In this document: positions 1 through 6,511 of the stretch, in pieces
Numbering within the stretch: the first letter of the stretch is position 1
How the letters are laid out: every line of letters begins with the position of its first letter
Notes under the pieces: generated by a model
What the model saw: only the letters and a program-made list of their open reading frames with translations
Told to the model about the DNA's origin: nothing
The model's database searches: none
Translations under genes and position numbers: made by a program
IMG/VR virus record: IMGVR_UViG_2698536485_000005
Span: 1 to 6,511 of that record
Source of the DNA: a virus
Taxonomy: Duplodnaviria > Heunggongvirae > Uroviricota > Caudoviricetes
Strand: one strand, 5' to 3'
Length of the DNA stretch: 6,511 nt

Positions 1-151
1 AGAGCCGTGTTTATTGAGTCGGTATTCAGAGTCTGACCAGAAATTATTAATCTGGTGAAGTTTTTCCTCTGTCATTACGTCATGGTCGATTTCAATTTCT
101 ATTGATGCTTTCCAGTCGTAATCAATGATGTATTTTTTGATGTTTGACATC
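1..151 (-). CDS. Hypothetical protein, N-terminal 50 codons only (runs off the left edge of the window); start ATG at 151..149
   Basis: Open minus-strand frame from ATG (151) to the window edge: MSNIKKYIIDYDWKASIEIEIDHDVMTEEKLHQINNFWSDSEYRLNKHGS... GAGG about 9 nt upstream of the ATG; in-frame stop immediately upstream fixes the start. Not in the ORF track because it is partial. No family recognised. Confidence 0.45.
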
Positions 152-171
152 TGTTCATATCCTCACAGATA

Positions 172-197
172 AAAAATCGCCCTCACATTGGAGGGCA
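172..197 (-). terminator. Intrinsic (rho-independent) terminator on the minus strand, downstream of the 346..795 gene
   Basis: GC-rich 6-bp stem GCCCTC (180..185) / GAGGGC (192..197) with a 6-nt loop; on the minus strand the stem is followed directly by a run of six T (plus-strand A-run 172..177). Confidence 0.6.
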
Positions 198-258
198 AAG
201 AAGATTTCCAATAATCAGAACAAGTCGGCTCCTGTTTAGTTACGAGCGACATTGCTCC

Positions 259-286
259 GTGTATTCACTCGTTGGAATGAATACAC
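259..286. repeat. Perfect 9-bp inverted repeat GTGTATTCA-N10-TGAATACAC in the 3' untranslated region of the 346..795 gene
   Basis: Arms at 259..267 and 278..286 are exact reverse complements; no adjacent T-run, so it is not an obvious terminator. Could be a protein-binding site or an RNA stem-loop. Confidence 0.4.
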
Positions 287-345
287 AGTGCAGTGTTTAT
301 TCTGTTGTTTATGCCAAAAATAAAGGACGGTTATGCGGCCTGAAA

Positions 346-795
346 TTACTTAACCAATGATGCTGCATATTCGATAAGGTAAAGTTTTGGGGCCAGCCAA
401 ATTTTTAACCAAGTCATATTGGTTACTACACCAATAATAAAAATCCCCCACAGAGTCAAAACTCCAACCAATGGCATGATAAGAAGGTTAATATCTCCTT
501 TGCTATCCCAAACCATTGTCGGCCTGTATTTGGGATTTCCCATCTCCCATGAGTATCCTTCATCACCGATTTTACCTGTCTCAACTCTTTGGCACTGCTT
601 CTTCATAAACCAGAAAACCAGTGGGATTGTTAGAATGGCTATTAATGTTTTAATCAGACTGTCAACCATATTCCATAGCAGCAACTGATGAACAACATCA
701 GGAATCTGTGCCTGGCTAAATGAAACAGCCGCGTCTATTCCATTACTGGCTTTTTGCAGTAGTTCTACGAGAATCTTGTTTGCTTGTTCTTCCAT
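346..795 (-). CDS. Small integral membrane protein (149 aa, two predicted transmembrane helices), function unknown; candidate prophage exclusion/abortive-infection effector
   Basis: ATG start with AAGGTG 4 nt upstream on the minus strand. About 46 soluble N-terminal residues, hydrophobic helix LIKTLIAILTIPLVFWFM, about 38-residue loop, second hydrophobic helix INLLIMPLVGVLTLWGIFIIGVV, short C-terminal tail. A+T-rich relative to the replication genes. No family recognised from memory. Confidence 0.7.
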   Translation of the reverse strand: MEEQANKILVELLQKASNGIDAAVSFSQAQIPDVVHQLLLWNMVDSLIKTLIAILTIPLVFWFMKKQCQRVETGKIGDEGYSWEMGNPKYRPTMVWDSKGDINLLIMPLVGVLTLWGIFIIGVVTNMTWLKIWLAPKLYLIEYAASLVK

Positions 796-873
796 ATATC
801 ACCTTAAATAGTGGATTGCGGTAGTAAAGATTGTGCCTGTCTTTTAACCACATCAGGCTCGGTGGTTCTCGTG

Positions 874-925
874 TACCCCTACAGCGAGAAATCGGATAAA
901 CTCTATTCACCCCTACAGAGAGAAT
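874..925. repeat. Two near-identical 16-17 bp direct repeats (ACCCCTACAG[C/A]GAGAA) spaced 34 bp apart in the divergent intergenic region
   Basis: Copy 1 at 875..890 (ACCCCTACAGCGAGAA) and copy 2 at 909..924 (ACCCCTACAGAGAGAA); they lie between the divergent starts at 795 (minus) and 941 (plus), the second copy just upstream of the GGAG ribosome-binding site of the 941 gene. Confidence 0.5.
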
Positions 926-940
926 GATGGAGATTCACCG

Positions 941-1480
941 ATGAGTAACTGGTGGCAGGAACTATTACGTTTCTTCCTGCGTGGTCTTACGCTACAACAG
1001 TTAATTCATATGCTTATTATTTTAATTGCCTTGATAATAATCACCCCAGCATCAATTAAAGAGTGGGTAGATATAAGGAACCCCGAAATACTTCCAGATC
1101 ACTGGATGTATTACGCAATGCTTTTGTGTATCAGTTATGTTCTGAACAGGGTGATGGAGTTTATATTTCTGGCATCTTCAGACAGATATAAAAAATATCT
1201 CAGTAAGAGAGATGAGGCTAAAGTAATTGTGGAGACTGAGCACCTGTTCAATTCTCTGAGTATTCAGGAAAAAGAGGTTTTAGCATTTGCTGTTATGGCA
1301 AATAACAAAATTGTACTTAAGCACGGCGATCCGGTCGCTTTATCTCTTATGAGAAAAGGCCTTCTCCATCGCTCAGGTGTGACTTACAGCGCGTCAGGTA
1401 AAGAGAAATTTGTTATACCTGACGTCTGGTTCCATGAGTGTTATATGCGCTTTGCTGGTAAAGCTGATGAGCTAATTTAG
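941..1480 (+). CDS. Membrane-anchored protein (179 aa; two N-terminal TM helices plus about 100-aa soluble C-terminal domain); possible SieB-like superinfection exclusion protein
   Basis: ATG with GGAG 8 nt upstream. Hydrophobic segments LIHMLIILIALIIITPA and WMYYAMLLCISYVLNRVMEFIFLA. Lies next to the immunity region and convergent with the predicted pL, the arrangement I recall for sieB in lambda/P22/Rac. Size and topology fit SieB, but sequence homology was not verified. Confidence 0.6.
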   Translation: MSNWWQELLRFFLRGLTLQQLIHMLIILIALIIITPASIKEWVDIRNPEILPDHWMYYAMLLCISYVLNRVMEFIFLASSDRYKKYLSKRDEAKVIVETEHLFNSLSIQEKEVLAFAVMANNKIVLKHGDPVALSLMRKGLLHRSGVTYSASGKEKFVIPDVWFHECYMRFAGKADELI

Positions 1481-1594
1481 TTCCTCGACGGCGGGGGATC
1501 GTCATCTCGCTGTCAGTTGTTTTGATTTCCTGTTGCCTGCCGCGTAAAGAGCTTGTGTCACGAGATCGCTAACCCCGTATATAAAAACACTTCA

Positions 1595-1610
1595 ATAACT
1601 ATCAAGTTAT
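1595..1610. repeat. Perfect inverted repeat ATAACT-atca-AGTTAT in the pL leader region
   Basis: Exact 6-bp arms with a 4-bp spacer; a second perfect inverted repeat with the same half-site in the opposite arrangement (AGTTAT-aaa-ATAACT) lies at 1743..1757 beside OL. Confidence 0.4.
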
Positions 1611-1706
1611 GGAAATGTTCTTTTGTAGTGAGCAGCATTGCCGTTCATCCTGAACCCGCCGCGCTCCCGACGCATGGTTTAATGTCGCGCCGTTCGACAT
1701 GGCTTA

Positions 1707-1735
1707 ACTATATCCAAAGCTATTATTGATGTAAA
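1707..1735 (-). promoter_or_regulatory. pL-like early leftward promoter
   Basis: On the minus strand: -35 TTTACA (plus 1730..1735), 17-bp spacer, -10 TATAGT (plus 1707..1712); predicted start near 1700. Both hexamers overlap operator-like sites. Confidence 0.6.
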
Positions 1736-1749
1736 TAGCTATAGTTATA
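1709..1749. promoter_or_regulatory. OL operator sites (two recognisable 16-bp sites matching the OR half-site consensus)
   Basis: AATAGC-tata-GTTATA (1734..1749) and TATATC-caaa-GCTATT (1709..1724) match the OR consensus AATAGC-N4-GCTATT; centres are about 25 bp apart and overlap the pL -35 and -10. Confidence 0.5.
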
Positions 1750-1833
1750 AAATAACTCCTTTGGTTATTTAATCATTGATATCTAATGTAATTTATTTTT
1801 CTTGTATGTGAGATTTGGTGTTTTTGGGGCAAT

Positions 1834-1860
1834 AAAAAACCCGCAAAAAGCGGGTTTGTT
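1834..1860 (-). terminator. Intrinsic terminator immediately downstream of cI (minus strand), possibly weakly bidirectional
   Basis: Stem CCCGC (1840..1844) / GCGGG (1850..1854) with an AAAAA loop, flanked by an A-run (1834..1839) that gives a T-run after the stem on the minus strand; it sits about 20 nt past the cI stop (1877..1875). The plus-strand side has only an interrupted T-run. Confidence 0.65.
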
Positions 1861-1874
1861 GTGGTGTGATGAGG

Positions 1875-2606
1875 TTAGTAGTCAACTACAGACCACCAGA
1901 AGATTCTTCCGATGATCTCGATATCGCTTAGATTCTTTTCTTCTTGTGGGTATTCCAGTGAGTTAAAGCTTCTAATGCTTACCTTGTCAGGCCCTGATCG
2001 AAAGAGAATCTTAATGCGTTTCCAACCGTTCTCGTTAATGGCGTAAATCTTTCCGTCAACTATTTTCTTATCGTTGGTGTTAACAGCAACTGTTGTTCCA
2101 TCAGGAATGTTTGGCTCCATGCTGTTGCCACGAGCCGGAAAACAAACAACCCCGCTTCCATCACTGTTCGCACCAACTCTGCGAAGGGTTGATTTGGAGA
2201 AGCGCAACATAAAGCCGTTGTGATCTTCATCAATCACCCGACCATCCCCGCATGCAAACTCAATATCTTTAAGGTAAGGAATTTCAACTTCATCACCTCT
2301 TAAAGGCGTTCCTCCATCCCATGGGTCCAAATATCCCCACGTGCTTTCATGAGGAATAGAAGATTTTGGATTATAAGGTTCAACTCCCTCATCACGCATT
2401 GGCCCAGTTCCATCGGAAAGCCATTCCGTACGAACTCCAAGCACTTTTGATATTTCAAAAAGTTTGCGCGTATTGCGTGTTTTTCCAGACGTAAGTTTCC
2501 AGACGCTTGGCTGAGACATGCCAACAGCATTGCCAAGTGAAGCCTGAGTAAACCCAGCCTGATCCATCGCGTATGTAAGCCTTTGAGAAAAAGTATCTAG
2601 TTTCAT
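1875..2606 (-). CDS. cI: CI-type prophage repressor: N-terminal HTH DNA-binding domain plus C-terminal LexA-like S24 autopeptidase domain
   Basis: 243 aa. N-terminal HTH region (...GFTQASLGNAVGMSQPSVWKLTSGK...), C-terminal GNSMEP serine motif (Ser162) and downstream GWKRIK lysine, with a linker F-A-C-G about 42 residues before the Ser. Divergent from cro across an operator region; apparently leaderless start, as for lambda pRM transcripts. Confidence 0.93.
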   Translation of the reverse strand: MKLDTFSQRLTYAMDQAGFTQASLGNAVGMSQPSVWKLTSGKTRNTRKLFEISKVLGVRTEWLSDGTGPMRDEGVEPYNPKSSIPHESTWGYLDPWDGGTPLRGDEVEIPYLKDIEFACGDGRVIDEDHNGFMLRFSKSTLRRVGANSDGSGVVCFPARGNSMEPNIPDGTTVAVNTNDKKIVDGKIYAINENGWKRIKILFRSGPDKVSIRSFNSLEYPQEEKNLSDIEIIGRIFWWSVVDY

Positions 2607-2612
2607 CCGGAC

Positions 2613-2641
2613 AACCTATAGCTACAGCTATTATTAGTCAA
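2613..2641 (-). promoter_or_regulatory. pRM-like repressor maintenance promoter
   Basis: On the minus strand: -35 TTGACT (plus 2636..2641), 17-bp spacer, -10 TAGGTT (plus 2613..2618), placing the start at or next to the cI ATG (2606). No Shine-Dalgarno before cI. Confidence 0.5.
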
Positions 2642-2681
2642 ATACCTAAAGCTATTTACTTTCTGAATAGCTTTGGCTATT
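2617..2681. promoter_or_regulatory. OR operator region: three inverted-repeat operators (OR3, OR2, OR1)
   Basis: tATAGC-taca-GCTATt (2617..2632), AATACC-taaa-GCTATT (2641..2656), AATAGC-tttg-GCTATT (2666..2681); centre-to-centre spacing about 24-25 bp. The outer sites overlap the -10 elements of pRM and pR. Confidence 0.7.
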
Positions 2682-2683
2682 AT
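2655..2683 (+). promoter_or_regulatory. pR-like early rightward promoter
   Basis: -35 TTTACT (2655..2660), 17-bp spacer, -10 TATTAT (2678..2683); predicted start about 2690, followed by the cro AGGAG ribosome-binding site (2702..2706). Confidence 0.6.
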
Positions 2684-2714
2684 TCTGATTGTGAATTCAA
2701 CAGGAGTTATTTTT

Positions 2715-2945
2715 ATGGTCAACAAGGCTATTAAAGCGGCTATTGACTCAGTAGGAAGTCAGCAAAAGTTAGCTGATGCCTGCGGTGTTAAGCAGCCGTC
2801 TGTATGGGCTTGGTTGCATGGGAAGAAAAGGGTATCCGCTGAAAATGCCAAGCGCATTGAAATGGCTACCAATGGAAGCGTCCCTGCATACCTGATTCGC
2901 CCTGATTTATCCGCTTTGTTCCCCAATCCGAACAAAGCAGCTTAA
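2715..2945 (+). CDS. cro: Cro-like small HTH repressor (76 aa)
   Basis: ATG at 2715 with AGGAG 8 nt upstream (the ORF-track start at 2673 is a TTG lying inside the operators/promoter). First rightward gene after OR/pR; HTH segment QQKLADACGVKQPSVWAWLHGKK shares the QPSVW motif with the CI recognition region. Not lambda-Cro-like in sequence; the call rests on position and HTH. Confidence 0.8.
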   Translation: MVNKAIKAAIDSVGSQQKLADACGVKQPSVWAWLHGKKRVSAENAKRIEMATNGSVPAYLIRPDLSALFPNPNKAA

Positions 2946-3064
2946 TAAAGCAAATCTTTATACCGAACGGCCCGGTATACGGTCGGGTGCCCGGCGTGGT
3001 CAAGGATGACTGTCAATGGTGCACGATAAAAACCCAAATTATTTATCTATGGAGATAGTAAGAA

Positions 3065-3361
3065 ATGACACAAGCAAGTTACAGCAAGCCAACACAGCGA
3101 GAAATTGATCGCGCTGAAACTGATTTACTCATCAACCTGTCAACGCTTACCCAGCGCGGTCTGGCAAAGATGATTGGCTGTCATGAATCGAAGATAAGCA
3201 GAACGGACTGGAGATTTATTGCTTCGGTCTTGTGTGCTTTCGGAATGGCATCAGATATCAGTCCGATTAGCAGGGCTTTTAAGTATGCGCTTGATGGACT
3301 CACCAATAAAAAACGCCCGGCGGCAACCGAGCGTTCTGAACAAATACAAATGGAATTTTAA
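3065..3361 (+). CDS. cII: CII-family transcriptional activator (98 aa)
   Basis: GGAGA ribosome-binding site 9 nt upstream. The C-terminal about 20 residues (LTNKKRPAATERSEQIQMEF) match the lambda CII C-terminus as I remember it; the N-terminal two-thirds differ from lambda CII. Position directly after cro is canonical. Confidence 0.85.
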   Translation: MTQASYSKPTQREIDRAETDLLINLSTLTQRGLAKMIGCHESKISRTDWRFIASVLCAFGMASDISPISRAFKYALDGLTNKKRPAATERSEQIQMEF

Positions 3362-3383
3362 TAACATCCAACGAGGTAATTAT

Positions 3384-3656
3384 ATGCGAAACAAAGGCTT
3401 TAATCCACCTGATACACACAAAGAAGTTAAGCGTTTGCGCTTCCTTCGTTCCATTGATGAAAGAACTCAAATCTCTTTTGTGAAAGTTGCCAGAACTGAG
3501 CTTCTGAAGGCTGAGGCAAGGGCGTTGCTCCCGTCTCTACCAAAAGAGGAGGGGTATACGTTCATTCCAAACGCATTTCTGGAAAAGCTGCTCAAAGAAG
3601 ACATATCCGTAAGTCAGTTTAACGATGTTCTTAAGGTCTTTCGTCAAGGCAGGTAG
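3384..3656 (+). CDS. Hypothetical protein (90 aa) between cII and the replication initiator
   Basis: ATG at 3384 with GAGG 7 nt upstream; stop TAG at 3654..3656, 2 nt before the O-like start. The ORF-track entry 3219..3656 is the same frame extended upstream into cII and is not preferred. No family recognised. Confidence 0.55.
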   Translation: MRNKGFNPPDTHKEVKRLRFLRSIDERTQISFVKVARTELLKAEARALLPSLPKEEGYTFIPNAFLEKLLKEDISVSQFNDVLKVFRQGR

Positions 3657-3658
3657 TT

Positions 3659-4606
3659 ATGAGCAATACAGCAAAAATCTACGATTTCAGCGCCGCACAC
3701 GAGCGCAGGAGCAACAGGATGGAGAACCAGAAAACTGGTTACATTCCGTTGTACCGGAGCATTCTGAAACAGTCATGGGCGAAAGATGTTTATCTTCGCA
3801 CCCTGTGGGAAAACCTTCTCCTGAATGCCGCCAGAAAGCCATACAAAGCGAATTTCAAAGGTCATGAATGGCATCTGCAACCCGGTCAACTGGTTGTGAC
3901 AGCAGCTGATTTAGGTCTTCAGTTATGCGACAGGCATGGCAAGCCGGCAAGCCGTGATCAGGTTGAGCGGATGCTTCAGGTTTTTGTGAAAGAGGGGATG
4001 ATCTCCATTGATGGAGAGAAGCAAAAAGGTCGTGTGATCACCATCACAAATTACCATGAATACGCTCAAAAAATGGACAATTCACCCGCACATGATGCCG
4101 CACAAACAACCGCACATGATGCCGCACATGATGAAGACAGTAATGGCGCGGCTTTCAGCGTACATGCCGCACATGAAAGCGCACATGAAGCCGCACAAAC
4201 AACCGCACATCATGAACAAGAAGGTATTAACAAGAATATAAATAATACCCCCCTACCCCCCAATGGGGGCGGCGATGGGCAGGTTAAACCTGAACGTCGC
4301 AAGGCAGAACGCATCGACTACGAATCCTTCCTGAACGCCTACAACACCGAAGTCGGTGACAGACTGCCACACGCTGTTGCGGTCAACGAGAAACGCAAAC
4401 GCCGCCTGAAGAAAATCATCCCGCAACTGAAAACGCCAAACGTGGACGGTTTCAGAGCGTATGTCAGGGCGTTTGTGCATCAGGCCAAGCCGTTTTACTT
4501 CGGAGACAACGACACGGGCTGGACGGCCGATTTTGATTACCTGCTGAGAGAAGATTCGTTAACGGGAGTTCGGGAAGGGAAGTTTGCAGACAGGGGGATT
4601 GCATGA
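3659..4606 (+). CDS. O-like replication initiator protein (315 aa) with the internal origin
   Basis: N-terminus [10 protein letters not shown]... resembles the lambda O N-terminus (MTNTAKI...). The middle of the gene carries tandem 12-bp DNA repeats encoding an Ala/His/Asp-rich linker, followed by an AT-rich tract; the stop overlaps the helicase start (ATGA). Confidence 0.88.
4086..4250. repeat. Replication origin: eight 12-bp iteron-like direct repeats in two blocks of four, followed by an A+T-rich unwinding region
   Basis: Block 1 at 4086..4133 (CCGCACATGATG, CCGCACAAACAA, CCGCACATGATG, CCGCACATGATG); block 2 at 4167..4214 (CCGCACATGAAA, GCGCACATGAAG, CCGCACAAACAA, CCGCACATCATG); AT-rich stretch 4215..4250; then a CCCCC...GGGGG element at 4251..4270. 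Same iteron-plus-AT-tract-inside-O layout as ori-lambda. Confidence 0.7.
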
Positions 4607-5979
4607 GACAGGATATCGAAGCGAGCGTTATCGGTGGCCTGCTGATTGGTGGATTAACACCAACCGCCAGCGACGTTCTGGCAACACTGGAGCCGGAAGC
4701 GTTTTCAATTCCGCTCTACCGGAAAGCCTTCGAGGTTATCCGCAAGCAGGCGAGAAACAGAAACCTAATCGATGCGCTGATGGTTGCCGAGGCGTGCGGA
4801 GAGGAGCATTTCACGTCAATCCTGATGACCAGCAAAAACTGCCCGAGTGCCGCAAACCTGAAGGGATATGCCGGAATGGTCGCGGATAACTATCACCGCC
4901 GTCTGGTGCTGGAAATCATGGATGAAATGCGTGAACCAATTCAGAGCGGAACCATCGACGCATCGAGTCAGGCGATGGATGAACTTGTAAAACGTCTCTC
5001 AGCCATCAGAAAGCCCCGTGACGAGGTTAAACCTGTACGGTTAGGGGAAATCATTACTGACTACACTGACACGCTTGACAGGCGTCTGAGGAACGGAGAA
5101 GAGTCAGATACCCTGAAGACCGGAATCGAAGAACTTGATGCCATCACCGGAGGGATGAACGCGGAAGACCTGGTGATAATCGCTGCTCGTCCTGGTATGG
5201 GGAAAACCGAGCTGGCGCTGAAGATTGCCGAAGGCGTGGCAAGTCGTGTTATTCCTGGTTCTGACGTCCGGCGCGGAGTATTGATTTTCTCGATGGAAAT
5301 GAGCGCATTGCAGATTGCAGAGCGAAGCATTGCCAACGCCGGGAGGATGTCGGTTAGCGTACTGCGAAATCCTGCATCAATGGATGACGAGGGCTGGGCA
5401 CGTGTTGCTAACGGCATGAGTCAGCTTGCAGATTTGGATGTATGGGTAGTCGATGCCTCGCGGTTATCGGTCGAAGAAATACGCTCAATCGCAGAACGGC
5501 ACAAACAGGAAAATCCAAACCTCTCACTCATCATGGCGGATTATCTTGGCCTGATTGAGAAGCCGAAAGCAGACCGCAACGACCTCGCAATTGCTCACAT
5601 CTCAGGAAGCCTGAAGGCGATGGCGAAAGACCTGAAAACACCGGTTATCTCCCTAAGTCAGCTTTCGCGCGATGTTGAGAAGCGACCAAACAAACGCCCG
5701 ACAAACGCAGATTTGCGTGATTCAGGAAGCATTGAGCAGGACGCAGACTCAATCATCATGCTCTATCGGGAAGCGGTATATGACGAGAACAGTAGCGCCG
5801 CGCCATTTGCTGAAATCATCGTGACGAAAAACCGTTTTGGCTCACTTGGTACGGTTTACCAGCGGTTCTGCAACGGACACTTTGTTGCATGTGACCAGGA
5901 TGAAGCCAGACAGATTTGCACAGCATCAAATGCGCCTGCTGCGCGTGGCAGACGATATGCACAAGGGGCGGACGTATGA
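4603..5979 (+). CDS. DnaB-family replicative DNA helicase (458 aa; P22 gene-12-type phage helicase)
   Basis: AGGGGGA ribosome-binding site 6 nt upstream. DnaB N-terminal domain motifs (IGGLL..., [15 protein letters not shown]), Walker [13 protein letters not shown], and C-terminal [41 protein letters not shown] typical of DnaB helicases. Confidence 0.95.
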
Positions 5980-6004
5980 CCATCTACATCACTGAGCTAA
6001 TAAC

Positions 6005-6036
6005 AGGGGCTATTTACACAGTAGCCCTTTTTTATT
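6005..6036 (+). terminator. Intrinsic terminator after the helicase gene (tR2-like position, before the nin region)
   Basis: Stem GGGCTA (6007..6012) / TAGCCC (6022..6027) with a 9-nt loop, followed by TTTTTT (6028..6033). Confidence 0.6.
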
Positions 6037-6057
6037 GGATTAAGAACGAGGGGGATC

Positions 6058-6273
6058 ATGATGGACACTGTTAACGGAATGTGTTCAGACGCACCGCGTG
6101 CCAAAAAATGTAAATGCGGAAAATCACCGACAATATTTGACATGGAGAACGGGTGCCAAATCTACTGCGCTAACCACGCCGCTGTGGCGGCCGCGAATTA
6201 TCGCAGTGCGGTAACGGAGTGGAATAACCTGAAATCTGTTAGAGAGGGAAGTCATGAAAAAACTAACCTTTGA
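6058..6273 (+). CDS. Small Cys-rich hypothetical protein (71 aa), possible zinc-binding
   Basis: GAGGGGG ribosome-binding site just upstream of ATG 6058. Five Cys arranged C-x8-C-x-C-x12-C-x3-C; the 3' end overlaps the ninB start by 20 nt. No family recognised. Confidence 0.55.
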   Translation: MMDTVNGMCSDAPRAKKCKCGKSPTIFDMENGCQIYCANHAAVAAANYRSAVTEWNNLKSVREGSHEKTNL

Positions 6274-6511
6274 AATTCGATCTCCAGCACATCAGCAAAA
6301 CGCTATTCACGCAGTACAGCAAATCCTTCCAGACCCAACCAAACCAATCGTAGTAACCATTCAGGAGCGCAACCGCAGCTTAGACCAGAATCGAAAGCTT
6401 TGGGCTTGCCTTGGTGACGTTTCTCGTCAGGTTGAATGGCATGGTCGCTGGCTGGATGCAGAAAGCTGGAAGTGCGTTTTTACAGCAGCATTAAAGCAGC
6501 AGGATGTTGTT
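6254..6511 (+). CDS. ninB: NinB (Orf-family recombination mediator), N-terminal 86 codons; continues past the right edge
   Basis: Translation MKKLTFEIRSPAHQQNAIHAVQQILPDPTKPIVVTIQERNRSLDQNRKLWACLGDVSRQVEWHGRWLDAESWKCVFTAALKQQDVV matches lambda NinB as I recall it; GAGGGA ribosome-binding site upstream; open to the window end. Not in the ORF track because it is partial. Confidence 0.9.
   Translation, partial: MKKLTFEIRSPAHQQNAIHAVQQILPDPTKPIVVTIQERNRSLDQNRKLWACLGDVSRQVEWHGRWLDAESWKCVFTAALKQQDVV

Follow-up and report, generated by a model that had tools for sequence, protein, structure and literature searches.

A P22-type sieB exclusion unit and an unrelated membrane-protein cassette probably meet at a conserved linker beside the immunity region of a prophage

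The closest described counterpart of the locus presented here is the sieB/esc/sas unit of phage P22, a superinfection-exclusion system of the abortive-infection kind, for which the biology of the exclusion protein SieB, its inhibitor Esc and the antisense RNA sas has been reviewed (PMC10883804, PMC12197685, PMC7067206), and whose antisense RNA has been published as P22A-sas, a 127-nt RNA-seq species (PMC13397905). In the P22 records, the promoter PsieB is placed at 29690-29720 and the start of the sieB RNA at 29727, whilst esc is annotated from Met25 of SieB. Two further phages frame the comparison: lambda, in which the corresponding segment has the order ea10-ral-orf28-sieB-N and sieB also goes by the name git, and HK022, in which N is absent and put antiterminator elements lie just downstream of pL and pR.

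Herein we analyzed a 6,511-nt stretch of prophage DNA (“the window”; IMG/VR record IMGVR_UViG_2698536485_000005), in which a sequence-only reading had singled out two divergent, A+T-rich membrane-protein genes as a candidate undescribed exclusion/defence module. We instead read the region, with a probability of roughly three in four, as the known sieB exclusion unit plus an unrelated cassette, joined at a conserved recombination linker and not forming one system. The layout first described from the letters was confirmed. Two ORFs encoding membrane proteins of 149 aa (minus strand) and 179 aa (plus strand), each with two hydrophobic segments (Kyte-Doolittle, 19-residue window, ≥1.6), diverge from a 145-bp spacer (796-940) that holds a direct repeat (15/16 matches, start-to-start spacing 34), and the pair lies to the left of a pL-like promoter (1735..1707) and an S24/HTH repressor gene (1875-2606), both on the minus strand. 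The spacer and the right-hand gene comprise the following features:

818-945, minus strand: equivalent of the P22 antisense RNA sas (alignment to P22A-sas), which within the pL transcript also serves as leader to the leftward gene
872-902, plus strand: PsieB promoter (position transferred by alignment from the P22 annotation)
875-890, plus strand: direct repeat copy 1, ACCCCTACAGCGAGAA, in the PsieB -35/spacer region (from the sequence)
909-924, plus strand: direct repeat copy 2, ACCCCTACAGAGAGAA, beginning at the equivalent of the sieB mRNA +1 (from the sequence)
941-1480, plus strand: 179-aa ORF (ORF list), assigned as sieB, for a P22-type superinfection exclusion protein B (PF14163, phrog_1301, identity to P22 SieB)
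1010-1480, plus strand: predicted esc, an in-frame, N-terminally truncated product from Met24 (aligned to the P22 esc start)
1487-1514, plus strand: terminator-like hairpin just past the sieB stop codon (terminator scan)

By homology, the right-hand gene is sieB, a long-known prophage exclusion gene. Its product matches the Pfam SieB model PF14163 at 72.8 bits (gathering cut-off 26, residues 23-154 covered) and phrog_1301 at 6.1e-94, P22 SieB aligns with it at 48.9% identity over 99% of the query (E = 1e-42), and an identical protein already carries the NCBI name super-infection exclusion protein B; the gene can hence no longer be called undescribed. The lysogen-type exclusion role that had been proposed for the pair survives for this gene, which is sieB itself (cited at the time as an analogy only), while its supposed novelty does not. 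The hydrophobic segments of the protein (~11-45 and ~59-78) are followed by a polar C-terminal part of ~100 residues (79-179), and an AF2 model, built on an alignment of only 5 sequences, agrees, with helices at 18-34 and 55-104, while residues 108-171 form a compact domain (pLDDT ~90). Foldseek matches to winged-helix proteins were all non-significant (E ≥ 0.055), and we regard them as a lead only. No family in PADLOC-DB v2 matched either the 179-aa or the 149-aa protein at E ≤ 1, and SieB is evidently absent from the models of that database. The allele itself stands apart, with no relative above 60% identity among 50,697 phage records.

The spacer, as judged by alignment, is the conserved PsieB/sas control element with both repeat copies inside it. 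It is not a regulatory region peculiar to these two divergent genes: the element lies upstream of every sieB allele examined, and ral, orf28 or other genes stand to the left of the linker. The PsieB block is ~94% identical to that of P22 and ~96% to that of lambda, the element as a whole is 94-100% identical across P22, lambda and many other phages, and 117 phage records match it. P22, SPN9CC and pCDF6_2 have nearly the same spacer despite their different leftward genes, and the linker is shared with lambda at 96.4% identity over 109 nt, although the SieB proteins of lambda and the window are only 21% identical and give no significant pairwise BLASTP match. The start of the P22 sieB mRNA corresponds to position 909 in the window. 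When the spacer was dinucleotide-shuffled 1,000 times, no shuffle equalled the agreement of the repeat copies at 15 of 16 positions (best 14, once), and the repeat core ACCCCTACAG is present in both copies in lambda and in P22. On the minus strand, 818-945 is ~93% identical to the 127-nt P22A-sas species (PMC13397905), with the 3' 100 nt differing by one base; that species lies mostly upstream of the sieB +1 and has no obvious match to the 105-nt sas length quoted in review. The invariant Met at the annotated P22 esc start aligns with M24 of the window protein (ATG 1010-1012), which indicates that the in-frame Esc start is kept and that an Esc product can be predicted. The sas-equivalent RNA showed no sign of unusual stability when folded (z = −0.15), and an Rfam scan of the whole window gave no credible family. 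Sequence variation in the sas-equivalent RNA is too low for covariation analysis.

By conservation with P22, where the mechanism is established, positions 818-1480 would make up the full sieB exclusion unit of the P22 type. Within a lysogen, sieB mRNA would arise from the weak promoter PsieB, starting at about position 909, with one repeat copy lying in the promoter and the other starting at the mRNA +1. Full-length SieB is predicted to be anchored in the membrane by two N-terminal TM helices, with its C-terminal domain soluble; upon superinfection by a sensitive phage, it would halt macromolecular synthesis midway in the lytic cycle. Esc, translated from the internal Met24 on the same mRNA, would inhibit SieB. 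When the phage's own pL fires, antisense transcription running leftward through the sas region, which spans the leader and the start codon of sieB, would shift translation from SieB to Esc, so that the phage could escape killing by its own or a resident SieB. Since the window SieB is just 49% identical to that of P22, we infer its target range and its Esc/sas behavior only by extension from P22.

Transcription towards the left-hand gene would begin at pL, around which the following features were resolved:

1501-1553, minus strand: 3'-terminal remnant of an N antiterminator gene (94.3% identity with the last part of N from HK97/mEp234/HK106)
1630-1692, minus strand: HK022-type putL antiterminator RNA element (coordinates transferred from the O276 annotation)
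1707-1735, minus strand: pL promoter, TTTACA, 17-nt spacer, TATAGT (promoter scan, 10/12)
1837-1857, minus strand: terminator of the cI-type repressor gene (terminator scan)
1875-2606, minus strand: cI-type repressor with HTH and S24 peptidase domains (Pfam PF00717, PF01381)

An intact N is absent, with no minus-strand ORF of at least 40 aa in 1481-1874. The putL element is 92.8% identical to putL of HK022/HK75/O276, the putR between cro and cII is identical to that of HK022/O276 over 56 annotated bases, and the -10 of the window pL coincides in alignment with the annotated -10 of HK022 pL; Rfam yielded no family matching the put elements. Together, these alignments point to a prophage that lacks N and would rely on antitermination of the HK022 putL/putR type.

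The left-hand gene is set among the following features:

1-159, minus strand: ea10-like (DUF2528) gene, of which the window includes only the 5' part, and next gene of the early-left operon (Pfam, PHROG)
177-198, minus strand: terminator-like hairpin and T-run between the 149-aa gene and ea10 (terminator scan)
346-795, minus strand: 149-aa ORF (ORF list) encoding a predicted inner-membrane helical hairpin of PHROG 3054 (phrog_3054, AF2)
800-805, minus strand: Shine-Dalgarno AAGGTG for the leftward gene, from the conserved linker (read from the sequence)

The surroundings of the 149-aa gene are those of lambda. The ea10-like fragment (PF10800 at 3.5e-14, phrog_646) is near-identical at the DNA level to lambda ea10 and its upstream region, the hairpin at 177-198 is lambda backbone (one base off lambda and shared with an O157 prophage), and window positions 100-~328 and 796-~905 are near-identical to the lambda DNA that flanks ral and orf28. 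The AAGGTG bases also precede lambda orf28, and a homologous stretch precedes P22 ral. On this evidence, the 149-aa gene is best described as a cassette that occupies the ral slot in the early-left (pL) operon, replacing ral and orf28 between lambda-identical linkers. Both genes of the pair have a lower G+C content (39.8% for the 149-aa gene, 39.3% for the 179-aa gene) than the replication genes (50.3% for the O-like and 52.6% for the DnaB-like gene), as had been noted, but this does not extend to the horizontal acquisition that was read into it: low G+C is a trait of the whole early-left/immunity region, since the ea10 fragment (35.2%) and cI (44.3%) are also low and the flanks are near-identical to lambda. 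A+T-richness was accordingly dropped as the mark of a recently acquired island. The notion that the 149-aa gene is an acquired moron likewise found no support, given the replacement of ral and orf28, the lack of a strong promoter of its own and its orientation along pL. Specifically, a minus-strand scan from 796 to pL found no sigma-70-like site at the standard threshold, and a relaxed scan gave only sites with 8/12 matches, one of them a weak promoter-like site inside sieB (-10 at 1021-1016, minus strand). In other phages, a gene of the 149-aa type begins 8-24 nt past N, and it is co-oriented with the pL operon in all contexts examined.

As an independent ral-slot cassette, 346-795 would use the ribosome-binding site of the linker. 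The pL transcript is expected to run leftward through putL, antisense to sieB and into the 149-aa gene, and the protein would be made upon pL derepression by a polymerase rendered termination-resistant via the HK022-type putL, and would not be made from the repressed prophage. The weak site at 1021-1016 or a putative sas promoter could, however, feed the gene in lysogens.

Whether the two genes belong together is answered most directly by their distribution. If they were one undescribed membrane-acting exclusion/defence module of two genes, co-regulated from the spacer and expressed in the lysogen, they would have in their favor that they are adjacent and divergent, that both products are membrane proteins, and that the divergent arrangement is seen again in a few draft contigs and in 7 of the 80 viral loci (the IMG/VR loci with close relatives of the 149-aa gene). 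Yet among 5,426 complete E. coli genomes, where each gene is common singly (the membrane gene in 130, the window sieB allele in 70), the pair is adjacent in none, and upstream of the membrane gene in the 80 IMG/VR loci we found any sieB in 9, ral in 15 and N directly in 12, with N and ral always co-oriented with the membrane gene. An identical 149-aa protein is also encoded directly downstream of N and without sieB, and the membrane gene is found without sieB in lambdoid, P22-like and virulent phages. The two genes thus assort independently and are neighbors only through recombination. The right-hand gene, moreover, belongs to a described family with its own known regulators, the spacer is the universal sieB control element whichever gene lies on its left, and neither protein has a PADLOC match. 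The term “module” is not borne out. The two-gene idea is already largely refuted by the gene distribution, and we consider it extremely improbable. Our preferred reading, that there is no new two-gene defence module here, follows from the right gene being sieB, the left gene being unrelated and the adjacency arising via recombination only.

Profile searches placed the 149-aa protein only in the unannotated PHROG 3054. It matches phrog_3054 end to end at 2.1e-63 (residues 1-149 aligned with profile positions 1-137 of 137), as do 44 of 44 diverse homologues tested, and the family counts 1,867 cluster representatives at E ≤ 1e-3 (clusters at 50% identity). The hydrophobic segments (~39-65 and ~100-130, Kyte-Doolittle) are accompanied in the AF2 model (mean pLDDT 84.5) by helices at 2-68, 106-125 and 128-148. 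Conservation is concentrated in a juxtamembrane N-terminal motif, PDVxxQLLxW, and a C-terminal motif, APKLYLxEYAA, both of which sit on one side of the membrane, and the loop between the TM segments is variable and dispensable. The K+R counts leave the topology ambiguous, with a mild lean towards periplasmic N- and C-terminal segments. Scans against Pfam, NCBIfam and PADLOC gave no match for the 149-aa protein; the 44 diverse homologues gave scattered chance matches in Pfam and unannotated families only in PHROG. A profile search of PDB sequences with the family gave weak chance matches (best E = 0.41, GPCR chains), fold searches with the protein returned nothing informative, and hhalign probabilities were 0.5% against lambda RexB, 0.1% against P22 SieA and 0.7% against the SieB alignment.

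Members of the family occur in phages of Escherichia, Salmonella, Vibrio, Klebsiella and Pseudomonas, with the juxtamembrane motifs strictly conserved, and homologues of the PHROG 3054 type are also abundant in virulent phages. In N4-like phages, they lie in middle-gene regions beside nucleotide-metabolism genes, and one homologue is an insertion in a late virion operon of the P22-like type, which shows that members of the family differ in when they are expressed.

T4 Imm and HK97 gp15 are small inner-membrane superinfection-exclusion proteins encoded by accessory genes, to which the 149-aa protein may be functionally analogous. It might thus be a stand-alone exclusion protein, SieA-, Imm- or HK97 gp15-like, that is expressed in the lysogen and blocks DNA entry at the inner membrane, as would suit a small inner-membrane hairpin with conserved motifs on one membrane face, an accessory and swappable cassette, and the mild preference of the K+R counts for periplasmic termini; the homologue inserted in the P22-like virion operon is likewise placed as some exclusion morons are. 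We nevertheless hold such a role to be unlikely. The gene has no promoter of its own at the standard threshold and elsewhere begins closely behind N, its direction is always that of the repressed pL operon, the family shows no similarity to SieA, RexB or SieB profiles and no PADLOC match, and its abundance in virulent phages, where there is no lysogen to protect, argues against a function in the lysogen.

A second alternative takes the placement of the gene at face value, in or beside the ral slot among N, ral, ea10, cIII, kil and gam/bet/exo, and sees in the protein an early host-takeover or counter-defence factor that acts on a membrane-bound host protein, in a role like that of its slot-mates Ral, Kil and CIII. 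The N4-like middle-gene regions agree with this view, and strict juxtamembrane motifs across phages of five host genera fit a conserved host target. The late-operon homologue fits an early role poorly, and our searches gave no target, phenotype or homologue of known function; we rate this role as doubtful.

The small two-TM architecture of the protein, together with the many lytic phages that carry the family and its one occurrence in a late operon, also brings to mind a component of lysis timing, i.e., a holin, antiholin or lysis-inhibition factor. Gene context speaks otherwise: no annotated endolysin, holin or spanin gene adjoins the gene in six annotated contexts, no lysis-related Pfam family adjoins it in three unannotated ones, and there was no Pfam or PHROG holin match among 44 diverse members. 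Placement in the early-left operon of lambdoid phages would also mean the wrong timing for a holin. A holin or lysis role was rejected on gene context, and we rate it as very unlikely.

For the 149-aa protein itself, we favor from its context, and with low confidence, a lytic-cycle envelope effector that would bind a conserved host inner-membrane component and either keep further phage DNA from entering or disable a host function linked to the envelope. A broader and somewhat more speculative suggestion is that the whole family acts as single-gene membrane effectors of temperate and virulent phages of Gram-negative hosts, which via PDVxxQLLxW/APKLYLxEYAA may exclude secondary infection or neutralize an envelope-linked host function.

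These results carry a lesson for annotation, as a divergent pair of A+T-rich membrane genes beside cI mimics a novel defence island and is here, in our reading, a classical sieB/esc/sas unit plus an early-operon cassette. At this locus, only the 149-aa membrane-protein family is uncharacterized, though widespread in temperate and virulent phages; the sieB side is already known. The nearest match to the 149-aa protein is PHROG 3054, which it covers at full length and which is a family without an assigned function, without a Pfam model and for which no solved or annotated structural relative was found. A functional analogy to P22 SieA and lambda RexB is possible, these also being small phage inner-membrane proteins encoded by accessory genes; unlike sieA and rexB, the 149-aa gene lies inside the repressed pL operon.

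At the level of the whole region, the window resembles HK022 in the position of putL relative to pL, in having put elements just downstream of both pL and pR, and in the absence of N; it differs in lacking nun and in that the N 3' remnant and sieB come after putL. With lambda it shares the backbone at 100-~328 and 796-~905, whereas lambda has ral and orf28 in place of the 149-aa gene, as well as N/nutL and rexAB, all absent from the window. The likeness to P22 is closest: the sieB genes belong to the same Pfam family (PF14163) at 48.9% full-length identity, run rightward against pL, flanked by the ral slot and the N/pL side, and have a near-identical PsieB promoter and leader, an internal Met for Esc and an antisense sas region. 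P22 SieB is 192 aa long as opposed to 179 aa here, ~51% of residues differ, and the window protein lacks the P22 C-terminal tail; P22 has ral to the left of sieB where the window has the membrane-protein gene, and gene 24 on the pL side where the window has putL and the N remnant. From lambda to P22 to the window prophage, the ~110-nt PsieB/sas linker is nearly unchanged while SieB diverges to 21-49% identity, and it marks the exact junction at which ral, orf28, the 149-aa gene and other leftward cassettes replace one another.

The window, which is the entire contig LOIV01000036.1 (6,511 bp, assembly GCA_001607845.1), holds early-left, immunity and replication DNA of a lambdoid prophage, with its features arranged as follows:

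1–159, minus strand: fragment of an ea10-like DUF2528 gene, the leftmost feature
346–795, minus strand: ORF of the 149-aa protein, second from the left
941–1480, plus strand: ORF of the 179-aa protein
1875–2606, minus strand: cI-type HTH/S24 repressor
Right of cI, in order: cro (YdaS/P22_Cro-like), cII, an O-like initiator and a DnaB-like helicase

Both ORFs lie where the sequence-only reading had placed them, and Kyte-Doolittle profiles gave the two hydrophobic segments per protein that it had described. Its argument that the pair is an A+T-rich "moron" was not supported: G+C is 39–40% in the two genes and 50–53% in the replication genes, but also 35% in the ea10 fragment and 44% in cI, and the DNA flanking the pair is lambda backbone, so that low G+C is a trait of the whole early-left and immunity region and marks no private island. 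Further right, the mechanical cro ORF (2673–2945) begins at TTG and encodes 90 aa, while the same sequence yields a 76-aa product (PF15943 YdaS_toxin / P22_Cro) in other gene calls, and the true start is therefore probably an internal ATG near 2715. The O-like gene contains two arrays of a 12-nt unit (CCGCACATGATG / CCGCACATGAAA; ~4 copies each, 4086–4133 and 4167–4210), probably origin iterons, which encode a His/Ala-rich repeat within the O-like protein and give rise to spurious overlapping ORFs (4056–4241, plus strand; 4082–4219, minus strand).

The right-hand gene is indeed an exclusion gene, as had been proposed, but not an undescribed one, since it is a divergent allele of sieB. Its 179-aa product matches Pfam SieB (PF14163) at 72.8 bits (cut-off 26) and phrog_1301 at 6.1e-94, is 48.9% identical across 99% of its length to the experimentally studied SieB of P22 (21% to lambda SieB), and NCBI records already list the identical protein under the name "super-infection exclusion protein B". 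At >60% identity the allele was found in no phage among 50,697 records, and it occurs in 70 of 5,426 complete E. coli genomes. It is also carried, together with the immunity region, by pCDF6_2 of E. coli CDF6 (annotated as a plasmid, 178,896 bp), where cI is frameshifted and the sas linker is flanked on its left by a different small ORF and a gene named 'superinfection exclusion protein' (103 aa). The C-terminal domain of SieB (residues ~100–172, window 1240–1456) was predicted with pLDDT ~90, and its best Foldseek PDB matches, none of them significant (E ≥ 0.055), were mostly winged-helix proteins (MarR family, CodY C-terminal domain, ScpB, PadR); a membrane-anchored winged-helix-like domain, if real, would be a lead to how SieB senses infection.

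The 145-bp spacer between the two ORFs carries the direct repeat already noticed, ACCCCTACAGCGAGAA (875–890) and ACCCCTACAGAGAGAA (909–924), 34 bp apart. This repeat is real and non-random (1,000 dinucleotide-shuffled versions of the spacer yielded no 15/16 repeat), and lambda and P22 retain its core ACCCCTACAG in each copy, although its conservation is inseparable from that of the whole control element. The spacer is not a feature of the gene pair but the control element of sieB: aligned with the window, it is almost invariant across P22, SPN9CC and pCDF6_2 beside unrelated leftward genes (ral, a 121-aa relative of the membrane protein, and another small ORF), and in lambda it recurs (96.4% over 109 nt) directly upstream of a very different sieB. 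Matches to the element were found in 117 phage records. The ~110-nt PsieB/sas linker within it (window 810–920; lambda 34372–34480; P22 29628–29761) is 94–100% identical among lambda, P22, HK140, VT1-Sakai and about 117 phage records, while the SieB proteins under it are only 21–49% identical, and it forms the exact junction at which different leftward cassettes are swapped. Transfer of the P22 annotation places PsieB at 872–902 and the sieB mRNA start at 909, so that the first repeat copy lies within the promoter and the second begins at +1. A 127-nt species from RNA-seq, reported as P22 sas (PMC13397905), aligns to 818–945 on the minus strand with one mismatch in its 3′ 100 nt; it and the quoted 105-nt sas may be different molecules.

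When P22-like phages superinfect, SieB halts macromolecular synthesis midway in their lytic cycle, though not in that of P22 itself (PMC10883804), and the antisense RNA sas toggles translation between the sieB-encoded peptides (PMC12197685, PMC7067206). P22 sieB also encodes Esc, a truncated in-frame inhibitor with its annotated start at internal Met25, which corresponds to M24 of the window SieB (ATG 1010–1012), a Met invariant in the SieB alignment. Conservation of every part suggests that the mechanism known for P22 would operate here: low-level transcription from PsieB in the lysogen would give SieB, which would abort lytic growth of sensitive superinfecting phages, and upon derepression, or infection by a phage with the same element, the leftward pL transcript would cross the sieB leader and start in antisense, favouring Esc from Met24, which would neutralise SieB. 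Phages that carry sieB may be able to escape one another's exclusion through the sas they share.

On the left, the 149-aa gene is a cassette of the early operon, independent of sieB. Two stretches of the window, 100–~328 and 796–~905, are almost the same as lambda DNA, the first as the ea10–ral intergenic region and the second as the part separating orf28 from sieB; the gene thus stands in place of lambda ral and orf28, and takes its Shine-Dalgarno sequence (800–805) from the conserved linker. It is co-directional with pL (TTTACA-17-TATAGT, 1735..1707), and a scan between the two revealed no sigma-70-like promoter at standard threshold, nor any canonical terminator on the minus strand. In HF4s and other phages and prophages this gene, or one nearly identical, follows N at a distance of 8–24 nt; among 80 IMG/VR loci with close relatives, 15 carry the gene directly after ral and every upstream N or ral is co-directional with it, and elsewhere the same or a nearly identical gene is sited among N, ea10, cIII, kil and recombination genes. 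The claim that the two genes form a module did not hold: the membrane gene occurs in 130 of the 5,426 E. coli genomes and is adjacent to the sieB allele in none, any sieB lies upstream in only 9 of the 80 loci, and the pairing, found in a few draft contigs, is thus a rare recombinant.

The 149-aa protein belongs to PHROG 3054 (function unknown; 2.1e-63), with no match in Pfam, NCBIfam or PADLOC. Exhaustive HMMER searching recovered 1,867 cluster representatives (50% identity, E ≤ 1e-3), and tblastn found full-length relatives in 181 phage records, including virulent N4-like Schitoviridae, Stephanstirmvirinae and many Vibrio phages; those of the N4-like Schitoviridae are placed among the middle genes, with genes for RNA polymerase II, dUTPase or thymidylate synthase nearby. 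A 42%-identical homologue on a Logan contig (SRR28201056, 4377–4829) sits within a P22-like virion operon between gp4 (P22_Tail-4) and gp10 (Phage_stabilise), and the family is therefore not confined to early operons; this homologue overlaps the preceding 184-aa ORF by 4 nt. Two parts are conserved in an alignment of 44 diverse members: the first 40 residues, running up to the motif PDVxxQLLxW where TM1 begins, and the C-terminal motif WLxIWxAPKLYLxEYAA just after TM2; the inter-TM loop is variable (10 to 40 residues). AlphaFold2 (mean pLDDT 84.5) predicted a long helix (2–68), a loop, a helix (106–125) and C-terminal helices (128–148); K+R counts are ambiguous, slightly favouring a loop on the cytoplasmic side and both termini outside.

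These data support a gene of the pL operon that would be expressed in lytic development and whose product is predicted in the inner membrane. Its orientation, the lack of a promoter of its own at standard threshold and the family members in virulent phages make a stand-alone, lysogen-expressed exclusion protein improbable. We tentatively favour a lytic-cycle envelope effector that would bind a conserved inner-membrane component, given its takeover and anti-defence slot-mates, its frequency in virulent phages and juxtamembrane motifs conserved across hosts; the reading as such an effector, one that blocks further phage entry, has a probability of roughly 0.25–0.3. Host takeover or counter-defence is a tentative alternative, and a role in lysis carries little weight. 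What is new here is a divergent sieB allele; its neighbour belongs to a family that is catalogued already but uncharacterised, and the residual interest lies in that very widespread membrane-protein family without an assigned function.

How pL transcription would reach this gene is suggested by sequences around the promoter. The 394 bp separating sieB from cI contain no N gene, and a 53-bp stretch (1501–1553), 94% identical to the N 3′ end of HK97, mEp234 and HK106, looks like an N remnant from the recombination joining putL to the sieB segment. Just downstream of pL, a putL element (1630–1692, minus strand) within window 1626–1706 is 92.8% identical to HK022 putL, and between cro and cII a putR element (~2968–3030, plus strand) is identical to the compared annotated part of HK022/O276 putR; neither had a match in Rfam 15. 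The presence of both elements and the lack of N suggest that antitermination in this prophage is RNA-based and N-independent; it would let transcription from pL continue across the 149-aa gene and past it. The prophage differs from HK022 in having no nun gene and resembles it in carrying putL at pL and putR between cro and cII.

Follow-up and report, generated by a model that had tools for sequence, protein, structure and literature searches.

The window, by which we mean the whole stretch of 6,511 nucleotides analysed here, is a lambdoid immunity and replication region. A gene for a CI-type repressor (1875–2606, minus strand) is followed by cro (2715–2945, plus strand) and cII (3065–3361, plus strand), and beyond cII lie genes for an O-like initiator and a DnaB-like helicase, and ninB. 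Within the O-like replication gene, ACATGATGCCGCACA-type repeat units at about 4085–4205 (plus strand) encode a His/Ala-rich repeat and resemble the origin iterons embedded in the lambda O-type gene. On the other side of the repressor gene are sieB (941–1480, plus strand), the open reading frame of 149 codons that is the subject of this report (346–795, minus strand, with its ATG at 795) and the start of a DUF2528 gene (1–150, minus strand).

The leftward transcript

The pL promoter (TTTACA, a 17-nt spacer and TATAGT; 1707–1735, minus strand) has hexamers that align with the −35 and −10 elements of the HK022 pL annotated in phage O276. It is followed by an HK022-type putL antiterminator RNA (1628–1699, minus strand) that is nearly identical to the annotated putL of O276 and HK022, and in which a change in stem I is compensatory (GTCG...CGAC compared with GACG...CGTC). 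The paralogous putR RNA occupies the spacer between cro and cII (2969–3025, plus strand), corresponding with the annotated putR of O276 and the putR site of HK75, and window positions 2957–3064 are 98% identical to HK022 putR. Neither putL nor putR matches Rfam at E ≤ 1, and neither has an MFE better than that of shuffled sequences, and the put assignment is therefore based on sequence identity with the HK022 sites that have been characterised. In the early transcription of HK022, pausing and termination are suppressed by put RNA alone (PMC9378689; PMC6256539); the second of these papers also describes phage O276. The homology of putR indicates that the present phage uses RNA-based antitermination. 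Promoter, putL and putR are nearly identical in the window and in HK022, whose early-left operon runs pL–putL–nun, and the upstream transcription logic is the same. The difference lies in the first gene served by pL, which is nun in HK022 and O276, whereas the window lacks nun and its first intact sense ORF encodes a protein of the PHROG 3054 family.

On the leftward transcript this gene is preceded by about 830 nt of RNA that is either non-coding or antisense, the order being pL, putL, an AU-rich hairpin, an N remnant, antisense sieB, a 145-nt spacer and the 149-codon gene. The AU-rich hairpin, with 17 bp and a U-run (1578–1622, minus strand), lies directly downstream of putL. Read from 1622 to 1578 it folds with −15.5 kcal/mol (z −3.6, none of 200 shuffles being as stable); it was missed by a GC-based terminator scan and surfaced only as a chance match to mir-7927 in Rfam. 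We regard it as a candidate intrinsic terminator, through which put-modified RNA polymerase would read.

Next on the transcript is the dead 3′ remnant of an N gene (1502–1553, minus strand), recognised by its match to intact N genes in related loci. It comprises 16 codons that end in ALYAAGNRKSKQLTAR and a stop, has no start codon and has in-frame stops upstream, and its C-terminus is that of the full N ORF in one related locus (L011) and of the 'N peptide' annotated by PGAP in E. coli PEC122. Two other readings of this segment were rejected. A boxA/nutL assignment for GCTCTTTA at about 1541–1549 fails because the segment is the 3′ end of the N gene, and the 27-residue 'transcriptional antitermination N peptide' of PEC122 is not a functional small antiterminator, being the same C-terminal remnant; NCBIfam models matched neither the N peptide nor any of the small ORFs here. 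The window has neither N nor nun. The sequence-only reading had placed the 149-codon gene first among the sense genes of the leftward transcript, and this is borne out in that it is the first intact sense ORF, with N reduced to a 3′ remnant and antitermination effected via HK022-type putL and putR. The surroundings form a clean HK022-type put immunity region together with a P22-like left arm, both N and nun having been lost.

The last feature crossed before the gene is sieB, which is divergent from it and is identified by matches to Pfam SieB (PF14163, 2.9e-20) and to phrog_1301 (6e-94). Like the 149-residue protein, SieB is a small membrane protein with N-proximal transmembrane (TM) helices, and in lambdoid left arms the two genes belong to one accessory segment. 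They lie on opposite strands, however, and their products show no homology; the PF14163 profile matches ORF 941–1480 and does not match the 149-residue protein at E ≤ 0.1. Because sieB is antisense to the pL transcript it needs a rightward promoter of its own, whereas its neighbour needs pL. No rightward promoter for sieB reached the threshold of the promoter scan. The pL transcript crosses the whole of sieB in antisense before it arrives at the gene, so that an RNA complementary to sieB over its full length would arise from lytic transcription.

Just upstream of the sieB start is a 16-nt direct repeat, ACCCCTACAG[C/A]GAGAA, with copies at 875–890 and 909–924 (34-nt spacing). Each copy lies within a short inverted repeat, and the repeat co-occurs with sieB in related loci. 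No significant RNA fold was found at 875–924 on either strand, and the repeat may be a regulatory or promoter element of sieB. RNA structure in the 145-nt spacer between sieB and the 149-codon gene was considered and rejected (z −0.14 and −0.32 relative to shuffles for the two strands).

No sigma-70-like promoter was found within 300 nt upstream of the gene, even at a relaxed threshold. What lies upstream differs among 80 related IMG/VR loci (N directly, N with ral, N with antisense sieB, or putL), and the upstream sequence is not conserved; in phage HF4s just 8 bp separate the end of N from the start codon of the homolog. Every lambdoid copy reads in the direction of the early-left operon, and no promoter travels with it. 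The combination of variable upstream neighbours with the lack of a promoter of its own indicates that the gene relies on pL for its expression. It is accordingly predicted to be expressed early in lytic growth and to be repressed in the lysogen.

These observations bear on the leading idea of the sequence-only reading, that the protein is an abortive-infection (Abi) or superinfection-exclusion effector expressed from the prophage for protection of the lysogen. The gene is indeed a neighbour of sieB within an accessory region, has terminators after it as a moron would, and belongs to a family common in prophages. The upstream promoter characteristic of a moron is nevertheless missing, and the changing upstream neighbours and the 8-bp spacing in HF4s tell the same way, as do the sense orientation within a CI-repressed pL operon and the presence of homologs in strictly virulent phages. 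We consider protection of the lysogen very unlikely.

Downstream, directly 3′ of the stop codon, is a hairpin with a T-run (316–341, minus strand) in a spacer shared with Sf6 gene 34. Its copy in PEC122 (AGGCCG...CGGCCT) has a folding energy of −9.7 kcal/mol, compared with −3.3 kcal/mol (z 0.76) for the window copy, which has a stem mismatch; the hairpin, which travels with the gene, is plausibly a weak terminator in the relatives and has decayed in the window. An intrinsic terminator of the tL2a type follows at 177–198 (minus strand), ∼147–148 nt past the stop codon. Read from 198 to 177, it has an 8-bp stem with 5 GC and a T-run (−13 kcal/mol, z −2.8), and it marks a module boundary shared among lambdoid phages, being annotated as tL2A in Sf6 and tL2a in O276. 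The 147-nt spacer and the terminator accompany the gene in ∼70 of the 80 loci. The terminator had earlier been taken as the gene's own, which is not accurate: alignment shows that, with the preceding ∼110 nt, it constitutes the lambdoid tL2a module, which lies 148 nt beyond the stop and is present also in O276, where the gene is absent.

In several related loci (L018, L020, L023, L046, L061 and others) the counterpart of window positions 199–345 holds 0.4–1 kb of extra genes, which lie between the stop codon of the homolog and the final 93 nt ahead of tL2a. The spacer, which is annotated in Sf6 as boundary sequence bsq4, thus serves as a site at which additional cargo genes are inserted.

The gene and its family

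The ORF is a genuine gene and not a chance reading frame, as is evident from its full-length match to PHROG 3054, from the 516 homologs present in a database of 5.8 billion proteins, and from a pooled dN/dS of 0.27, which denotes purifying selection (Nei-Gojobori; 49 unique alleles from 72 loci). Residues 1–149 align with profile positions 1–137 of 137 (E 2.1e-63), and a Shine-Dalgarno-like sequence, AAGGTG (800–805, minus strand), is located 4 nt 5′ of the ATG.

Hydropathy analysis (Kyte-Doolittle, 19-residue windows) identifies two hydrophobic segments, at residues ∼46–64 (peak 2.0) and 104–126 (peak 2.45), which we assign as TM helix 1 (TM1; 604–660, minus strand) and TM helix 2 (TM2; 418–486, minus strand). 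TM1 is preceded by a soluble, acidic and conserved N-terminal tail of 45 residues (N-tail, codons 1–45; 661–795, minus strand). The two helices are joined by a charged, variable loop of 39 residues (codons 65–103; 487–603, minus strand) of mixed charge, with 5 K/R and 6 D/E. In PHROG 3054 as a whole the loop has between 10 and 63 residues. TM2 leads into a C-terminal tail (C-tail, codons 127–149; 349–417, minus strand) with the pattern WLKIWxAPKLYLIEYAASLxK. An AF2 model, confident at pLDDT 87, has helices at 2–68, 106–125 and 128–148. The N-tail in this model is helical and continuous with TM1, the loop has the lowest pLDDT, and the C-tail forms juxtamembrane helices at 128–134 and 136–148. 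The model was calculated from a 75-sequence alignment and replaces an earlier one from 23 close sequences, which was poor (pLDDT 66) and whose BFVD matches were meaningless. Both the anatomy proposed beforehand from the sequence (149 residues, two TM helices, a soluble N-terminal region and a charged loop) and the ribosome-binding site proposed with it agree with these results. The description of the protein as unrecognised is correct as regards function, but not as regards family, which is catalogued, includes Sf6 gene 34 and has thousands of members.

An exhaustive profile search (E ≤ 1e-3) yields 2,590 clusters at 50% identity for PHROG 3054, almost all of them single-domain proteins of 120–180 residues, and all 75 distant members scanned also match this PHROG. 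Exactly two TM helices are predicted in 118 of 138 distant members, and alignments of the present protein with its family place these helices between an N-tail motif, IPDV..QLL.W, and a C-tail motif, APKLYL.EYA. By tblastn the family is present in 177 records among 50,697 phage genomes. The copies in Stx2_EH2086, vB_SosS_Oslo and HF4s are 89–99% identical to the window protein, and variants of the N7/SPN9CC type, CUS-3 and Salmonella phages of the 103203_sal5 type are ∼50% identical. A nucleotide search also returned HF4s, Gally and Sf6 gene 34. With the variants of ∼50% identity, the nucleotide match is broken into two pieces that cover only part of the query, which suggests recombination or diversification within the gene.

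Beyond the P22-like and lambda-like temperate phages, the family occurs in many Vibrio phages, in N4-like phages of Salmonella and Vibrio, in phi92-like myoviruses, in Pseudomonas and Rheinheimera phages and, with one member, in the Ralstonia jumbo phage RsoM2USA. Copies that can be named include Sf6 gene 34, HF4s_0037, vB_SosS_Oslo gp47 and phi92 gp220, and the only labels given to members are 'hypothetical protein', 'TM helix-containing protein' (HF4s_0037) and 'Phage transmembrane protein'. Sf6 gene 34 and the window gene share full-length homology, the two-TM architecture and a position in the early-left operon upstream of tL2a. The context of the window copy is unusual, in that putL, the N remnant and antisense sieB stand in place of an intact N. 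The window gene is a new copy of a known, catalogued family and represents no new kind of system.

Database comparisons point to no function. The window protein matches no model in Pfam (E ≤ 0.1), NCBIfam or PADLOC. When 75 diverse members were scanned singly against the same three collections, the matches were scattered, each to one or two members, and amount to TM-composition noise. The family profile found nothing among PDB sequences, fold-library searches returned members of the family itself and generic helical hairpins only, and searches of the literature on Sf6 gene 34, phrog_3054 and the early membrane proteins of Schitoviridae and of lambdoid pL operons found no functional study. Sequence, profile and fold searches give no support for an Abi, superinfection-exclusion or kil-like role. 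The gene is an ordinary accessory gene and encodes no recognisable exclusion, killing or lysis factor.

The surroundings of the homologs differ widely. In an N4-like Salmonella phage the homolog is near the genes for phage RNA polymerase subunits, in an N4-like Vibrio phage it adjoins thymidylate synthase, in another Vibrio phage it is beside DUF2800 nuclease genes, and in phi92 it adjoins an ATPase and an endonuclease; in Pseudomonas, Swiduovirus and Rheinheimera phages it lies among unannotated small ORFs. In all of the annotated virulent phages inspected the homolog is outside the lysis and structural modules. One metagenomic contig with uncharacterised small ORFs has a peptidase M15 gene ∼3.5 kb downstream of the homolog. 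An exception is seen in a metagenomic P22-like contig (L094), where a 180-residue member (4001–4543) stands in a small-ORF island within the virion-assembly operon, the order being coat, gp4-like, the island with the homolog, and then tail and ejection-protein genes; this location implies that early expression is not universal in the family. A gene of ∼965 bp that follows the homolog in Sf6, HF4s, PEC122 and the N4-like FSL SP-076 was considered as a conserved partner and rejected, since these genes are not homologous (BLASTP E 39). No recurrent neighbour gene was found in six further neighbourhoods. The family gene behaves as mobile accessory cargo.

Conservation and membrane topology

Conservation along the protein is strikingly uneven, both across the 75 distant members (column identity) and among close alleles, of which 49 are unique (dN/dS). 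The C-tail is the most conserved segment across the family, with a column identity of 0.77 and a dN/dS of 0.13, and the N-tail has corresponding values of 0.61 and 0.08. Values for TM1 are 0.31 and 0.16, for the loop 0.24 and 0.25, and for TM2, the least constrained segment, 0.22 and 1.04. Near-invariant residues are Leu9, Gly19, Phe26, Pro32, Val34, Gln37–Leu39 and Trp41 on the N-terminal side and Ile132, Ala135–Lys137, Leu140, Glu142–Tyr143, Ala145 and Leu147 on the C-terminal side, and most of them adjoin the membrane-proximal ends of the hairpin. The retention of the tails, while the TM helices and the loop vary, points to a membrane-anchored binding module and not to a pore. It appears, on this sequence evidence, that the TM hairpin serves as an anchor and that the N-tail and C-tail together make up the functional module.

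The abrupt change within the C-terminal part of the protein, from a dN/dS of ∼1.0 in TM2 to 0.13 in the adjoining C-tail among close alleles, deserves separate mention. Diversifying selection on a TM–TM interaction, instead of mere relaxation, could account for the TM2 value.

The same pattern of conservation weighs on a further explanation, that the protein is a pore-forming or host-killing toxin of the holin, viroporin or kil-like kind that depolarises or permeabilises the inner membrane. The sequence-only reading had suggested host killing of the kil-like kind; a two-TM hairpin would suit such a role, and overexpression of small membrane proteins is often toxic. The lining of a channel, however, would not be expected to be the least conserved part of the protein, with a dN/dS in TM2 of ∼1; nor is the homolog ever beside an endolysin or a lysis cassette in the annotated contexts inspected. 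No holin family in Pfam or PHROG is matched. Class II holins such as S68 of phage 21 are proteins of ∼65–100 residues with two TM helices, short tails and a charged C-terminus; their genes adjoin that of the endolysin in the late operon, and they depend on the sequence of the TM helices. The window protein shares with them the two TM helices, but it has 149 residues and a 45-residue N-tail, is encoded in an early operon, has poorly constrained TM helices and matches no holin model in Pfam. Lambda Kil, a short soluble peptide of 47 residues that blocks FtsZ, differs from it in length and in lacking the two TM helices, and in relatives of the window locus the same operon has kil genes of its own, annotated farther downstream. 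A pore or toxin is, in our judgement, quite improbable. The sequence-only reading had already set the protein apart from holins, with which its size, position and sequence disagree, and from RexB. The latter distinction is confirmed by hydropathy and the AF2 model: RexB has four TM helices and a rexA partner downstream of cI, whereas the present protein has only two, and the window contains no rexA-like gene, the cI terminator following directly after cI.

The orientation of the hairpin in the membrane can be approached through its charges. The N-tail has a net charge of −3.5 across the 75 distant members, and K/R residues beside the TM helices are commoner on the loop side in 61 of these 75. 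By the positive-inside rule this favours a cytoplasmic loop and periplasmic tails. Such a topology would require the 45-residue N-tail to be translocated with no signal peptide, which counts against the explanation that we find best, given below. The N-terminal extensions of distant members contain neither a signal peptide nor an additional TM helix, all of them being hydrophilic and acidic.

A proposed function

We propose that the protein is anchored in the membrane, is made early in infection and binds a host partner, acting as an accessory takeover factor, and assign to this reading a probability of about 0.38. The two weakly constrained TM helices would form a hairpin anchor in the inner membrane, and the conserved N-tail (1–45) and C-tail (127–149) would be the working part, displayed on one face of the membrane. 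As the product of the first intact gene of the pL operon, the protein would be made early in lytic development, HK022-type put antitermination carrying the transcript past the AU-rich terminator, the N remnant and antisense sieB. The tail module would bind a conserved component of the host inner membrane or envelope, and not a phage-specific partner, and this binding would alter envelope function in favour of the infecting phage. The protein so conceived would be neither a pore-former nor an abortive-infection effector protecting the lysogen. The sequence work establishes that the gene is real, together with its architecture, family, pattern of conservation and place in the operon; the protein's membrane localisation, topology, early timing, binding mode and target are those that we infer.

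The choice of a host target is guided by the distribution of the tail motifs. The same motifs are found in P22-like, lambda-like, N4-like, phi92-like, Vibrio, Pseudomonas, Rheinheimera and Ralstonia jumbo phages, whose virions and DNA-delivery machineries are unrelated, which makes a host target more likely than a phage-specific one. This distribution is also a difficulty for a second kind of exclusion, directed at other phages during lytic growth in the manner of T4 Imm or HK97 gp15, in which entry of a secondary genome would be blocked via ejection or tape-measure proteins. T4 Imm is, as is predicted for the window protein, a small, early inner-membrane protein, and its reported periplasmic N-terminus is a topology also allowed for the window protein, since the positive-inside rule permits conserved tails that face the periplasm. 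Members of the family are likewise encoded in non-late regions, and one homolog adjoins the ejection-protein genes of a P22-like phage. Imm, however, has 83–94 residues, is built on a membrane core of four helices and has the T4 tape-measure protein as its binding partner, and no similarity in sequence, profile or fold relates the window protein to it; neither Pfam nor PHROG links the family to Imm or to other exclusion proteins. PHROG 3054 moreover extends to phages that have no tape-measure protein, unlike the target range of Imm, and tail motifs common to podo-, myo- and siphoviruses fit poorly with a phage-specific target. Exclusion of this kind we judge improbable.

A role in anti-defence must also be weighed, in which the protein would act early to neutralise membrane Abi effectors of prophages or host, such as those of the SieB, RexB or other two-TM types. 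A membrane location would suit contact with such effectors, and the family's presence in virulent as well as temperate phages is in keeping with this role. The homolog also adjoins sieB in 16 of the 80 related loci, the window included, but this is the minority pattern. There is no homology to Esc/SieB, the PADLOC matches of family members are TM-composition noise, and the literature search gave no experimental hint of such an activity. This role, too, seems improbable.

Returning to the host-directed binding protein that we prefer, its extension to the family as a whole is more tentative. PHROG 3054 might constitute a new class of host-takeover or anti-defence proteins in temperate and virulent phages of Proteobacteria, whose invariant tails, possibly periplasmic, would target a universal machine of the envelope or inner membrane or would neutralise Abi effectors of the SieB/RexB type; stated in this general form, we think the proposal rather unlikely.

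Taken alone, the window gene adds a further copy to a catalogued group of hypothetical proteins; what makes it useful is that it draws attention to a family of unusual size and breadth. For that family the residues of interest are those of the tails, not of the TM helices. A protein kept by phages so unlike one another probably has to do with some general feature of the Gram-negative envelope.

What the first reader, a model, noticed from the sequence alone, without database searches (positions are those of the whole stretch)
874..925. 34-bp-spaced direct repeats in the divergent promoter region
ACCCCTACAG[C/A]GAGAA occurs twice (875..890, 909..924) between the divergent starts at 795 and 941, and no strong sigma-70 promoter is evident for either gene. 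The repeats could be binding sites for an activator or repressor (phage- or host-encoded) that controls the accessory pair, or part of an unusual promoter.
Basis: seen in the sequence. Interest (0 to 1): 0.45.

Follow-up and report, generated by a model that had tools for sequence, protein, structure and literature searches.

The report
Repeat inside sieB promoter and sas RNA
The two repeats are real and conserved, but they lie inside the already characterised promoter and start site of the phage superinfection-exclusion gene sieB and inside its antisense RNA (sas), so they most likely act in RNA, not as binding sites for a regulator.

Summary
ACCCCTACAG[C/A]GAGAA occurs at 875-890 and 909-924 and nowhere else in the window (0.06 matches expected by chance). 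ORF 941-1480 is SieB. The intergenic region is about 91% identical to phage P22 and 96% to lambda. The P22 record annotates the sieB promoter and RNA start there. Copy 1 covers the -35/spacer, the -10 (TAAACT, 897-902) lies between the copies, and copy 2 begins at the transcription start (909). Both copies also lie inside the homolog of P22's sas antisense RNA (818-945, minus strand). The leftward gene belongs to the early-left (PL) operon, so the region is not a divergent promoter.

In about 130 related loci, copy 1 always sits in a hairpin whose arms covary (33 arm pairs) and which is more stable on the minus strand. That hairpin adjoins a nearly invariant 31-nt core. The two copies change together between lineages (ACCCCTACAG, TCCCCAACAAC, TTCCACAGTC). 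Their single-base differences would keep G·U pairing between the mRNA 5' end and the sas hairpin.

Best reading (inferred): the repeat keeps the first 10 nt of sieB mRNA complementary to the top of a sas stem-loop. I found no evidence for a protein-binding site.

The parts
875..890 (+). Repeat copy 1 (ACCCCTACAGCGAGAA). It forms the loop, inner stem and 3' arm of hairpin HP1, and it overlaps the -35/spacer of the sieB promoter.
   Evidence: mapped onto the P22 promoter annotation
909..924 (+). Repeat copy 2 (ACCCCTACAGAGAGAA). Its first A corresponds to the annotated P22 sieB RNA start, so copy 2 is +1..+16 of the sieB mRNA.
   Evidence: In 21 distinct E. coli-family loci only +1..+10 is conserved while both flanks vary.
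866..890 (-). Hairpin HP1: arms TTCTCG 866-871 / CGAGAA 885-890, inner TGTA 872-875 / TACA 880-883, CCCC 876-879 (GGGG tetraloop on the minus strand).
   Evidence: Inverted repeat I2. 33 distinct Watson-Crick arm pairs at this position; mean best stem 5.8 bp against 3.6 in shuffles. Minus strand more stable in 46 of 50 versions.
835..865 (-). Nearly invariant 31-nt core GCCTGTCTTTTAACCACATCAGGCTCGGTGG. It may fold as an H-type pseudoknot: S2 GCCTG 835-839 / CAGGC 854-858, and S1 ACCAC 847-851 / GTGGT 862-866 (the last base of S1 lies one position beyond the core).
   Evidence: The Rac variant GCCCGG/CCGGGC is compensatory. The three variable positions fall in the predicted loops.
872..902 (+). 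sieB promoter by homology to the P22 annotation: TGTACC 872-877 as a weak -35, and TAAACT 897-902 as the -10, 7 nt before the start at 909.
   Evidence: The consensus scan finds no canonical promoter.
818..945 (-). Homolog of the P22 sas antisense RNA. It is complementary to the sieB mRNA from +1 through the start codon, and it contains both repeat copies, HP1 and the core.
   Evidence: P22 sas sequence in PMC13397905 Table 2, aligned through. No Rfam family matches.
941..1480 (+). sieB (superinfection exclusion protein B). SD GGAG is at 929-932. The in-frame internal ATG at 1010 (M24) corresponds to the P22 esc start.
   Evidence: Pfam PF14163, E = 2.9e-20; PHROG 1301, E = 6e-94; P22 esc annotation; ORF list
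1487..1514 (+). Terminator-like hairpin plus T run after sieB.
346..795 (-). Next gene of the early-left operon (phrog_3054, unknown function, predicted membrane protein). Its SD (AAGGTG on the minus strand) lies at 801-806, about 30 nt after the core.
1707..1735 (-). Candidate PL promoter (TTTACA-17-TATAGT) flanked by operator-like palindromes. It is the likely source of the leftward transcript that would give rise to sas.

Best explanation
Shown by homology (confidence about 0.9). The repeats lie in the control region of sieB, as characterised in phage P22. sieB is transcribed rightward in the prophage from a weak promoter whose -10 (TAAACT, 897-902) sits between the copies. Copy 1 covers the -35/spacer. 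Copy 2 is the first 16 nt of the mRNA, which starts at 909. During lytic growth the leftward early (PL) transcript crosses this region and yields the sas antisense RNA (818-945, minus strand). In P22, sas blocks translation of SieB while allowing the internal product Esc, so the phage escapes its own exclusion system.

Inferred (confidence about 0.45). The repeat exists for RNA pairing. On the minus strand, the complement of copy 1 forms the upper part of a conserved stem-loop, HP1'. It has a 6-bp lower stem, a bulge, a weak UGUA/UACA upper stem and a GGGG loop, and it sits next to a conserved structured core at the 3' end of sas. Because copy 2 repeats copy 1, the first 10 nt of the sieB mRNA (ACCCCUACAG) are complementary to this stem-loop as well as to the directly antisense segment. 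I propose that the hairpin top is a recognition or nucleation site for the 5' end of the mRNA, as with the IS10 RNA-OUT loop and the 5' end of RNA-IN. The full 36-bp duplex over the Shine-Dalgarno sequence and AUG would form afterwards.

In the simpler single-unit relatives (type B) the promoter overlaps the hairpin, so the mRNA 5' end is antisense to the loop automatically. In the sieB-type (type A) the promoter sits one unit of about 34 bp further on, and the repeat preserves that relationship.
For: Identity of the locus:
- SieB Pfam and PHROG hits.
- The 181-bp region 780-960 is 90.6% identical to P22 and 95.6% to lambda.
- P22 record BK000583 annotates the promoter and the RNA start, which falls on the first A of copy 2.
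- The P22 sas sequence from RNA-seq spans both copies.
- Reviews describe the sas/SieB/Esc switch.

RNA-level reading:
- Copy 1 lies in a hairpin with 33 distinct compensating arm pairs.
- The hairpin is more stable on the minus strand in 46 of 50 versions, by 5-8 kcal/mol in the Klebsiella-type and Rac-type versions because of G·U pairs.
- The two copies change together in three lineages: ACCCCTACAG, TCCCCAACAAC and TTCCACAGTCAAA. Spacing is 32-35 bp.
- In 21 E. coli-family variants the conserved block of copy 2 is exactly +1..+10, while the spacer and the rest of the 5' UTR are unalignable between lambda, HK620, P22 and Rac.
- Every internal difference between the copies is C>T or A>G from copy 1 to copy 2. 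That keeps mRNA:sas pairing as G·U. There are about 5 independent events, and none in the opposite direction inside the loop.
- The duplex between the mRNA 5' end and the HP1' top is -19.3 kcal/mol.
- The cargo ATG is 65-72 nt from the core in type B and 100-107 nt in type A, a difference of one unit.
- Type B carries an extended -10 (TGnTATnnT) that survives a 3-nt insertion.
Against: - No transcript data exist for this phage. The start at 909 and the existence of sas rest on homology to P22.
- I could not read the primary papers. That sas is processed from the PL transcript is from memory.
- In the predicted fold most of the copy 1 complement is paired, leaving only a 4-nt GGGG loop. That is small for loop-initiated pairing.
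- The directly antisense segment already gives a perfect 36-bp duplex, so a second site is not obviously needed.
- Folding z-scores are unremarkable (-0.35 to -1.6).
- The G·U-direction test rests on about 5 events (p about 0.03).
- The three motif families may be three separate duplications of different ages. In L033 the similarity extends about 27 nt, so part of the identity between copies may reflect recency rather than selection.
- The transcription start of type B loci is predicted, not measured.
Confidence: 0.45

Rival explanations
1. Duplication remnant with two separate constraints. A unit of about 34 bp (hairpin loop, 3' arm and ribosome-binding region) was duplicated in tandem. Copy 1 is kept because it forms the upper stem and GGGG loop of a structural hairpin in the leftward RNA. 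Copy 2 is kept for its role at the transcription start or mRNA 5' end. The two copies never interact.
For: The cargo ATG offset differs by exactly one unit between type B and type A. In L033 the similarity between units extends about 27 nt with an SD-like AAGGA in both, so duplications do occur and differ in age. The complement of copy 1 is largely base-paired inside HP1' on the minus strand, which alone could explain its conservation. Each type A motif resembles the loop of a different type B family.
Against: Across families both roles tolerate very different sequences, yet within each locus the copies match. The conserved block of copy 2 has the same 10-nt boundaries as the repeated part of the loop, while everything around it diverges. 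Differences between the copies are biased toward G·U-compatible directions, which independent constraints do not predict. Initial transcribed sequences are not normally conserved for promoter function (general knowledge).
Confidence: 0.25
2. The two copies are binding sites for one protein, either a DNA-binding activator or repressor acting at -34..-19 and +1..+16 of the sieB promoter, or an RNA-binding protein recognising the motif.
For: The direct repeats are conserved at a roughly constant spacing of 32-35 bp, straddling a promoter with a poor -35 that might need help. A site at +1..+16 could repress.
Against: There are no further copies in the window. In lambda the only other exact copy is inside capsid gene C. 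The same motif accompanies different repressors, N proteins and cargo genes (lambda, P22, HK620, Rac, this window), so no co-varying phage regulator is apparent. Both the ACCCCTACAG and TCCCCAACAAC families occur in Klebsiella phages (L005, L006), which argues against host-specific factors. The spacing varies by 3 bp and is about 3.2 helical turns. Neither hairpin covariation nor minus-strand G·U pairs are expected for a DNA site.
Confidence: 0.12
3. Recombination linker. The conserved block, ending with copy 2, is a junction sequence kept because homologous exchange between lambdoid phages happens there. The repeat has no regulatory role.
For: Homology between lambda and P22 or the window ends exactly after ACCCCTACAG of copy 2. 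The module plus sieB behaves as a cassette that is absent from E. coli PEC122 between identical flanks. The same module precedes dozens of unrelated genes.
Against: This does not explain why the sequence is repeated, why the copies co-vary, why copy 1 lies in a covarying hairpin, or why the core is invariant.
Confidence: 0.08

Closest known systems
Phage P22 sieB-esc-sas system (Ranade & Poteete 1993, Genes Dev 7:1498; J Bacteriol 175:4712; annotated in GenBank BK000583)
   Same: Homologous locus. The SieB protein, the internal Esc start, the promoter, the RNA start site, both repeat copies and the whole sas region align. The 181-bp region 780-960 is 90.6% identical (177 bp aligned), and the stretch 812-918 is essentially identical.
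   Different: SieB here is 179 aa against 192 aa. The 5' UTR between +13 and the ATG differs. The gene on the left is different, and no full-length N gene lies between sieB and the repressor. Expression and function are untested here. As far as I could check, the role of the repeat itself has not been described.
Phage lambda sieB upstream region (lambda 34,346-34,480)
   Same: 95.6% identical to window 784-918, including the core, HP1, the -10 and both ACCCCTACAG copies at 34437 and 34471.
   Different: Only the 10-nt part is repeated in lambda. The sequence after copy 2 and the N-terminus of SieB are unrelated.
IS10 RNA-OUT / RNA-IN antisense pairing (Kittle et al. 1989, from memory)
   Same: A stable antisense stem-loop whose top is complementary to the extreme 5' end of the target mRNA. 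A lower stable stem with a bulge and a weak upper stem is typical of antisense recognition hairpins.
   Different: In IS10 the loop is directly antisense to the mRNA 5' end. Here the hairpin lies 34 nt away from the true antisense position, and complementarity is created by a direct repeat. The predicted loop is only 4 nt. Nothing has been tested.
Direct-repeat operators or iterons for DNA-binding regulators
   Same: Two similar sequences in direct orientation around a promoter.
   Different: There is no cognate protein, no additional sites and no co-variation with any nearby regulator. Covariation and strand asymmetry point to RNA.

Membership tests
P22-type sieB-esc-sas locus | SieB-family protein encoded next to the element | tested here: met
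   PF14163 E = 2.9e-20, above the gathering score; phrog_1301 E = 6e-94
P22-type sieB-esc-sas locus | In-frame internal start giving the Esc inhibitor | tested here: met
   ATG at 1010 (M24 in ...QQLIHMLIIL...) aligns with P22 esc codon 25. Sequence level only.
P22-type sieB-esc-sas locus | sieB promoter and RNA start as mapped in P22 | tested here: met
   The P22 promoter (L003 1589-1619) and RNA start (1626) map to window 872-902 and 909 with identical sequence. The start itself is not measurable here.
P22-type sieB-esc-sas locus | Leftward antisense RNA (sas) covering the sieB 5' UTR and start codon | not testable with these tools
   The sequence homologous to the 127-nt P22 sas is present at 818-945. 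Expression cannot be tested.
P22-type sieB-esc-sas locus | Location in the early-left operon, opposite in orientation, near the repressor | tested here: met
   cI-like gene at 1875-2606 (minus strand), candidate PL at 1707-1735, leftward genes on the left. The same arrangement holds in 93 of 96 related loci.
Loop / 5'-end antisense recognition (IS10 RNA-OUT type) | Stable stem-loop in the antisense RNA supported by covariation | tested here: met
   33 arm pairs; 5.8 bp against 3.6 bp in shuffles; minus strand favoured 46/50
Loop / 5'-end antisense recognition (IS10 RNA-OUT type) | Top of that stem-loop complementary to the first nucleotides of the target mRNA | tested here: met
   mRNA +1..+10 ACCCCUACAG against HP1' CUGUAGGGGU, -19.3 kcal/mol. 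Kept in three motif families.
Loop / 5'-end antisense recognition (IS10 RNA-OUT type) | Recognition nucleotides exposed in a loop of about 5-8 nt | tested here: inconclusive
   The predicted structure leaves only GGGG unpaired, and the UGUA/UACA upper stem is weak.
Loop / 5'-end antisense recognition (IS10 RNA-OUT type) | Pairing starts at the loop and sets the rate of inhibition | not testable with these tools
   Needs binding kinetics and compensatory mutants.
   Only two copies in the window. Lambda has the pair plus one copy in capsid gene C.
   The same motif occurs with unrelated immunity regions and cargo genes. Both motif families occur in Klebsiella phages.
   Needs EMSA or pull-down.
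H-type RNA pseudoknot (31-nt core) | Two stems in crossing topology with compatible loop lengths, supported by covariation | tested here: inconclusive
   S1 ACCAC/GUGGU and S2 GCCUG/CAGGC, with loops of 3, 2 and 7 (A-rich) nt on the minus strand. The variable positions fall in the loops. There is one compensatory variant of S2 (Rac: GCCCGG/CCGGGC) and none for S1.

The most novel reading that the evidence does not exclude
The repeat is the visible trace of a portable promoter-plus-antisense cassette that lambdoid phages place in front of many unrelated prophage-expressed genes embedded backwards in the early-left operon. The cassette has three parts: an invariant 31-nt core (possibly a pseudoknot that caps the 3' end of a processed antisense RNA), a recognition hairpin, and a promoter whose start site must match the hairpin top. 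In the single-unit form the match is automatic. In the sieB-type form the unit is duplicated and the two copies co-evolve, so the mRNA 5' end still pairs with the hairpin. That would make sas the founding member of a widespread, unannotated family of modular phage antisense RNAs that switch off prophage accessory and defence genes during lytic growth.
Probability: 0.35. Interest if true: 0.6.

Novelty: already known. Interest (0 to 1): 0.35.

Why it matters
The locus itself is textbook phage biology. It holds the sieB promoter and the sas antisense RNA that lets P22 escape its own abortive-infection protein, so the finding as stated adds little. Three things may be new, as far as the accessible literature and Rfam show:

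- The same control module (core, hairpin and promoter) precedes dozens of unrelated small genes in Escherichia, Salmonella, Klebsiella, Enterobacter and Shigella phages.
- The hairpin is an RNA structure on the leftward strand.
- The sieB-type repeat co-varies in a way that fits pairing between the mRNA 5' end and the antisense hairpin.

If confirmed, this would give a general rule for how backwards-facing accessory or defence genes in the early-left operon are silenced during lytic growth. It would also give a search handle, the 31-nt core, for finding such genes.

Tried and rejected
- **Rfam:** a search of the whole window at E <= 1 gave nothing at 800-950, only sub-threshold hits on terminator-like hairpins elsewhere.
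- **Consensus promoter and terminator scans:** they find nothing in the intergenic region.
- **MAFFT plus RNAalifold on 57 variants:** the alignment was out of structural register, so the hairpin was missed. I replaced it with a per-sequence stem search and shuffle control.
- **A second hairpin around copy 2 (HP2):** present in HK620 (CTCTTAC/GTAAGAG), lambda (AAACT/AGTTT) and L033 (GACTG/CAGTC), but weak or inconsistent in P22, this window and the Klebsiella-type loci. Not claimed.
- **Folding energies:** sas and sub-regions are not significantly better than shuffles.
- **Accessibility:** it does not distinguish the two copies (0.47 against 0.43).
- **Genome-contig scan:** the structural pattern was too loose, and only one true hit (Enterobacter bugandensis) was recovered.
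- **Pair counting for the pseudoknot:** not possible because the alignment register differs between core variants.
- **Primary papers:** Ranade & Poteete 1993 are not held. Full-text searches for the motif and the core find only the 2026 P22 small-RNA paper.
- **NCBIfam:** no hit for the small leftward ORFs.
- **CsrA or Hfq-type motifs and sigma-dependent pausing:** considered from memory and dropped for lack of a matching consensus.

Full report
**1. Observation.** The window reads ACCCCTACAGCGAGAA at 875-890 and ACCCCTACAGAGAGAA at 909-924. A search on both strands with up to three mismatches finds only these two copies. Shuffles predict 0.06 matches, and none of 200 shuffles reaches two. 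The ORF starts at 795 (minus strand) and 941 (plus strand) are as stated. No consensus sigma-70 promoter is found between them.

**2. Context.** The window is the immunity and early region of a lambdoid prophage.
- 1875-2606 (minus strand): a cI-like repressor.
- 2673-2945: a cro-like gene.
- 3065-3361: a cII-like gene.
- 3659-4606: an O-like replication protein.
- 4603-5979: a DnaB-type helicase.
- 941-1480: SieB (Pfam PF14163, E = 2.9e-20; PHROG 1301, E = 6e-94).
- 346-795 (minus strand): a phage protein of unknown function (phrog_3054).

A PL-like promoter (TTTACA-17-TATAGT) with operator-like palindromes lies at 1735-1707 on the minus strand. A terminator-like hairpin follows sieB at 1487-1514. 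sieB is therefore a backwards-facing gene inside the leftward early operon, as in lambda and P22. The leftward gene at 346-795 is read from PL, not from a divergent promoter at 800-940.

**3. What is annotated at this place in known phages.** The 181-bp region 780-960 matches 139 phage records. It is 90.6% identical to P22 and 95.6% identical to lambda at 34,346-34,480. P22 record BK000583 annotates a sieB promoter and a sieB RNA start site. Aligned to the window:
- The promoter is 872-902, with TGTACC at 872-877 and TAAACT at 897-902.
- The RNA start is 909, the first A of copy 2.
- Copy 1 therefore occupies the -35/spacer, and copy 2 is +1..+16 of the mRNA.

A 2026 RNA-seq study gives the sequence of the P22 sas antisense RNA. 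It is 127 nt long and was detected only in infected cells (PMC13397905). Its reverse complement runs from GCGGTAGTAAAG to the second codon of sieB. In the window this corresponds to 818-945 on the minus strand and includes both copies.

Reviews summarise the mechanism established by Ranade and Poteete in 1993. sieB encodes SieB and an in-frame inhibitor, Esc. sas blocks synthesis of SieB but not of Esc, so P22 escapes its own exclusion. The Esc start is conserved here at the ATG at 1010. I could not read the primary papers. That sas is processed from the PL transcript is from memory.

**4. Comparative anatomy.** The block 812-918 is essentially identical in lambda, P22, Oslo and pCDF6, although the flanks differ. 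Its most conserved part is a 31-nt core at 835-865. Two architectures appear.
- **Type B.** The core is followed by GGTGGTAT, then a hairpin, then directly a Shine-Dalgarno sequence and the ATG of a plus-strand gene. The ATG lies 65-72 nt from the core start.
- **Type A.** This includes every sieB locus. The core is followed by a hairpin (HP1), a -10-like element (TAAACT, TAATCT, TAGACT, TAAAAT or TAACAT), a second copy of the hairpin's loop sequence, then the SD and ATG. The ATG lies 100-107 nt from the core start. The two types differ by one unit of about 34 nt.

In type B, TGGTATNCT is a good extended -10. Variants with a 3-nt insertion recreate it (TGATATGCT, TGTTATGCT). Type A lacks the TAT.

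The genes downstream are very diverse. They include SieB, HK620 hkaP-like proteins, zinc-ribbon proteins and many small proteins in PHROG families of unknown function. In 93 of 96 loci the left flank is coded on the opposite strand. E. coli PEC122 has the same flanks as the window but lacks about 807-1625, so the module plus sieB is a cassette.

**5. The hairpin is real and is an RNA structure of the leftward strand.** In 79 distinct versions the best Watson-Crick stem next to the core averages 5.8 bp, against 3.6 (sd 1.0) in shuffles. There are 33 different arm pairs, for example TTCTCG/CGAGAA, ATCCT/AGGAT, TGCTGG/CCAGCA, TCCTTTTA/TAAAAGGA and TTTCCTT/AAGGAAA. Folding each of 50 distinct hairpins on both strands shows the minus strand more stable in 46, with a mean difference of -2.4 kcal/mol. 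In the Klebsiella-type and Rac-type versions the difference is -5 to -8 kcal/mol. There G·U pairs extend the stem to 9-10 bp capped by GGGG. In the window the minus-strand hairpin is UUCUCG-C-UGUA-GGGG-UACA-CGAGAA.

**6. The two copies change together.** Three motif families occur, always as a pair 32-35 bp apart, with copy 1 in HP1:
- ACCCCTACAG: E. coli, Salmonella, Rac, and Klebsiella phage Kp4866-6.
- TCCCCAACAAC: Klebsiella phage Kp4882-1, Enterobacter bugandensis, and many IMG/VR contigs.
- TTCCACAGTCAAA: L033 and L374.

Within the E. coli family, the spacer and the 5' UTR are unalignable between lambda, HK620, P22 and Rac. Yet +1..+10 of copy 2 stays ACCC(C/T)TACAG, and its flanks vary. 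The conserved block therefore has the same boundaries as the repeated part of the loop.

Differences between the copies inside the motif are all C>T or A>G from copy 1 to copy 2. They occur in Rac/L372, L032, L065/L078/L120, L006 and L120/L089. This is the direction that keeps the sense RNA (copy 2) paired with the antisense hairpin (complement of copy 1) through G·U. The only opposite changes (L034, L078) lie at the loop/arm boundary, where they extend the HP1 stem. That makes about five independent events, all compatible (p about 0.03).

**7. Mechanism proposed.**
- Shown by homology: the repeats belong to the sieB promoter and leader and to sas.
- Inferred: the repeat keeps the first 10 nt of the sieB mRNA complementary to the top of the sas hairpin HP1' (-19.3 kcal/mol). 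This provides a structured recognition site next to the fully antisense segment (36 bp, -71 kcal/mol), comparable to the IS10 RNA-OUT loop and the 5' end of RNA-IN (from memory).

In type B the predicted start lies in the hairpin loop, so the relationship is automatic. In type A the promoter moved one unit downstream and the duplicated motif preserves it.

Weak points:
- The predicted loop is only GGGG.
- A second site is not obviously needed.
- Folding z-scores are unremarkable.
- Type B starts are not measured.
- The three families may be separate duplications of different ages, so some of the identity may be recent (L033 units are similar over about 27 nt).

**8. Rivals.**
- (a) A duplication remnant with separate constraints on each copy.
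- (b) Protein-binding sites. This is disfavoured because there are no further copies in the window. Lambda has only one extra copy, in capsid gene C. No regulator co-varies with the motif, and both motif families occur in Klebsiella phages.
- (c) A recombination junction. Homology between lambda and P22 ends right after copy 2, but this does not explain the repetition.
- (d) Chance. Excluded.

**9. The core.** On the minus strand the core can form an H-type pseudoknot. S1 is ACCAC/GUGGU and S2 is GCCUG/CAGGC, with loops of 3, 2 and 7 nt, the last A-rich. The three positions that vary among the canonical-core versions fall in these loops. The Rac prophage of E. coli K-12 carries GCCCGG/CCGGGC in S2, a compensatory change. 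It is seen with both type A and type B. S1 shows no covariation, so the structure remains tentative. In P22 sas, nucleotide 110 is the last base of the core, and the published size of sas is 105 nt. That is consistent with the core capping the 3' end.

**10. Novelty and verdict.** The element in the window is the known sieB promoter and sas region, with the repeat sequence identical to lambda and P22, so I rate it already known. What is not in Rfam or in the searchable literature is the following:
- the generality of the core-hairpin-promoter cassette;
- its strand-specific structure;
- the co-variation of the repeat.

These are worth an experiment but rest on inference. Interest 0.35.

Noticed in passing
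window 835-865; L011-L130, L131, L372-L390: A 31-nt core (GCCTGTCTTTTNACCACNTCAGGCTCGGTGG) is nearly invariant in at least 120 viral contigs. It always sits in the early-left operon in front of unrelated backwards-facing genes. It can fold as an H-type pseudoknot on the minus strand. Rac of E. coli K-12 has a compensatory S2 variant (GCCCGG/CCGGGC). No Rfam family matches.
   Followed up: partly
L009 (SfV), L012, L019, L046, L094, L375-L381 and others: Single-unit (type B) modules carry a well-conserved extended -10 (TGGTATNCT) that overlaps the 5' arm of the hairpin. Variants with a 3-nt insertion recreate TGnTAT. The transcription start is predicted inside the hairpin loop.
   Followed up: partly
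window ~807-1625 versus L420 (E. coli PEC122): PEC122 has the same left gene and the same immunity region but lacks the module, sieB and its terminator. A different segment of about 290 bp takes their place. The module travels with sieB as a cassette.
   Followed up: partly
window 1602-1700 (minus strand) and 1707-1735: No full-length N gene lies between sieB and the repressor. The 32-aa ORF MSNGATLNHASGARRVQDERQ... is the homolog of a 27-aa CDS that PGAP names 'transcriptional antitermination N peptide'. The candidate PL -10 (TATAGT, 1712-1707) would place +1 on the A of its ATG (1700), so the mRNA may be leaderless. NCBIfam gave no hit.
   Followed up: partly
L089 (IMG/VR 3300011524_000008), 3093-3156 and 4063-4126: One contig carries two modules about 970 bp apart, one type A (Klebsiella-type motif, arms TCTGG/CCAGA) and one type B.
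   Followed up: no
L131 2906-3003 (E. coli K-12 Rac prophage): The annotated small RNA KilS (b4833) lies on the leftward strand about 60 nt beyond the Rac copy of the module. It does not overlap the module. A relation to sas-like processing is unknown.
   Followed up: no
L419 (lambda) 5082-5091: A third exact ACCCCTACAG lies in lambda inside capsid gene C. About 0.1 exact copies are expected by chance. It is probably coincidence.
   Followed up: no
window 905-911 and 933-939: A second short direct repeat, ATTCACC, lies 28 bp apart. One copy is just before the start site and one just before the sieB ATG. It is not conserved in P22 or lambda.
   Followed up: no
window 1837-1857 (minus strand): A strong terminator hairpin (AAACCCGC...GCGGGTTT plus T run) lies after the cI-like gene. 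It accounts for the sub-threshold Rfam hits (Yfr1, Trp_leader, isrK) at 1831-1912.
   Followed up: partly
window ~4050-4240 within ORF 3659-4606: The O-like replication protein contains a repetitive His/Ala-rich stretch ([16 protein letters not shown]...[12 protein letters not shown]). This probably reflects origin iterons inside the gene, as in lambda O.
   Followed up: no

Follow-up and report, generated by a model that had tools for sequence, protein, structure and literature searches.

Organization of the locus

The stretch of viral DNA analysed here (the window, 6,511 nucleotides) comprises the immunity and early region of a lambdoid prophage, as judged from its open reading frames and their Pfam matches. 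Its features are collected in Table 1. The first intact ORF of the early-left operon encodes a 149-residue predicted membrane protein. In phage HF4s the same gene (phrog_3054) directly adjoins N. The gap between this gene and the DUF2528 gene contains, on the minus strand at 177-198, an intrinsic terminator-like sequence (GCCCTC...GAGGGC followed by T6) that is a tL-type terminator and would need antitermination. On the right side of the window, direct repeats built from CCGCACATGATG and ACAACCGCACAT units occupy positions 4087-4214 (plus strand) within the O-type replication gene and are probably the iterons of the origin. Directly 3′ of the helicase gene lies a hairpin followed by a T run (5997-6035, plus strand), with an operator-like palindrome, ATAGCCCCTGTTAT (6000-6013), embedded in it. 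This hairpin possibly serves as a terminator before the nin region.

Table 1. Genes, RNA elements and control sites of the 6,511-nt window, in order of position
Feature	Position	Strand	Basis
DUF2528 gene fragment	1-159	-	
Gene for 149-aa predicted membrane protein, phrog_3054, without Pfam match	346-795	-	ORF list, PHROG
sas-like antisense RNA	819-945	-	Homology to P22 sas
sas stem-loop 3, CCAC...GUGG	848-865	-	RNAalifold: 4 pairs, 3 with changes on both sides
sas stem-loop 2, UUCUCG-C-UGUA-GGGG-UACA-CGAGAA	866-890	-	MFE fold; RNAalifold
sieB promoter, -10 TAAACT at 897-902, predicted transcription start ~909	872-909	+	Homology to P22
sieB ORF, ATG start, 179 aa	941-1480	+	ORF list
Esc-like in-frame product, 156 aa, predicted start Met24 (ATG 1010-1012)	1010-1480	+	Alignment to P22
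Terminator-like hairpin, then T-rich tail, directly 3′ of sieB stop codon	1487-1514	+	Terminator scan; fold -16 kcal/mol
N antiterminator 3′ stub, last 15 codons, ...LYAAGNRKSKQLTAR then stop	1502-1546	-	Translation compared with intact N of L003
putL RNA element, HK022 type, directly downstream of pL	1630-1700	-	blastn; HK75 annotation
oL1	1710-1723		Operator palindrome ATAGC-N4-GNTAT, overlaps pL
pL, TTTACA-17-TATAGT, -35 at 1730-1735, -10 at 1707-1712	1735-1707	-	Promoter scan, 10/12 matches
oL2	1735-1748		Operator palindrome ATAGC-N4-GNTAT, overlaps pL
Intrinsic terminator of cI-type repressor gene	1857-1837		Terminator scan
cI-type repressor, 243 aa, HTH + S24 peptidase	1875-2606	-	Pfam
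cro	2715-2945	+	
putR RNA element between cro and cII	2964-3025	+	Nearly identical to annotated HK75 putR
cII	3065-3361	+	
O-type replication gene	3659-4606		
DnaB-type helicase gene	4603-5979		

Apart from the two operators at pL, three more copies of the palindrome lie in the spacer between cI and cro. The palindrome has 14 matches against 1.04 expected, a number that none of 200 shuffles reached. In this immunity type these sites are therefore oL and oR. The pL of the window aligns with the one annotated in HK75 and is, in a promoter scan, the sole leftward sigma-70-like promoter between the sieB ORF and cI. The same type of scan places a pR-like promoter at 2655-2683. Since pL faces the 3′ end of sieB and is overlapped by operators, sieB is convergent with a repressor-controlled promoter situated about 220 nt from its stop codon. 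The original prediction had likewise set the gene opposite to pL.

No promoter-like site was found by the scan on either strand of positions 1-1000, so the genes for the 149-residue protein and the DUF2528 protein would be reached by transcription that crosses sieB in the antisense direction. Gene order suggests, as it does for lambda and P22, that these left genes would depend on read-through from pL across sieB. Related loci have cIII, kil and recombination genes on the left side as well. Between pL and the 149-residue protein gene, the minus strand contains no GC-rich intrinsic terminator-like site. A 17-bp AU-rich hairpin (1581-1622, minus strand; -15.5 kcal/mol, z -3.4) is located between putL and sieB. 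It may be a pause or terminator-like element overridden by put-modified polymerase, or transcription may be impeded there.

A SieB-family protein with a predicted internal start

The 179-codon ORF is present exactly as first described, and its assignment as SieB-like, initially made from context and topology, now has homology behind it. By its sequence the ORF encodes a SieB-family protein, matching Pfam PF14163 (SieB) with 72.8 bits (gathering score 26, E 2.9e-20) and PHROG 1301 with an E value of 6.1e-94. Alignment with the known proteins gives 48.9% identity to P22 SieB over residues 2-179 (99% of the length; tblastn E 1e-42) and 21% to lambda SieB. Among the isolated phages in the collection searched, no sieB copy exceeds 51% identity to that of the window (tblastn). 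A 98%-identical protein is the head of a 245-member sequence cluster, and the E. coli records inspected contain 99%-identical copies under the annotation super-infection exclusion protein B. Homologues were collected by a word-indexed search, which returned six proteins only, and by an exhaustive search of representatives, which returned 37.

The protein has two hydrophobic segments, covering residues ~16-38 and ~56-79 on the Kyte-Doolittle scale. Both are helical in the AF2 model, with low confidence there; the mean pLDDT is 72.6 and rises above 90 at residues ~100-175. The model consists of a short N-terminal helix, two membrane helices, a long helix and a compact α/β C-terminal domain. A Foldseek search of the PDB with this model gave no match at E <= 0.001. 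The top matches were MarR-type winged-helix proteins (E 0.019-0.2, none significant), and a winged-helix likeness of the modelled C-terminal domain (residues 100-175) is tentative. As all matches have E values above 0.001, the fold assignment says little about the mode of killing by SieB.

It had also been proposed that one of several internal in-frame methionines could give rise to an Esc-like truncated product. Seven in-frame internal ATGs are present (M24, M56, M60, M72, M119, M137 and M169), and the one relevant to Esc is Met24. In the curated P22 record BK000583, sieB corresponds to positions 2195-2773 of the P22 sequence used here (L009) and esc to 2267-2773, that is, from SieB codon 25. 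This Met25, the annotated Esc start of P22, aligns with Met24 of the window, and lambda has a Met in the same column. An alignment of 24 homologues, with identities down to ~20%, has Met in this column in 20 sequences and a Met no more than two residues off in 23. Three of the 37 library representatives start exactly at the equivalent residue. For a Met at the head of a transmembrane helix this is a high degree of conservation. It fits a conserved internal initiation codon in the aligned sequences, and the exact Esc codon is predicted to be Met24. No Shine-Dalgarno (SD) sequence was found upstream of the Met24 ATG, and the context is AU-rich. The Esc-like product would differ from SieB only by the absence of the 23-residue N-terminal amphipathic segment.

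The predicted sieB promoter and sas antisense RNA

The sequence at 872-909 is identical to the P22 region annotated as the sieB promoter and RNA start (L009 2127-2157 and 2164). A scan for sigma-70 consensus promoters did not pick up this site, implying a weak or atypical promoter. In P22 the region is also transcribed from the opposite strand. A 127-nt RNA, sas, was sequenced from P22-infected cells in a 2026 small-RNA sequencing paper (PMC13397905), and its sequence is exactly that of the minus strand of L009 at 2073-2199. It extends from 5 nt inside the sieB coding sequence through the SD sequence and the 5′ UTR to beyond the sieB promoter on its upstream side.

The window contains a homologue of this RNA. 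Its positions 819-922 are identical to the 3′ part of P22 sas at 103 of 104 bases, from CUCUCUGUAGGGG onward. The 5′ 23 nt (923-945) have diverged from P22 in step with the sieB leader, and on the minus strand they are perfectly antisense to the window's own SD (GGAG, 929-932) and AUG. The overlap between sas and the sieB mRNA is 37 nt (909-945); it covers the 5′ UTR with the SD and ends five nucleotides into the coding sequence, just past the start codon. Because both the pairing end of P22 sas and the sieB leader with its SD differ in the window, the pairing is probably allele-specific. The antisense control of sieB that was originally suggested has a candidate in sas; this discrete RNA lies mostly upstream of the ORF and so outside the coordinates first given (941-1480).

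A 130-nt block upstream of the gene is all but unchanged between the window, P22 and lambda, although the P22 and lambda proteins share just 49% and 21% identity with that of the window. The block is present in 139 phage records. An Rfam scan of the whole window gave no family match at sas, putL or putR, elements for which Rfam has no family. Weak matches to mir-7927, Yfr1, Trp_leader and isrK fell on the AU-rich hairpin and the cI terminator and were rejected as chance or generic terminator matches. HK620 (L012 901-1496) and ev099 (L011 901-1496) have the same promoter/sas-like cassette with twin GUAGGGG motifs, and here it precedes unrelated ORFs without a Pfam match, hkaP (164 aa) in the former and a 167-aa ORF in the latter. 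The cassette apparently serves various exclusion-type genes as a portable unit of regulation.

Conserved structure of sas

All of the diverse sieB homologue loci that were fetched carry the twin GUAGGGG motifs upstream. An earlier covariation set of six near-identical sequences had too little variation, and the analysis was redone with 12 diverse loci. RNAalifold predicts three helices in sas with 18 pairs in total, and 92% of cells are paired. Changes on both sides are seen at 11 of the 18 pairs, compared with 3.3 ± 1.3 in shuffles (the value is reached in 0 of 500) and 0-4 in slid controls. Helix 2 accounts for eight of the pairs, six of them changed on both sides. U-G and G-U pairs are frequent in the helices, and the other strand would have A-C or C-A mismatches at these positions. 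Since helices 2 and 3 are upstream of the sieB start site and the G-U pairing is specific to the minus strand, the RNA under selection must be the leftward transcript. The window sas is not more stable than shuffled sequence by minimum free energy (z -0.41), and in MFE folding of putL, putR, sas and the sieB leader P22 sas (z -1.8) was the only case of clearly greater stability than in shuffled sequence. Support for a structured sas therefore comes from comparison of sequences by covariation only, not from single-sequence folding.

A block of 130 bp could also be kept as DNA, serving as the sieB promoter, as a regulator site formed by the twin ACCCCTACAG repeats or as a recombination boundary. 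Of the two ACCCCTACAG copies, one falls on the -35 region of the sieB promoter annotated in P22 and the other on its +1, mosaic joints are found on both sides of the block, and boundary sequences are annotated nearby in Sf6 and CUS-3. However, helices 2 and 3 show compensatory changes together with G-U pairs that suit the minus strand only. Both precede the sieB start site, in a part transcribed leftward only, and the RNA itself was sequenced in P22-infected cells (PMC13397905). Conservation at the DNA level is an improbable account of the block, and the DNA and RNA readings do not exclude each other.

The origin of sas also needs to be considered. The discrete 5′ end of P22 sas, 5 nt inside the sieB coding sequence, would be expected of an independent transcript with its own promoter in the 5′ end of sieB, in which case read-through from pL would be irrelevant and convergence would merely follow from gene order. 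Reviews call sas an asRNA and leave pL unmentioned (PMC12197685, PMC7067206). Yet the minus strand between 300 and 1700 has no sigma-70-like promoter besides pL, and in neither the window nor P22 does inspection by eye reveal an acceptable -10/-35 pair ahead of the sas 5′ end. In addition, the sieB coding region upstream of sas is conserved to only ~49% (protein), which makes a conserved promoter within it unlikely. A separate sas promoter is unlikely on this evidence, and the absence of a minus-strand consensus promoter upstream of sas favours processing of sas from the pL transcript.

Predicted antitermination by put RNA in place of N

The stub of N that remains next to sieB has neither a start codon nor the arginine-rich motif and is preceded by an in-frame stop. 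The match to N-bearing prophages (L003) breaks at position 1548. Inspection of all short minus-strand ORFs between 1481 and 1875 revealed no N gene, and a lambda-type N/nut system is absent in that the window has no N ORF and the pL leader is putL, not nutL. A 34-bp junction (1549-1582) adjoins the N stub. What fills this junction varies among related loci: in L002 it is occupied by an HNH endonuclease gene. In L016 an HNH_3 gene stands next to an N-like gene. These arrangements suggest a rearrangement hotspot associated with homing endonucleases. Two diverged sieB homologues from metagenome or genome loci (L018 and L021) are followed by a convergent cI-like repressor gene (HTH + S24) with no called gene in between, a layout that resembles the architecture of the window.

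The putL element is 92.8% identical to that of HK022 and HK75 (blastn) and has one compensatory change in stem I. The putR element is ~270 nt downstream of the pR-like promoter, the same distance as reported for HK022 (PMC9378689). Both elements have the two-stem sequence of put. Under the influence of put RNAs, E. coli RNA polymerase acquires resistance to terminators of the intrinsic and the Rho-dependent type; their action requires no phage protein and reaches at least 10 kb, and HK022 needs no N (PMC9378689). By analogy, the pL transcript that crosses sieB should be made terminator-resistant by the protein-independent putL route and not by N. Its sequence places the phage among the few lambdoid phages that are independent of N. 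In APC_JM3.2, an isolated phage, cI, pL, putL and putR are the same as here and N is likewise not annotated; the N-less state is therefore a normal lifestyle for this immunity type rather than decay.

Decay would be at issue if sieB were an inert remnant in a defective prophage, a view to which the reduction of N to a stub and the frameshifted cI in a related copy on pCDF6_2 could lend themselves. It is very improbable: the sieB ORF is intact, the 98%-identical protein heads its large cluster, the N-less APC_JM3.2 exists as an isolated phage with the same immunity type, and HK022 dispenses with N (PMC9378689).

A proposed sieB-esc-sas circuit

SieB aborts the lytic growth of superinfecting phages, and Esc, produced from within sieB, protects P22 (PMC12197685, PMC7067206, PMC12888859). 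The sas RNA base-pairs with the sieB mRNA and switches translation between SieB and Esc (PMC12197685, PMC7067206). As every sequence element of the P22 circuit is present in the window, the same circuit probably operates here, with the polymerase modified by putL and not by N. The favoured reading, with a probability of roughly three in four, is that the locus is a complete P22-type sieB-esc-sas module for superinfection exclusion, belonging to the early-left operon of a lambdoid prophage that lacks N and, like HK022, depends on put. What the sequence contributes to this reading is the homology of the protein, the promoter, sas and the put elements, the order and strands of the genes, the conservation of Met24 and the covariation in sas. 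Expression, the translational switch and antitermination are modelled on the work with P22 and HK022.

In the lysogen, CI would repress pL, and sieB would be transcribed from its own weak promoter (~872-902) with a start at ~909. The mRNA would yield full-length SieB, a 179-residue abortive-infection effector of the inner membrane, and, from Met24, the truncated Esc-like protein of 156 residues, an antagonist of SieB. During lytic growth, polymerase starting at pL would transcribe putL, become terminator-resistant and proceed over the N stub and antisense through the whole of sieB into the downstream early genes. The leftward transcript would contain the structured sas (819-945), probably the stable species. 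The 5′ 37 nt of sas would pair with the 5′ UTR, SD and AUG of the sieB mRNA and block SieB initiation. The Esc start, 69 nt downstream, would be left free, and the phage would not kill itself.

Convergent transcription could itself be the means of control. Polymerase modified by put should traverse the entire sieB gene, and the Esc start is also covered in antisense by the full pL transcript, so that collision of polymerases, or RNase III acting on a long duplex, might silence all sieB mRNA including Esc, with no switch from SieB to Esc. General silencing of this kind is distinctly unlikely, however: the Met at the Esc start is strongly conserved across the family and sas has compensatory changes, a sign that the internal start and a discrete folded RNA are themselves under selection, and not just bulk antisense transcription.

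A switch that selects between the two starts may involve pairing within the sieB mRNA. The region around the SieB start (AUGAGUAACUG) is able to form a helix with the 12 nt that immediately precede the Esc AUG (CAGUUAAUUCAU). The equivalent helix in P22 joins AUGAA-CAACU to AGUUG-A-UUCAU, with an apparent C-G to U-A compensation. In the window the long-range duplex has an energy of -11.4 kcal/mol compared with a mean of -6.85 in synonymous-codon shuffles (p 0.068). The helix reaches p <= 0.07 in 8 of 13 homologues and gives nothing in lambda and three others; the combined p is 8e-5, a value inflated by the relatedness of the sequences. Pairing between the SieB and Esc starts is a hypothesis for which these values are suggestive only. 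A fuller version of the circuit can be drawn from it, in which the switch would work through the intramolecular helix: by binding at the SieB start, sas would shut off SieB and at the same time expose the start of Esc, which lacks an SD. The variable 23-nt 5′ end of sas would make self-escape allele-specific, and put-modified polymerase would drive the whole. The odds are against this version in its entirety. If true, two RNA-only regulators, put and sas, would be linked with no phage protein involved.

Relation to known phages and significance

The P22 sieB-esc-sas system was reportedly described by Ranade and Poteete in 1993. The locus resembles it in protein family, in the position of the internal start (Met24 versus Met25) and in an essentially identical promoter block, and sieB has the same orientation relative to pL at the same promoter-proximal end of the early-left operon. 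In contrast to P22, the SieB protein of the window is 13 residues shorter at the C-terminus and ~51% diverged. Between sieB and pL, the 15-codon N stub and putL of the window stand in place of gene 24 (N) and nutL of P22, and the left neighbour is ral in P22 and the 149-residue membrane protein gene in the window. Lambda sieB (lambdap48, 34482-35036) shares the Pfam family, the upstream block, convergence with pL and the Met at the Esc position. It differs in a diverged first sas stem-loop and leader and in the use of N and nutL, and the long-range pairing between the two starts is not predicted in lambda.

The antitermination elements relate the locus to a different set of phages. HK022 and HK75 share with the window the closely matching putL, a nearly identical putR, the positions of both relative to pL and pR, and the absence of an N gene. 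Unlike the window, they have nun downstream of putL, and the HK75 stretch examined is without the sieB module. The repressor of the window (243 aa) and its operators are of another specificity, ATAGC-N4-GNTAT, which is unrelated to ATGAC; the best DNA matches are Wanchaivirus PDP110P2 and phage APC_JM3.2.

On sequence grounds, the locus is a diverged allele of the already known P22/lambda sieB module, and current understanding of that module is not overturned. What is added is the exact Esc codon, the location of sas with its first covariation-supported structure, and the put-type, N-less context. The self-immunity circuit known from P22 appears as a portable cassette in lambdoid phages of Escherichia, Salmonella, Klebsiella and Hafnia, set in this case amid HK022-type RNA-mediated antitermination. 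Esc and sas are normally left unannotated, and the conservation of the Esc start together with the structure of sas could improve the annotation of many prophages.

Follow-up and report, generated by a model that had tools for sequence, protein, structure and literature searches.

The leader of the leftward early transcript (1700..1629, minus strand) is very probably an HK022-type putL element and the sequence at 2958..3023 on the plus strand its partner putR, so that put antitermination replaces the N protein and the nut sites in this phage; the probability of this reading is put at roughly 0.93. The window, i.e., the whole stretch of viral DNA that was analyzed, is 6,511 nucleotides long. 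The put system itself is an already known phage RNA element, the putL/putR pair of HK022, and it was recognized in the window by sequence identity, by position, by a fold with covariation, and by the absence of N, Nun and nut sites. Three other explanations, weighed below where the relevant evidence is given, are improbable even when taken jointly.

Gene Content and Organization of the Window

Judged from its sequence, the window spans the region for immunity and early replication in a lambdoid phage or prophage of Enterobacteriaceae. Genes were assigned using the ORF list, Pfam and comparison with annotated phages.

1..150, minus strand: start of ea10 (DUF2528)
346..795, minus strand: 149-aa membrane-type protein, 57% identity to HK639 gp44
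941..1480, plus strand: sieB (superinfection exclusion B; Pfam PF14163, E 2.9e-20), convergent with pL transcription
1857..1837: cI terminator, after the cI-type repressor gene (terminator scan)
1875..2606, minus strand: cI-type repressor (HTH and S24 peptidase; Pfam)
2715..2945, plus strand: cro-like repressor gene (Pfam YdaS_toxin and P22_Cro), transcribed from pR
3065..3361, plus strand: cII
3659..4606, plus strand: O-type replication gene
4603..5979, plus strand: DnaB-type helicase gene
from 6254, plus strand: start of ninB

The reading frames of cI, cro, cII, O and the helicase were all uninterrupted within the window. The repressor, cro and operators were unlike those of HK022 and matched the immunity region of phages APC_JM3.2 and PDP110P2.

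Several other features were observed along the window. The 149-aa predicted membrane protein (346..795, minus strand) had no Pfam match and recurs downstream of putL in HK639 and in two other loci (L033 and L087). A possible regulatory site lies immediately upstream of sieB, where the divergent intergenic region carries two 16-nt direct repeats spaced by 34 nt, at 875..890 (ACCCCTACAGCGAGAA) and 909..924 (ACCCCTACAGAGAGAA). The O-type replication gene contains two sets of 12-bp repeats, about four in each (4086..4133, CCGCACATGATG; 4167..4210, CCGCACATGAAA), which encode AHDAA/AHEAA repeats and are presumably origin iterons. A strong terminator hairpin (12 pairs and a T-run) lies on the minus strand at 3310..3337, within the 3′ end of cII, where the encoded protein is identical to lambda cII; we take it to match the lambda oop RNA terminator in position and sequence. 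Two small plus-strand ORFs complete the rightward region, one of 90 aa between cII and O (3384..3656), with no Pfam match, and a Cys-rich one of 71 aa between the helicase gene and ninB (6058..6273).

Early Promoters and Operators

Promoter scanning and a family of 15–16 bp operators placed the early control signals as follows.

1707..1749, minus strand: pL promoter, sigma-70-like (TTTACA at 1735..1730, 17 nt, TATAGT at 1712..1707; 10/12 matches in the promoter scan)
1709-1724 and 1734-1749: oL operator sites, overlapping the pL promoter
2618-2632, 2642-2656 and 2667-2681: oR operator sites of the same family as oL, in the divergent pRM/pR region
-35 at 2655 and -10 ending at 2683, plus strand: pR promoter (promoter scan)

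The pL -35 hexamer and the promoter spacing were the same as in the HK022 pL annotated in O276. The spacing of the annotated HK022/O276 pL (-10, six bases, +1) sets the pL start at A1700, in agreement with the start near 1700 predicted in a preliminary description of this DNA.

The control regions of pL and pR have the appearance of an inverted duplication. The segment 1710..1748 resembles 2642..2680, and a perfect 12-nt inverted repeat (1749..1760, AAAATAACTCCT; 2702..2713, AGGAGTTATTTT) extends the oL/oR similarity past the operators to the cro ribosome-binding region.

Identification of putL and putR

Two put elements were delimited, one on each early transcript.

1629..1700, minus strand: putL, 72 nt, from the transcript start A1700 to A1629
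2958..3023, plus strand: putR, within the cro-cII spacer, some 268 nt past the predicted start of pR transcription

When 1481..1875 was compared with phage records by sensitive blastn, 1626..1706 had 92.8% identity over 83 columns to the annotated putL of HK022, HK75 and O276, and 84% (83.9%) identity to the putL-like RNA of HK639. In a multiple alignment using the numbering of the cryo-EM structure (PMC9378689), putL did not depart from HK022 anywhere from A8 through A73; the differences were confined to positions 3, 5, 17 and 19 and to a 5′ end one base shorter. The four substitutions (AGACG...CGUCU in HK022, UGUCG...CGACA in the window) amount to two compensatory flips from A-U to U-A, and both flipped pairs sit in the helix A3-G7:C15-U19. 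The GUCG/CGAC form of this first helix is the commonest among natural put elements, where it makes up the majority, and also occurs in HK639; such natural variation suggests that the shorter 5′ end and the four first-helix differences are tolerated. Because the identity runs from A8 to A73, all residues described as functionally important in put, namely A9, U28, G35, U68 and the strand 20–23 (PMC9378689), are kept.

Like that of HK022/O276, the putL of the window begins at the predicted +1, 6 nt past the -10 element. It contains AACCAT, a sigma-70 -10-like hexamer, at 1679..1674 (NANNAT, +23..+28 in HK022), which has been proposed to cause a sigma-dependent pause aiding folding (PMC9378689); the 9-nt segment bearing this hexamer is missing from putR. 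In the cro-cII spacer, 2957..3070 had 98.3% identity (blastn) to the HK022 putR annotated in O276 and HK75, with an identical core, and its distance from the pR start is close to the ∼270 nt given for HK022 (PMC9378689). Visible blocks of sequence are common to the minus-strand leader and the plus-strand cro-cII spacer. HK022, together with HK75 and the laboratory hybrid O276, thus has the same put positions, the same two-stem fold and the -10-like AACCAT in putL only. The preliminary description had listed an RNA-based put-like element among three options and proposed a comparison with HK022 put RNAs; this comparison identified the leader as HK022 putL itself, and also brought out the putR of the cro-cII spacer, which that description had missed.

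A putL-like antiterminator RNA was reportedly described in phage HK639 by King et al. in 2011. HK639 resembles the window in its GUCG/CGAC first helix, in lacking nun, and in carrying the gp44 homologue within the same pL operon; it differs in a stem II base and upper stem altered at many positions, with compensation, and in an immunity region that is laid out differently.

Fold and Covariation of the put RNAs

Residue mapping from the cryo-EM structure (PMC9378689) placed the elements of the published fold on putL as follows.

1700-1695 with 1687-1682, minus strand: helix a
1692-1688 with 1672-1668, minus strand: helix b
1681-1677, minus strand: triplex strand
1666..1630, minus strand: stem II, with the bulged U at 1634

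In that fold the 5′ strand pairs with C15-U19, C10-G14 pairs with C30-G34, and stem II carries the bulged U68 (PMC9378689). Every pair of this two-stem fold can form in the window sequence. The possible 5′ stem-loop noted earlier at 1682..1700 (ATGTCG-N7-CGACAT) is indeed present and is what the cryo-EM structure shows as the helix A3-G7:C15-U19 (PMC9378689).

The cryo-EM pairing scheme was laid on an alignment of seven putL sequences (the window, HK022, UPF_BP1, phiEt88, S9-5, CobraSix and HK639). Standard pairs filled 93% of pair cells, against 24–49% when the 3′ partners were slid; eight pairs had changed on both sides, and the covariation score was reached by none of 500 shuffles. A covariance model built from the seven sequences was then run over the window, annotated comparators and 80 IMG/VR contigs carrying a degenerate put pattern. 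It found just two matches in the window, at 1625..1703 on the minus strand (104.1 bits) and 2957..3029 on the plus strand (43.9 bits); in many other phages, too, it found a divergent pair of this kind, which brackets the immunity genes with about 1.3 kb between its members. The covariance-model alignment was used for putL and putR together, as MAFFT misplaced the 9-nt indel in stem I. Across 122 copies (45 distinct), 91% of cells were paired versus 18–49% in slid controls, with 134 two-sided changes versus 36 in shuffles and an observed score that 0/500 shuffles reached; covariation is mute on the helix C10-G14:C30-G34, because that helix is invariant.

Structure prediction for the first part of the pL transcript had been suggested as a check, and it failed as one: the single-sequence minimum free energy structure missed the published fold and scored no better than shuffles (z +0.36 and +0.37). 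Structural support therefore comes from homology and covariation, and structure prediction by itself would not have identified the put element here. In an Rfam scan of the window with E up to 1, no family matched either put site, so that there is no curated model to confirm put membership. The Rfam matches obtained elsewhere in the window (a microRNA, Yfr1, Trp leader and isrK) were spurious, and none fell at the put sites.

Short Reading Frames in the Leader

The leader also contains two very short minus-strand ORFs, which the preliminary description had correctly located and regarded as a possible source of a tiny N-like peptide.

1700..1602, minus strand: 32-aa ORF (ORF list)
1675..1607, minus strand: 22-aa ORF with the Arg-rich N-terminus MRRERGGFR (ORF list)

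The idea that one of these peptides is the antiterminator draws on the Arg-rich N-terminus of the 22-aa ORF, on its AUG being invariant among put loci, and on the transcript of this variant, which would open with AUG at +1 in the form of a leaderless mRNA. This idea is extremely unlikely. Among 47 distinct putL sequences, the start codon of the 32-aa frame occurs in a minority of put variants, the first codon being ATG only in AUGUCG variants and CAG, TAG or AAG elsewhere, HK022 included. The 22-aa frame spans anything from 13 to 39 codons, and its residues vary, with non-conservative changes (ERGGFRMNGNAAH, TPGGLRESGNGA, TIGGLRESGNYG) exactly where stem II has changed on both sides. Its AUG lies within the invariant RNA motif CCAUGCG, which holds U28, and no Shine-Dalgarno sequence precedes it. 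Neither ORF matched Pfam, including the N_peptide family (PF25694) that matches HK97 N, and HK022 put is active in vitro with polymerase alone (PMC9378689). The two ORFs are by-products of the conserved RNA. One possibility is that the AUG at +1 of this putL variant permits leaderless translation, which would compete with put folding.

Absence of N and of nut Sites

The preliminary description had pointed out that the interval between pL and the convergent gene end at 1480 lacked an N gene, and this held when lambda N, HK97 N and HK022 Nun were searched by tblastn against the whole window: nothing was found beyond a 16-residue C-terminal fragment (HK97 N residues 112-127, at 1552..1505).

1501..1553, minus strand: 3′ remnant of an HK97-type N gene, its last 16 codons (ALYAAGNRKSKQLTAR) and stop

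The remnant matched the final 52 bp of HK97 N at 94% identity (15/16 residues identical by tblastn), and has neither a start codon nor the arginine-rich motif. The equivalent fragment in NRZ14408 is annotated by NCBI as an incomplete N peptide pseudogene. In the near-identical pCDF6_2 prophage, the annotated left arm lacked an N-family gene.

A boxA-like octamer, GCTCTTTA, was present once on the transcript strand (1552..1545), as noted earlier, and a nut-type site there might recruit N or host Nus factors encoded elsewhere in the genome; its likeness to boxA, its place on the pL transcript and the adjoining N-gene fragment speak for such a site. The octamer, however, is the codons GCT CTT TAC (A-L-Y) of the N remnant, identical in the intact N gene of HK97, and at least one match occurred in 47/200 shuffles. 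Because it is N coding sequence and occurs at chance frequency, it was judged not to be a nut site. The octamer is not followed by a boxB hairpin, as remarked earlier, and a search of the whole window allowing three mismatches found no lambda-type boxB. The place of nutR, the cro-cII spacer, is taken by putR, and the annotated left arm of pCDF6_2 is likewise without N. Recruitment of N or Nus factors through a nut site is accordingly highly improbable, and given putL and putR, a factor encoded outside the window, the third option of the preliminary description, need not be invoked.

In lambda, N, nutL and nutR do the same job from the same map positions, one at the head of the pL transcript and the other between cro and cII. 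The lambda system consists of N protein, boxA-boxB RNA and Nus factors assembling on N, whereas put RNA itself modifies the polymerase. An intact N with an N-terminal arginine-rich motif as first pL gene, and lambda-type boxA-boxB on both early transcripts, were both lacking in the window. The lambda genome has sieB (plus strand, 34482..35036) abutting N (minus strand, 35037..35438), the same layout as sieB and the N remnant here. From this layout the window can be read as a left arm of lambda type, with a put-bearing immunity module having replaced pL, nutL and most of N.

A gene beside the same putL in E. coli MBT-5 (L254, 2132..2494) bears the doubtful public label 'antitermination N domain protein'. 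Its product was rejected as a candidate N, being an acidic protein of 120 aa without an arginine-rich motif or a Pfam match.

Terminators along the pL Transcript

In transcript order, the pL leader interval (∼220 bp) consists of putL, a hairpin followed by UUUUU, a 34-bp linker, the N remnant and the 3′ end of sieB. The following elements lie on the transcript beyond putL.

1576..1622, minus strand: AT-rich 17-bp hairpin followed by UUUUU
1549..1582: linker of 34 bp between the hairpin and the N remnant
168..198, minus strand: tL2a intrinsic terminator, upstream of ea10 (terminator scan and O276 annotation)

The AT-rich hairpin, a few bases past putL, is probably the first intrinsic terminator on the pL transcript, a putative function. 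It had a dG of -15.5 kcal/mol (z -4.0), and one in 200 shuffles folded as well; it is flanked by an A-run and a U-run, and its plus strand was weaker (dG -8.1). A simple terminator scan overlooked it. The hairpin is kept in UPF_BP1 and NRZ14408. At the position of the linker, these two have 631 bp of DNA that includes an HNH endonuclease gene (L009, 3863..4493; L005, about 930..1480; compared with 1549..1582 in the window). The HNH segment also occurs in about 15 other loci, while the window, pCDF6_2, MBT-5 and 01_3327 have the 34-bp linker and a shorter N remnant.

The second leftward terminator, which the preliminary description had placed at 172..197, is real. It was recovered by the terminator scan, its hairpin and U-run (198..177, minus strand) had a dG of -12.9 kcal/mol (z -3.4), and it is the annotated tL2a of O276; window positions 1..260 were ∼99% identical to both lambda and O276. 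O276 is a viable laboratory hybrid whose immunity region is that of HK022 and whose other genes are all lambda's, and its viability showed that the HK022 immunity region contains elements equivalent in function to lambda's antitermination elements (PMC6256539). Since O276 carries both, the pairing of an HK022-type putL with lambda tL2a and ea10 already exists in a working phage.

Distribution and Evolution

Of 5,426 complete E. coli genomes, 38 carried the 80-nt putL, and none of the matches listed had a RefSeq feature there. The pCDF6_2 prophage shares the exact arrangement at 1481..1720 with 100% identity, and two chromosomes have it at 96%. Phage records with put included Escherichia, Salmonella, Enterobacter and Erwinia phages. 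A search of genome contigs with the degenerate put pattern yielded, among the 80 loci listed, one real put by the covariance model (Winslowiella arboricola); the pattern is GC-rich and therefore mostly gives chance matches in high-GC genomes. In several phage records, protein-coding calls overlay putL (UPF_BP1, L005 1596..1694; S9-5, L012 2238..2618; CobraSix, L011 2398..2754), and these calls are spurious.

This distribution bears on whether the put elements could be inert relics of a decaying prophage, with the leftward genes using their own promoters or staying silent. The region is a mosaic with scars (the N remnant and the HNH-gene indel), cI is frameshifted in the closest relative, pCDF6_2, and the window is too short to judge the intactness of the prophage. 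Both put copies, however, are intact at all positions conserved in the family and differ from HK022 only by compensatory changes; cI, cro, cII, O and the helicase gene are all open; and many independent E. coli genomes share this putL at 100% identity, as do isolated phages such as APC_JM3.2, UPF_BP1 and PDP110P2. That the elements are relics is thus very unlikely, while the prophage as a whole may be defective, in which case they would be idle.

The segment downstream of putL differs from that of HK022. In place of nun, the window has the AT-rich terminator-like hairpin, the 16-codon N remnant and the convergent sieB, and homology with HK022, as with APC_JM3.2 and PDP110P2, breaks within ∼3 nt of the last put residue. 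Only eight of 122 put-carrying loci had a Nun homologue downstream of putL, so absence of nun is the rule among them. C-terminal N fragments lay just downstream of putL in about 20 of the 122, in at least five lengths and from two N lineages, and the HNH gene in about 17. The fragments start at residue 66, 76, 98, 106 or 112 of HK97-type N, or at residue 104 or 108 of lambda-type N. Besides the window, they were seen in L004, L006, L009, L016, L026, L033, L034, L040, L048, L055, L058, L073, L087, L089, L106, L117 and L118.

From these comparisons, the N fragments beside putL look like a recurring recombination scar with several breakpoints, and the pattern suggests that the put-flanked immunity module may be swapped as a whole, having taken the place of N-type modules on more than one occasion. 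A bolder and more doubtful proposal, possible though not the likelier outcome, is that the put pair and the immunity genes it encloses form a portable, self-contained antitermination cassette that repeatedly replaced the 5′ segment pL-nutL-N of N-dependent lambdoid phages. It draws on the homology break ∼3 nt from the end of putL, the presence of Nun in 8/122 loci and the varied N fragments in ∼20. If true, the switch from protein to RNA antitermination happened several times independently and left a recognizable scar.

In one viral contig with put (L132), a stretch of 23 residues ∼1.5 kb downstream of putL matched lambda N in its arginine-rich N-terminal region (residues 33-55 of the 133-aa annotation) at 91% identity. 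This phage might combine a put element with an arginine-rich motif of the N type.

Proposed Mechanism

In HK022, nascent put RNA binds the beta-prime zinc-binding domain of its own polymerase and stays there for 10 kb or more; it counteracts swivelling and, with no help from protein factors, suppresses pausing and termination of both kinds, intrinsic and Rho-dependent (PMC9378689). By analogy, we infer that put acts on the polymerase in this phage and allows read-through of the two leftward terminators. The first 72 nt of the pL transcript, from about A1700, would fold into putL while still on the polymerase, and putR would emerge from the cro-cII spacer ∼270 nt into the pR transcript. Each nascent put RNA would bind in cis to the beta-prime zinc-binding domain and remain attached, giving an elongation complex that would resist pausing and intrinsic and Rho-dependent terminators with no need for a phage protein. 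Leftward, the polymerase would pass the hairpin at 1622..1576, run antisense over sieB and then cross tL2a (198..168) to reach ea10 and the recombination genes; in the rightward direction, it would be carried through cII and the replication genes toward Q.

Implications for Lambdoid Phages

The puzzle raised by the preliminary description, a pL operon with a terminator and no N gene, is settled by a textbook alternative mechanism. The practical value lies in annotation, as a put covariance model would let pipelines recognize lambdoid phages that lack N. The recurring N-gene scars beside putL offer a small window on the swapping of regulatory modules among phages.

Follow-up and report, generated by a model that had tools for sequence, protein, structure and literature searches.

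A predicted lambda-type CI/Cro immunity cassette with ATAGC operator half-sites between HK022-type put elements

Main finding

The DNA analysed here, a stretch of 6,511 nucleotides that we refer to as the window (6.5 kb), is the early region of a lambdoid prophage according to its ORF layout and Pfam matches. Judged from its sequence, the prophage is HK022-like and of E. coli, and its switch is of the ordinary lambda lysis/lysogeny type, with predicted CI and Cro proteins, three right operators and two left operators. The putative immunity cassette is the segment ~1705-2960 (~1.25 kb), enclosed by HK022-type putL and putR elements, and we consider it very probable that this segment confers the immunity of a temperate lambdoid prophage, acting as a CI/Cro switch. 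The same immunity type has been sequenced before, and we found no paper that describes the module. Thus, it is an uncharacterised member of the lambdoid immunity family and not a new kind of system.

Organisation of the window and borders of the cassette

The features of the window are listed in Table 1. Identity to HK022, O276 and HK75 is 95-96% over positions 1629-1704 on the left and again from ~2961 on the right. Homology to HK022 ends at ~1704, at the -10 of pL, and restarts at ~2961, 16 nt past the cro stop codon. These borders are those that would be expected of a swapped immunity module for which putL and putR were kept.

On the left, the stretch 1629-1704 that flanks and contains putL is ~96% identical to HK022/O276; on the right, the match to O276/HK022 is 100% across the annotated putR, and the aligned stretch 2961-3090 contains just two differences, both to the right of putR. 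With these HK022 put flanks, RNA-based antitermination of the HK022 type is expected. The ORF list contains no N-like ORF between pL and position 941, which argues against antitermination of the lambda N/nut type. Rfam holds no put family, and scanning the window with it returned chance matches below threshold (mir-7927, Yfr1, and a Trp leader over the cI terminator), so that the assignment of putL and putR is based on DNA identity to the annotated HK022/O276 elements. The minimum-free-energy folding of putL and putR is no better than that of shuffled sequence (z 0.15 and 0.28, respectively). The nun gene was not found adjoining putL, where a sieB module is present instead, and no rex genes (rexAB) were found at the locus, a strong terminator being located directly 3' of cI. 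Finally, a pRE-like promoter is placed inside the start of cII. It has the motif TTGC-N6-TTGC at the position of HK022 pE/oE and, together with the Phage_CII match of the cII product, points to a CII-dependent establishment promoter. The original prediction described the locus as a complete lambda-style switch. This description fits the operator and promoter geometry and the CI, Cro and CII domains, but not antitermination, which is of the HK022 put-RNA type without N/nut.

Table 1. Features of the window, in order of position
Feature	Position	Strand	Details
DUF2528 gene, end	1-150	minus	
Membrane-like ORF	346-795	minus	no assignment
sieB	941-1480	plus	
putL-like antiterminator RNA element	1630..1692	-	HK022 type; downstream of pL; coordinates carried over from the O276 putL annotation
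pL	1707..1735	-	-35 TTTACA (1735..1730), 17-bp spacer, -10 TATAGT (1712..1707); promoter scan, 10/12 positions
OL1	1709..1724		TATATCCAAAGCTATT; 2 mismatches; overlaps pL -10
OL2	1734..1749		AATAGCTATAGTTATA; 2 mismatches; 2-bp overlap with pL -35; 25 bp from OL1
OL3, degenerate candidate	1754..1769		AACTCCTTTGGTTATT; 4 mismatches; 20 bp from OL2; weak, below any threshold in the window
Intrinsic terminator after cI	1837..1857	-	terminator scan: 8-bp stem, 5 GC pairs, then T run
cI	1875..2606	-	243 aa; Pfam HTH_3 and Peptidase_S24 (E 4e-15)
cI-cro intergenic region	2607-2714		108 bp
pRM, putative	2613..2641	-	-35 TTGACT (2641..2636), 17-bp spacer, -10 TAGGTT (2618..2613); read from sequence
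OR3	2617-2632		TATAGCTACAGCTATT; 1 mismatch to AATAGC-N4-GCTATT; inside pRM spacer and -10
OR2	2641-2656		AATACCTAAAGCTATT; 1 mismatch; abuts pRM -35; shares 2 bp with pR -35 and 1 bp with pRM -35
pR	2655..2683	+	TTTACT-17-TATTAT; promoter scan
OR1	2666-2681		AATAGCTTTGGCTATT; 0 mismatches (perfect consensus); overlaps pR -10
cro	2715..2945	+	76 aa; AGGAG at 2702-2706 ahead; Pfam YdaS_toxin, P22_Cro, HTH_3
putR-like antiterminator RNA element	2968..3024	+	HK022 type; 100% match to O276/HK022 across annotated putR
pRE-like promoter and CII sites	3055..3087	-	TTGC-N6-TTGC; GCAA at 3074-3077 and 3084-3087; -10 at 3055-3060; coordinates carried over from the HK022 X16093 pE/oE annotation via alignment
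cII transcription activator	3065..3361	+	Pfam Phage_CII, E 6e-36
ORF without family	between cII and O-like replication gene		90 aa
O-like replication gene	3659-4606		
DnaB-type helicase gene	4603-5979		
nin region, start	3' of DnaB-type helicase gene		

Right operators and their promoters

Three imperfect palindromic operators are located in the gap between cI and cro, over pR and over pRM, the latter promoter being read from the sequence and having a weak -10. The original prediction of three operators with consensus AATAGC-N4-GCTATT, 24-25 bp apart, holds: the 16-bp sites OR3, OR2 and OR1 have one, one and no mismatches, with centre-to-centre distances of 24 and 25 bp. Allowing up to one mismatch to this consensus, the window contains four matches against 0.01 expected from shuffles; allowing up to two, it contains seven against 0.27 expected, and shuffles reached up to 2. 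Two matches were rejected as operators. The one-mismatch site at 5999-6014, considered as a fourth operator, falls within a hairpin that resembles a terminator, 3' of the helicase gene. The same 16-mer occurs in HK97, which is absent among the CI homologues listed and therefore presumably of different immunity, and the site is thus taken to be unrelated to immunity. The two-mismatch site at 724-739, inside the ORF at 346-795, was taken as a chance match, 0.27 being expected at this threshold.

For the analysis of half-sites the numbering starts with +1 at the outer end of the 16-mer, a register that is our own choice. Among ten half-sites, A at +2, T at +3, A at +4 and C at +6 are each present in 10/10, G at +5 in 7/10 and T at +7 in 8/10, and +1 is A or T. 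The half-site core is better given as (A/T)ATAGCT.

The elements of the divergent promoters that the operators had been proposed to overlap, pRM (TTGACT/TAGGTT) and pR (TTTACT/TATTAT), were found at or next to the predicted positions. Both pR hexamers are invariant in relatives. The putative pRM is missing from the promoter scan because its -10 matches at only 3/6 positions; its -35 is conserved in relatives, and the distance between its -10 and the cI ATG stays at 6-7 nt, also in diverged ones. In the window, the cI ATG (2606..2604) begins 7 nt past the pRM -10 and is not preceded by a Shine-Dalgarno sequence, which is consistent with the proposed leaderless cI mRNA, starting at or next to the cI AUG.

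Assuming that transcription starts ~7 nt after each -10, the operator centres relative to pR lie near -17 (OR1), -42 (OR2) and -66 (OR3), and relative to pRM, in the same order, near -66, -42 and -19; those of OL1 and OL2 lie near -17 and -42 of pL. The operators of lambda are placed in essentially the same arrangement as the ~-17, -42 and -66 of the window.

Left operators and pL

The best promoter-like site of its region, pL, coincides with the annotated position of HK022 pL and matches at 10/12 positions. The claim that the half-site of the right operators recurs over pL is borne out: OL1 and OL2 are present over the promoter, are kept in relatives and have the same specificity as read from their half-sites, but they are weaker, with two mismatches each, and fit the consensus less well than the OR sites. 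OL1 is retained unchanged by relatives with a CI of 82-92% identity; all relatives with QPSVW or QPTIW in CI have a site at the 25-bp offset of OL2; and OL1 and OL2 are spaced 25 bp in every aligned QPSVW-type relative. No clear OL3 was found in the window. Two of the relatives, L030 and L034, contain a two-mismatch site at the same 20-bp offset as the degenerate OL3 candidate. An inverted repeat AAATAAC-N7-GTTATTT at 1750-1770 was rejected, its spacing being wrong for an operator.

The CI and Cro proteins

The cassette contains a divergently transcribed repressor gene, whose product combines an HTH domain with an S24 peptidase domain, and a small cro gene. As originally predicted, the motif QPSVW is present in the HTH regions of both CI (residues 32-36) and Cro (residues 27-31). 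CI has an N-terminal HTH of the 434 type with the recognition helix Q32-P-S-V-W-K-L. Its residues 6-68 align to the DNA-binding domain of 434 repressor (E 3e-8), with SQPSVWKLTSG over TQQSIEQLENG, and it follows from this alignment that QPSVW makes up positions 1-5 of the recognition helix (helix 3). The C-terminal S24 peptidase contains the cleavage-site motif FACG and the serine motif GNSMEP, and FACGDG, GNSMEP and the lysine motif KR(I/L)K are invariant across the alignment of phi80-type CI proteins. Thus, at the sequence level, a cleavage site and a Ser/Lys dyad, as needed for self-cleavage, are both present. Presumably, phi80 CI is cleaved in the RecA pathway at Cys-Gly and not at Ala-Gly, and this pair aligns with C119-G120 of CI. 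Ser23 of CI aligns with Glu19 in helix 2 of 434 repressor. If activation of the 434 type depends on this acidic residue, it is uncertain whether CI would activate pRM.

The recognition helix of Cro reads Q27-P-S-V-W-A-W-L. An AlphaFold model of Cro, made with 43 homologues, has a pLDDT of 88.8 and five helices, helix 3 comprising residues 27-34 (QPSVWAWL), and the fold is predicted to be all-alpha. The best PDB match of the model is the Cro protein of Xfaso 1, 3BD1 (TM 0.73/0.85, 41% identity, rmsd 1.4 A over 61 columns). Positions H1-H5 of the recognition helix are the same in CI and Cro, and H6-H7 are A-W in Cro and K-L in CI; since Cro departs from CI from H6 onward, its site preferences may differ from those of CI. 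The helix QP(S/T)VW(A/S/G)W is nearly invariant in 87 Enterobacterales Cro homologues with overall identities down to ~60%.

Conservation of the operators and covariation with the recognition helix

With CI as the query, 29 IMG/VR loci and 4 genome loci were retrieved. For the footprint alignment, 13 distinct cI-cro intergenic sequences were used, all from loci with a QPSVW-containing CI of 63-100% identity. Of the half-site positions 31/36 are invariant, against 2/12 of the central and 21/60 of the other intergenic positions, i.e. 31/36 versus 23/72 (Fisher p ~1e-7, a rough value that overstates independence, the sequences being related). The central 4 bp of OR3 vary among relatives (TACA, CTAA, CGTA, TCAA, CATA), with both half-sites constant, and fixed half-sites around a varying centre are the pattern that a dyad operator would be expected to show. 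The IMG/VR locus L034 has a natural variant of OR3 whose centre is 3 bp long. In OR1, 15/16 bases are shared by 12/13 distinct relatives; L018 deviates at one central base, and L012, the most distant relative, at several bases.

Sister clades with the same gene layout change the recognition helix and the half-site together. The window and its close relatives combine QPSVWK in CI and QPSVWAW in Cro with the half-site ATAGC. The phage ASU11 and Pantoea prophages have QPTIWR in CI and QPSVS(R/Y)W in Cro, also with ATAGC. Four loci (L010, L043, L044 and L047) have QPAIQKM in CI and QPAVHKW in Cro, and three sites (A/T)ATAAC-N4-GTTAT in the same layout. Finally, sites of the ACAACC type go with QAAIQK in CI and QAAVQKW in Cro in a group that comprises UPF_BP1, L035 (CI helix QAGIQK) and phiEt88 (CI helix QANIQK).

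An "evolutionary code" has been described for Cro proteins (Hall, Lefevre & Cordes 2005). As summarised in PMC6649833, it links helix position H1 to base +2 (Gln with Ade), H3 to +5 (Ser/Thr with Gua, Ala with Ade) and H6 to +6 (Lys with Cyt). In the register that we chose, the sites of the window agree with all three pairings that apply to them, with A at +2 in 10/10, G at +5 in 7/10 and C at +6 in 10/10. Moreover, the change from QPS to QPA tracks exactly the change from G to A at +5, the QPA clade having A at this position. It is therefore possible, although we put this forward only tentatively and regard it as somewhat less than an even chance, that the family of phi80-type CI and YdaS-type Cro proteins amounts to a series of natural specificity switches, with the same helix residues changing in CI and in Cro along with one half-site base. 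Within such a series, G at +5 would accompany Ser/Thr at H3, and A at +5 would accompany Ala; at H2, Pro would possibly go with T at +3 and Ala with C. If true, the published Cro code would come to include the CI paralogue and a further helix position, and the Ser-H3/Gua+5 pairing would have its first tractable example; according to PMC6649833, this pairing has yet to be seen in a cocrystal structure of a true member of the Cro lineage.

Alternative explanations

The ATAGC/GCTAT repeats might be conserved as promoter hexamers, or as AT-rich promoter architecture, and not as binding sites of CI and Cro. All three -10 hexamers (TATTAT of pR, TATAGT of pL and TAGGTT of pRM) do share bases with a half-site, as does the pR -35. 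However, with promoter hexamers and the Shine-Dalgarno sequence removed, 22/27 half-site positions are still invariant against 8/51 of the remainder; both half-sites of OR3 are located in the pRM spacer, where RNA polymerase places little constraint on sequence; and the dyad symmetry and the fixed 4-bp length of the centre are kept while the centre sequence varies. Together with the concerted change of half-site and recognition helix in sister clades, this makes a purely promoter-based explanation highly improbable. A different issue is whether both proteins use the operators in the same way. CI could use all five sites and Cro not do so symmetrically, binding to one operator or to a shifted or longer site, in which case QPSVW would reflect common ancestry instead of identical specificity. 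There is a precedent in the Cro protein of the telomere phage PY54, which is reported to bind a single operator site with high specificity (PMC4488713), and in the window both the residues at H6/H7 (A-W versus K-L) and the scaffolds of the two proteins (all-alpha Cro versus 434-type CI) differ. Yet, H1-H5 are identical in CI and Cro and nearly invariant across the 87 Cro homologues, and the change from QPS to QPA in CI is matched by the same change in Cro and by a change in the half-site. We consider asymmetric use of the sites by Cro unlikely, and recognition of the same half-sites by both proteins is the reading that we prefer.

The other possibility concerns the standing of the immunity type: it may not form a separate immunity group, being partly cross-immune with the clade of ASU11 and the Pantoea prophages, whose CI is ~55% identical and has the helix QPTIWR. 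The genomes of this clade (ASU11, L011 and L036-L040) carry TATAGCCTCCGCTATT and AATAGCATATGCTATT, as well as paired OL-like sites 25 bp apart, with 0-2 mismatches. With a second lineage using the same consensus, prophages that are otherwise unrelated could be cross-immune. On the other hand, the outer OR sites of the ASU11 clade are ~58 bp apart without a clear 16-bp dyad between them; H4-H6 of the CI helix differ, as does the Cro helix (QPSVS(R/Y)W); and the preferred centre and flanking bases are different. A common half-site core alone does not give cross-repression. Partial cross-immunity is thus not the expected outcome, even if its chances are better than those of the two preceding alternatives, and we favour a separate immunity group.

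Proposed mechanism

The following scheme is consistent with the features described above. In a lysogen, CI dimers would read (A/T)ATAGC via QPSVWK and bind to the 16-bp dyads of OR1/OR2 and OL1/OL2, with the C-terminal domain probably mediating cooperativity. CI bound at OR and OL would cover pR and pL at their -10 and -35 hexamers and so silence the early genes, and CI at OR2, at ~-42 of pRM, could stimulate leaderless transcription of cI. At high levels, CI would also occupy OR3, which lies inside pRM, and lower the expression of cI. Upon DNA damage, RecA would induce self-cleavage of CI at Cys-Gly of FACGDG by the S24 Ser/Lys dyad. After cleavage pR would fire, and Cro, as an all-alpha HTH dimer with the helix QPSVWAW, would bind to the same sites and repress pRM. 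The transcripts from pL and pR may escape termination by means of the putL and putR RNAs, which would act in cis as they do in HK022, and not by N. Upon infection, CII produced from pR would activate pRE and thereby establish CI synthesis.

Occurrence and significance

The module is 98-99% identical in Escherichia phage APC_JM3.2 and in Wanchaivirus PDP110P2, and it is present in 33/5,426 complete E. coli genomes (~0.6%). Among the other deposited phages, none has a CI with >63% or a Cro with >61% identity. In the annotation of APC_JM3.2, CI is merely an HTH/S24 protein and Cro an "antirepressor". Literature searches on APC_JM3.2 returned only its genome announcement, those for the QPSVW helix motif returned no paper, and those for AATAGC/GCTATT in an operator context returned nothing relevant.

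The cassette adds one well-defined immunity type, present in at least two isolated phages, to the lambdoid catalogue, and leaves the understanding of lambdoid switches unchanged. Possible uses are the prediction of superinfection immunity between prophages and an orthogonal repressor/operator pair. Together with the QPA and QAA sister clades, it offers a clean natural test of single helix residues re-specifying single base pairs, in CI and Cro together.

Comparison with known systems

The original prediction held that the cassette defines a distinct immunity specificity, to be compared with known operators and recognition helices. In this comparison, the specificity differs from those of lambda, 434, phi80 and N15, but it is not unique: identical modules occur in GenBank phages and prophages, and the ATAGC consensus is shared with the QPTIW clade of ASU11 (CI ~55% identical).

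With lambda, the cassette has in common the divergent cI and cro genes, the tripartite OR, OL over pL, a seemingly leaderless cI mRNA, a self-cleaving S24 repressor, and the presence of CII and pRE. It differs in that the operators are 16 bp long, with the dyad between base pairs, whereas those of lambda are 17 bp; the half-site is ATAGC instead of TATCAC; the N-terminal domain of CI is of the 434 type; Cro is predicted to be all-alpha, whereas lambda Cro is alpha+beta; and N/nut and rexAB are lacking, with a terminator straight after cI.

The N-terminal domain of CI is a clear homologue of 434 repressor (E 3e-8). The recognition helices of 434 are QQSIEQL in the repressor and QQSIQLI in Cro, and in both systems repressor and Cro have common first residues of the helix, so that the same half-site is expected for the two proteins. 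Unlike in 434, the helix in the window is QPSVW instead of QQSI, the half-site is ATAGC with N4 instead of ACAA with N6, and Cro belongs to the P22/YdaS Cro lineage, not to the five-helix CI paralogues of the 434 type. As regards phi80 CI and its relatives (HK225, UPF_BP1, phiEt88, ASU11), overall identity is 51-63% and the C-terminal domain is strongly conserved, whereas neither the N-terminal recognition helices nor the operators are the same: phi80 CI has SPQTVNNW at the aligned position, and ATAGC is absent from the phi80 intergenic region.

By sequence, the nearest characterised operator is the N15 consensus. The consensus operator of N15 Cro is TTATAGCT|AGCTATAA, with abutting half-sites, and the recognition helix of N15 Cro carries Thr, Pro, Gly and Ala at H0 to H3 and Tyr, Gln and Trp at H5 to H7 (PMC6649833). 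The ATAGCT half-site core, the all-alpha Cro fold and a dyad between base pairs are common to both systems, but the cores in the window are 2 bp further apart (ATAGCT-N2-AGCTAT) and the register in which the N15 helix reads the core is offset by one position. In spite of the common core, identity with the N15 specificity was ruled out by the 2-bp larger spacing and the QPSVWAW helix, and given the differences in spacing, helix and register, cross-recognition with N15 would not be expected. The Cro protein of the Xylella prophage Xfaso 1 (3BD1) is the closest solved structure to Cro, and its helix is RQSAISNW versus KQPSVWAW here. Finally, compared with HK022 (O276, HK75), the flanks comprising putL, putR, cII and pRE are 95-96% identical, whereas the entire cassette from OL through cI and OR to cro is replaced.

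Variant operators and a sister immunity type

A natural variant of one operator was found among the IMG/VR loci that we retrieved using CI as the query. The OR3 site of locus L034 has a centre of 3 bp rather than the usual 4 bp (TATAGC-AAA-GCTATT), and apart from this centre its cI-cro intergenic sequence aligns as identical to those of loci L030 and L031. L034 may carry an OR3-defective switch, or the shortened centre may be a sequencing error. The cI-cro intergenic regions of four other loci (L010, L043, L044 and L047) define a sister immunity type, in which the CI and Cro helices read QPAIQKM and QPAVHKW, respectively, and three operators of the form (A/T)ATAAC-N4-GTTAT(G) are laid out as in the window. 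Between these four loci and the window, helix and operator co-vary by one residue and one base.

With regard to occurrence on bacterial chromosomes, the immunity region was matched at two places in E. coli strain E10 (NZ_CM143887.1), which may contain two prophages that share this immunity type; alternatively, a complete copy of the region may be accompanied by a partial one.

Outside the cassette, the sequence AATAACAGGGGCTATT, located directly 3' of the helicase gene, differs from the operator pattern at one position, and lies within a GGGCTA...TAGCCC hairpin that is followed by a T run. We rejected it as an immunity-specific operator because the identical 16-mer is present in HK97, which is absent among the CI homologues listed.

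Features of the window and their coordinates
Feature	Position	Strand	Location or basis
Unassigned membrane-like ORF	346-795	minus
16-nt direct repeat, two copies	875-890, 909-924		between membrane-like ORF and sieB
sieB	941-1480	plus	left of putL
Divergent region	941-1625		directly left of putL
sieB terminator	1487-1514		sieB's own; terminator scan
putL (HK022-type)	1626-1704		one flank of immunity cassette
OR3	2617-2632		cI-cro gap
putR (HK022-type)	2961-3060		other flank of immunity cassette
90-aa ORF	3384-3656		between cII and O-like gene
12-nt-period repeats	4086-4228		inside O-like gene
AATAACAGGGGCTATT	5999-6014		3' of helicase gene

Genes and repeats around the cassette

The coding sequence of the O-like replication gene contains CCGCACATGA(T/A)G repeats, which encode AHDAA/AHEAA peptide repeats and are probably the ori iterons. 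The 90-aa ORF belongs to no family in a Pfam search, and Escherichia phage APC_JM3.2 has another, different short hypothetical gene at its position.

The two copies of the direct repeat ACCCCTACAG(C/A)GAGAA, 34 nt apart in the intergenic region that separates the divergently transcribed membrane-like ORF and sieB, could constitute a regulator binding site or a promoter element.

In alignments, the divergent region departs from HK022 and from APC_JM3.2 alike, and the place of nun is occupied by sieB (Pfam SieB). The end of putL is a second mosaic junction. No N gene accompanies the immunity cassette and its flanking put elements. Alignment of putL with its HK022 counterpart revealed paired substitutions (AGACG...CGTCT to TGTCG...CGACA) that would keep a small stem intact; this stem was not singled out by minimum-free-energy folding.

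Follow-up and report, generated by a model that had tools for sequence, protein, structure and literature searches.

The best-known origin of this kind, ori-lambda, lies in the inter-domain part of an initiator gene of the Phage_rep_O family. It spans positions 39034–39160 and consists of iterons followed by a 38-bp AT tract (PMC3349717); the lambda record annotates iterons 1–4 at 39034–39118. In the Stx phages 933W and P27, the origins contain six iterons, to which binding of O dimers has been demonstrated experimentally (PMC7466680). A second type of layout has been proposed for Salmonella phage L, in which gene 18 contains six imprecise 11-bp repeats, TGTCCAACGGA, described as a ‘putative origin of replication’ (PMC8022706) and entered as a rep_origin feature at 31649–31725 of GenBank MW013502. 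Papers on the ‘Eru’ typing of Stx phages make no mention of origins or iterons, and call replication in non-lambda modules unstudied. In the searchable literature we found no description, binding, footprinting or origin-activity data on the origin module that is the subject of this report.

The window, by which we mean the whole 6,511-nucleotide stretch of viral DNA analysed here, belongs to a lambdoid prophage and covers its immunity and replication region (Table 1). All of it matches E. coli prophages, and parts of it occur in 2,421 of 5,426 complete E. coli genomes. The two replication genes encode an O-like initiator and a helicase with both DnaB domains (Pfam DnaB_C, E = 9.5e-78; DnaB N-terminal domain, E = 4.5e-13; PHROG 19). 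Comparison of this locus with its relatives indicates that positions 4086–4279, within the part of the initiator gene that encodes a disordered linker, are very likely the theta-type replication origin of this P22/HK97-style prophage. Searches of the window for Rfam families and of 3000–4700 for a sigma-70-like promoter found none, and DnaA boxes are at chance level (15, with 14.9 predicted by chance), the element itself containing none. A plasmid search returned 36.7-kb circular records, which are uninformative on replicon function because they resemble circularly assembled P22-like phage genomes; the 179-kb plasmid pCDF6_2 was rejected as a carrier of the module, its prophage having a different initiator.

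Table 1 Features of the window, in order of position
Feature	Position	Strand	Basis or remark
sieB	941–1480		
cI-type S24 repressor	1875–2606	minus	
cro	2673–2945		
cII	3065–3361		
90-aa ORF	3384–3656		no assigned function
Replication initiator gene, O / P22 gp18-like, 315 aa	3659–4606	+	ORF, Pfam, PHROG
N-terminal DNA-binding domain (winged-helix-like, predicted), aa 1–137	3659–4069	+	AF2, Foldseek, Pfam
61-aa alternative-frame ORF	4056–4241	+	ORF list; spurious
Iteron array 1, four 12-bp direct repeats: CCGCACATGATG, CCGCACAAACAA, CCGCACATGATG, CCGCACATGATG	4086–4133	+	
Inter-array spacer, 33 bp	4134–4166	+	holds AGTAATGGCGCGGCTTT and the degenerate ninth unit
Spacer element AGTAATGGCGCGGCTTT (also written AGTAATGRCGCGGCT, GGCGCGGCTTT)	4139–4155		
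Degenerate ninth unit GCGTACATG	4158–4166		
Iteron array 2, four 12-bp direct repeats: CCGCACATGAAA, GCGCACATGAAG, CCGCACAAACAA, CCGCACATCATG	4167–4214	+	
AT-rich tract, candidate DNA-unwinding element, 33 bp, 18% GC	4215–4247		
Right-arm C/G-tract element ACCCCCC-TA-CCCCCC-AAT-GGGGG-CGGCGATGGG	4247–4279		read from sequence; HK97 has it too
G/C inverted element CCCCCC-AAT-GGGGG	4256–4269		
C-terminal helical domain, P22 gp18 / HK97 O type	4280–4606	+	nucleotide identity, AF2
DnaB-type replicative helicase, P22 gp12-like	4603–5979	+	overlaps initiator stop codon

The initiator matches Pfam PF04492 (Phage_rep_O) over aa 20–132 (E = 3.4e-15; 56.8 bits, cut-off 28.7) and PHROG 345, ‘replication initiation O-like’ (E = 7e-100); a PDB sequence search gave no match, and no NCBIfam family was found. 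The gene is 98–99% identical to O/replication protein genes of CUS-3, JEP4, HF4s, Gally and about 50 Stx2a-converting phages, and Kapi1 is also among the carriers of the ~98%-identical replication module. An AF2 model, run on a 16-sequence alignment, contains two confident domains, aa 32–137 and about 216–310. The first has an alpha/beta fold with pLDDT of 75–90, and its Foldseek list against the PDB is made up mostly of winged-helix DNA binders, none of them significant (best E = 0.087). The second has helices predicted over aa 221–305 and is the presumed helicase-interaction domain; it adjoins a DnaB-type helicase gene at the loci examined, namely the window, CUS-3, HK97 and S.Inf 5-2. Between the two, aa 138–215 (nucleotides 4070–4303) are modelled with pLDDT of 25–38 and without secondary structure, and are thus predicted to be a disordered inter-domain linker that takes in repeats, AT tract and C/G element alike.

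The repeats are organized as two arrays, which encode aa 143–186 of the 315-aa initiator. Tandem Repeats Finder reports them at 4086–4133 (period 12, 4.0 copies, score 61) and 4167–4210 (period 12, 3.7 copies, score 53), with in-register unit starts at 4086, 4098, 4110 and 4122, and then at 4167, 4179, 4191 and 4203. The window, at 6.5 kb, would be expected to contain 1.64 ± 1.26 copies of their core, SCGCACA, but has 9, a count reached in none of 200 shuffles; eight of the nine cores fall within 4086–4209, every one on the plus strand, and the window holds no other cluster of the motif. We found no inverted repeats within or between the units, which are 12-bp direct repeats without dyad symmetry.

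Beyond the arrays, the spacer and the flanking tract have regularities of their own. In every lineage of the window type, array 2 begins 45 bp beyond the start of the last unit of array 1; in four further N-domain clusters, whose units are unrelated, this step measures 45 or 44 bp. In 18 of 65 distinct sequences, a T/C polymorphism at 4161 turns the GCGTACA of the degenerate ninth unit into GCGCACA. The third positions of the spacer codons GGC GCG GCT TTG are conserved across subfamilies and in phage L, and the spacer element is common to lineages whose repeats are unrelated. The AT tract, which is present downstream of the repeats in all subfamilies and begins ...CAGAACAA or ...GAACAAGAAGG, is the lowest-GC 31-mer inside 3659–5979; in stability it ranks lowest within the two replication genes and, among all 30-mers of the window, third from the bottom.

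A preliminary description of this DNA, made from its letters, had recognized two blocks of four tandem 12-bp repeats in an O-like gene, and the Tandem Repeats Finder output, the core enrichment and the Phage_rep_O match bear this out. The A+T-rich stretch that it placed after the repeats is real, with 18% GC, but measures 33 bp rather than 36. The short G/C inverted element is likewise present, but its reading as a structure finds no support, since shuffled versions match it in hairpin stability (z = +1.28). The description was right to dismiss the 61-aa ORF: in the related loci L002, L003 and L010, stop codons interrupt this frame and leave at most 22–46 aa open, so the ORF is a by-product of the repeats.

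To separate constraint on the DNA from constraint on the encoded linker, we compared relatives at two distances. Among 65 distinct genes whose N-domains are 99–100% identical, polymorphic sites make up 6% of the N-domain, 32% of the segment just upstream of the repeats, 21% of array 1, 52% of the spacer, 35% of array 2 and 14% of the C-domain, and none of the 31 sites in the AT tract. Unit positions 1–9 are almost invariant in these relatives, with the variation in array 1 mostly at positions 10–11, and core positions 1–7 are nearly invariant in both arrays. With cores and AT tract nearly fixed and the encoded linker variable, the protein is free to vary here, whereas the DNA of the cores and the tract is not.

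The more distant comparison covers five lineages with N-domains 73–80% identical, between which four-fold degenerate sites of the N-domain are just 37–53% identical. In these lineages GCA supplies the core Ala in 32 of 36 cases, whereas in the remainder of the same genes it supplies 21 of 149 Ala codons (Fisher 1e-17). The codon before the core ends in C in 34 of 36, though it codes for A, P, T, G, S or C (3e-13). Such P values overstate independence, because units arise by duplication and lineages share ancestry, but the contrast is large all the same. The GCA test errs on the conservative side, as an EYAQ motif included by mistake accounts for three of its four exceptions. By this silent-site measure, the repeat core is under selection at the DNA level, with synonymous sites elsewhere near saturation. 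Gene conversion was rejected as the cause, as it would homogenize whole units and not positions 1–9 alone. A protein-level role for the His/Ala repeats was also rejected: other subfamilies encode GTPH, ERPQ, EVTK or DEPS in their place.

Scans with tblastn and of IMG/VR assembled 130 loci, which group into 12 N-domain clusters; a single-protein scan of bacterial genomes gave 3 loci. Each of the 12 clusters carries its own 11–12-bp unit, among them CCGCACA (window type), CGATGAACCA / GAACCATCC (S.Inf 5-2 type), GGTACACCC, CGCCCTCA, GTAACAAA and TGTCCAA (phage L / ENT47670 type). From cluster to cluster the units encode chemically unrelated tetrapeptides, such as PAHD, DEPS, GTPH, ERPQ and EVTK. 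The layout is constant, comprising two co-oriented arrays of 3–5 units with a period of 12 bp (11 in the L type), in most clusters an inter-array step of 45 (44) bp, and an AT tract after array 2.

The N-domain and its repeats are found with several kinds of neighbour. N-domain and repeats of the window type are joined to a P22/HK97-type C-domain and a DnaB-type helicase in the window and CUS-3, to a lambda-O-type C-domain and a lambda-P partner in Klebsiella and Yersinia phages, and to a phage-L-type C-domain in P0079; further C-domain types accompany them in L011, L012 and P0075. On one side, HK97, ST104, BTP1 and others share homology with this region limited to 4232–4606, at 96% nucleotide identity; on the other, the homology of the Klebsiella and Yersinia phages is limited to 3706–4242. 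The exchange point therefore maps inside the AT tract, with a joint at 4232–4242, where the homology on the HK97 side starts and that on the Klebsiella/Yersinia side ends. As these alignments read, the N-domain, the repeats and the left part of the AT tract move as one block, which is combined with C-domains of at least four types. The upstream neighbour of the initiator gene varies too, being the 90-aa ORF in the window, a gene for a ParB-like DNA-binding protein in Klebsiella phages and a KilAC antirepressor gene in the Yersinia phage. Since upstream gene and C-domain both vary, the N-terminal domain is the sole constant partner of the repeats.

How does this locus compare with the origins described above? 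It shares with ori-lambda its place in the inter-domain part of a Phage_rep_O-family gene, the order of repeats and then an AT tract of about 35–40 bp in the direction of transcription, and the pattern in which repeat specificity tracks the N-domain and the C-domain tracks the helicase system. In lambda, however, the units are four, 18–19 bp long, dyad-symmetric, spaced 20–24 bp and bound by O dimers, whereas the window has eight 12-bp direct repeats in two arrays with a fixed 33-bp spacer; and lambda uses its P loader with host DnaB, whereas the window module encodes its own DnaB-type helicase. The locus is not a classical ori-lambda, as dyad iterons of ~19 bp are absent. The hybrid phages of Klebsiella and Yersinia bring the two systems into register: in the alignment they carry window-type repeats in place of lambda's four annotated iterons, and directly after the repeats come an AT tract and then lambda's own right arm (TCGTCAGAGAATTCTGGCGAATCCTCTGAC; TCGTC-GAGAATTCTGGCGAATCCTCTGAC). 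The comparative evidence thus fits the ori-lambda architecture with shorter, 12-bp-phased iterons that the preliminary description had proposed, with the qualification that the units are direct repeats without dyads.

In HK97 and P22, the C-domain, the right-arm element and the DnaB-type helicase are common with the window, with 96% nucleotide identity from 4232, and the segment after the repeats that HK97 and the window have in common reads ACCCCC-TTA/CTA-CCCCC...GGGGGCGGCGATGGG. The N-domain is a different one, and with it come four dyad-symmetric 18-bp repeats (ATTAGCCAAGTCGGCTAA) spaced 20–24 bp; in HK97 these occupy the position of the eight units of the window. The iterons of 933W and P27 resemble those of the window in lying inside the O gene and in varying in number among relatives, which alters the length of the initiator linker, but they are lambda-type dyad iterons with measured binding.

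Phage L has the same layout in an O-like gene and a DnaB-type helicase downstream, its origin being itself a prediction. The L sequence has three units, a spacer with AGTAATGACGCGGCT, three more units and an AT tract, and its spacer element (positions 1228–1242 of L133, our locus for phage L) corresponds to 4139–4155 of the window. The N-domains are homologous: that of ENT47670, which is of the L type, is 25% identical to that of the window over its full length, and phage L is 68% identical to ENT47670. The two differ in unit (TGTCCAA versus CCGCACA), period (11 versus 12 bp), arrangement (3+3 versus 4+4) and C-domain. By sequence comparison, every feature of a phage-L-type short-repeat origin that we tested is present in the window. 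What we describe is very probably an expected feature of lambda-like phages, here in a less familiar short-repeat form.

Outside the phages, in E. coli oriC, DnaA-box 9-mers at 11-bp phasing form two arrays beside an AT-rich unwinding element. Short co-oriented sites about one helical turn apart are common to oriC and the window and, by analogy, suggest head-to-tail cooperative filaments; on the other hand, the oriC initiator is unrelated (the AAA+ protein DnaA), its arrays are oppositely oriented and the window shows no DnaA-box enrichment. Iteron-plasmid origins, with iterons of 17–22 bp, ~22-bp spacing and a DnaA box, differ from the window in its 12-bp period and in its initiator, which belongs to Phage_rep_O and not to the plasmid Rep (WH1–WH2) family.

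The number of units, which the preliminary description had proposed to compare across related prophages, proved highly variable. In the linkers of the 120 best cluster representatives, drawn from 1,376 homologues, it ranges from 3 to ~20, in frame throughout. With near-identical flanking domains, arrangements include a single array of 3, 4 or 5 units, 3+3, 4+4 and 10+4, and larger ones have three arrays (about 4+5+4) or four. The 4+4 form is the commonest by member count (clusters of 409, 294 and 1,458 sequences), and single-array variants of 3–5 units are fairly common. A unit is four codons and an array plus spacer 27–31 codons, so the gene always stays intact when units recombine. A true unit of 24 bp was rejected because odd numbers occur in the natural single-array variants, which points to 12 bp. 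Either eight units in two arrays are not strictly required, or the prophages with such a single array are defective.

Our reading of 4086–4279 as an origin draws on the enrichment of the core, the silent-site constraint, the co-variation of units with the N-domain, the modularity, the position equivalent to that in lambda and HK97, the AT tract, the disordered linker and the precedent of phage L. One competing account is that slippage built a low-complexity protein linker whose repeats have no function as DNA. Predicted disorder, a repeat number that varies but stays in frame and an amino-acid sequence that is hypervariable among close relatives are all compatible with such a linker. Yet silent core positions are kept while residues vary against a near-saturated synonymous background, peptide chemistry is unrelated between subfamilies whose DNA period and geometry are conserved, and slippage alone would not hold a fixed 45-bp step or an invariant AT tract; we regard this account as extremely unlikely. 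It is also highly improbable that the repeats are read by some other factor, be it a host protein, the product of the 90-aa ORF, or the helicase or C-domain, with the N-domain link reduced to hitch-hiking. Upstream genes differ among phages with these repeats, C-domains of at least four types and two helicase systems accompany them, DnaA boxes are not enriched, and a host factor would not need 12 unit sequences among related enterobacterial phages. These points outweigh the adjacency of N-domain and repeats, by which linkage alone gives some co-variation, and the conserved spacer element, which hints at an additional reader beyond the specificity domain.

More serious is the possibility that the repeats do bind the initiator, but for autoregulation, titration, handcuffing or copy control, with unwinding elsewhere in the phage genome. 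Co-variation and silent-site conservation show a cis element matched to the N-domain and not its role, the natural copy-number range is wide, and cloned lambda iterons alone can inhibit phage replication (PMC3349717). We nevertheless consider a binding site without origin function very unlikely: the most meltable tract of the replication genes follows the repeats at a fixed distance and does not vary among 65 relatives, the repeats coincide exactly in position with the ori iterons that experiments have defined in lambda, hybrids keep the lambda right arm alongside, and the window holds no second motif cluster.

If 4086–4279 is the origin, initiation may proceed as follows. The N-terminal winged-helix-like domain would recognize the 7–9-bp core SCGCACAWG of each unit. 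The initiator would most likely bind head to tail, since the direct repeats are about one helical turn apart, forming two cooperative arrays of four rather than dimers on dyads; this binding mode is conjecture, as the units are without the dyad symmetry of proven lambdoid iterons. The resulting nucleoprotein complex could strain and open the adjoining 33-bp AT tract, and the C-terminal domain would then recruit the phage's own DnaB-type helicase without a loader of the lambda-P type.

The replication module is common in E. coli prophages, including ~50 Stx2a-converting phages, and its origin is unannotated at the initiator locus in the relatives' records examined. Pinning it to 4086–4279 provides a directly testable cis element, with uses in the study of induction and Stx-phage copy number, in phage-derived replicons and in predicting incompatibility or exclusion between co-resident prophages. 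The family-wide table that pairs N-domains with units is also a ready data set from which to learn DNA recognition by a winged-helix initiator.

For follow-up, the most rewarding aspects are the regularities that hold across the family and the conserved spacer element. A tentative and rather doubtful proposal is that a large subfamily of O-like initiators forms a complex unlike the lambda O-some, in which monomers sit head to tail at 11–12-bp phasing on two arrays 33 bp apart, the spacer element is read by a common partner (a host factor or an invariant surface of the initiator), and copy number and specificity can change freely. The unit, being exactly four codons in a disordered linker, would allow such change without gene breakage. 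If the proposal is correct, these loci would make up a set of phage origins, orthogonal to one another and evolvable in nature. On the right arm, C5–6...G5 motifs likewise follow the AT tract in L006, L012, L113 and L119, which have other C-domains.

Between the two iteron arrays of the candidate origin lies a short element, AGTAATGGCGCGGCTTT, that is kept across initiator subfamilies whose iterons are unrelated, and phage L also carries it. The conservation includes third codon positions (GGC, 13/15; GCG, 13/15), and the encoded peptide is S-N-G-A-A-(L/F). This spacer element may be either a site on the DNA that a common factor reads or a peptide motif that is itself conserved. The adjoining degenerate ninth repeat unit, GCGTACATG, becomes a perfect core, GCGCACA, through a T-to-C change at 4161 (Val to Ala) in 18 of the 65 distinct close relatives.

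Features in and around the candidate origin, with counterparts in related loci
Feature	Locus	Position	Strand	Description
Terminator-like hairpin	Window	3310-3337	Minus	Strong, resembling an intrinsic terminator; 12 pairs, then a T-run
90-aa ORF	Window	3384-3656		Between cII and the initiator gene; sole match PHROG 2519 (unknown function)
Spacer element	Window	4139-4155		Also in related loci L005, L113, L118, L120, L122 and L133
Spacer element	L133 (phage L)	1228-1242		
Degenerate ninth unit	Window	4158-4166		9 bp ahead of array 2
Single array	L012 (Symbiopectobacterium MAG)	1924-1960		About 3 units, without spacer

The only CCGCACA in the window beyond the arrays is found at 3693-3699, near the start of the initiator gene, where it codes for AAHE, a tetrapeptide identical to that of one repeat unit. 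This copy is probably not a binding site, because the S.Inf 5-2 type, an initiator subfamily with its own repeat unit, retains SAAHG at the matching position despite having different iterons.

The number of repeats varies widely among relatives. In some prophages the block of array plus spacer has been multiplied to three or four copies, or one array has grown to 10 units, as exemplified by locus L097 from IMG/VR and by the homologue cluster representatives P0011, P0015 and P0039; such amplification occurs in the window type and the S.Inf 5-2 type alike. The reduced, single-array form in the Symbiopectobacterium MAG is fused to yet another C-domain and parallels the common 284-aa variants of E. 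coli and Salmonella.

Downstream of array 2, the AT tract contains a mosaic joint at 4232-4242, with homology to HK97-type phages beginning at 4232 and homology to lambda-O-type phages of Klebsiella and Yersinia stopping at 4242. At least four types of C-domain are joined here. The C/G-tract element that follows reads ACC CCC CTA CCC CCC AAT GGG GGC at 4247-4269, and its codons CCC (present three times), CTA and GGG are rare in E. coli. Comparable motifs, a C-tract followed by a G-tract, lie 3′ of this tract in L006, L012, L113 and L119, relatives whose C-domains are of other types. The rare codons, together with the recurrence of the motif beside different C-domains, hint at constraint at the DNA level, although the hairpin of the element was unexceptional when tested.

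The start of the initiator (3659-3680) nearly matches the N terminus of lambda O (MTNTAKI...), which is a ClpXP recognition signal, and this resemblance suggests that the initiator may be similarly unstable. Many database entries instead begin the protein at Met21 (MENQK; 3719), giving 295 aa. Further upstream, the terminator-like hairpin lies on the strand opposite cII, at that gene's 3′ end, and in both position and sequence it resembles the lambda oop antisense RNA terminator; an Rfam search of the window returned no family above threshold. The 90-aa ORF had no match in Pfam or NCBIfam and carries no annotation in CUS-3, and its position is occupied by unrelated genes in the Klebsiella and Yersinia relatives.
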